The position numbers and the translations under genes were made by a program. From an uncultured bacterium (lineage in GTDB: Bacteria > Patescibacteriota > Minisyncoccia > UBA6257 > 2-01-FULL-56-20), in contig CAWDZM010000001.1 of the NCBI GenBank assembly GCA_963807165.1, forward strand, positions 417,521-481,520: DNA of 64,000 nt, read 5' to 3'. Positions 1 through 64,000 of the stretch are shown here, one piece after another (position 1 is the first letter of the stretch; each line of letters begins with the position of its first letter). The notes below the pieces were generated by a model that was given only the letters and a program-made list of their open reading frames with translations, had not been told where the DNA came from and made no database searches.

Positions 1-7987: not shown

Positions 7988-9028
7988 TCATAAAAAGTAT
8001 CCAGTGCGCCTTCGCGCCGATAGGTTGATCTCTTTATCTTTCGTATTCGCATGGAGCCCGCGCAGAGCGCATCCGAAGGCCACAAACCACTCCGGAGAGA
8101 CTCCTTGTCCTTGTGTGAACGTCAACGGGATGACAGGGAGTGCAACCGATTCATCAATCGCCTGCCGCGCCTCCTTTTCGAACGCCACCGGAGAAAGGAT
8201 GACGCCCACGAGCGGGTCCGGCCAGTGCTGTGCATAAAAATTCGACACTTGGCGCAAACTTCCGGCAAGCATCTCCTGAAATTTATTGATAGAGACCTGG
8301 CCTTTCTCGTCGGTAAGGTCGGCCCATTGGTTTGGATATTCGAAATAGAGCCGACCCTTTCGCACTACCAAGAAATCAATACCGGAATTATCGATGTCGA
8401 GCAGAAGATATGACTTATCCATCGCCACGCCGCTCCCCTGTTCACGCACGATGCGAGTGAGCGCGAGCGCGCGCGATTCAACTCCCACTGTGATGAACCC
8501 GCCCTTATAGAGTGCCTGCACCATCTCATCGACAACCCCTTTATCAACGAACGCGGCGGCGATATCCGACCGCAGACTCACCTCATCACGCCCCAAAAAT
8601 TGCCAGCCATAATAGGCATGAGCAATGTCCACCGGCGACACCATCTGCACATTCAAATTAATTGCCTTATCAAGATCGTCCCCTTCCATAAAAGGGAGCG
8701 TGAACACCTGGCTATAAATATTGACTGAACTCAGCGACACAACGACATTCATTTTTCTTCCTTTTTTCTGTCCAGCGGGCAGCTTAGATTTCAAATCTTG
8801 TAGCGCAGCGGCGAACGCCGGTACATCTTTCACTTTCCCTTTTTCCATAATGCCCGGCGTGAGGCGGACCGCTTCCATCTTCCACGCTCCTTGATCAACA
8901 TAGACGCATCGCAAAACCTGATCGCTGATCTCCAGCCCGGCGGCGTTCACGCGGATCCGCAAAGAAGAAAGAATTTTTTGGAAAAATGATTTGATGGATT
9001 GCATAGAAATTATTGGATCTCGGTCCAT
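7988..9028 (-). CDS. pilM: Type IV pilus assembly ATPase-like protein PilM.
   Basis: The actin-like PilM/ComA family pattern LLDIDNSGIDFLVV is present. The protein is 346 aa and lies in the pilus operon. Confidence 0.8.
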   Translation of the reverse strand: MDRDPIISMQSIKSFFQKILSSLRIRVNAAGLEISDQVLRCVYVDQGAWKMEAVRLTPGIMEKGKVKDVPAFAAALQDLKSKLPAGQKKGRKMNVVVSLSSVNIYSQVFTLPFMEGDDLDKAINLNVQMVSPVDIAHAYYGWQFLGRDEVSLRSDIAAAFVDKGVVDEMVQALYKGGFITVGVESRALALTRIVREQGSGVAMDKSYLLLDIDNSGIDFLVVRKGRLYFEYPNQWADLTDEKGQVSINKFQEMLAGSLRQVSNFYAQHWPDPLVGVILSPVAFEKEARQAIDESVALPVIPLTFTQGQGVSPEWFVAFGCALRGLHANTKDKEINLSARRRTGYFL

Positions 9029-9435
9029 GAAACAATATTGATCTGTCCGGTGGTAGCATTCTCCGAAACCACTACATTGATCTTTTTAGTATGGCCGCTT
9101 ACCGTCGCGGTGGAAAGGATTGTGGCGAGACCCGCCGAGGGAGAACTTTGGGTGATGGTGACCGTTGCTGTTGCGGAGCTCGTGCCAGAGACGGTATATC
9201 CAGGAGAAGGGTTGGAAAATACACTATTCCTATCAAGCTGCAAAAGACCGTCCTCCGCGCCCGCCGTCGCCGCAGACTCGGCGCTAAAGGCCGCCGCGAC
9301 GCCGTATCCGGTATCGAGCGATGATGCCGCGAAGAATGCAATAAGAAGGCCGGCGACGGCTACCAATCCTCCGATAAAGAACACCAGTGCCAAAAATGTT
9401 TGACCTTTGTTGAAAGAGGGATATCCCATCCTCAT
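9010..9435 (-). CDS. Minor pilin-like protein.
   Basis: The N-terminus KGQTFLALVFFIGGLVAVAG resembles a degenerate prepilin hydrophobic helix. The rest is Ser/Thr-rich. Confidence 0.45.
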   Translation of the reverse strand: MRMGYPSFNKGQTFLALVFFIGGLVAVAGLLIAFFAASSLDTGYGVAAAFSAESAATAGAEDGLLQLDRNSVFSNPSPGYTVSGTSSATATVTITQSSPSAGLATILSTATVSGHTKKINVVVSENATTGQINIVSWTEIQ

Positions 9436-9447
9436 TATTATACCTCC

Positions 9448-10365
9448 TTATTGAATATTGTAGGTCTGATCGCCCGAAAGGGCGTATGCCGTATTGCCCA
9501 ACTGCACCACATCACCTCCCGTCGTCGTTGTGGGCTGATAGATGTGATATGAAAAATCCGTACCATCCGACCATTGCCCAAAAGAATAAAGATTGTCCGG
9601 AGATGGCACGATCGCTCCGGCGATGAAACCCACCTCCTTCTGTGTGGTGAGATCGAATACAAAGAAGCCGTACGAAAGCTGATAACATCCTCCTGCATTC
9701 GGCGCTGGGTTGCATTGGAACAAAACGAGATACCGCTCATCCGGCGACAGCGCCACGTCGGAAACCTGTTCAAGACCAACGTCCGGCAATACCGCTACCT
9801 GAGTCAGACCGCTTGTCGTATCATATGAAAAAACAGAAATCTTCCCCTGAGAATTTGAATTCGGTGTACCCTTGGCAGCAAAATATACTTTTTCCTTTCC
9901 GTACAATACCGTGTACGAAGTGCTTAACGGCTGGAGTCCCATCGTTTGAGCAAGTTCCTGAAGATAGTCCGCGATACTCACGGGGGCGGTTCCATCGAAT
10001 GATGGCGACGAACCTTCGGAAGAGGATGGCGCAGATTGCATCTGTCGAATCGCCGCGGCGAGCGCGTCGTGGTGAACTGTCGTTATCTCGGCAGAGGTGA
10101 GCACGGTCGTCGATCCTTTTGCTGATTTGATCGTTAAGCTGCCCGGCGTAAGTTTTACCGAATAATTGCCGCCCGACGTCGGCACTTGCGGGATCGACGG
10201 GGTGACAGTATAACTCGCCGCGACACTGCCGCCCGGCGTTGTTGTTGTGGCTCCATTATTATTGCCCACCATCGCCATATAAGATCCACTCCACGGATGC
10301 CATAGCAAAAGCCCCACGAGAATCACAACGGCGATCCCGGCGATAATAATGAGCGTCTTCCTCAT
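9448..10365 (-). CDS. Exported hypothetical protein with PD40/beta-propeller-like repeats.
   Basis: It has a signal anchor, and SPDERYLVLF resembles a PD40 repeat. Confidence 0.5.
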   Translation of the reverse strand: MRKTLIIIAGIAVVILVGLLLWHPWSGSYMAMVGNNNGATTTTPGGSVAASYTVTPSIPQVPTSGGNYSVKLTPGSLTIKSAKGSTTVLTSAEITTVHHDALAAAIRQMQSAPSSSEGSSPSFDGTAPVSIADYLQELAQTMGLQPLSTSYTVLYGKEKVYFAAKGTPNSNSQGKISVFSYDTTSGLTQVAVLPDVGLEQVSDVALSPDERYLVLFQCNPAPNAGGCYQLSYGFFVFDLTTQKEVGFIAGAIVPSPDNLYSFGQWSDGTDFSYHIYQPTTTTGGDVVQLGNTAYALSGDQTYNIQ

Positions 10366-11930
10366 TGTGCGGGGGTAGGCTTCACCACCTGAAGCAATGG
10401 AACATCAGCACGCGTAGCGTACACTTCCCAATCAAACGATCCGCTTTGTGCGCTTGCATGCACGACGAACGTCCCTGCATCGTGATCAAAATTATCATAG
10501 CTCAAAACGAACGGCATACTCCCCTTCGCGGTTAAATACACCGTCTCCGATCCGGCTCGAGTGAGCGCACTAAAGTAAGAAGGCAAAGCAACCGTCGCCT
10601 CACCATCCACAAGCGTTGCAGTGCCGCGATAGTAGACGCCGTTCTCCGGCCCTTCAAGATCGGAATGAACCAGATCGTATCCCGGCATCTCGTTGCCCGG
10701 ATATGGAATCTCGAAGTTCTTCGTCGTCGCCGTGATCGTACCCACCACTTGCAATGCCGTGGAAGGATTTGTCGTGCCGATACCAACACTACCGCCATTA
10801 TAATAAATGGCCGTACCGGAAGCCGTCCATGGATTGCACGACCCTCCGCACGTGACATTGCCCGTGGCATAAATATTCCCCTTCACCGTCAATGCCTGCG
10901 CAGGAGTCGTCGTGCCAATACCGACATTGCCTTCGGTTAAAAGAATAATATTGCCGGTCCCAGGGACAGGAACCCCCCCGAATGTTTCTTGTTTAGAAAT
11001 AAGATCCAAATTACCACTAAGATCTCTCCCGATAAAACCACCTTGACCGTTATCTCCATTCCCCGCAAAAAAAGCGATAGACTCTTGCGGAGTTGCCGTC
11101 GGGAAATAACTGCTACTGATCGGCATACTTATAGTGCTGAAATATATACTATTTAACCCACCCGTGTTTGCCATAGTAAAATTCATAAAACCGCTCCCAG
11201 GAAAATGACTGGGATAAGCGGGCATCATTTCCACCGTACCAATACTGCCGCTTCCGCTTGGTGAACCCGCTATCAAATAAACACTACCACCGTTGGTATT
11301 CCCCGACGCACCGCTCTGCGCCTGAATATATATCGGGGAGCCATTACCAGACGCCGCAGTGCCTCCCTCAACGTCCAATGCCCCCGCCGGTGCCGTCGTG
11401 GTGCCAACACTAAGGCCGCCTGAAAATTCATAATTTCCACCGCCGGTGCCGGAACCAAAGGCGCCCGATGAAACATTGCCTGCGCTGATAGTCGAAGAGC
11501 CGAGACTGCTCGCGCTAAACGTCCCGGTGACAGTGAAATTACCGCCGACGGTAAGATTGTTGCCGATGGTAGTATTTCCGGCGCTTATCGTGCCCGTGGC
11601 GATAGAGATAGTCCCGTCATCACGCAATATAAATATCGGTGTCTGGTTATTTTCCAACACCTGCAATGCATTGGTGGTAGCATCGCTCGTCGAACCGACG
11701 ACGAGGAATTTAGTGCCCGAGATCGTCGTGGAGGTGCCGACGCTTACATTGTTGGAAGCATCGCTTCCAATCGAACCTGAACCGCCGGAAGGATTCTGCG
11801 TCGGCCCGGTAAAGGCAAACACCCTAAAGGTCAAAATAAACAACGCTCCCACTACGATTGCTCCCGCCGCCGTGGCGAAAATACTGAACTTTGTTTTGAA
11901 TAGATTTTTTTTCATTGGAGGGTTGATCAT
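10362..11930 (-). CDS. Large Gly/Ser/Thr-rich exported protein, probably beta-helix-like.
   Basis: The protein is 522 aa with a signal peptide and long low-complexity G/S/T/N repeats. The true start may be the Met at about 11915. Confidence 0.55.
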   Translation of the reverse strand: MINPPMKKNLFKTKFSIFATAAGAIVVGALFILTFRVFAFTGPTQNPSGGSGSIGSDASNNVSVGTSTTISGTKFLVVGSTSDATTNALQVLENNQTPIFILRDDGTISIATGTISAGNTTIGNNLTVGGNFTVTGTFSASSLGSSTISAGNVSSGAFGSGTGGGNYEFSGGLSVGTTTAPAGALDVEGGTAASGNGSPIYIQAQSGASGNTNGGSVYLIAGSPSGSGSIGTVEMMPAYPSHFPGSGFMNFTMANTGGLNSIYFSTISMPISSSYFPTATPQESIAFFAGNGDNGQGGFIGRDLSGNLDLISKQETFGGVPVPGTGNIILLTEGNVGIGTTTPAQALTVKGNIYATGNVTCGGSCNPWTASGTAIYYNGGSVGIGTTNPSTALQVVGTITATTKNFEIPYPGNEMPGYDLVHSDLEGPENGVYYRGTATLVDGEATVALPSYFSALTRAGSETVYLTAKGSMPFVLSYDNFDHDAGTFVVHASAQSGSFDWEVYATRADVPLLQVVKPTPAQ

Positions 11931-12388
11931 TGGGTGGCGGCCGACGAAGTCGCGTTAGGAGAACCCTGAAGATATGGGGTGGTCTGCGCTGCTGCCGCTT
12001 CCACGGCGGAGGGATTGGCAATTAATTGCGCGATACTGCTCGTAGCATTCAGGCGCGTCCAGAAAATGATCTGCTGGGGGTTAAAATATACTTCGCCCGA
12101 AGGTCCCCATGCGACGCTATTAAAAGGATATACCCCCACCGCCGCATTTCCTTTTGCATCGGTACTCCGTTGCAAAAACCATGCATCTTCCATGTGCGGC
12201 GTCGGATACCAATCAAGCGTGCCGAAATAAATATCGCCCGTGGAAAGATAGACGGCGGAATACGGCGAAAGCGCGCTCGCCTGCGCTCCGCGATCGCTCA
12301 CGCGCATCCCCGCCCACACCCCGACGCCGATGAGGATGACGGCCCCCACGACCACCAGTGCAATGACGATATTTTTTTGGATCTTCAT
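11927..12388 (-). CDS. Membrane-anchored hypothetical protein.
   Basis: It has an N-terminal transmembrane segment and is translationally coupled within the operon. Confidence 0.45.
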   Translation of the reverse strand: MKIQKNIVIALVVVGAVILIGVGVWAGMRVSDRGAQASALSPYSAVYLSTGDIYFGTLDWYPTPHMEDAWFLQRSTDAKGNAAVGVYPFNSVAWGPSGEVYFNPQQIIFWTRLNATSSIAQLIANPSAVEAAAAQTTPYLQGSPNATSSAATQ

Positions 12389-12407
12389 GATCGATATGTT
12401 TTATATA

Positions 12408-12980
12408 TTATTTCGGCACAACGATGATGTGTCCCACAGGACCCTTCGAAGGGCCACCACATGATGCGCAATAAAAAGTAAAATTGCCCGGCTGTAACGC
12501 CTGAAATTGGATGACCTGCATCTTCCCTTTCGGAATCGTCGTGACGCTAAACCCATAATCAGGCTGATTAAATCCATAGCTGGCATCAACCGCAGTGAGA
12601 TTGAGGTTCACCGTATCGCCCTGATCGACAATCACCGTACTCGGAGAAAACGCGCCATTTTTGATCGCAATGGCAAAACTCCGATAGCTCACATCCCCAG
12701 AGGGATCACCAGCAGCTTGAACGACCGGGATCGCCGCACCGAGCACCGTACTCGTCGCGCCTTTATTAGGAACAGAAACATTCGCAGGGACTGCTGTTTT
12801 CGTGGAAGAGGTCGCAACGCCTTGCGCCGAAGTCGAACCTTGGGTTGATGGCGTCGTATTCTGCGCATCATTTTGCACCGTGCCGACGTTGTTCCCCCGC
12901 AATGAATACCCCACAAGCATGGCACCACCCACCACCACGATCAATGCAATAATGATCACTATTTTCTTCTTCATGCTCAT
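12408..12980 (-). CDS. Membrane-anchored cupredoxin-like domain protein.
   Basis: AFSPSTVIVDQGDTVNLNL matches the cupredoxin_1-type beta-sandwich. The C-terminus FYCASCGGPSKGPVGH carries Cys and His residues that could ligate a metal. Confidence 0.55.
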   Translation of the reverse strand: MSMKKKIVIIIALIVVVGGAMLVGYSLRGNNVGTVQNDAQNTTPSTQGSTSAQGVATSSTKTAVPANVSVPNKGATSTVLGAAIPVVQAAGDPSGDVSYRSFAIAIKNGAFSPSTVIVDQGDTVNLNLTAVDASYGFNQPDYGFSVTTIPKGKMQVIQFQALQPGNFTFYCASCGGPSKGPVGHIIVVPK

Positions 12981-13004
12981 AAAATGATTATATCATTCCT
13001 ATTA

Positions 13005-13805
13005 TTAATAGAGTTCCTGCCACGCAGGCGTTCCCGACGCGTTTTGGGCGCACAACCAAAGCGAATCCTTCCCTGCCCCGCCCGAAACAAACCAAAGCGT
13101 CCCGCGCGTATTCGTGCTGCACGTTCCCGTTGCGCTTTGGATGAGCTGTATGCCGCCATTTACGGAAAGCTGTGCATATGGACTCAACGTATTAATACCA
13201 ACATTATTGCCGACGAAATTAATGACGCCATTAATCGGACTCCATTGATAAGTGGAGTTCCCCAGCGGCTCGCCGCTGGCCGACGGAAGAACGTTGGTAT
13301 CAAACGTTGCGGCGGAAACGTGCTCGATGGAAGATTGGAAAAGCTGACTGAATGCCTGCACCACATTCGTCGTGTTGTACGCCATCGTGAACGAAACATT
13401 CACCACGTCATGTCCTGGAGGGTTTGCCCGGCGCACGAACGAGAGATTCGAAACAGAAACTTTGTTGGAAGTGAGTGCCTGCAACGGCCCGCCAACCGAT
13501 TGTTGAAGATACACCGTGCCGCTCGCGAGCGTGATGAACGTCGGATCCGCAGAAGAGCTCGCCATAAAAAGCTGGAGGGTGGACGTGGTGGTGGACGTCG
13601 GGATATTCACCAAACTCGCTGTCTCCACATAGTACTGCAACTTCCCTAAAAGAAATTCGCTCTCCTGGCTCACTGCCGCAGACGACGTGGATTGCACCTG
13701 CACCTGCGTGACCACCACCAGTATGCCGATGAAGGCAATGATGACCACGGAAAAGATGCTTATCGCAATCAACATCTCAATGAGTGTAAATCCTTTCGCT
13801 TTCAT
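13005..13805 (-). CDS. Type IV pilin-like protein (pseudopilin).
   Basis: The prepilin N-terminal motif KGFTLIEMLIAISIF is present. Confidence 0.8.
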   Translation of the reverse strand: MKAKGFTLIEMLIAISIFSVVIIAFIGILVVVTQVQVQSTSSAAVSQESEFLLGKLQYYVETASLVNIPTSTTTSTLQLFMASSSADPTFITLASGTVYLQQSVGGPLQALTSNKVSVSNLSFVRRANPPGHDVVNVSFTMAYNTTNVVQAFSQLFQSSIEHVSAATFDTNVLPSASGEPLGNSTYQWSPINGVINFVGNNVGINTLSPYAQLSVNGGIQLIQSATGTCSTNTRGTLWFVSGGAGKDSLWLCAQNASGTPAWQELY

Positions 13806-13832
13806 ATATTTATTATAGCATCATGAATAGGA

Positions 13833-14738
13833 TTACGGACTCCAATTTACAATAACTCCTTGTACGCGCGGGGTGGCAGTCTGTCCGACGTTCGTGGACA
13901 GAATGACGCGGTAGCGGAAATATCTTCCCGTAAGCGAACTATAGTTGTAGAGCGCGATCGGGACGCCAGCAACGCCGGTGTATGTGCTTCCCGATGTGCC
14001 ATCCGGGCCAATGAAGTTCCATGGGCCACTCGAACTATTGCTCACCGCAAATTGGAACCCAACCGCTGTTGATGACGGCGTGGAGCCCTGCCACGTGAGC
14101 GAATTGATCTGTGCGCCGCTTGCGACGCCGGTGTCGAACGTCTCCGAGTCGAGCGTCCCCGTCGCCGAACCCGCGACCCAGTACGTCACAAGATCGTATT
14201 GCGAAGTTCCGCAGCTCGAAGTATTGCTGCAGTTAAAAGAAATCCACCCCACCGTGCCATTCCACGCCCATCCGGAAAACACTCCCGTCGAAGGATTGAT
14301 AGTCACGCCGCAATACGACCCGTAGCTCTGACACAATGCTGTGGTCGTTGCGGAGGGATATGTCGAAGAGGCATCACCCCAATAGAACGATATCCATCCG
14401 TACTTATCACTCCACGCCCATCCCGAAAGATGGCCGCCGCCGTCATTCGTCACTTTATAATTGCTCGTGCCGCAAATATTTCCCGGAGGAGCCGTGGCAC
14501 AATCGAGGGAAATACTTCCCGCCGACGAGCTGGCATATCCCGTGACCTGCGTTGCCGAAACACCGACAACCCCCGTTGAATAAAAATCCATCCATCCGAT
14601 CGCATCGTTCCATGCCCAATGCATGGATGTGGATGCGTTGATATTATTAGCCCCTCCGGCGAACGCGCTACCGGGAATAAAAAGAAAAATGGCGATGACC
14701 CCTGCAATGATAGCGCTATGGAAAAGAAAAGATCTCAT
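13833..14738 (-). CDS. Secreted repeat protein with three GWAW...GWIxF repeats.
   Basis: It has a signal peptide. The internal repeats are WAWNDAIGWMDFY, GWAWSDKYGWISFYWGD and GWAWNGTVGWISFNCSN. Confidence 0.55.
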   Translation of the reverse strand: MRSFLFHSAIIAGVIAIFLFIPGSAFAGGANNINASTSMHWAWNDAIGWMDFYSTGVVGVSATQVTGYASSSAGSISLDCATAPPGNICGTSNYKVTNDGGGHLSGWAWSDKYGWISFYWGDASSTYPSATTTALCQSYGSYCGVTINPSTGVFSGWAWNGTVGWISFNCSNTSSCGTSQYDLVTYWVAGSATGTLDSETFDTGVASGAQINSLTWQGSTPSSTAVGFQFAVSNSSSGPWNFIGPDGTSGSTYTGVAGVPIALYNYSSLTGRYFRYRVILSTNVGQTATPRVQGVIVNWSP

Positions 14739-14750
14739 GGTGCGATGATA

Positions 14751-15368
14751 TTAATATCCCGGGATAGAAACGTAGATCGATCCCGTACTCGTCGTGTAGT
14801 CGATATTCGATGATGTGGCAAACTGATCACCGGCAGAGGTCGCTACGCCGCTCTGGTTCGGACCGCCGGACCAATCGGTCTGGTCGAACACGGCATCTTC
14901 GTTCCTGGTGATGTACGTACTGATCGTGCTCGTCTTCCCCGCATTCCAATTATACACTACGAAAACCTGCTTCGTGGATGGATCGTACGTCGTTCCCGAC
15001 GCGGTGATGACTCCGCCGGTACGATACACATCGGAAAGATAAAAATAGCGGGTGTACGTCGTGGTCGCGATGACAATGGATTCAACTCCCGACGTCGCGG
15101 TATAAGGAGACGAAGCAGTGATCAGATAATAGCGATAGGTTGAACCGGTGGCGAGCGAAAGAATATTCTGCCAGCTCCCCTCAGACCACACGCGCACATT
15201 ATTTATGAGACTTTGCGCATTCGTCGCCGCCGTCTGTATCTTGATCGCCTGGCCACTCTCGGTAAGCGACGGCGAGATGATCATTGCCGCACCCACCATA
15301 AAAATGACGCCCACCGCGATGGCGATCATGATCTCAACAAATGATTGTCCGGAGCGGGAATTGTTCAT
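14751..15368 (-). CDS. Type IV pilin-like protein.
   Basis: The prepilin-like N-terminus is GQSFVEIMIAIAVGVIF. Confidence 0.7.
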   Translation of the reverse strand: MNNSRSGQSFVEIMIAIAVGVIFMVGAAMIISPSLTESGQAIKIQTAATNAQSLINNVRVWSEGSWQNILSLATGSTYRYYLITASSPYTATSGVESIVIATTTYTRYFYLSDVYRTGGVITASGTTYDPSTKQVFVVYNWNAGKTSTISTYITRNEDAVFDQTDWSGGPNQSGVATSAGDQFATSSNIDYTTSTGSIYVSIPGY

Positions 15369-15375
15369 AAAAATT

Positions 15376-15846
15376 TTAATACGTCACTTGGCCGGATGAT
15401 GCGATTAATATAGTGGAGGAGAACGCGGTGTTTTGCTTTGGCATATAAAAACCGATGCTCGTGGAAGCGGATGCGAGGCCGGAAATGGAAGAAAAGATCA
15501 CGTCAAGCGTTGCGCCGGATGCAAGCGTGGACGTAATGTACGCCACCGTCCCGGGCAGGTGGAACGGGCCGCTGACGATCGTCGTCGTGCTATAGCTCGT
15601 CCTAAAAAGCGCATAGAAAGGAGTACTCCCCGTCGGATTCGCAAAATGCACTCCCCACGCCGCATCCGATTCCTGGGCCATCGCATCGCTCTGCGCCTGC
15701 CGCAGAAGCGATCCCACCTGCTCAACCGTGGCGGAAAGATCGGCACTGCTCTTTCGCTGGGACAAACTCGCAAACACCACCGCGCCCATAGCGATCATGA
15801 TGCCAAATACCACGAGTAGTTCAATGAGTGTGAATCCTTTGCGCAT
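15376..15846 (-). CDS. Type IV pilin.
   Basis: MRKGFTLIELLVVFGIMIA is a canonical class III signal with Glu at +5. Confidence 0.85.
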   Translation of the reverse strand: MRKGFTLIELLVVFGIMIAMGAVVFASLSQRKSSADLSATVEQVGSLLRQAQSDAMAQESDAAWGVHFANPTGSTPFYALFRTSYSTTTIVSGPFHLPGTVAYITSTLASGATLDVIFSSISGLASASTSIGFYMPKQNTAFSSTILIASSGQVTY

Positions 15847-15852
15847 AGAATT

Positions 15853-17061
15853 TTAGAATGAGGTGGTCAACTGATAGATCGGCACAATAATAGAGAGCGC
15901 GATGACGCCGACCATCACGCCCATCACGAGCAACATCGCCGGCTCGAGTAACGAGACAAGTGCCTTAATATTCGCATCGATATTTGATTCATAGAACTGC
16001 GCAAGCGTATCCAACACCTCCTCGAGATGGCCTGCTTTTTCGGAAACGGCAACGAGGTTAGAAACGATCTTCGGGAACACCGTCTCGCGATGGAATGCCT
16101 CGCCGATCGTAAGTCCCTTTGCTAAGCCATCATTCGCAATGCGAAGAAGCGCGTCGCGATACGCATCCAACCCCACGGTGTCGGCAGCGATAGTGATCGT
16201 CTGAACGATCGGCAATCCGGCGCGCATGAGCGAGCTCATCGTGGACGCCATGCGTTGGACGGCAAGCTCGTAGTACACTGTGCGCACGAGCGGAAGACTC
16301 GTCAGCACACGGCTAAATATCTTTCCCCCTACCTCCGTCTTCATCGCCGCCCATGCCAACACTCCGACGATGATCAGTATCCCCGGAAGGATAATAAAAA
16401 TATTCGCCCCGATAAAAAGACCGACGGTGAACACGATCTGCGAAAACCACGGCGGATTGATGCCGCTCTGAGAGAATACGTTCGCCACCTTTGGCAGGGC
16501 AAACGTCACAAGGAATGTGAGGATCGCCGTTGCGATGCACAAAAGGATGATCGGATAGATCATTGCGGATTTTACCTTGCCCTGGATCTCCGCATCACGT
16601 TCAAGCGACGCGCTCAAATCTTCGAACGTCTTCTGAAGCGTTCCCGATGCTTCCGCCGCCTTTACCAAATTAATAACGGTCGGTGAAAAATCTTTCGGGT
16701 GCCGTGCAAACGCTTGATAGAACGGCTGGCCCTTACTCAGATCCTCGCGCACCTCGAGAAGAAAATTGCGCATCGCCGGCTTATCAAAATCCAAAATAAG
16801 GATGTTGATTGCGGAAAGCAAATCCGTACCCACGCGCAACATGAGCGCGAGATACTTTGTAAGAAACACTTTATCCGACGTGTTGATGCCACCAAAGAAT
16901 CCCTGGACGAATCCGATCTTCACCTGATCGATCGGCTTCACTGAGACCGGACGCAATTGCTTTCCGCCAAGAAATCGAAGGACGTCGCTCAGCGCGTCAG
17001 CTTCGTGATCGCCCTCCATCATCTTTCCCGACTCATCCGCAGCAACATAGTGAAACAGCAT
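15853..17061 (-). CDS. pilC: Type IV pilus/T2SS platform protein PilC (GspF family).
   Basis: T2SS-F domain similarity is present. The start is taken at the Met at 17061 because the promoter -10 box overlaps the GTG at 17094. A start at 17022 is also possible. Confidence 0.8.
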   Translation of the reverse strand: MLFHYVAADESGKMMEGDHEADALSDVLRFLGGKQLRPVSVKPIDQVKIGFVQGFFGGINTSDKVFLTKYLALMLRVGTDLLSAINILILDFDKPAMRNFLLEVREDLSKGQPFYQAFARHPKDFSPTVINLVKAAEASGTLQKTFEDLSASLERDAEIQGKVKSAMIYPIILLCIATAILTFLVTFALPKVANVFSQSGINPPWFSQIVFTVGLFIGANIFIILPGILIIVGVLAWAAMKTEVGGKIFSRVLTSLPLVRTVYYELAVQRMASTMSSLMRAGLPIVQTITIAADTVGLDAYRDALLRIANDGLAKGLTIGEAFHRETVFPKIVSNLVAVSEKAGHLEEVLDTLAQFYESNIDANIKALVSLLEPAMLLVMGVMVGVIALSIIVPIYQLTTSF

Positions 17062-17092
17062 ACATAAATAATACCATTTCCTAAGCCCAATC

Positions 17093-17128
17093 ACTATAAA
17101 ACAATGGGCATTAAATCTATCTAAAATA
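17093..17128 (-). promoter_or_regulatory. Conserved promoter-like motif, copy 2 of 4, upstream of pilC.
   Basis: The minus strand reads TTTTAGATAGATTTAATG, then an 11-nt spacer, then TATAGT. Confidence 0.6.
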
Positions 17129-17163
17129 GGAAAAACGGAACAGCCATTAAATGGCTGTTCCGT
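17128..17163 (-). terminator. Rho-independent terminator downstream of pilB.
   Basis: An 11-bp stem (CGGAACAGCCA/TGGCTGTTCCG) is followed by a U-run on the minus strand. Confidence 0.6.
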
Positions 17164-17202
17164 CTGACACGCAAAGATTTTTTAATATCCTTCTCCCCTG
17201 TA

Positions 17203-18918
17203 CTATTCGCGGATGACGCGCAGCACTTCCTCCAGCGTTGTAAGCGCGATTTCCACTTTCCACAACCCATCCTCGAACATAGTCTTCATGCCCGACTCCT
17301 GCGCCTGCGCGCGCACCGCGGCCAGATCAAATTCGGGCTTTACGATCAATTCCTTTATCTTTTCATCCACTTCGAGCGCCTCGTAGATGGCGAGACGGCC
17401 GCGATAGCCTGTGCCGCCGCACGAAGAACATCCCTTGCCGGCATAGAATGTCTTTGGCACGTGCGTCTTTGCCGGATCGAGACCGTTGCCTACAATCTGT
17501 TTTTGCAATATTGCGAGAATTGACGCATCAGCATCATAGGAATAGATACACGACGGGCAGATCTTTCTTACCAGACGCTGGGCGAGCACCAGATTGAGCA
17601 CCGAGCTCACGAGAAACGGGGGGATGTTCATATTAAAGAAGCGCGGGATGGCCGTCGGCGCGTCGTTCGTGTGGAGCGAGGAGAGCAGCAAGTGTCCGGT
17701 GAGCGCTGCCTGCACCGCAATGTCGGCTGTCTCGGCGTCGCGAATCTCACCGACCATGATGATGTTCGGGTCCTGGCGCATGAGCGCGCGAAGTCCGGAC
17801 GCAAAGCTGATGCCCGCATCCGGATTGATCTGCGTCTGGTTGACGTAGCGCATATTGTATTCGATCGGGTCCTCGACGGTCGTCACGTTTACCTCAGGGC
17901 GATTCAAGATGTTCATCAACGCGTAGAGCGTCGTCGTCTTTCCGGAACCGGTCGGACCGCACGAGATGAGCATGCCGAACGATTTTTTGAGATTACTCGA
18001 AACGATCTTCGCGACGTCCGGAGACATGCCAAGCTCTTCCAAAGAAAGCGGCTTCTGCGACGATTCAAGCAAACGCATTTCCACCTTTTCGCCATAGAAC
18101 GTCGGCATCGTGGAAACGCGCACATCGATCTCCTGACCACCAAGCTGGTAGCGGAAACGGCCGTCCTGCGGTGCAAAATGTTCGTCGATCTTCAGCCCCG
18201 CGAGTAGTTTGATGCGCGCGACAATTCCAGGATGCACTTTTTTCGTAATATCCATCACCTGATATAAAATGCCGTCAATGCGATAGCGAATGAACGTAGA
18301 TTCCTCCAGAAGCTCGATATGAATATCCGACGCACGCGAGGCGAGTGCATAAGAAAGAATGTTATCCACGATGCCGACGATCGGAAGGTCATCGGCCGCC
18401 GCGGCCGCGCTCTCCGATTGGTTCATGAGCGATGCGCGAACGTTGTCATCGATCGTCTTTTTAAAATCCTGCCCGAGCTCATAACCATATACGGAGAATC
18501 CACGGTTCAGATCCCCCAACGATGCAAGAAATGGCCGAATCTTCCCGCCCAACTTCTGTTCCAAAAATTCCCGCGTTTCAAGATCCGACGGATCAACCAT
18601 CGCCACGTCATACGTCCCGTCCTCTTCTTTATTAAAGACAATCGCCTGCCGCTGGCGCGCGACGTTCTCCGCCAAAAGATTCACCACCTCCTTATTGACC
18701 GGATGAAGGCTAAAGTCCGCGCGCGGCACGCCGAGCAGCTTGGCGATAAGGTCGTTCAGATAATTTCCCTCCACGATCTTCTCGGAAACCAGCACCTCTA
18801 TAATATTCTGGCTTTTGCGTTCCGCCTCCTGATACAGCTCATCGAACCGCTCAGCGGTGATGAGGTTTTGATCCATCAATAGTTTCTTCAGCTGATCCGG
18901 GGAGATAGGGAGTTTCAT
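17203..18918 (-). CDS. pilB: Type IV pilus assembly ATPase PilB (GspE family).
   Basis: The Walker A motif GPTGSGKTTTLYA and a GspE-like N-domain are present. The start is at MKLPISP; the longer ORF would overlap a terminator. Confidence 0.9.
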   Translation of the reverse strand: MKLPISPDQLKKLLMDQNLITAERFDELYQEAERKSQNIIEVLVSEKIVEGNYLNDLIAKLLGVPRADFSLHPVNKEVVNLLAENVARQRQAIVFNKEEDGTYDVAMVDPSDLETREFLEQKLGGKIRPFLASLGDLNRGFSVYGYELGQDFKKTIDDNVRASLMNQSESAAAAADDLPIVGIVDNILSYALASRASDIHIELLEESTFIRYRIDGILYQVMDITKKVHPGIVARIKLLAGLKIDEHFAPQDGRFRYQLGGQEIDVRVSTMPTFYGEKVEMRLLESSQKPLSLEELGMSPDVAKIVSSNLKKSFGMLISCGPTGSGKTTTLYALMNILNRPEVNVTTVEDPIEYNMRYVNQTQINPDAGISFASGLRALMRQDPNIIMVGEIRDAETADIAVQAALTGHLLLSSLHTNDAPTAIPRFFNMNIPPFLVSSVLNLVLAQRLVRKICPSCIYSYDADASILAILQKQIVGNGLDPAKTHVPKTFYAGKGCSSCGGTGYRGRLAIYEALEVDEKIKELIVKPEFDLAAVRAQAQESGMKTMFEDGLWKVEIALTTLEEVLRVIRE

Positions 18919-18985
18919 AGTATCGTTCCTTAATAATAGCAGAGCGCCCGACAAAATAAAAAGCGCCGGCCGAAGCCGACGCTTT

Positions 18986-19684
18986 TTATACCGAATACGA
19001 TACAAGATCTACTCTAGAGACCAGCAAATTCGTTCCTGACTCCAAAGTGCATATGGAATTTCCGCCGTCGGTCGAGTCGACATCGCCCGTACCTCCCTGC
19101 GTTGTACTTCGCGCTCTCCGTCTTAGTGGAAAGCTTGTATGTAGTTGCCGCGCCCACATACGTGTAGACGTTGGTCGCCAGCTATCGACCGGATCCACAG
19201 GCAAGAGCACCGATAGGAGCTCCCGAACTGATCACATTGAAGTTGAGGGGAATCCATCCGGCACCCGTGATCGCACGCGCAGCGCTTCCGGCGGCTGCAC
19301 TGACGAGAGTGGTGCCACACCTGACGAAGATATCCCCAACCCGTACCAGAGTTGGTGTGCAAGTAGTGGCACAACCGGAGCTGTGGTAGAAGCGAGTGGT
19401 GGCGACTATCACCAGACTATCGGTCCGATAGGAATATCGTGCTGTCGAAGTTGTAGATCGGACCGACTCTGCACGTGGTCGTTGTCGACATCTTCAGAAT
19501 ACAACCCGATGGCGCTCTTCAGCGTTGCGAAGTCAGAGACACGGTTCGAGTCCCTCGACTGGCGCAAAAGTTCCGCCGGGTTAAGGGTCAAGATGACGAC
19601 GACTGCCAAGATTGCGATGATCGCGATAACGACCAACAATTCGATAAGGGTGAAGCCCTTCTGGTTTTTTAGATTTTTTCTCAT
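18986..19684 (-). pseudogene. Type IV pilin, paralog of the 25321 pilin N-terminal region, disrupted by about four frameshifts.
   Basis: The N-terminus MRKNLKNQKGFTLIELLVVIAII is intact for 91 aa. Homology to the 25321 pilin (GWIPLNFN, TDGGNSICTLESGTNL) then continues across three frames. A TATAAT -10 box lies at 19741-19746 on the minus strand. Confidence 0.5.
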
Positions 19685-19793
19685 GTTTTATCTTTTGATA
19701 GATATGTTAGAGAACCTCGACCTTTTATTCTCTTGCTTTCATTATACGATACCCTAGGAAATGAGCCATGTGGATAAAGTCCACCCCTAACTT

Positions 19794-20537
19794 TTATAGA
19801 GCAAACTCCGGCGGAAGCGGCGCCTCGAACTCAAAGCGATTCCCCGCGTCATCCGAAAACTCCAGCGCCGCGGCATGGAGCATAAGGCGTGGCCGATCAA
19901 CGATTTCTCCGTGGCGCGCATTGCGCACCTTCTTTCCATACAGCAGATCCCCCACGATCGGATGCCCGATGCTCGCAAGATGCACGCGGATCTGGTGCGT
20001 GCGCCCGGTTTTGGGATTCACTTTGAGTAACGCGCGGCGTTCGCCATCTCCACCCGCGTTCGCAGGCGCATCAATTTCCTTCACCACTTCATACTCCGTC
20101 ACCGCAGGCTTTGCCATTTTAGAAGAATGAATGCTCCGCTTAAGCGATCCGTTTTTTATTCCGATCGGCGCGTCAATGATCCCTTTTTTATTTTTCGGCA
20201 CGCCCTGCACCACCGCGAAATACGTTTTATGCATCCGATGTTCCTGGAATAATTTTTTGAGGTGCTCAAACGATGCCTGCGCCCTCGCAACGATCATCAC
20301 GCCGGACGTCGCCTTATCCAAGCGGTGAACGATGCCCGGCCGGAGCACCGGCTCATCGCCCACATTCACCATCTCCGGATACCGCGCAAGCAACCAGTCC
20401 ACGAGCGTCGGTTCCGCCGCGCGCGCTGGATCAAGCCGCCGCGCATCGCTCACCCGCGCCGCGTGCACCATCAACCCCGCCGGTTTGTTCACGACGACAA
20501 AATCCTTGTTCTCAAAAATGACTGCGGGGGCGTGCAT
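19794..20537 (-). CDS. RluA-family pseudouridine synthase.
   Basis: The HRLDKATSGVMIVA catalytic Asp motif is present. Confidence 0.85.
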   Translation of the reverse strand: MHAPAVIFENKDFVVVNKPAGLMVHAARVSDARRLDPARAAEPTLVDWLLARYPEMVNVGDEPVLRPGIVHRLDKATSGVMIVARAQASFEHLKKLFQEHRMHKTYFAVVQGVPKNKKGIIDAPIGIKNGSLKRSIHSSKMAKPAVTEYEVVKEIDAPANAGGDGERRALLKVNPKTGRTHQIRVHLASIGHPIVGDLLYGKKVRNARHGEIVDRPRLMLHAAALEFSDDAGNRFEFEAPLPPEFAL

Positions 20538-20585
20538 ATCTTCTTTATCCTACCTTTTTACTCACTTAAACTTCCAGTCGCACCA

Positions 20586-20699
20586 CAGCAAGAAAGGCAA
20601 AGCTTTTTGGGAACATCTCGGAGGCACGAGGGTGCCGAGAGTAAGCGCGCAACCAGCAGGTTGCGACGCGGTTCCCAAAAAGCTTTGCCTTTCTTGCTA
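20586..20699. repeat. Structured element E2, paralog of E1.
   Basis: A 28-bp inverted-repeat stem flanks a core that shares ATCTCGGA, GAGAGTAAGCGCGC and GCGACGCGGTTC with E1. Both internal hairpins differ from E1 by compensatory changes. It abuts the tRNA-Ile 3' end. Confidence 0.7.
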
Positions 20700-20774
20700 T
20701 GGTGCGCGCAGAAGGAATCGAACCTTCGACCTTTTCATTATCAGTGAAATGCTCTACCACTGAGCTACGCGCGC
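20700..20774 (-). tRNA. tRNA-Ile (GAT).
   Basis: A cloverleaf fold is obtained with anticodon loop CTGATAA. The CCA end is genome-encoded. Confidence 0.85.
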
Positions 20775-20789
20775 GCATCCTGACTGAGC

Positions 20790-20861
20790 GGTGCGCGATG
20801 GAGGGATCGGACCTCCGGCCTTCACAATGTCAATGTGACGCTCTACCACTGAGCTAATCGC
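20790..20861 (-). tRNA. tRNA-Val (GAC).
   Basis: A cloverleaf fold is obtained with anticodon loop TTGACAT. The T-loop reads TCCGATC, which is unusual. Confidence 0.8.
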
Positions 20862-20926
20862 GCAGACACTGCTCGCAGGCAAGGTTTATGATACTGTGGG
20901 CGCGGCGATTTTTCAATAGCGGGGCG

Positions 20927-21166
20927 CTATTGCGTGGAAGTAGACGAGGTGCTGACCACGATGCCACGAAGATCCAGCTTGGACGCGGCGGTCAGATCAA
21001 ATCCCGCCTGACTCGCCGGCGCGGGAGCAACGAGCCCCGCCTGAACCTCGGTAAAAATATCACTGACCGCCCACAGCGAAAATGTGGCGAGGGTGCCGAT
21101 GAAAATAACGGCGAGGGTGCCGATGACGAGGTTAGGATGCGAATGTAATATTTTTTTCATACCCAT
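20927..21166 (-). CDS. Small membrane protein.
   Basis: It has an N-terminal transmembrane segment and is 79 aa. Confidence 0.35.
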   Translation of the reverse strand: MGMKKILHSHPNLVIGTLAVIFIGTLATFSLWAVSDIFTEVQAGLVAPAPASQAGFDLTAASKLDLRGIVVSTSSTSTQ

Positions 21167-21171
21167 AGGTA

Positions 21172-21705
21172 TTAATGGAAGAATAGCGTCCCCTGCCCCG
21201 TGACCTTTTCGTTTGTGCCGTCGTTCGTCATATCAAACGATGTAAGCGTTACTAAAAAATTGGAAGACTTTGCATTCATGCCATCCAAAAATGCAGTGAG
21301 GTCGGAGAGCGGTCCGTCGGCGGTGAAAGAGAATTGCGCCACGCCCGCCGTCGTTCCCGCCGATGGAACGACCGAACCTTGAAATGCCGCGTTCGCCGTA
21401 ACGTTATACTTTGCCCCGAGATCCGAAAGCCATTGCGGAAACGTCACGAGGCCGTACTGATTCGGAAGAAGCTGATCGATCGCCGCCTGATATTGCGCCG
21501 CCTGGGGAACCTGGCCTTTAAGCTGGGCAAGATGTCCCACGGCATCAGTATTCGTCTGGACCGTCGCGCGGGCGGTCGCGATCGCGTTCGCCTGATCAGA
21601 AAGGCTGCCGGAGAAAAATCCCATCGCCACCGCAGCAACGATGATACTTCCGATGATGATCCCGCCACCGATCCATAATTGCTTGGTAAAACGATCCTTG
21701 ACCAT
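21172..21705 (-). CDS. Membrane-anchored hypothetical protein, possibly a PilO-like pilus component.
   Basis: It has an N-terminal transmembrane segment, then a Gln/Ala-rich helical region and a C-terminal beta-rich domain. Confidence 0.4.
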   Translation of the reverse strand: MVKDRFTKQLWIGGGIIIGSIIVAAVAMGFFSGSLSDQANAIATARATVQTNTDAVGHLAQLKGQVPQAAQYQAAIDQLLPNQYGLVTFPQWLSDLGAKYNVTANAAFQGSVVPSAGTTAGVAQFSFTADGPLSDLTAFLDGMNAKSSNFLVTLTSFDMTNDGTNEKVTGQGTLFFH

Positions 21706-21749
21706 AATGCATTCATTATAGCTAAATCAGAAGATTAAATCACTATGAA

Positions 21750-22922
21750 ATGATATTTCTTGATTCTTCGAAAATTTGCTACGCTCAAAATACTTTTATG
21801 AACGAATCACATTATTATCATTCCATCGCCATCGCGACCCATAGCGGCTACGGATCGATGAAAAAATATCATCGGCACTATGGCAGCTGGAGGGCGGCGT
21901 ATGAAGCACTCGCGGAACATCCAGCGCTGCTTCCCGAAAAATCTTTGCCACTTCCCGATCCGCGCGAGGCGTACGAGCGCATGACGTTGTTCGGCATCCG
22001 GCTGGCGCTTCATACGTCGCCGGAATTTCCCGACGCGCTCCGGCATATTCCCTACCCGCCGCTTGCCATCTATCTGCGCGGCGCGGTGATAACGAACGAC
22101 GCGATGCTCGCGCCATCAGCCCGGTGTAGCGCGCCACCCACCATCGCAATCGTCGGCACGCGCCGCGCAAGCATGGATGGAAAAAAGATCGCGCGATATT
22201 TTGCGCGCGAACTCGCTGTAGCGGGATGCACCATCGCAAGCGGCCTCGCCTTCGGCATAGACGCAGCGGCGCACGAGGGCGCGCTCGATGCGTGCGGCGC
22301 AGGTTTAAGCACAGCGCGGAATACCAGCGCCCGCGCCGCCGCCACCATCGCCGTCCTCGCCGGAGGATTAGACGCGGTCTACCCACACTCGCACCGCGCG
22401 CTCGCCGAGCGAATCCTTGCAAGCGGTGGCACGCTCATCTCCGAATATCCGCCCGGCGAACCACCACTCGCGTATCGATTCATCGAACGCAATCGGATCA
22501 TGAGCGGCCTCTCGCGCGGCGTACTTATCGTGGAAGCGCCGGAGTCTTCCGGCGCGCTCGCCACCGCGCGCTACGCGGTGGAGCAAGATCGAGAAGTGTT
22601 CGTCGTGCCCGGCGCGGTGAGCTCCGCGAACTTCAAAGGCTCGCATGCGCTTATCCGTCAAGGGGCGGAACTCGTCACCACGCCGAATGATATTTTTGAT
22701 GCATATAACATTGATAAAAAGAAAAATATCAACGGGCATATCGCCGCCGCATCGCCGGAAGAAACCCTTATTTTAAAAGCGCTTACAGAGATATGTGTAC
22801 CTGCCGATGTTGACAAACTCATCACATTGACTAGACTTGAACCCCGCGTGGTCAATCAGACATTAAGCTTCCTTTTACTGCGCGGAAATATCAAAGAATC
22901 GAACGGAGGGTATACAATATAA
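21750..22922 (+). CDS. dprA: DNA processing protein DprA (Smf).
   Basis: The Rossmann-like DprA core is present (GLAFGIDAAAHEGAL, ILASGGTLISEYPPG). The start may be the internal Met at about 21798. Confidence 0.85.
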   Translation: MIFLDSSKICYAQNTFMNESHYYHSIAIATHSGYGSMKKYHRHYGSWRAAYEALAEHPALLPEKSLPLPDPREAYERMTLFGIRLALHTSPEFPDALRHIPYPPLAIYLRGAVITNDAMLAPSARCSAPPTIAIVGTRRASMDGKKIARYFARELAVAGCTIASGLAFGIDAAAHEGALDACGAGLSTARNTSARAAATIAVLAGGLDAVYPHSHRALAERILASGGTLISEYPPGEPPLAYRFIERNRIMSGLSRGVLIVEAPESSGALATARYAVEQDREVFVVPGAVSSANFKGSHALIRQGAELVTTPNDIFDAYNIDKKKNINGHIAAASPEETLILKALTEICVPADVDKLITLTRLEPRVVNQTLSFLLLRGNIKESNGGYTI

Positions 22923-22946
22923 ACAATTCACTCTATATATAAGGAC

Positions 22947-25226
<2,280 letters not shown>

Positions 25227-25229
<3 letters not shown>

Positions 25230-25291
25230 CCTACACCGGCGCGCTCCGATATAGGAATGTCCACTCGCTTACCGGTGTAGGTTATTTTTTT
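25227..25291 (+). terminator. Terminator hairpin after topA.
   Basis: A 12-bp stem (AACCTACACCGG/CCGGTGTAGGTT) is followed by a T-run. Confidence 0.6.
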
Positions 25292-25320
25292 ACCGTGCGA
25301 GGTATAATAGAAATATCAAC

Positions 25321-27300
25321 ATGAAAAGAGGATTTACCCTTATCGAGCTCCTGGTTACCGTCGGCATCATCGCATTGCTTGCGATCGTGGTGGTTGTCGT
25401 CATCAATCCCGCCGAACTGCTCAAGCAAGGGCGCGACGTCACTCGTGTGTCCGATATGAGCACGCTCACCAAGGCGATCTCGCTCTATTATCAGGATGCG
25501 ATGAGCAACCCCAACACGCTGTTCATGGGAACATCTTCCCTCGTATACGTTTCCGTCCCCGACCCGGCAGCAACCTCGACCGCCGGAGATCAATGCCAGG
25601 GGCTCGGCCTTCCGTCGGCGCCGTCGGGTACCATATACCAATGTGCGCCGTCTTCCACTTATAAAAAGACCGACGGCACCGGATGGATCCCGATCAATTT
25701 CAATTCTTATTTATCCGGTCAAGGCGGATCGATCATCTCCACCCTCCCCACCGATCCAAAAAACGCTACCTCGACCAACTTCTACTATACCTATACCACC
25801 GACGGGATCGGGGGGTTCAAACTAGCGGCATATCTAGAATCACAAAAATATTCTCCACAGATGACGACCGACGGCGGCATCGATCCTCTGACGTATGAAA
25901 AAGGAACCAATCTTGCGCTCGCGTTAGGACGCACGTTCGGAGCAACCAATCCTTCCCCGACCCTCGCTTCCATCAGCCCGAATGCCACGAGCACCGGCGG
26001 CGGCACATTCACCCTGACGGAAAATGGCTCAAGCTTTGTAAGCGGCGCCACCGTCAACTGGAACGGCAGTGCCCTTTCGACCACATATGTTTCCGCTTCC
26101 CAGCTTACCGCCACCGTTCCTTCGGGCGATATCGCGATCGCGGGAAGCAACTTCGTCACGGTCACCAATCCCACGCCGGGCGGAGGTACCTCGGGCAGTG
26201 CGACCTTCTCGGTCACGGGTGCCAGTGGCTACGCCTACGATCGCGCCATCACCGTCAGCGCCAATACCAACATCGCTTCCGGCACGGAATCAAATTTCCC
26301 GATGCTCGTCTCGAGCACGCTCGCCTCATGGGAACCGACCTCTCTTGGCGGCCATATCCAGAATCTTGTGACCGCGCCGAACGGCGGCACCGAACCGGCC
26401 GATCTCATTTATTCCACGTCCTCTTACTGCACAAGCCCTCTCAGTTTCGAAACCGAAAGCTACGTTTCTTCTACGGGGGCGCTCGTTGATTGGGTAAAGG
26501 TTCCTTCCCTGGCGGCTAGCCAGGTCATCTATGCGTGCTATGGAAACTCATCGGTGACAACAGACCAAAGCCATCCTAGTTCAACGTGGAATAGTACCTA
26601 TGCGGGAGTGTGGCACGTCGCCAATCCGACGAGTAGCGTGAGTACCTATGACTCCGTTACGGGAGGAGGCGGAACAAACAATGGACCAGTCGAAACTTCC
26701 ACGGGACAAATTGATGGCGCGGGCATATGGGGCACCCACAGTACGGATGGTATTACCACCGACCTCAATAGTAGTTCCACGCAGCGGAGCTATTCCATTT
26801 GGTTCAACGCGAGCGGCGGTGGCGGTGGTTCTCTCGGCCGCTTATGGGATAAGCGGGTAAGCGGAGCGCAGATCGATGAAGCATATTTTGGGAATGACAG
26901 CAGTATTATTGGAATTGTTTATGCTCCCACGTGGAGTGGAGGGGCGGCTGGATGGGTATGGACAAACGGCGGCACGGGCGGCCCAACCCTTAACACATGG
27001 TATTACCTCACCATTACCTACAACAATTCAAGCGTATCTAATGCCCCTATTTTCTACATCAATGGGGTTGCCACTTCAACGAGCGTGGCGATCTCCCCAT
27101 CAGGAAGTCCTACTTACAACACTGACGATTATGTTATAGGAAACAGAGCAAATGACTATGCGAGGAACTGGCAGGGAAAATTAGATGAATTTGAAATTGC
27201 TAATACCATTTTTACCCCGTCATGGGTTTTGACCCAGTATAACAACCAAAATAGCCCTTCGACGTTCTATTCGGTAGGGAGTGAGGGCACCCCGAACTAA
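25321..27300 (+). CDS. Giant type IV pilin-like protein with a C-terminal lectin-like (LamG/ConA-like) domain.
   Basis: The N-terminus MKRGFTLIELLVTVGIIALLAIV is a prepilin motif. The protein is 659 aa and Ser/Thr-rich. A TATAAT box lies 13 nt upstream, giving a very short leader. Confidence 0.8.
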   Translation: MKRGFTLIELLVTVGIIALLAIVVVVVINPAELLKQGRDVTRVSDMSTLTKAISLYYQDAMSNPNTLFMGTSSLVYVSVPDPAATSTAGDQCQGLGLPSAPSGTIYQCAPSSTYKKTDGTGWIPINFNSYLSGQGGSIISTLPTDPKNATSTNFYYTYTTDGIGGFKLAAYLESQKYSPQMTTDGGIDPLTYEKGTNLALALGRTFGATNPSPTLASISPNATSTGGGTFTLTENGSSFVSGATVNWNGSALSTTYVSASQLTATVPSGDIAIAGSNFVTVTNPTPGGGTSGSATFSVTGASGYAYDRAITVSANTNIASGTESNFPMLVSSTLASWEPTSLGGHIQNLVTAPNGGTEPADLIYSTSSYCTSPLSFETESYVSSTGALVDWVKVPSLAASQVIYACYGNSSVTTDQSHPSSTWNSTYAGVWHVANPTSSVSTYDSVTGGGGTNNGPVETSTGQIDGAGIWGTHSTDGITTDLNSSSTQRSYSIWFNASGGGGGSLGRLWDKRVSGAQIDEAYFGNDSSIIGIVYAPTWSGGAAGWVWTNGGTGGPTLNTWYYLTITYNNSSVSNAPIFYINGVATSTSVAISPSGSPTYNTDDYVIGNRANDYARNWQGKLDEFEIANTIFTPSWVLTQYNNQNSPSTFYSVGSEGTPN

Positions 27301-27320
27301 AAAATCCGTAGTCCACGATT

Positions 27321-29096
27321 ATGACCGTCAAAGAAATTGCAAAGAAAGAACCGGGAAGCCTTATCGGCCGCGCATATGCGTTTGCGGAGAAGGCCCACGC
27401 TGGGCAAAAAAGAAAAACTGGGGAGCCCTATTTTAATCACCCCCTCGCGGCTGCGGAAATATTGCACTCATGGCATCTGGACGATGCGACCATCGTGGCG
27501 GGAATATTGCACGATACCGTAGAGGATACGGGCGTGCCGCTCGAGACCATCAAAAAGGAATTCGGCGCCGAAGTGGCGTTTCTTGTGGACGGCGTCACGA
27601 AACTCGGGCATATTAAATATCGCGAAGCGCCGGTGGCAGCCGAAGCCGGCAATACTGGTAAAGCAATGAAAGCGGCAAAGAAAGGAACCGTAAAGCAGAT
27701 CGCGGAAGAGAGCAAGGCGGAAAATCTGCGCAAGATGGTGTTGGCGTTAAGCCAGGACCTACGCGTGGTCTTCATTAAACTCGCCGACCGAATGCATAAC
27801 ATGCAGACGCTGCGATCCCTGCCACCCGCCAAGCAAAAACGCATTGCGCTCGAAACCGACGAAATCTACGCCTCGCTCGCCTACCGGCTTGGTATGCACA
27901 ACGTGAGCGGCGAACTCCAGGATCTTGCGTTCCCCTACCTCCATCCGCGCGAATACGAATGGCTGATGCGCGCCGCAAAGGAGCGCTATGCGGAACGCGC
28001 CGCATATCTGGAGAAAATAAAGCCTCAGCTCAAAAAAATCTTGGAGACGCACGATATCAAACCGCTCGATATCGAGATCCGCGCCAAGCGCTACAGCAGT
28101 CTCTATAAAAAATTATTGAAGCGCGATATGGACATCGAACGCGTGCATGACCTCGTTGCCATGCGTATCATCGTCGCCACGCTGCCGGAATGTTACGCCG
28201 CGCTCGGCGTCATCCACGAGGCATGGCCTCCGCTTCCGCGCCGCATCAAGGATTATATCGCCATGCCGAAGCCGAACGCCTACCGTAGCCTGCACACCAC
28301 CGTGATCGGCCCCGAAGGCAAGCGCATGGAGATCCAGATCCGCACCAAAGAGATGCACGACGAGAACGAATACGGAATAGCCGCGCACTGGCTTTATAAA
28401 CAAAAAAAGGCAGGCGCGATGATATCGGGAAAGAAACTCGCGCAGGAGATCGCGTGGGTCCAGCAGCTCAAGAATTGGCAGGAGCATTTTGCCGGTGCCG
28501 CAGAAGATCCCGAAGAGTTCGTGCGCGCGATGAAAATTGATTTCTTCACCGACCGCATCTTCGCCGTCACGCCGCGCGGTGACGCCATCGATCTCCCCGT
28601 CGGCTCAACCCCGATCGACTTCGCCTATCACGTCCATTCCGAGATCGGCAATTCGGCGGTCGGCGCCAAAGTGAACGGCGTCATGAGCACGCTCGACCAC
28701 GTTTTGAAATCCGGCGACGTCGTGGAGATCATCACGCAAAAAGGGAAGAAGCCCTCGGAGGACTGGCTTCGCTTCGCGAAGACCACGATTGCACGCAATC
28801 ACATCCGCATGGTGCTGCGCAAGAAGAACACGTTCGGCGCATCGCTCAATCTCCCCACGCATGCCGAGCTCAAGATGACCGTGGAAGATCGCGTCGGCCT
28901 TATCAAAGATATTTCCGGTTCCATCGCCCAAGTGCACATCGGCATCATGAGCTTCCACACCGAACCCGCCACAGGAAAACGGTTCCATATTAATAAAATT
29001 GAGATCTCGTCGACCGACAAAAAAAAGATCGAAAAGCTTCTGGAAAAATTACAAAGGATCAAAGGCGTGAAGGAGATCGGCTACCGGGTGATATAA
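27321..29096 (+). CDS. rel: Bifunctional (p)ppGpp synthetase/hydrolase (Rel/SpoT).
   Basis: The HD domain (ILHDTVEDT), the synthetase domain and TGS and ACT-like C-terminal domains are present. The protein is 591 aa. Confidence 0.9.
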   Translation: MTVKEIAKKEPGSLIGRAYAFAEKAHAGQKRKTGEPYFNHPLAAAEILHSWHLDDATIVAGILHDTVEDTGVPLETIKKEFGAEVAFLVDGVTKLGHIKYREAPVAAEAGNTGKAMKAAKKGTVKQIAEESKAENLRKMVLALSQDLRVVFIKLADRMHNMQTLRSLPPAKQKRIALETDEIYASLAYRLGMHNVSGELQDLAFPYLHPREYEWLMRAAKERYAERAAYLEKIKPQLKKILETHDIKPLDIEIRAKRYSSLYKKLLKRDMDIERVHDLVAMRIIVATLPECYAALGVIHEAWPPLPRRIKDYIAMPKPNAYRSLHTTVIGPEGKRMEIQIRTKEMHDENEYGIAAHWLYKQKKAGAMISGKKLAQEIAWVQQLKNWQEHFAGAAEDPEEFVRAMKIDFFTDRIFAVTPRGDAIDLPVGSTPIDFAYHVHSEIGNSAVGAKVNGVMSTLDHVLKSGDVVEIITQKGKKPSEDWLRFAKTTIARNHIRMVLRKKNTFGASLNLPTHAELKMTVEDRVGLIKDISGSIAQVHIGIMSFHTEPATGKRFHINKIEISSTDKKKIEKLLEKLQRIKGVKEIGYRVI

Positions 29097-29106
29097 AAAG
29101 GTCCTG

Positions 29107-30238
29107 TTAATACTGGCCGCCTCTTTCGTTCTTCAACTTCTCAAGGATATTTTTGAGCTCCTCTTCCGAAAAGAACGTGATGGTGATCTTGCCGTTGTTC
29201 GCGTTCTTGCTGATTTCAACGGGTGCACCGAGCGAAGTGCTCAACTCATCCTGCATCGCCTTCACTTCCGGCTCAAGATGCATGGCCTGAAGCGGCGGCC
29301 GGCCACGCCGGTGCGCAACGGATCCACCCGCCGCAACCGTGCCCGCGAACGTGCGCTGAACCCGCTCCTTAACATCACGCGTCGTCAGTTTGTTCTGAAT
29401 GATATCTTCCAACAACGCCTTTTGCGCCACCGAGTCTTCGATCGCGATCAACAGCCGCGCGTTGCTTTCGGAAAGCTGGCCTTCTTCCACCGCACGCTGG
29501 ACGTATTCCGGAAGATCGAGCAAACGCACCGCATTTGCCACCACCTCACGGCTCTTGCCGAGCTTGGCCGCGATCTCACGCTGGGTCATGCGGAACTCTT
29601 CTTGTAGACGTTGGAACGCGCGCGCCATTTCGATCGGATTCAAATTTTCACGTTGGATATTTTCGATAACCCCCAGCTCCAATTTTTCCCGCTCAAGATT
29701 GATATTACGCACGATCGCGGGAACGCGCGGAAGCCCGAGCATCTTCGCCGCCATGAAACCGACGCTCCCCCGCAATGATCTGATACGTGACTGCGATACC
29801 GGTCGACGTTTCTCTTTCCACCTTCGATACCACGAGCGGCTGAAGGAATCCAAATTCTCTTATTGAACTTGCGAGTTCATGGAGGGCGTCCTGATCAAAA
29901 TGTCGGCGCGGTTGATCCGGGTTCGGCGTGATCTTTTCGATCTCAATATGAAAAATAGATTCCTGCGCGAGATCGTCGCGCTTTTGCGGTTGTACTACCG
30001 GCTGTTGAACAGATTGTGTTACTGGCTGTACGGGTGGCACGAAACTCGGACGTGGTTGCGGCTGGGGTTGCGGCTGAAACGTGGGCGGTGTTGCCTGCGG
30101 TGGAAGCGCCTGCTCCACAGGCCGTCCTGGCAAAAAATTATCGCTACGCGCAGGCGCACCATCAGGCAACGCCGTACCCGAGCCTTGGCTCTGATTATTA
30201 TTTTTTGGTATCAACGATTCGAGTCCTTTTCCTAACAT
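29107..30238 (-). CDS. parB: Chromosome partitioning protein ParB; one frameshift.
   Basis: The N-terminus MLGKGLESLIP, the IIAGERRF box and the HTH region are present. A Pro/Gln-rich linker is included. An extra base lies in the homopolymer at about 29790. Confidence 0.8.
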
Positions 30239-30248
30239 GATCTTAGAT

Positions 30249-31073
30249 TTAAATATTGAAGTTTCCAAAATTTTCGCTTGCGACCGGCGTTGCCGCTTCC
30301 CCGGCAAGTGTGATCTCCTGCGCGATCACCTCGCGCGCGAGCCGCTCATACGCCTGCGCGCCCGGCGAGTCGGGACGATACAAGATGATCGGCTTGGAAA
30401 AGCTCGGCGCCTCGGCGAGCGCAACCGCGCGCGGCACTTCCACCTCGAACACGTGATGAGGAAAATGACGCCGGATATTTTTCGAAACCTCGCGACTCAG
30501 ATGCTCGCGCTTGTCGTACATCGTGATCACCGCGCCAGACACGCGGATCGGGTGCGCAAGGTTGTCGCGGATTAAGTTGACCGTCTCGAGCAACTGACCA
30601 AGTCCTTCCAAACTATAATATTCCGTCTGCACCGGAATCAACACCTCATCCGCGGCCACCATGCCGTTCACGGTGAGCAGGCTCAAGCTCGGTGGAAGGT
30701 CGATCAGAATATAATCATAATCATGCCGTACGCGGTTAACAAACTTGCGCAAAAAATATTCGCGCTCCGGAACGTTCACGAGTTCCACGAGCGCGCCGGC
30801 AAGGTGTGGCGCCGACGGCACGTAGTGATAATTATAGATGACACTCGGCTTGATGATCTGCTCAGGCGTCAGCTGGTCAAGGATGCCATGATAGACACTT
30901 CCCTCGCCTGCCATCTGGTTATGACCGAGCGCCGAGCTCGCATTGGCCTGCGGGTCAAAATCGATCAGAAGCACACGCTTGCCTCCGGCGGCAAGATACG
31001 CTCCCAAATTTACGGCCGTGGTGGTCTTCCCGACACCACCCTTCTGATTACAGATCGCGATAACACGTGCCAT
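30249..31073 (-). CDS. parA: ParA/Soj partitioning ATPase.
   Basis: The deviant Walker A motif KGGVGKTTTAVNLGA is present. Confidence 0.9.
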   Translation of the reverse strand: MARVIAICNQKGGVGKTTTAVNLGAYLAAGGKRVLLIDFDPQANASSALGHNQMAGEGSVYHGILDQLTPEQIIKPSVIYNYHYVPSAPHLAGALVELVNVPEREYFLRKFVNRVRHDYDYILIDLPPSLSLLTVNGMVAADEVLIPVQTEYYSLEGLGQLLETVNLIRDNLAHPIRVSGAVITMYDKREHLSREVSKNIRRHFPHHVFEVEVPRAVALAEAPSFSKPIILYRPDSPGAQAYERLAREVIAQEITLAGEAATPVASENFGNFNI

Positions 31074-31153
31074 GTTACCTTGATTTTACCTTTATAAATG
31101 ACTATTATCAATTGTGCCAGTGTGTCGAATAAAAGCACATTCGATAAACTAAT

Positions 31154-31237
31154 GCCCAGGTGGTGAAATGGTTATACACGATGGACTCAAAATCCATTGG
31201 CCGCAAGGCCGTGCGAGTTCGACTCTCGCCCTGGGCA
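31154..31237 (+). tRNA. tRNA-Leu (CAA).
   Basis: It has a long variable arm, anticodon loop CTCAAAA and T-loop TTCGACT. Confidence 0.85.
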
Positions 31238-31239
31238 CA

Positions 31240-31760
31240 CAGTGAAAAATTGCAAATCCCCAGAAGCCGCCGCAAGCGGCTCGGCGGCCAGTGCGTATTG
31301 TAATTTGGGGGCAAACGAGAATTCGCGGTTTCGCAAAATATGGTTCGAGCTGATGTTTTTAAGAAATGTTGTCATTGATTTCGTATCTCCACTCTCAAGT
31401 AGTTTAGCGGCTTGATTAAGCGATAGAACGAACTCGCGGGCTGGTTCGAGCCATGACGCCCCTCTCTGTTTAATGTCCGATATTTTTTTCCTCAAGCCGT
31501 ACTTTTTCAGATACGATGCGATTTTTCTTGGCGGCGTACTCCGTTTTGGATAGGTCATCGGAAAGAAAAGCGTCCAGTAGTTTTTCGAGCTTGGCCTCGT
31601 GTTCCATTATTTCCGCCTTGAGGACGTCCACCCATCTCTGGAAAGAGTGACTCCCATCCCATCGATATCTTGTATTTCTGTTAGTTCATGATATAGTCCG
31701 AGCAGTAGTCCAACTTCACTCATTCGCCTCTCTTAAGGAGGCTTCGGAGGACAACATGAA
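31240..31760 (-). pseudogene. Remnant of a large serine recombinase C-terminal coiled-coil region.
   Basis: Two frames together read MEHEAKLEKLLDAFLSDDLSKTEYAAKKNRIVSEKVRLEEKISDIKQRGASWLEPAREF...TTFLKNISSNHILRNREF. The catalytic domain is missing. The region is AT-rich. Confidence 0.45.
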
Positions 31761-32301
31761 AGTGTATATGGTATTCCCAAGCATCGATGAGGTAACCGAC
31801 TTCAACTGGCTTCTCCTAAGGATTCAGGAGAGCATCATCCGATTCTTGCCCGTCCCAGAGGATATCCCCTGGAAACTAGCGATAACATTCAGCAATCTAG
31901 ACCGACAAGGCCAGGGAACACTGAAGATCTCCGTGACGGAAGGAAGCAAGCTGAAGGCAAAGACCATGAACGACGTCCCCTTTTCTATTATTGGCGGATG
32001 CTCGATGCATCAGTTCTCGGCGCTACTCAGCAGTGAGCTGGCAAAGTTTGTCTTTTCCTTGGCTCAAGGGAAGGTAAAATGGCATCCCAATAGTCCATTC
32101 CCGGATATTACCTTCTGGAATGCATGTGCGATAGAGGAATCTTATCGAATCTCTCTCGCCGGGTTTCGGGAGAGCGTTGGCGATCATTCCACAACCGGAC
32201 CTGAGAGAAAAGAGGAATGCCCGGACTGCGGTCATCCGCTGGAGCAGGTAGGAAGCACATTCGCCTGCCCACAATGCACTACCCAATGGTTTCAGGGCTG
32301 A
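31756..32301 (+). CDS. Hypothetical protein with a C-terminal zinc ribbon.
   Basis: The protein is 181 aa and ends with CPDCGHPLEQVGSTFACPQC. It lies in the low-GC island beside tRNA-Leu. Confidence 0.45.
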   Translation: MKVYMVFPSIDEVTDFNWLLLRIQESIIRFLPVPEDIPWKLAITFSNLDRQGQGTLKISVTEGSKLKAKTMNDVPFSIIGGCSMHQFSALLSSELAKFVFSLAQGKVKWHPNSPFPDITFWNACAIEESYRISLAGFRESVGDHSTTGPERKEECPDCGHPLEQVGSTFACPQCTTQWFQG

Positions 32302-32510
32302 TAACCATTTCGAGGCAGTAATCTCACTACGAGATTGCTGCCTGTTTTTTATCTCCTTTCCCAAATCCAGATATGAGTCGAACCCTGAAACCACGTTTTG
32401 CAAGAAAAACAATAGCTCAAAGAGGAGTTTTGATTCGGCGAACATCAAGAGTATGTAAGGTGCTATAATCCTTAAAAGGTCGCTGCTCACATTACTCTCA
32501 TTATAAAAAC

Positions 32511-32666
32511 ATGGTAAAAGGAAACTTTATTGGTGCGGCGATCGTTGCGATAATCTACACGATCTATATTTTGGTGAAGCCGCTTCCGTCGCGCCCGCAA
32601 GAAGCATTGGTGCTGGTGGTCCTGAACGCTTTGACGATCATATTGTTGTCTTTCGCATTCAAATAG
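32511..32666 (+). CDS. Small membrane protein of 51 aa.
   Basis: An extended -10 box TGCTATAAT lies at 32461. The product, MVKGNFIGAAIVAIIYTIYILVKPL..., is hydrophobic. It is below the size cutoff of the ORF track. Confidence 0.3.
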   Translation: MVKGNFIGAAIVAIIYTIYILVKPLPSRPQEALVLVVLNALTIILLSFAFK

Positions 32667-32937
32667 AGAAAGGGCAGAACAAGTATTTGCCACCGGATAT
32701 TAGCGGGTATCCCCTAATCCAAAGACCCCAATCCCACAAAGAGAATCTTTCCGTGGCAAACTTTTTGATGCTCATCAAGCGCATCAAAAGTCTGTTTATT
32801 CTCCTCCGAATTCTTTAATCGCCAGAGTATCGTTTGAAAGTCCCGCCATCGCGTCGGATTTTTTTGGTCCGTGAACGATGCGGAAATTCTTTTCGCACAT
32901 TTCGCAATGCAATCCTATGAATCGTGCCATGTGATGA

Positions 32938-33963
32938 TTATACCTTAAAGCTCCATCCTCCATGCGGCATAAGTGCCACCGTCGGTGCCTTGCTGCGCCG
33001 CCGCATACTTTTCGGCAATGACTTTAGTGATCGGGCCGGGCACCGCCGGCGCGCCCGCGCCCCCGCCCGCAACACGCGCCCCGCAACACTCGCAGCGCCA
33101 CCACCCACCGGCCGCTTATCCACCGACACGATCGGCGTGATGCGCGCGGAACTGCCGGAGATGAACGCCTCGTCGGCGATGTAGAGCTCCGTGCGATCCA
33201 CGGTGCGCTCTTCCACCGGAATCCCCGCATCGCGGGCGATCGCGATAACACTCGCGCGCGTGATGCCTTCCAAAATATCCACGCTCACGCCGGGCGTGAT
33301 GAGCACGCCGTTACGCACGATAAAAATATTAGCGACGGTCGCTTCTGTCACCCGCCCGCGTACGTCGAGCACGATCGCATCATCGTAGCCATTCAGGATC
33401 GCCTCGTTCTTGATGAGCGAATTATTCACATACCCGCCGTTCACTTTCGCCCGCGAAGGGATCACGTTATCAAAATTATGCGTCCAACTGGAGACGCACA
33501 CATTCACACCCGCGCGCGGAAGGATCTGTCCCATCGGATAGATATATGCGGATAGCGAGTGCGGAAGATCATGGATCTTCGTCCCCGCAATGAGCGCGTC
33601 AACGAACACCGTCACGCGCACAAGTACGTCCTCATTGCCGATGGCAGTAGCATTCCGGGCAAGCAATTCTTTCATCGTCGCCTCGAACTTTTCGTACGGC
33701 CACGCCACGGCAAACTTATTGAAGTCCATGATTGCGGCGGAATTCACCAATCGCCGGTAATGATCTTTTAATCGAAACGCATAATGTTTTTTATCCGTCT
33801 CGTTCCAGTTAACACTGAACACCGTATATACCGAGAGGCCGTAGAGCACCGGCGAGCTTGCGATACTCACGTTGGCCGCCGTAAACGGTACGAACGCATC
33901 GCGGAGAAATGATTGACCAGTGGTGTAATCGAAGGAGGGCATTGCAGTGATTTTATTATACAC
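32938..33963 (-). CDS. Class IV aminotransferase (branched-chain or D-amino-acid type).
   Basis: The PLP fold-type IV core is present. The conserved C-terminus GPITKVIAEKY...WRMEL is in another frame, ending at about 32953, after a GC-rich segment. Confidence 0.75.
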   Translation of the reverse strand: MYNKITAMPSFDYTTGQSFLRDAFVPFTAANVSIASSPVLYGLSVYTVFSVNWNETDKKHYAFRLKDHYRRLVNSAAIMDFNKFAVAWPYEKFEATMKELLARNATAIGNEDVLVRVTVFVDALIAGTKIHDLPHSLSAYIYPMGQILPRAGVNVCVSSWTHNFDNVIPSRAKVNGGYVNNSLIKNEAILNGYDDAIVLDVRGRVTEATVANIFIVRNGVLITPGVSVDILEGITRASVIAIARDAGIPVEERTVDRTELYIADEAFISGSSARITPIVSVDKRPVGGGAASVAGRVLRAGARARRRCPARSLKSLPKSMRRRSKAPTVALMPHGGWSFKV

Positions 33964-33982
33964 CTACCCCCTATTTTGTCTG

Positions 33983-34067
33983 TGCCCAGGGCCGGACTCG
34001 AACCGGCAAGGCCTTGCGGCCACGACATTTTAAGTGTCGCGCGTCTAACCAATTTCGCCACCCGGGC
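33983..34067 (-). tRNA. tRNA-Leu (TAA).
   Basis: It has a long variable arm and anticodon loop CTTAAAA. Confidence 0.85.
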
Positions 34068-34092
34068 ATTTTTTATCTTTCCCTCATGAATG

Positions 34093-34165
34093 AGGCCACG
34101 GCGGGATTTGCACCCACGAATCGCGGTTTTGCAGACCGCTGTGTTAGCTACTTCACCACGTGGCC
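34093..34165 (-). tRNA. tRNA-Cys (GCA).
   Basis: Anticodon loop CTGCAAA is found with a 7-bp acceptor stem. The T-loop reads TGCAAAT, which is unusual. Confidence 0.7.
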
Positions 34166-34171
34166 ATGGCC

Positions 34172-34537
34172 TTATTCTTCCGACCCATCTCCGTCCTCCT
34201 CCCGAGCCTTAATAGTATCCTGCCCTAGTAATTTTTCAACCAGCGCGGCATTCTCGAACCCGTGATCGAGGTCGAAGAAGATCCGCGGCATCGGTTTGAT
34301 ATTTATTTTCCGAAGCATCAGATATTGGAAATGTCCCGCATGAGCGGCCAATATTGCGAGCACATTCTCGCCTTCCTTCGCCGGGATCACACTCACCTTC
34401 ACCCGCGCGCCATCCAGCTTTTTATCAACCTCCACTTCAGTGATGGTCGCAAGCGCGGGAAGTTCCACTTCGCGAAGGATCATCTTCGAAAGCTCCTCGC
34501 GTATCAATTTTCCCACCCGCTCGGAACGAAAGTTCAT
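34172..34537 (-). CDS. rbfA: Ribosome-binding factor A.
   Basis: The N-terminus RVGKLIREELSKMIL resembles RbfA. The gene lies downstream of infB. Confidence 0.8.
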   Translation of the reverse strand: MNFRSERVGKLIREELSKMILREVELPALATITEVEVDKKLDGARVKVSVIPAKEGENVLAILAAHAGHFQYLMLRKINIKPMPRIFFDLDHGFENAALVEKLLGQDTIKAREEDGDGSEE

Positions 34538-34568
34538 ATGATGATACGCCGCACCCGCGGCGCGTGAA

Positions 34569-36077
34569 TTATTTTCTGATCAATAATTTATCCCCCACCT
34601 GAATGACCGTTTGCGAATCGAGCAACACGCCGATCTCCTTTCCTTTTTCCGCCTGGAATATTTCGCTCTTGTTTTCGCGCAGGCCTAACACTTTTCCATT
34701 GCCTACCGGCGTCGAGCCGACGTGGCCGCGCACGATATCAAACGACATCTTTCCGCGGAATGTGCCGTTGATCACCCGGCCGCCCACCAATTGCTTCTGC
34801 GGCTTCTCCTGATTGAAGAGTGCGAGCACTTCGAGCTCACCCGCCGCGAGCGGTCCGCGCGCGCCGCTAAAGTATTCTTCCACCGCGGCAGAAAGATCGT
34901 ACACAATCTCCGACGTGATGACCGTCACCATCTGTGCGTCCGCCAACACCTTCGCGCCTTTTTCGATACGGTTTTTAAAACCGATGATCGTTGCCTTTGT
35001 CGCGATCGCGTGGCGAATATCGCCGTCCGTAATATCACCCACACCCTCCTCTACTATATTGATTTCCTTGCCGCCCTTCTGATCGATGCCGCGCAAGACG
35101 ACCGAGAGCGCCTCGAGCGATCCAGCATCGCCGGCCTTCAAGATCAAGTTGAGCGTGTTCGGCTTGGACTTCGCTATCTGATTAACCGCCATCACCGCGC
35201 CCGCTCCGGCCGTCGCTCCGCCTGCGCCCGACGTCCTTCCCGCCGCTCCCTCCGTCAATTCTCCCACCGCAAACTCCTCGCCCACCTTCGGGATCTTTTC
35301 AAAACCGATGATGACCGCGGGCGCGGATGGCTCAAGCGATGATACCGTTTTTCCTAAAAAACTTTCCAGAATCTTTACCTTGCCGGATGCGGTGCGCGTC
35401 TTGATCGCATCGCCGCGGCGCAACGTCCCGTTCCGTACGATCACCGCCGCCTCAATGCCGCGCTTTGGATCGCGCTTTGCCTCGAGCACAAAACCGGACG
35501 CTGGCACGGAAGGATCATACGTTAAGTCTTCCAGATCAGCGGAAAGGACGATCAGATCCAAAAGCTCCGGGATTCCCTCGCCCGTCTTTGCGGAGACCGC
35601 GCAGTAGCTTACCTGCCCGCCATAGCCTTCGAGCAACACACCCGCAGTCATCAGATCGTTGCGCGCCTTGTCTAAATTGCCGCCGGTCTTATCAACCTTG
35701 TTGATCGCGACGATGAACGGCGTCTTCGCCTCTTCTATGATCTTGATCGCTTCTTTTGTCTGTGGCTTCACGCCCTCGTCTGCAGCAATTACCAAAATCG
35801 CAAGATCAGCAACCTGCGCGCCGCGCGAACGCATAGCAGTGAACGCCTCGTGCCCGGGCGTATCAATGAAAGTAATTTTCCGATCGGCGTGTACTATTTC
35901 GTACGCAGCCGTTGCCTGCGTTATCCCTCCCGCTTCGCGCGCGGCGATATTCGCCTTGCGGATATAGTCGAGCAATGTCGTCTTGCCATGATCAACATGC
36001 CCCATCACGACGACGATCGGAGGTCGCTGTTGGAGGCCGGTCTTGATGGTAATATTTTTGAGTGTTTCTTTTGGCAT
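34569..36077 (-). CDS. infB: Translation initiation factor IF-2, short form.
   Basis: The G-domain [16 protein letters not shown] is present. The start is placed at MPKETLKN. Confidence 0.9.
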
Positions 36078-36193
36078 AAATAGATGGAGATAAAATGGAA
36101 ATATTAAAATTAGATTAACTTCCAAACTCCCACACATTATAGCAAAAAATCGGCTTTAATACAAGGAGCGCGATAAGAATACGATCCAATATC

Positions 36194-36370
36194 ATGCCCA
36201 GAAAATATAGCCCAAAAGCCCAGGAAAAAGTAGAAAAAGTGATGCACGAATTCAAGCGCGGCACGCTTAAGAGCGGCCGGAGCGGGAAGAAAGTGACGAA
36301 CCCCAAGCAGGCGGTCGCCATCGGTCTTTCCGAGGCGCGAAAGCGCGGGGCAAAGGTGCCAAGAAAATAG
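36194..36370 (+). CDS. Small basic protein of 58 aa.
   Basis: The product is MPRKYSPKAQEKVEKVMHEFKRGTLKSGRSGKKVTNPKQAVAIGLSEARKRGAKVPRK. Its codon usage looks coding. It is below the size cutoff of the ORF track. Confidence 0.45.
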   Translation: MPRKYSPKAQEKVEKVMHEFKRGTLKSGRSGKKVTNPKQAVAIGLSEARKRGAKVPRK

Positions 36371-36442
36371 CGCCGAGCCATTCATCCTCGGTTGATAAAT
36401 AAGGCCCGCTTTGATATGCTTCTAATGATTTTAGGAACAAGT

Positions 36443-36529
36443 GGAGGCGTGCTTGAGTGGCTGAAAAGAGCATCCTGCTAAGATGTTAACCGGGAAACCG
36501 GTTCGAAGGTTCGAATCCTTCCGCCTCCG
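36443..36529 (+). tRNA. tRNA-Ser (GCT).
   Basis: It has a long variable arm and anticodon loop CTGCTAA. Confidence 0.85.
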
Positions 36530-36746
36530 CACATTCGTTCGTTTGATTCACAGTAAATTCATTATGACGATCCTATTATGGATAGGATGAATAAAAAGAC
36601 CACCGTCATAATGTTCATAGCAACTTTTTCCGTCGCGGGGCTGGGCGCTTTGACGATGGGTTTTGCGGCATACGCCCTTTTATTACATCATGAGGATTAT
36701 GAAAATTGCATGAAGTCCCTTAAAAGAGACCCTCTCAACGCGTAGC

Positions 36747-37331
36747 CTACAGTAACGCACTCAAAACTTCTTCGGTTTTTCGTACCACCCCGATGCGCGG
36801 AAATGTTTTGGTGACGGTAAACGTATGTTCTTCAGCCGACATGGCAGCCATCGCATCCTCTGCGAAGATCTGATGGTAGCCGTATTCGTACGCAAAACGT
36901 GCAGTGCTTTCCACGCCGATATTGGTCGCGATACCACAGAGCACCATCGTCGTGATACCACGCCGGCGGAACTCCAAATCGAGCTCCGTACCGTAGAACG
37001 CACCCCATTGGTGTTTAGTGATCACAAAATCGCCGGGCTTCGGCCCCATCTCCGGAACGATCTCCGCCCAATCCGCCCCGGGGGTTTGCGTCCATGGCGG
37101 CGTGTCGGTGATCGGACGCAACGCATCCTTCCCGTCCGGCGACGGCGTCACCCGCACCAGAAACACCGGCATGCCATCTTTTCGAAATGCGTCCGCGAGC
37201 GCCGCCGCATTTTTAATGACCATCCCAGCATCATGCGGCGCGACTTCCCTGCCTGCGATCCCTTTTTGGAGATCAATGACTACGAGCGCGGTTTTTGTTT
37301 TATCAATAGAGAGGTTATTCATATATGTCAT
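36747..37331 (-). CDS. Isochorismatase-family hydrolase.
   Basis: ALVVIDLQKGIA matches the isochorismatase family, and the catalytic Cys in MVLCGIATNIGV is present. Confidence 0.8.
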   Translation of the reverse strand: MTYMNNLSIDKTKTALVVIDLQKGIAGREVAPHDAGMVIKNAAALADAFRKDGMPVFLVRVTPSPDGKDALRPITDTPPWTQTPGADWAEIVPEMGPKPGDFVITKHQWGAFYGTELDLEFRRRGITTMVLCGIATNIGVESTARFAYEYGYHQIFAEDAMAAMSAEEHTFTVTKTFPRIGVVRKTEEVLSALL

Positions 37332-37356
37332 ACTACCACGCCCACTAGGTTTTTTA

Positions 37357-38415
37357 TCATTGCGCGAACGGCGTTGCTCCGTGCCAGTCGGCGGTAAATG
37401 TTTTCATGAGTGATTCAATAATGCGTTGATCGGAGATCATAATCCCTAGCTCGCGATTATTATTGAGCGACCCTGCGGAAAAATTCTCCGACCCCAGGAA
37501 CGCGCGAGCTCCTGCGGTTTCACCATCAATAATAATCATCTTGGCGTGGATATAGAGCGGCGCATCATCTGCATCCGGATACGTGCGCACGTGAGCACCC
37601 GCAGTCGTAAGCTCTTCAAATTCCCACTTCCATTCGCTCGCGCCAGTCATATCCACATACACCCCAACACCGCGGCGGGCGGCATCGATGAGGGTTTTCG
37701 TTATAGCAGTATCAGCCATCTCCTCGTTGTATATATAGAGCGATTTTTTCGCACTATCAATCAACGCGATGAGCGGCGCTTCGGAACCGGGGCTCCAAAG
37801 TAAATCATCGCTGGCATCACCATTATTGCCACCGCGCGAAGCTCCTTCAGCAGAATCGTTCTCCCAATCATCGCCAAACGTGCGCTCCACCGCGGCGATG
37901 TCGCGCGCATCCTGATCAACGATCCCAAAATCGCGCCCCGTCATATAATATTTCGAGACCAGATTAAACGTCATAATAAGCGCGCGATTGCTGTCTACGA
38001 CAAGCGTTTTTTGGTGCGTCAGAGAAAAATATGCCGGCGACCATCGCACCGGCACGCCATGCGAAACCAAAAAATTATATGCCGCGCCATTCATGGTTGA
38101 GGATGCGCCGTTATATCCCGAACTTAAGATAACGCGCACCGCCACCCCCCGCTGTTCATCTGCCGCAAGTGCGGATTCGATCTGCGCATCGTCGAGCTCG
38201 TATATCACAAGATCAACTGACGTTGACGCTCCGCGGATCGTCGCCAGCACCGGCGCGATGCCATCATTCGGCTCGGTGATGAGCGCAAGCGAATCACTCG
38301 ATGAACCGTTCAATAAAATGTTCTTTTTGCGAAGAAGTGAAATCCGCTGAGTATTGATGATAAAAAAGATTAGCGCGGCAATAAAAATAATGATCCAAAA
38401 ATATTTTTTCTTCAT
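37357..38415 (-). CDS. Phospholipase D-family protein with two HKD motifs.
   Basis: The two HKD motifs are HQKTLVVDSN and HAKMIIIDGE. It has an N-terminal transmembrane segment. Confidence 0.8.
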   Translation of the reverse strand: MKKKYFWIIIFIAALIFFIINTQRISLLRKKNILLNGSSSDSLALITEPNDGIAPVLATIRGASTSVDLVIYELDDAQIESALAADEQRGVAVRVILSSGYNGASSTMNGAAYNFLVSHGVPVRWSPAYFSLTHQKTLVVDSNRALIMTFNLVSKYYMTGRDFGIVDQDARDIAAVERTFGDDWENDSAEGASRGGNNGDASDDLLWSPGSEAPLIALIDSAKKSLYIYNEEMADTAITKTLIDAARRGVGVYVDMTGASEWKWEFEELTTAGAHVRTYPDADDAPLYIHAKMIIIDGETAGARAFLGSENFSAGSLNNNRELGIMISDQRIIESLMKTFTADWHGATPFAQ

Positions 38416-38548
38416 CCATCAACCATATCATTCGCGCATTAAAAAAATATTAACTGCGCTGGAATACACCTTCCACCATGCAAACATTGACTAATCCCAA
38501 TTTTATTGTTAATATATAGATAGGTATGATTTTGTAAGACAGGAGAAA

Positions 38549-38899
38549 GTGATGATAAAACGAGTGGTGCTTGTTTCTTTCTGGATCATCTTGCTGGCGG
38601 CGCTAACAACGCCCCAATGGACAAAGATGGTAAACCATCATGTCCCAAACGAGCGGTTAGCGCCCGTAGGATGGGTGATCGATACGTTTCCCAGCGTCCA
38701 TGGCGCAACAACGTTTTACCTTTCAGCAGATGGCCCGGAGTACAAACCCGTCGCCTTCCATGGAGGGATAGGAGGAATAAGCCTCCCGCAAGTGCAAGAT
38801 TATGTCATCAACAATCCGCCAGCCACGAGAGACCGTTCAGGTTCAGGTGCACGAAAGTGCATTTTTTTGTTGCCATGCATGATGAAAGTATCAAACTAA
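38549..38899 (+). CDS. Hypothetical exported protein.
   Basis: It has a signal-like N-terminus. Its coding status is uncertain. Confidence 0.25.
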   Translation: MMIKRVVLVSFWIILLAALTTPQWTKMVNHHVPNERLAPVGWVIDTFPSVHGATTFYLSADGPEYKPVAFHGGIGGISLPQVQDYVINNPPATRDRSGSGARKCIFLLPCMMKVSN

Positions 38900-38920
38900 C
38901 CAGTTAGTTGGTGGTATATA

Positions 38921-39187
38921 TTGCATGTTATACTCAAAAAACAAGGCATGAAAAAGCATCTCATCGAGATTGTCGGTTGGTATGGAACTGCGGCTATTCT
39001 CCTCGCTTACGCTCTGGTGAGTTTTTCAGTCATCAGCCCAATCAACCTTTGGTATCAACTGCTCAACGCAACGGGAGCGATTGGCATCGTCGTGGTTTCA
39101 TTTGCCAAAAAAGCGTACCCGCCTGGCGTACTGAATATCGTTTGGACCATTATCGCTCTGATTGCGATCGCAAGGATGGCCTTCTGA
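38921..39187 (+). CDS. Small membrane protein of 88 aa.
   Basis: Two predicted transmembrane helices are present. It lies immediately upstream of the transposase. Confidence 0.35.
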   Translation: MHVILKKQGMKKHLIEIVGWYGTAAILLAYALVSFSVISPINLWYQLLNATGAIGIVVVSFAKKAYPPGVLNIVWTIIALIAIARMAF

Positions 39188-39201
39188 CATTTTTCGCAGT
39201 C

Positions 39202-48514: not shown

Positions 48515-50668
48515 TTAAACGTCCAAATTCTGCACGGTCGCGGCATGAGCCTGGATAAAATTCTTGCGCGGTTCCACGGCGTCGCCCATTAACGTGTCGA
48601 AAAGCTTGTCGGCTTTCTCGGCGTCGTCCACCATCACCTGCTTCATCAAGCGCACCTCCGGATTCATCGTGGTCTCCCAAAGTTGTTCTGCATTCATTTC
48701 ACCGAGACCTTTGTAGCGCTGGATATTCGGTTGACGCTTGCCGTCACCCTGTCCTTCAGTGACGCCTTCCGGGGATTCGGCGCCTTCCACGCCCTCTTCT
48801 ACTATCGCGGCTTCGGCTGCAACATCAGCAAGTTCCGCGAGCGTGGACGGCGAGGCTTTCTTGCTTGCCTTGCCAGCAGCTGCAGCCTTGGCACTCTTTG
48901 CCGGAAGCGCTGGCGCGTTTTTTTGCATTTCTGTAATCACCTTATCTTTTTCCTCGTCGGAAAATGCGTACTTGATATTCTTGCCAAGCTGGATGCGATA
49001 GAGCGGCGGCTGGGCAATATACACATAGCCACCGTCCACAACCTCGCGGAAGTAGCGATAGAACAATGTGAGTAAGAGCGTGCGAATGTGCGCACCATCA
49101 ACGTCAGCATCTGTCATGATGATGATCTTGTGGTAGCGCAACTTTTCCATACTGAACTCTTCGCCGATCGCAGTGCCGATCGCGATGACGAGAGAGCGAA
49201 CCTCCGCGTTCGCAAGCATCTTGTCCAGGCGCGCGCGCTCCACGTTCAGCGGCTTACCACGCAAAGGCAAGATAGCCTGCGTGTGCCGGTTGCGGCCCTG
49301 CTTGGCGGTGCCTCCTGCAGAATCCCCTTCTACTATAAATAGTTCCGACTCCGCCGCGATCTTGGATGTGCAATCAGCGAGCTTGCCCGGGAGCGTGAGT
49401 CCTTCGAACGCGCCTTTACGCAGAACTGTCTCTCGCGCCGCCTTTGCTGCAAGCCGCGCCTTCGAAGTCAGGATTACCTTCTGGATGATCGCCTTGCCTT
49501 CCGCCGGATGTTTTTCTAAAAATTCCTTCAGCGCTTCGTTCACAACGGACTCCGTCGCAGTGCGCGCCTCCGGATTGCCAAGCTTGGCCTTCGTCTGCCC
49601 CTCGAACTGTGGATCGCGCAACTTTACCGATAGCACGGCAACAATGCCTTCGCGCACATCATCGGCCGTCAGGTTCTCTTCCTTTTCTTTCAGATACCCC
49701 TCGGCGCGCGCGAAGTTGTTGAGCGTACGCGTGAGCGCGGAACGAAAACCGGTCAAATGCATACCGCCCTCTGGAGTAAAGATATTATTCGCGAAACTCA
49801 TTTCAGTAACGCGCGTGTCGTCGATATACAAGAACGCCGCCTCGATATCCAATTTCTCTGCTTCTTTTTCCACATAAAAAATATCTTCGTTGAGGCGATT
49901 CTTTTTCTGTGACAAAAACTTTACATACGAGAGCACGCCGCCTTCGAAATAAAATCCGTAGAAATATGGCACCGGCTTGCGGCGGTCATAAAAATTAATC
50001 CGAACACCTTTCGTAAGGTATGCCTGCTGGCGCAAACGCTCCAATATAACCTTGTCACTGAATTCCATTTCGGAGAATATCTGCGAATCGGGAGAGAACG
50101 TCGTCTTCGTGCCATGACGCTTGGACGCGCCGAGCTTCTTCACTTTATATTCCGGAACACCGCGCTTATATTCCTGCACGTACGATCCACCATCACGCTC
50201 CACTTCTACTTTGACCCACGAGGAGAGCGCATTGACGACAGAGGCGCCGACGCCGTGCAATCCACCGGAAACTTTATATCCCTCGCCGCCAAATTTTCCT
50301 CCAGCGTGAAGCACGGTCATGACCGTCTCGAGCGTTGACTTCTTCGTCTGCGGATGGATATCCACCGGAATGCCACGGCCGTCATCCTGGACGCTCACTT
50401 TATTATCCGGCAAAAGTTCGACGGTAATATTCTTTGCATATCCCGCCATCACTTCATCGATGGCATTGTCTACGATTTCCCAGATCAAGTGGTGCAATCC
50501 CGTGGCGCTCGTGGAACCGATATACATACCCGGACGAAGCCGAACCGGCTCCAATCCCTCAAGAACGGTGATGTCTTTTGCGCCATAGGTGGAACTCCCT
50601 TTATTGCTATTCTTAACCTCTGCTTTTGGAGCTTTTTTTGATTCCTTCTTTGATTCTTTTTCGGCCAT
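48515..50668 (-). CDS. gyrB: DNA gyrase subunit B.
   Basis: The GHKL ATPase, TOPRIM domain and C-terminal IQRYKGLGEMN segment are present. The protein is 717 aa, with a Lys/Ala/Glu-rich insertion before the C-terminal domain. Confidence 0.95.
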   Translation of the reverse strand: MAEKESKKESKKAPKAEVKNSNKGSSTYGAKDITVLEGLEPVRLRPGMYIGSTSATGLHHLIWEIVDNAIDEVMAGYAKNITVELLPDNKVSVQDDGRGIPVDIHPQTKKSTLETVMTVLHAGGKFGGEGYKVSGGLHGVGASVVNALSSWVKVEVERDGGSYVQEYKRGVPEYKVKKLGASKRHGTKTTFSPDSQIFSEMEFSDKVILERLRQQAYLTKGVRINFYDRRKPVPYFYGFYFEGGVLSYVKFLSQKKNRLNEDIFYVEKEAEKLDIEAAFLYIDDTRVTEMSFANNIFTPEGGMHLTGFRSALTRTLNNFARAEGYLKEKEENLTADDVREGIVAVLSVKLRDPQFEGQTKAKLGNPEARTATESVVNEALKEFLEKHPAEGKAIIQKVILTSKARLAAKAARETVLRKGAFEGLTLPGKLADCTSKIAAESELFIVEGDSAGGTAKQGRNRHTQAILPLRGKPLNVERARLDKMLANAEVRSLVIAIGTAIGEEFSMEKLRYHKIIIMTDADVDGAHIRTLLLTLFYRYFREVVDGGYVYIAQPPLYRIQLGKNIKYAFSDEEKDKVITEMQKNAPALPAKSAKAAAAGKASKKASPSTLAELADVAAEAAIVEEGVEGAESPEGVTEGQGDGKRQPNIQRYKGLGEMNAEQLWETTMNPEVRLMKQVMVDDAEKADKLFDTLMGDAVEPRKNFIQAHAATVQNLDV

Positions 50669-50761
50669 TTTTATTGGGGTTTTTACTTATTTTTCGTTAA
50701 AAAATGCCCCTGCGGCAATACAAGTATTTTAGCATGATTTAGAGGAAAAATCCAAAGTAAA

Positions 50762-51058
50762 TTATCCGCGTTTTTCGCCCAAAGAAGATGACACCGTCAT
50801 CGCTATTCCGTCTATCTTTCCTTCAAGATTCGATACTCGATCGATTAGCGTGGTTATGTGTTCTTCCAACTTTTTTATGTCTCCTTCTATGCGGGAAAAA
50901 CCAATCTTAAGATCATCTACTGTTTGCAATTTTCTCCCCACCGCAACCGACCACCCTGCCGTAAAAAGCAGGGCGGTCACAATACTACTAGAGATGGTAT
51001 AGAGTGCATCCATGGTAAATGATTTTGTATTTGATTTTATGATAGTCTTTTCTGTCAT
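50762..51058 (-). CDS. Small membrane hypothetical protein.
   Basis: The protein is 98 aa with an N-terminal transmembrane segment. Confidence 0.35.
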   Translation of the reverse strand: MTEKTIIKSNTKSFTMDALYTISSSIVTALLFTAGWSVAVGRKLQTVDDLKIGFSRIEGDIKKLEEHITTLIDRVSNLEGKIDGIAMTVSSSLGEKRG

Positions 51059-51094
51059 AGAGTCAAAAATGATTTAATCTATTTTTAATGAATC

Positions 51095-52234
51095 CTAGAA
51101 CTTCGTCGTTTGCGGGCTTCCCAACCCCGTCACGTAATCGTATCGCTTGCGCGCATCGCAGTAATACTGGCAGGTGCCGTTCGATCCGCTCGTGATATCA
51201 CGGAAGTACTTGAGCGTGCTCGTGGAAGCCTTGTCAGTGTAGAACTTATCAAGCGCGGCGGTATCGCCAAGCGCCTGGATGGCGGCCCACTGCGGAGCGC
51301 CTGCGCTCGTACCGCCGACGGTGTCCCACGCACCTTTTTTCTTTGTACCGGTGCCCGTGGTGATATAGATAGGGTATCCAGACGCGGGATCTGCATTGTA
51401 GGAGACATCCGGAATCGCACGCATGCCGTTCGCCTTCGAGATCTTGTACGACGTCTGGTATGCGGGCTCTTTTTCATATGCACTCACACCACCACCACTT
51501 CCCGACCATGCGCTCTCAGCAATCAGCGTGCCGCTCGATGCCAACTGCAACGACGTGCCACCGACGCCGATCACATTCGGCGAGGACGCGGGCCAGCTGG
51601 CTCCCGTGCCATCGTCACCAGATGACGCAAAGAATGCGATACTCGAACTCGTCTTGCTTTCAAAATGCGAATCCTCCGAAAGCTCGTCGGAAAATTCCGC
51701 GCCGCCCCAGCTCATCGAAACCGCAACGACATCCTTGCGCGCGGCGGCGTAATCCACGGCGCTCATCAGATTCGCACCGGATGGCGTCTTTGCCTCTACG
51801 AGTAATATCTTTGCGCTCGGCGCGATCGCGTGCGCCCACTCCACGTCGAGCGATGTTTCCATGGCCCAACCGCTGTTCGATGCGGTCGAACTCGCCATTT
51901 TATGTTTTTCGAAACAGCCATTTGCGGTAGTACACGCTGGCAGATTGAACTGTTTATCAAACGCTGCCAGATCACTTTCCATATTCGTGTCATCGTACGC
52001 ATCAATAAGCGCGATCGTCCCCTTTCCGCCAGTGGCAGGAAGGTTATAGATCTTTTTTATTTCCGCCGGTGTCACGCCGGAAGGCGTCGTTTGTGCCGAC
52101 TTGAATACGTGCACCGGCGGCGTCCCCTGAAAATCCGAAAACCGATACGCCGCCTGTGCGGCACCCACGGGAACAAGCGCGGAAGCGGCCGCGAGGAACG
52201 CGACAAGCACCGCAGATAGTTTTTTTGTTTTCAT
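51095..52234 (-). CDS. Secreted S53 (sedolisin-family) serine peptidase.
   Basis: It has a signal peptide, a pro-domain and the catalytic Ser in GGTSAGAPQWAAIQAL. Confidence 0.75.
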   Translation of the reverse strand: MKTKKLSAVLVAFLAAASALVPVGAAQAAYRFSDFQGTPPVHVFKSAQTTPSGVTPAEIKKIYNLPATGGKGTIALIDAYDDTNMESDLAAFDKQFNLPACTTANGCFEKHKMASSTASNSGWAMETSLDVEWAHAIAPSAKILLVEAKTPSGANLMSAVDYAAARKDVVAVSMSWGGAEFSDELSEDSHFESKTSSSIAFFASSGDDGTGASWPASSPNVIGVGGTSLQLASSGTLIAESAWSGSGGGVSAYEKEPAYQTSYKISKANGMRAIPDVSYNADPASGYPIYITTGTGTKKKGAWDTVGGTSAGAPQWAAIQALGDTAALDKFYTDKASTSTLKYFRDITSGSNGTCQYYCDARKRYDYVTGLGSPQTTKF

Positions 52235-52237
52235 ACC

Positions 52238-52276
52238 CCGAGCGTAGCACAGAGGGCATTAAAACTATCTAAAATG
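52238..52276 (-). promoter_or_regulatory. Conserved promoter-like motif, copy 4 of 4, upstream of the S53 peptidase.
   Basis: The minus strand reads TTTTAGATAGTTTTAATG, then an 11-nt spacer, then TACGCT. A GGGGT Shine-Dalgarno-like sequence and the ATG follow. Confidence 0.6.
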
Positions 52277-52282
52277 TAAGAA

Positions 52283-52353
52283 AAATAATGCCTTCATTGT
52301 CTCGCTCCAGCGTAAGCACGCCCACTCGCTCGACAACGAAGGCATTATTTTTC
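52283..52353 (-). terminator. Terminator hairpin downstream of the M13 peptidase gene.
   Basis: A stem of about 16 bp, with one mismatch, is followed by a U-run on the minus strand. Confidence 0.55.
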
Positions 52354-52371
52354 AATATCACTTAAGAGAGG

Positions 52372-54303
52372 CTACCAAATCTTTACACGATCACTATCCT
52401 CGCGATACAGCTTTTCGCCCGGCTTTACGTCAAATGCCTTATAAAATTCCAGCATATTGGAAAGCGAGCCATTCACGCGATACACACCGGGAGAGTGCGG
52501 ATCTGTTTGTATCCGCACTCGTAATGCTTCATCGCGAAGATTTTCACATTCTGTCACGGCGTAACTCGAAAAAAATCTTTGTGCTATAGCTTTATTGGCT
52601 TCCATCGCTACATCACCGCCAAGCGCTAATACCAAGCCATCATACGCGATAAGGAGACCCCCCAAATCAGCGATATTCTCACCCAGCGTAAGCTTTCCGT
52701 TCACATGCAAGCCGGGTAACGGCTCATAGGCGTCGAATTGTTCTGCGAGATGTGCGGTTTGTTTATCAAAACGCCCCTTGTCTTCATCAGTCCACCAATT
52801 TTGCAGATTGCCATGAGCGTCGAAGAGAGCACCCTTATCATCAAATCCATGGGTGAGTTCATGGCCAATGGTCGCACCGATGCCACCGAAATTAGTGGCA
52901 TCATCCGCAGCCGGGTCAAAAAATGGTGGTTGCAAGATCGCCGCAGGGAAAAGTATCTCGTTCATAGTGGGCGAATAACACGCGTTCACCACCTGCGGCA
53001 TCATATACCATTCCGTCCGATCCACCGGCTTCCCGATCTTTCTCATTTGCCGGTCGAATTCATCTATATGAGCTGCCAGATAATTCTGCAGATAGGAATC
53101 GGTGGCGATCGTAAGCGTAGTAATATCTTTCCACTTATCAGGATACCCTAATTTCCTGGCTATGTTCTCAAGTTTCGCGATCGCCTTTTGCTTGGTTTCA
53201 GGACTCATCCAATCCAACTTCTCGATACGCGTTCTATATGCCGCAGTAAGATGATCAACGAGTGTATTTATTTTGGCTTTCGCGCTCTCGCTGAAATGTT
53301 TTTCGACGTAGAGCTGACCCACTGCCTCATCGAGCATGGCATTGACCACACCAAGCACCCTCCGCCAGCGTGGCTTCATCTCTGTTGCGCCGCCGAACGT
53401 ACGCCCATAGAAATCAAACCATGCCCCCTCAAAATCCTCGCTCAAAAAATTAGCAAACCCGTTCAATACGTGCCATCGCAGATATGCCTTGATGTCATCT
53501 ATCGAACATTCCTCGAAAATAGCGTTAACTTCCTTTATAAATTCCGGTTGAAGCACAATTATGTATTCGGGAATCGGCACCTGCATACCCTCGAGATACT
53601 TTACCCAATCCACGCGCGGCGCAATCGCCGAAAGCTCAGCGAGCGTCATCTTGTGATATTGCTTTTCAATGTCACGCAATTCCACATGCGTCATTGATGC
53701 GCGGGCAAGGCGCACTTCGATGTCAACAAATTGCCGTGACACCGGTCGATATCCGACAATAACTGCCGAGAGCGCAAGCATTCCTTCTGTGTAGGATGTA
53801 TACTTCACGCGAATATCGCGACTTTTTTCATCATCGTTCAGATAATAATCTCTATCGGGCAAGCTCAAGCCATTTTGACCAAGATACAATACTATCGCTT
53901 CACTATTCTTCATATCTTGGTCAGCCATAGGTGCCCAGAAGGCACCTACTCCTCGCCGGTGCAAATATCCCAGCAATGCCCCGAGTCCTGCAATGTCGGA
54001 GGCTCCGTCAATCATGGCAAAAATATCTTTCAATGGGGCATCCTTTAAAGTATTCACTTTTTCAACATCCATGCCGGTCTGATAAAAATCTCGTACTTTT
54101 CTGGCATTTTCATCCAACACGATGCCAGGGGTATGATCCGTCTCCGTGATCCCATCAAAGATCTCCTTCAGCTGCTTTTCGACTTCGACCCGAAGTATAT
54201 TGAACGACCCCCATCGCGATTCTTCGGGCGGGATAGGATTCTCTTCGATCCACGTGCCGTTTACAAAATGAAAGAAATCATCCCCGGGTTTCATAGTAAT
54301 CAT
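52372..54303 (-). CDS. M13-family zinc metalloendopeptidase (PepO/neprilysin-like).
   Basis: The HELTHGFDD zinc motif and GENIADLGGL are present. The protein is 643 aa. Confidence 0.9.
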   Translation of the reverse strand: MITMKPGDDFFHFVNGTWIEENPIPPEESRWGSFNILRVEVEKQLKEIFDGITETDHTPGIVLDENARKVRDFYQTGMDVEKVNTLKDAPLKDIFAMIDGASDIAGLGALLGYLHRRGVGAFWAPMADQDMKNSEAIVLYLGQNGLSLPDRDYYLNDDEKSRDIRVKYTSYTEGMLALSAVIVGYRPVSRQFVDIEVRLARASMTHVELRDIEKQYHKMTLAELSAIAPRVDWVKYLEGMQVPIPEYIIVLQPEFIKEVNAIFEECSIDDIKAYLRWHVLNGFANFLSEDFEGAWFDFYGRTFGGATEMKPRWRRVLGVVNAMLDEAVGQLYVEKHFSESAKAKINTLVDHLTAAYRTRIEKLDWMSPETKQKAIAKLENIARKLGYPDKWKDITTLTIATDSYLQNYLAAHIDEFDRQMRKIGKPVDRTEWYMMPQVVNACYSPTMNEILFPAAILQPPFFDPAADDATNFGGIGATIGHELTHGFDDKGALFDAHGNLQNWWTDEDKGRFDKQTAHLAEQFDAYEPLPGLHVNGKLTLGENIADLGGLLIAYDGLVLALGGDVAMEANKAIAQRFFSSYAVTECENLRDEALRVRIQTDPHSPGVYRVNGSLSNMLEFYKAFDVKPGEKLYREDSDRVKIW

Positions 54304-54397
54304 AGTTATCCCATTATAGGGTAAAATATCCGGATACCAAAGCCATTGGCAAAGTCACATCAAGCGCGGTATACTCTTAGAAATAAAACTATTTATC

Positions 54398-54916
54398 ATG
54401 AAAAAATACATCATCGCAGGAGTGCTCGTGGTCGCGTTTGTCGCGTATCTTCTGTTTGCCAATAAAAACTCTACGCAGGTGGCAGCAGTAACGCCGCAAG
54501 GATCGCCCAGCACCACCGGGCCAACATCACTCCCGCCCACCAGCACCACGAGCGGCGCGGGGAATAACCCCCCAGCGAGCGACACTAGCAGCGGTGGCAC
54601 AACGACCACCCCACCAATAACAAAGCCGGCTGGCCAATATAAAGATGGCACCTATACCGGCACAGTCGCCGATGCGTTCTATGGAAACCTCCAGGCAGTC
54701 GCCGTCATCCAGGGCGGTGCGCTGGTAGATGTGAAATTCCCGCAGGCTCCGAGTGGCGGACACTCAAGCGACGTCAGCGCCGCGGCGTTGCCGGCACTCA
54801 GACAGGAGGCGATTGCCGCGCAAAGCGCGAACGTCAACATCGTTTCCGGTGCCACGCAGGACAGCCAGGCCTTCCAGCAATCACTCGGTTCAGCACTCGC
54901 CCAAGCAAAGAGCTAA
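54398..54916 (+). CDS. Exported FMN-binding domain protein.
   Basis: It has a signal anchor and a Thr/Pro-rich linker. The FMN_bind-like segment is YKDGTYTGTVADAFYGNLQAVAV...GATQDSQAFQQSL. Confidence 0.7.
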   Translation: MKKYIIAGVLVVAFVAYLLFANKNSTQVAAVTPQGSPSTTGPTSLPPTSTTSGAGNNPPASDTSSGGTTTTPPITKPAGQYKDGTYTGTVADAFYGNLQAVAVIQGGALVDVKFPQAPSGGHSSDVSAAALPALRQEAIAAQSANVNIVSGATQDSQAFQQSLGSALAQAKS

Positions 54917-55662
54917 TGAAACAAACGCGGTTTATGATGGGAATGCCCATCACCGTCGAAATTATTGATCCGCGCACAACGGAGGAAATTTTTAATGAAG
55001 TTTTTAACTATTTCGCGCATATAGATGAAACATTCAGCACCTATAAGCCAGCAAGTGAGATAAGCGCGATCAATAACGGATCGCTCGCGCCCGGCGACGC
55101 GAGCGAAGAGATGCAACTTGTCCTCGCGATGTGTGAGGAAACAAAGCGCGAGACGAACGGCTACTTTGACATTAAAACTCCGGCTGGAAAGATCGATCCA
55201 TCCGGAATCGTAAAAGGCTGGGCGATCTGGAACGCGGCGAAGTTGCTTGAAAAGAATGGTTTTGAAAATTTTTATATTGATGCGGGCGGCGACATCCAAC
55301 CGCATGGCCATAATGCGGATGGCAAACGATGGGCGATCGGCATAAAAAATCCCTTCAATGAATTTGAGAATGTGAAAGTGATATATGCGAGCGAGGAAGG
55401 CGTTGCCACCTCCGGCACATACATTCGCGGATTGCATATCTATAATCCACGCGCAGGAAACGAACCGGTCAGCGGCATTATAAGCCTTACCGTAATTGGC
55501 CCGAATATCCACGATGCCGATCGCTTCGCCACCGCCGCGTTCGCCATGGGCGCAGATGGCATCAATTTTATCGAACAGCTCCCCGGCTACGAAGGATATA
55601 GAATAGATAAGAATAAGGTCGCGACCATGACGACGGAATTCGAAAAATATACCATCGCATAA
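54916..55662 (+). CDS. apbE: FAD:protein FMN transferase ApbE.
   Basis: ApbE family features are MGMPITVEI, DIKTPAGKIDPSGIVKGWA and GGDIQ. The start overlaps the stop of the upstream gene. Confidence 0.85.
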   Translation: MKQTRFMMGMPITVEIIDPRTTEEIFNEVFNYFAHIDETFSTYKPASEISAINNGSLAPGDASEEMQLVLAMCEETKRETNGYFDIKTPAGKIDPSGIVKGWAIWNAAKLLEKNGFENFYIDAGGDIQPHGHNADGKRWAIGIKNPFNEFENVKVIYASEEGVATSGTYIRGLHIYNPRAGNEPVSGIISLTVIGPNIHDADRFATAAFAMGADGINFIEQLPGYEGYRIDKNKVATMTTEFEKYTIA

Positions 55663-55680
55663 TAGCGAAACAAAAAAAAT

Positions 55681-57186
55681 ATGAACTTCATTGACCGATT
55701 CCTAAACAACATCACGATGTATCGCCTCGTGATGTATTACCTCATAATCCTCCTCGCGATCGCGGCGATCTTTGGTGCAACGGGGATCCTGCCATACAAT
55801 CCGGTCGCTATCATTTTTTCCACGCTCTTCCTACTCATCATCGCCTGGGCGACGAACGGCATTCTCGCAAAATTGATGAGTGCCCAACCGAACACGGAAT
55901 CAGTTTACATTACCGCGCTCATCCTTGCCCTCATCATCACGCCGGGGATGCCGACTGATGTTTCAACGGTCATCTTCCTCGCATGGGCAGCGGTAATCGC
56001 GATGGCATCAAAGTACGTTTTCGCCATCGACAAAAAACATATCTTCAACCCTGCGGCGTTCGCCGTGGCCGTTACCGCGCTTGCGCTCAACCAATCGGCG
56101 AGCTGGTGGATTGGTGGCAATGTGCCGATGATGGCATTCGTGATCGTTGGCGGACTGCTCGTGCTCCGCAAGATCCAGCGCTTTGATCTGGCGCTCACGT
56201 TCTTTGTATTCGCCCTCGCAAGCGACGTTGTAACGCACCTGGCGTTTGATCCGGTCTCGACTATCCAAAAGGCCCTGCTTCACACCCCGCTCTTCTTCTT
56301 TGCCTCAATCATGATCACCGAACCGCTTACCACGCCGCCGACGCGGCGCTGGCGCATGATCTATGGCGCGATCGTCGGCGCGCTCTTCTCCCCCGCCATC
56401 GCCATCGCTGGGATCTCCTCATCTCCCGAGCTTGCGCTCCTCGTCGGTAATATATTTTCGTACATCGTCAGCCCGAAAGGAAAACGCGTGCTCACCCTCA
56501 AAGAAAAACAAACCGTCGGCGCCGACATTCATCATCTCGTCTTTACGACAGATAAGAAGCTAGCATTCCGACCCGGACAATATTTGGAGTGGACGCTTGG
56601 CGGCGGCACTCACAACGCCAGCTCAACCGACGGCCGCGGCAACCGCCGCTACTTCACCATCGCGTCGGCGCCGACGGAAGACACCATCCAACTCGGCATA
56701 AAATCCTATGAGCCATCGAGCAGTTTCAAAAAACAATTGCTTACAATGAAGCCTGGCGATACGATCATCGCGGGACAGCTTGCGGGAGAATTTACTCTGC
56801 CAAAAGATCCAAAACAAAAACTGGCGTTCATCGCGGGCGGCATCGGCATCACGCCGTTCCGTAGCATGGTAAAAGATCTCATCGATCGGGATGAAAAACG
56901 CGATGCGGTACTCTTCTATTCCAATCGCACCGCGAGCGAAGTGGCATACCGCGATATATTTGATGAGGCCGAAAGAAAATTTGGGATGAAAACAATCTAT
57001 ACCATGACCGATGGCGGCGACCGCCTCACGGCCGATATGATCAAAAAAGAAATCTCCGATTACGGGGAGCGTATGTTCTATATTTCCGGCACGCACGCGA
57101 TGACGAACTCGTTCCGGAAAACATTGCGCGAAATGGGCGTCTCTCTCGCGAATATTAAAACGGATTTCTTCCCAGGATTCGCGTAG
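55681..57186 (+). CDS. Polytopic membrane domain (RnfD/NqrB-like) fused to an FAD/NAD(P)-binding ferredoxin-reductase-like domain.
   Basis: About eight transmembrane helices are followed by the FAD-binding RRYFTIASAP segment and the NAD-binding FIAGGIGITPFRSM segment. The motif PTDVSTV is a possible flavinylation site. Confidence 0.75.
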   Translation: MNFIDRFLNNITMYRLVMYYLIILLAIAAIFGATGILPYNPVAIIFSTLFLLIIAWATNGILAKLMSAQPNTESVYITALILALIITPGMPTDVSTVIFLAWAAVIAMASKYVFAIDKKHIFNPAAFAVAVTALALNQSASWWIGGNVPMMAFVIVGGLLVLRKIQRFDLALTFFVFALASDVVTHLAFDPVSTIQKALLHTPLFFFASIMITEPLTTPPTRRWRMIYGAIVGALFSPAIAIAGISSSPELALLVGNIFSYIVSPKGKRVLTLKEKQTVGADIHHLVFTTDKKLAFRPGQYLEWTLGGGTHNASSTDGRGNRRYFTIASAPTEDTIQLGIKSYEPSSSFKKQLLTMKPGDTIIAGQLAGEFTLPKDPKQKLAFIAGGIGITPFRSMVKDLIDRDEKRDAVLFYSNRTASEVAYRDIFDEAERKFGMKTIYTMTDGGDRLTADMIKKEISDYGERMFYISGTHAMTNSFRKTLREMGVSLANIKTDFFPGFA

Positions 57187-57207
57187 TGCTCACCACGGAC
57201 ACAAAAT

Positions 57208-57753
57208 TTAATTTTCGGCGCCAACTCCCATGGGAGAAGATACTGAATACGAAGGAGTGACCTCTGAGCGAAGAGGAGGAAAAGAGGAGGGAATCACCCA
57301 ATCCCCCAATTCCTTCATAAACTCTTCGCGACGCTCTTCAATGCCAATCTCCTTAAGGTGCCACCGCGGACGACACTCCGGAGTATATTCATAATGACCA
57401 CACACCTCTCCATCCCTAAAAATGCGAATATGATATTGCCGCTCGAAGCTTTCGATCTTCCTTATCCCAATAATTTCCCCTTCTTCCCTCCATGCAATGA
57501 AATTATTTCCCCACCCGCGGGATTCCAGATATTTTAAGAATTCGGCAACATCCCTCCCCGGGGCAAGGGTGCCGAGCGTATAGTTGTGCCTGCTTTCATG
57601 ATGGAGTACCCCGACGTTCAACAAAAAGTCCCGCCCGTGATTATGAAAAGGGGTAATCAGCCTCCAGAACACATATTTCGACCGGTTATTTATCCCTTTT
57701 GGATACGGTAAGACCGAGTCAGGGATACTCCGCCTAAGGGCTATTTCGTCCAT
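57208..57753 (-). CDS. Hypothetical protein of 181 aa.
   Basis: It is His-rich (HHESRH, YHIRIF, HYEYTP). No family could be assigned. It lies downstream of the 2H phosphoesterase gene. Confidence 0.4.
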   Translation of the reverse strand: MDEIALRRSIPDSVLPYPKGINNRSKYVFWRLITPFHNHGRDFLLNVGVLHHESRHNYTLGTLAPGRDVAEFLKYLESRGWGNNFIAWREEGEIIGIRKIESFERQYHIRIFRDGEVCGHYEYTPECRPRWHLKEIGIEERREEFMKELGDWVIPSSFPPLRSEVTPSYSVSSPMGVGAEN

Positions 57754-57838
57754 AAATTAGCAATAAATCAGATAAAAGCCTACGAAACCATTATAGCATA
57801 TCGGGGGAAATTGCACACTGATCGCCGCTCAAGAAATT

Positions 57839-58375
57839 TTAGCCGCTCAATTGGCATTCTCCAACCTTAACCCAGCTATCTGCCTCCCCCTCTGTTCGGT
57901 ATAAGAACACCTTATCTACGATGAATTTCATAGGGACTGGGAGCGACAACGATGCGATCGCTTCATTTTTATGAACGTATAAAGAACTCCCGTAGTACAG
58001 GCTTAGATGGGGAAAATAAATATTTACGTCCTGAATCCCAAAGATATTCAGCGCTTCCTGATGATAGCTTTTTAATTCGGGGCTGTACTCCGTCTTGCAG
58101 TACAGAGCACGAAAGTAAGCCTCTTCCGCACAAATGGTTTTCGGCTCGATTTCGAACGGCCTCATCATACCCGCAAGTTTTCGGGTTTTGATCATCAACT
58201 CTTCCTCCCCTGCCTTCGGGATCCTCGCTAATAAGGTGACGTGGGGTTCAAGCTTTATGCCGTCATACCGCTCGGCGAGGGTATCTATGATATCCTGCAA
58301 CTCGGTAAAAAGCTTTTTGGGCGGCAGGAAAAATAAATGATATCCGACGGTTTTACTGTCCTTGGGATCGAACAT
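57839..58375 (-). CDS. 2H-phosphoesterase superfamily protein (LigT/ThpR-like).
   Basis: Two H-x-T/S-x motifs are present: HVTL and HLSL. Confidence 0.7.
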   Translation of the reverse strand: MFDPKDSKTVGYHLFFLPPKKLFTELQDIIDTLAERYDGIKLEPHVTLLARIPKAGEEELMIKTRKLAGMMRPFEIEPKTICAEEAYFRALYCKTEYSPELKSYHQEALNIFGIQDVNIYFPHLSLYYGSSLYVHKNEAIASLSLPVPMKFIVDKVFLYRTEGEADSWVKVGECQLSG

Positions 58376-58443
58376 CCTAAAATTCTAACATGTCATCCGC
58401 GTGGCATTGCCAGTGCTCGAGCAGAGTTCTGCTACCAGCTCCG

Positions 58444-64000: not shown

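Follow-up and report, generated by a model that had tools for sequence, protein, structure and literature searches.

The question raised by this locus is whether three adjacent genes encode a self-contained route for electrons from cytoplasmic NAD(P)H to a flavoprotein outside the membrane, and whether such a route would be a new one. A check of the open reading frames in the window (the whole stretch of 64,000 nucleotides analysed) gave three ORFs, all on the forward strand, at positions 54398–57186, which are here called P1, P2 and P3 (Table 1). The stop codon of P1 and the start codon of P2 overlap by 1 nt (TAATG), and P2 and P3 are separated by 18 nt; the three genes form one tightly packed operon. 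Upstream of P1, an intergenic region of 94 bp between divergent genes contains a sigma-70-like promoter candidate; it is a consensus match only, and such sites are not more frequent in the region than expected from shuffled sequence. No further copy of ApbE, FMN_bind or P3 was found in the window, and no acceptor gene is encoded within the operon. In agreement with a sequence-only reading of this DNA, which had proposed a three-gene flavin module, the ORFs and their coordinates were recovered, and the domain assignments were upheld by Pfam and profile comparisons.

Table 1. Coordinates of the features of the three-gene operon (positions in the window; aa, residues of the encoded protein).
Feature	Position	Strand	Remarks
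Promoter candidate TTGGCA-18-TATACT	54346-54375	+	Sigma-70-like; 10/12 consensus matches
P1	54398-54916	+	172 aa; predicted membrane-anchored extracytoplasmic FMN-binding protein
P1 layout			MKK; TM helix aa 4-21; 57-aa P/T/S/G-rich linker; FMN_bind domain aa ~79-172
P1 flavinylation motif SGAT	54845-54856	+	Thr153 codon 54854-54856; predicted phosphoester FMN attachment residue
P2	54916-55662	+	248 aa; compact ApbE-type FAD:protein FMN transferase without leader
P3	55681-57186	+	501 aa; RnfD/NqrB-like membrane domain fused to FNR-like FAD/NAD(P)H reductase
P3 N-terminal half, aa 1-265	55681-56475	+	Polytopic RnfD/NqrB-like membrane domain; Pfam, profiles, fold
PTDVSTV, P3 aa 91-97	55951-55971	+	Variable inter-helix loop; family alignment, RsxD alignment
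Junction P3 W143-P149	56107-56127	+	Site of deleted loop; mafft alignment of E. coli RsxD to family alignment
P3 C-terminal half, aa 268-501	56482-57186	+	Cytoplasmic FNR-like FAD/NAD(P)H reductase module; Pfam, homologues, fold
RRYFTIAS(AP), P3 aa 322-331	56644-56673	+	FAD motif; sequence
GGIGITPF, P3 aa 386-393	56836-56859	+	NAD(P)H motif; sequence

The C-terminal half of P3 matched NAD_binding_1 (PF00175) with 46.5 bits against a cut-off of 22 (aa 383–479) and FAD_binding_6 weakly. Its homologues are FNR, NqrF and flavohemoglobin, and the full-length P3 model matched flavohemoglobins, NqrF and SpNOX in their FAD/NAD domains. The nqrF model TIGR01941 covered only aa 327–434, a part of the FAD/NAD module, with 44.8 bits against a cut-off of 295, and no ferredoxin-type domain was found on P3. 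The three strings on which the earlier description of P3 was based (RRYFTIASAP, GGIGITPF and PTDVSTV) are all present in the protein.

The N-terminal half of P3 had been described as RnfD-like, and this was borne out by several types of comparison. It matched NQR2_RnfD_RnfE (PF03116) with 40.2 bits against a cut-off of 27.7 (aa 146–262). Since no matches to the PDB were obtained with single-sequence phmmer, a family profile was needed, and with this profile only RnfD chains were matched (8ahx_D, E = 0.0075); hhalign gave a probability of 89% for E. coli RsxD. Foldseek matches of the full-length P3 model were dominated by the FNR half, and the membrane domain was therefore modelled on its own with AlphaFold (AF2, pLDDT 85.9). 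The best 15 PDB matches of this model in Foldseek were all RnfD or NqrB, the best TM being 0.73 and that of the NqrB chains among these 15 about 0.6. Many columns are invariant in both P3 domains in the family alignment. As judged from sequence profiles and the predicted fold, the membrane half of P3 is homologous to RnfD/NqrB.

A different result was obtained for the Thr-containing PTDVSTV stretch, which had been taken to resemble the covalent FMN attachment sites of RnfD and NqrB. This stretch is the least conserved, indel-prone part of the P3 family alignment and aligned opposite the RsxD sequence PPLAPWW (residues ~90–97), away from the flavinylated Thr187 of E. coli RsxD (motif SQAT187PL). 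Moreover, the periplasmic loop of about 75 aa that carries Thr187 in RnfD/RsxD is absent from P3, and no conserved motif of the S/T-G-A-T type was found in its membrane half in the family alignment. PTDVSTV was consequently rejected as a covalent FMN site. The loss of the loop agrees with the report that the flavinylation site is not conserved in that subunit of the NQR/RNF-like system which resembles NqrB/RnfD (Huang et al. 2024, PMC10979944).

The architecture of P1 recurs in aligned homologues from related loci, with a tether of 22–136 aa in the family. The N-terminus, MKK followed by a hydrophobic segment of 18–20 aa with an N-in/C-out bias, would be a signal anchor or an uncleaved signal. 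On either side of the helix, the net charge is +1.84 (N-terminal) and −0.03 (C-terminal), and the same bias was found in 70 of 73 homologues, which by the positive-inside rule points to an N-in/C-out topology. One homologue of actinobacterial type has an RR-lipoprotein signal. The P1 copy of the window scored 15.6 bits with FMN_bind (PF04205), below the cut-off of 22, so that of the proposed HMM matches those to PF02424, PF03116 and PF00175 were obtained and this one fell short. It is, together with one other sequence, an exception in a family of which 73/75 sequences reach PF04205 at E ≤ 2.5e-4; on this ground, scores below the Pfam threshold were rejected as the cause of the apparent poverty of the candidate phyla radiation (CPR, Patescibacteria) in flavinylation systems. 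With the P1 family profile, 8P2A, an FMN-binding domain of solved structure, was matched at E = 1.6e-24, and the alignment placed SGAT against SGAT; this SaFMN3 domain from Streptomyces azureus was flavinylated by ApbE experimentally and has a midpoint potential of −184 mV (PMC10339131).

Conservation of a flavinylation Ser/Thr in the exported protein had been suggested as a check, and V(D/N)xVSGA(T/S) was present in all 75 P1 family sequences aligned. S150, G151 and A152 are invariant in these sequences, and T153 is at least 90% conserved, being otherwise Ser. P1 combines the ApbE target motif D/N-x-x-S-G-A-T/S with the FMN_bind fold. Sequence analysis identifies P1 as an FMN_bind domain anchored N-in/C-out through a flexible low-complexity tether, with Thr153 as the predicted ApbE target.

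P2 matched ApbE (PF02424) at E = 3e-43 and 13 solved ApbE/Ftp/FmnB sequences, the best at E = 4e-17. When P2 was aligned with the Listeria FmnB chain of 7ESA, its residue 3 fell opposite residue 24, and about 45 aa were missing internally. The N-terminal signal peptide or lipobox of typical extracytoplasmic bacterial ApbE proteins is missing from P2. All 68 aligned ApbE homologues from CPR-type loci begin with MK(E/Q)TR.LMGMP, without a hydrophobic N-terminus and directly at the catalytic domain, and no signal peptide, lipobox or TM segment was found in these 68 or in either of the two plasmid examples. A hidden P2 leader, a P1-ApbE fusion or a frameshift was considered and rejected, because the in-frame sequence upstream of the P2 start is Arg-rich, has no hydrophobic segment and is not a signal peptide. 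The spacing between P1 and ApbE varies with the locus: in some the called ORFs overlap, and in others they lie tens of nucleotides apart. Since cytosolic ApbEs with cytoplasmic substrates are known from K. pneumoniae, the missing export signal does not bar P2 from the ApbE family. The leaderless ApbE had escaped the sequence-only reading and is previously unreported.

The trio was surveyed in 80 related loci, mostly labelled Patescibacteria/CPR. FMN_bind, ApbE and P3 were contiguous in 60 of these, and FMN_bind and P3 in 13 more; P3 identity was 51–84% among the homologues and loci listed. Neither of the two results named in advance as fatal to the module, a membrane domain without RnfD/NqrB homology and a trio not conserved as a unit, was obtained. 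At least 511 candidate stretches encoding a relative were found in a species-representative genome collection, and 543 clusters at 50% identity (E ≤ 1e-30). The 80 loci showed neither a conserved fourth gene nor one for a terminal acceptor; the recurrent neighbours (M13 peptidase, sigma-70 factor, ABC exporters, GH18, 2-hydroxyacid dehydrogenase and unknown proteins) each occur in at most 15. RnfA-, B-, C- or E-like neighbours were found neither in the window nor in these loci. A homologous trio, 48% identical, is carried by a plasmid of a cultured Mesorhizobium strain, where it adjoins divergent VIT1 (PF01988), cytochrome b561 and PepSY genes; the presence of VIT1 and cytochrome b561 fits a reductive extracytoplasmic role.

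An arrangement of this kind is already known. The NQR/RNF-like flavinylation-associated system was described computationally by Méheust et al. 2021 (eLife, PMC8238504) and Huang et al. 2024 (PMC10979944), mainly from Actinobacteria and CPR, with 127 clusters reported in 2021. The larger number of relatives found here (at least 511 stretches) more likely reflects a larger genome collection. One criterion of the 2021 study is an ApbE (PF02424) or FMN_bind (PF04205) gene no more than five genes away; here ApbE is directly upstream of P3 and the FMN_bind gene upstream of ApbE, and P3 has PF03116 and PF00175 above the cut-offs with a fold in agreement. The published system has the same N-terminal PF03116 membrane domain fused to PF00175 next to FMN_bind and ApbE genes and the same lost NqrB/RnfD flavinylation site, and its reported distribution fits. 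The operon is a typical member of this system and no new kind. The details added here are the outright deletion of about 75 aa as compared with RsxD, the leaderless ApbE and the tether of 22–136 aa. The one-way flow proposed in the literature, in which electrons of NAD(P)H pass to FAD and then through the membrane to an extracytoplasmic FMN protein (PMC8238504, PMC10979944), is the path that the sequence-only reading had suggested. Its idea of a minimal chain with components "fused differently" was right in logic; it was not new, since the system was published in 2021 and 2024 and this architecture is its operational definition.

Comparison with other systems shows how much is shared and how much is missing. 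As in Rnf (RnfABCDGE), P3 has the RnfD fold and the FNPA motif (with TEPLTTPPTR against TDPVTSP in RnfD), P1 is a membrane-anchored FMN_bind protein like RnfG, and the flavoprotein is matured by ApbE; in contrast, RnfA/B/C/E, Fe-S clusters, ferredoxin coupling and the Thr187-type site of RnfD are missing, the FNR module is joined directly to the membrane domain, and electrons are expected to run one way instead of in a semicircle. The operon, with no RnfA/B/C/E-like neighbours and the flavinylation loop deleted, is not a canonical Rnf. Na+-NQR (NqrA-F) likewise combines an FNR-like FAD/NADH module (NqrF), a membrane domain (NqrB) and a covalent-FMN subunit (NqrC), with six subunits there as against two here; evidence of a quinone site, the NqrD/E iron centre, the 2Fe-2S domain of the reductase, the Thr236-type site of NqrB and the other Nqr subunits are all lacking here, and the operon does not belong to that complex.

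The flavin-based extracellular electron transfer (EET) system of Listeria monocytogenes (Ndh2, EetA/B, DmkA/B, PplA, FmnA/FmnB) also leads from cytoplasmic NADH to an ApbE-flavinylated surface FMN_bind protein and on to an external acceptor, in a Gram-positive-like envelope. There the membrane is crossed by way of a type II NADH dehydrogenase with a pool of demethylmenaquinone, PplA is a lipoprotein of two domains, and FmnB, also a lipoprotein, is exported and receives its FAD through an ECF transporter. None of these components occurs in this operon, whose ApbE is leaderless. No Ndh2-like or Eet-like neighbours were found and the PplA model gave 13.7 bits against a cut-off of 325, which sets the operon apart from the Listeria type. 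NOX/FRE-type and MsrQ-like-FNR fusions, such as Streptococcus pneumoniae SpNOX, share the polytopic membrane conduit with a C-terminal NAD(P)H-oxidising FNR-like domain, the conduit being a di-haem ferric-reductase domain (PF01794) in those proteins and an RnfD fold presumably binding flavin in P3. The solved domain closest to P1 is that of SaFMN3 (8P2A, PMC10339131), both proteins having an N-terminal anchor and flexible linkers; multi-flavinylated proteins of that kind have three or four FMN domains as compared with one in P1, which is encoded with a dedicated membrane reductase.

On these data the operon, as a member of the NQR/RNF-like system, probably encodes an NAD(P)H:acceptor oxidoreductase that spans the membrane, has two subunits and uses flavins only, along with the enzyme that matures it. 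NAD(P)H would reduce the FAD of the P3 FNR module, and electrons would cross the membrane through a non-covalent flavin in the RnfD-like domain, the model being NqrB/RnfD, in which a riboflavin is bound towards the cytoplasmic side and an FMN towards the outer side. Since P3 lacks a flavinylated loop of its own, the covalently bound FMN of P1 would take the outer flavin position in trans. The P1 domain would then undock on its tether and pass electrons to an extracytoplasmic acceptor, for which Fe(III), O2, quinone- or humic-like compounds and envelope redox enzymes are candidates. The most plausible role in a CPR cell, in a group reported to have no respiratory chain, would be to re-oxidise NAD(P)H or to supply the cell surface with reducing power. 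We infer which way the electrons run, which cofactors the membrane domain contains and what accepts the electrons by homology with Nqr/Rnf and from the scheme of Huang et al. 2024, in which the NqrC/RnfG-like subunit would dock on the NqrB/RnfD-like one with its covalent FMN placed at the flavin site (PMC10979944).

The same proteins could serve other purposes. An assimilatory ferric reductase, whose exported FMN domain would reduce Fe(III) or a ferric chelate outside the cell for uptake of Fe(II), is favoured by the VIT1, cytochrome b561 and PepSY genes beside the Mesorhizobium trio, by VIT1 in 6/127 NQR/RNF-like clusters (Méheust et al., PMC8238504), and by the ties of PepSY-like and MsrQ-like flavinylation-associated systems to iron. 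The association with VIT1 is, however, a minority trait, and no module-linked iron transporter was found in the window or in the 80 related loci, so that this role seems unlikely. A minimal redox-driven Na+ or H+ pump, with ion translocation retained in P3 and the P1-P3 pair more than a passive wire, is suggested by the fold and the conserved TEPLTTPPTR motif, which are common to RnfD/NqrB, subunits of ion-pumping complexes. The potential of NAD(P)H is about −320 mV. The drop from NAD(P)H to FMN (about −184 mV in the homologous domain, PMC10339131) might in theory suffice to move one ion; yet RnfA/E or NqrD/E and the semicircular electron path thought to drive pumping are absent, and outward electron transfer alone dissipates the membrane potential, which makes pumping improbable.

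An all-cytoplasmic system, in which the leaderless ApbE flavinylates a cytoplasm-facing P1 and P3 is merely a membrane-anchored NAD(P)H:flavoprotein reductase, would explain the missing ApbE export signals and has the K. pneumoniae enzymes as precedent. It conflicts with the charge bias of P1 and its homologues, with a variable P/T/S-rich tether typical of envelope proteins, with the extracellular, membrane-anchored origin of the closest solved domain and with the lipoprotein signal of the actinobacterial-type homologue, and it would leave a polytopic RnfD-fold domain without purpose; we regard it as very improbable. Finally, the presence of RnfD-like and RnfG-like parts only, with the flavinylation loop deleted, could be read as a decaying remnant of an Rnf/Nqr operon without a function of its own. 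The intact fusion, the identities among homologues, the number of relatives and clusters, the invariant columns in both domains and the preserved operon structure effectively refute this reading.

The transmembrane oxidoreductase remains the preferred reading, and its maturation misfits the canonical model of extracytoplasmic ApbE, as the enzyme has no export signal and its substrate domain is predicted to be outside. It is possible, if doubtful, that flavinylation is cytoplasmic, the leaderless ApbE loading FMN on P1 from cytoplasmic FAD before the flavinylated domain is exported. Export might then proceed via Tat where P1 bears an RR-lipoprotein signal, which is the case in one example of actinobacterial type, while the CPR and alphaproteobacterial versions would need a post-translational route for an MKK-anchored, tethered domain. 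CPR cells are generally reported to be scavengers rather than synthesisers of cofactors. Cytoplasmic flavinylation, if true, would need no FAD export system, which would suit such cells, and would be an as yet undescribed maturation route for extracytoplasmic ApbE substrates. ApbE was leaderless wherever it was examined. The Mesorhizobium plasmid copy makes a culturable organism available, one such carrier being Mesorhizobium sp. B2-1-1, for a system found, among the related loci, mostly in uncultured CPR. The present locus is a well-delimited CPR example of the NQR/RNF-like system. In bacteria reportedly without respiratory chains, a path made of flavins alone and driven by NAD(P)H could give the cell a major redox outlet at its surface or a means of contact with a host.

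Three open reading frames in the same direction, as the sequence-only reading had described, were recovered at positions 54398-57186 of the window. They encode an FMN_bind protein (P1), an ApbE (P2) and an RnfD/NqrB-like membrane domain fused to an FNR-like reductase (P3). The P2 start codon overlaps the P1 stop codon (TAATG), and the P2-P3 gap is 18 nt. The 94-bp divergent intergenic region 5' of P1 contains a candidate sigma-70-like site, and the gene downstream of P3 is convergent. P1, P2 and P3 thus constitute a single compact operon.

Features of the flavin module, its surroundings and two homologous plasmid trios (window positions, except for the plasmid records)
Feature	Positions	Strand	Size	Remarks
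P1	54398-54916	+	172 aa	ORF call
P1 low-complexity linker	54461-54631	+		between anchor and FMN domain
P1 Thr153 codon	54854-54856	+		predicted attachment residue, motif alignment
P2	54916-55662	+	248 aa	ORF call
P3	55681-57186	+	501 aa	ORF call
Candidate promoter, sigma-70-like	54346-54375	+		TTGGCA-18-TATACT, consensus match
Protein with N-terminal signal-like segment	51095-52234	-	379 aa	no Pfam match at E<=1e-3
M13 metallopeptidase	52372-54303	-		Peptidase_M13_N + Peptidase_M13; divergent from operon
Downstream protein	57208-57753	-	181 aa	convergent; no Pfam match
2'-5' RNA ligase / cyclic phosphodiesterase superfamily protein	57839-58375	-		convergent, downstream of operon
Predicted surface protein	58444-61656	-	1070 aa	three fibronectin-III domains, NHL/teneurin-like repeats
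L082 trio, Mesorhizobium sp. B2-1-1 plasmid pB2-1-1, NZ_CP083955.1	3069-7500			FMN_bind-ApbE-RnfD/FNR
L083 trio, 'Pseudomonas sp. DR48' pDR48-1, NZ_CP081947.1	4415-7374			divergent trio

In 10 related loci, too, an M13 metallopeptidase takes the equivalent position; the window copy begins at the Pfam domain itself, and the homologue in locus L017 is about 65 residues longer N-terminally. In the 379-aa protein, GGTSAGAPQWAA resembles, as read by eye, a serine-peptidase active-site motif. The C-terminal peptidoglycan-binding domain match of the surface protein was weak and sub-threshold. No link to the flavin module was evident for the two convergent genes (181-aa protein and RNA ligase superfamily protein).

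Pfam searches of P3 matched the N-terminal half to NQR2_RnfD_RnfE (PF03116; 40.2 bits, cut-off 27.7) and the C-terminal half to NAD_binding_1 (PF00175; 46.5 bits), with FAD_binding_6 matched weakly. The C-terminal half was grouped with FNR-type reductases (flavohemoglobin, Fre, NqrF and FNR) by NCBIfam and PDB sequence searches. No match to PDB sequences was obtained with the membrane half as a single sequence; the profile of its family matched RnfD chains only (8ahx_D, E = 0.0075). Alignment of the family with RsxD, the E. coli RnfD homologue, using hhalign gave 89% probability over 106 columns, with ITEPLTTPPTR of P3 opposite LTDPVTASTTNR of RsxD. In a Foldseek comparison of the AlphaFold2 model of residues 1-268 (pLDDT 85.9, pTM 0.84) with the PDB, the best 15 matches were all RnfD or V. 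cholerae NqrB (E 2e-6 to 4e-4), including RnfD of A. woodii (9eri_D, TM 0.73), A. vinelandii and C. tetanomorphum, and NqrB at TM ~0.6; the next matches were urea transporters at E>0.1. Since the profile, hhalign and fold matches all pointed to RnfD/NqrB, the membrane half is RnfD-like, as had been proposed, and not a bare anchor.

The proposal that PTDVSTV (P3 residues 91-97) resembles the covalent FMN attachment sites of RnfD and NqrB did not hold. In an alignment of 23 homologues with 60-84% identity to P3, these residues showed the lowest conservation and the most indels of the whole protein, with variants PT-DVSTV, PN-NAATV, PL-SQNYI and PSGIIADMAGL. When RsxD was added to the family alignment, PTDVSTV lay opposite 'PPLAPWW' (~residues 90-97). 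Thr187 of V. cholerae RnfD is reportedly flavinylated (Backiel et al. 2008), and SQAT187PL of RsxD matches this site by position and motif. A segment of about 75 residues (RsxD ~145-225), which contains SQAT187PL, is missing from P3, where W143-IGGNV-P149 connects the flanking helices directly in place of the RsxD loop. Poor conservation, the alignment away from Thr187 and the deletion of its loop rule out PTDVSTV as a covalent FMN site, and the P3 membrane domain therefore has no counterpart of the RnfD site, in agreement with the report that the flavinylation site is not conserved in the subunit resembling NqrB/RnfD (Huang et al. 2024, PMC10979944).

The window copy of P1 scored 15.6 bits against FMN_bind (PF04205), under the 22-bit cut-off; since 73 of 75 family members matched PF04205 at E<=2.5e-4, it is an outlier in its family. 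The P1-domain profile matched the solved FMN-binding domain 8P2A (E = 1.6e-24), the two SGAT motifs lying opposite each other. 8P2A corresponds to the second domain of Streptomyces azureus SaFMN3, a protein experimentally flavinylated by ApbE, with a midpoint potential of -184 mV; once reduced, this homologous FMN domain reacts with O2 (PMC10339131). The aligned homologues from related loci share a common plan of M-K-K, a hydrophobic helix of ~18-20 residues, a linker and an FMN_bind domain of ~94 aa, in which S-G-A is invariant and the attachment position is Thr, rarely Ser, so that the flavinylation residue is conserved. The helix flanks carry a net charge of +1.84 on the N side and -0.03 on the C side. 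In 70 of 73 sequences the N-side charge exceeds the C-side charge, from which an N-in/C-out topology is predicted for P1; its FMN domain would therefore be tethered outside the membrane. The P/T/S/G/A-rich linker ranges from 22 to 136 aa across species, with a median of 59 aa, and has 57 aa in the window; this variability is consistent with a tether reaching flexibly through the envelope, rather than with one fixed geometry of docking.

Thousands of P3 homologues were found at E<=1e-5. The best 120 were all full-length, with 58-100% identity, and were assigned, where names were attached, to Paceibacterota, Minisyncoccia or Pacebacteria. A 726-kb contig on record encodes an identical protein. 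With the membrane-domain profile, 543 clusters (50% identity), mostly of 490-510 aa, were obtained at E<=1e-30. Scanning one genome for each species gave at least 599 matched stretches, at least 511 of them encoding a relative. The best 80 of these related loci were mostly labelled Patescibacteria/CPR (Paceibacteria, Kaiser-, Adler-, Yanofsky-, Azam-, Doudna-, Magasanik- and Daviesbacteria, Peregrinibacteria, Gracilibacteria), several carrying only generic record names or other class labels. FMN_bind, ApbE and P3 were contiguous and on the same strand in 60 of the 80, and the trio is thus conserved as a unit. In 13 loci FMN_bind was immediately 5' of P3, with ApbE elsewhere or beyond the fetched flank; ApbE was present in five others, FMN_bind being undetected in three and missing in two where the contig ends upstream. 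One locus had all three genes with a gap of ~870 nt before P3, and one had no detected FMN_bind or ApbE partner. No consistently linked fourth gene was found in the 80 loci. Two paralogous modules were observed in each of two CPR MAGs, BP9.bin97 (L021, L073) and OBJ_0618_7090110_215 (L039, L052). In BP9.bin97, L021 has ApbE and L073 consists of FMN_bind-P3 only, suggesting that one ApbE may serve both modules.

Two homologous trios were found in a plasmid collection. The P3 homologue of the Mesorhizobium trio (L082) is 48% identical to P3, and its ApbE has 240 aa; this copy from a cultured alphaproteobacterium suggests horizontal transfer of the trio between CPR and Proteobacteria. The P1 domain of L078, labelled as an uncultured alphaproteobacterium, is very similar to that of L082. 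Cytochrome b561 and VIT1 genes are divergent to the L082 trio, and a PepSY protein is encoded nearby, as is a two-component system; VIT1 iron transporters adjoin a minority of NQR/RNF-like clusters (PMC8238504). The other record (L083; 19 kb, high-GC), which also encodes an arginyl-tRNA-synthetase-like ORF, may be mis-assigned and is possibly of actinobacterial origin. Its attachment motif is VAGSSLTS in place of VSGATxxS, and its FMN_bind N-terminus, an RR motif followed by a lipobox (ALRRTLYAG...VAGC), resembles by eye a Tat lipoprotein signal.

P2 matched ApbE (PF02424; E = 3e-43). All 68 aligned ApbE homologues from related loci start at the catalytic domain, MK(E/Q)TR.LMGMP.TVEI, and no signal peptide, lipobox, TM segment or hydrophobic N-terminus was detected in any of them, or in L082 and L083, where the Pfam domain of the L083 ApbE begins at residue 15. 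In an alignment with the Listeria FmnB chain of 7ESA, residue 3 of P2 lies opposite residue 24, close to the FmnB N-terminus. P2 is shorter than the solved ApbEs by ~80 aa and has an internal deletion of ~45 aa. A hidden P2 leader was rejected, the upstream in-frame sequence being P1 coding sequence read out of frame and rich in Arg. Canonically, bacterial ApbEs are lipoproteins that are exported; cytosolic ApbEs acting on cytoplasmic substrates also exist. As judged from sequence, the leaderless ApbE is at odds with the predicted extracytoplasmic location of its P1 substrate domain, and it appears to be a previously unreported oddity, with no mention in the main text of Méheust et al. 2021 (PMC8238504) or Huang et al. 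2024 (PMC10979944). The RR-lipobox N-terminus of L083, a single example, would fit cytoplasmic flavinylation followed by folded-protein export; an RR motif was present in 1 of 73 P1 N-termini, those of CPR and Mesorhizobium being MKK anchors.

The NQR/RNF-like system has been defined as a PF03116+PF00175 fusion inside a flavinylation gene cluster (Méheust et al. 2021, PMC8238504), and the operon architecture found here corresponds to this operational definition; the Ktedonobacter racemifer pair has been modelled using AlphaFold-Multimer (Huang et al. 2024, PMC10979944). Since architecture and path are already in these works, the self-contained flavin electron path of the sequence-only reading agrees in logic with a published hypothesis, re-derived and not new; the observation itself was confirmed and its interpretation supported in part. 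To the domain identities, P1 topology, flavinylation motif and operon conservation, which the evidence establishes, a putative path can be added. FAD on the cytoplasmic FNR module would be reduced by NAD(P)H and would pass electrons to a flavin bound non-covalently by the RnfD-like domain, on the model of NqrB/RnfD with their riboflavin and FMN. The FMN on Thr153 of P1 would fill, in trans, the outer position left vacant by the loop deletion, and the tethered domain would deliver the electrons to an external acceptor.

The feature is an unremarkable representative of a system type described before, for which no experimental study was found in a literature search. The interest of the operon lies in an experimentally unstudied system that is widespread among CPR genomes and in the puzzle of its ApbE topology, and the cultured Mesorhizobium carrier would offer a culturable model for the flavin module.
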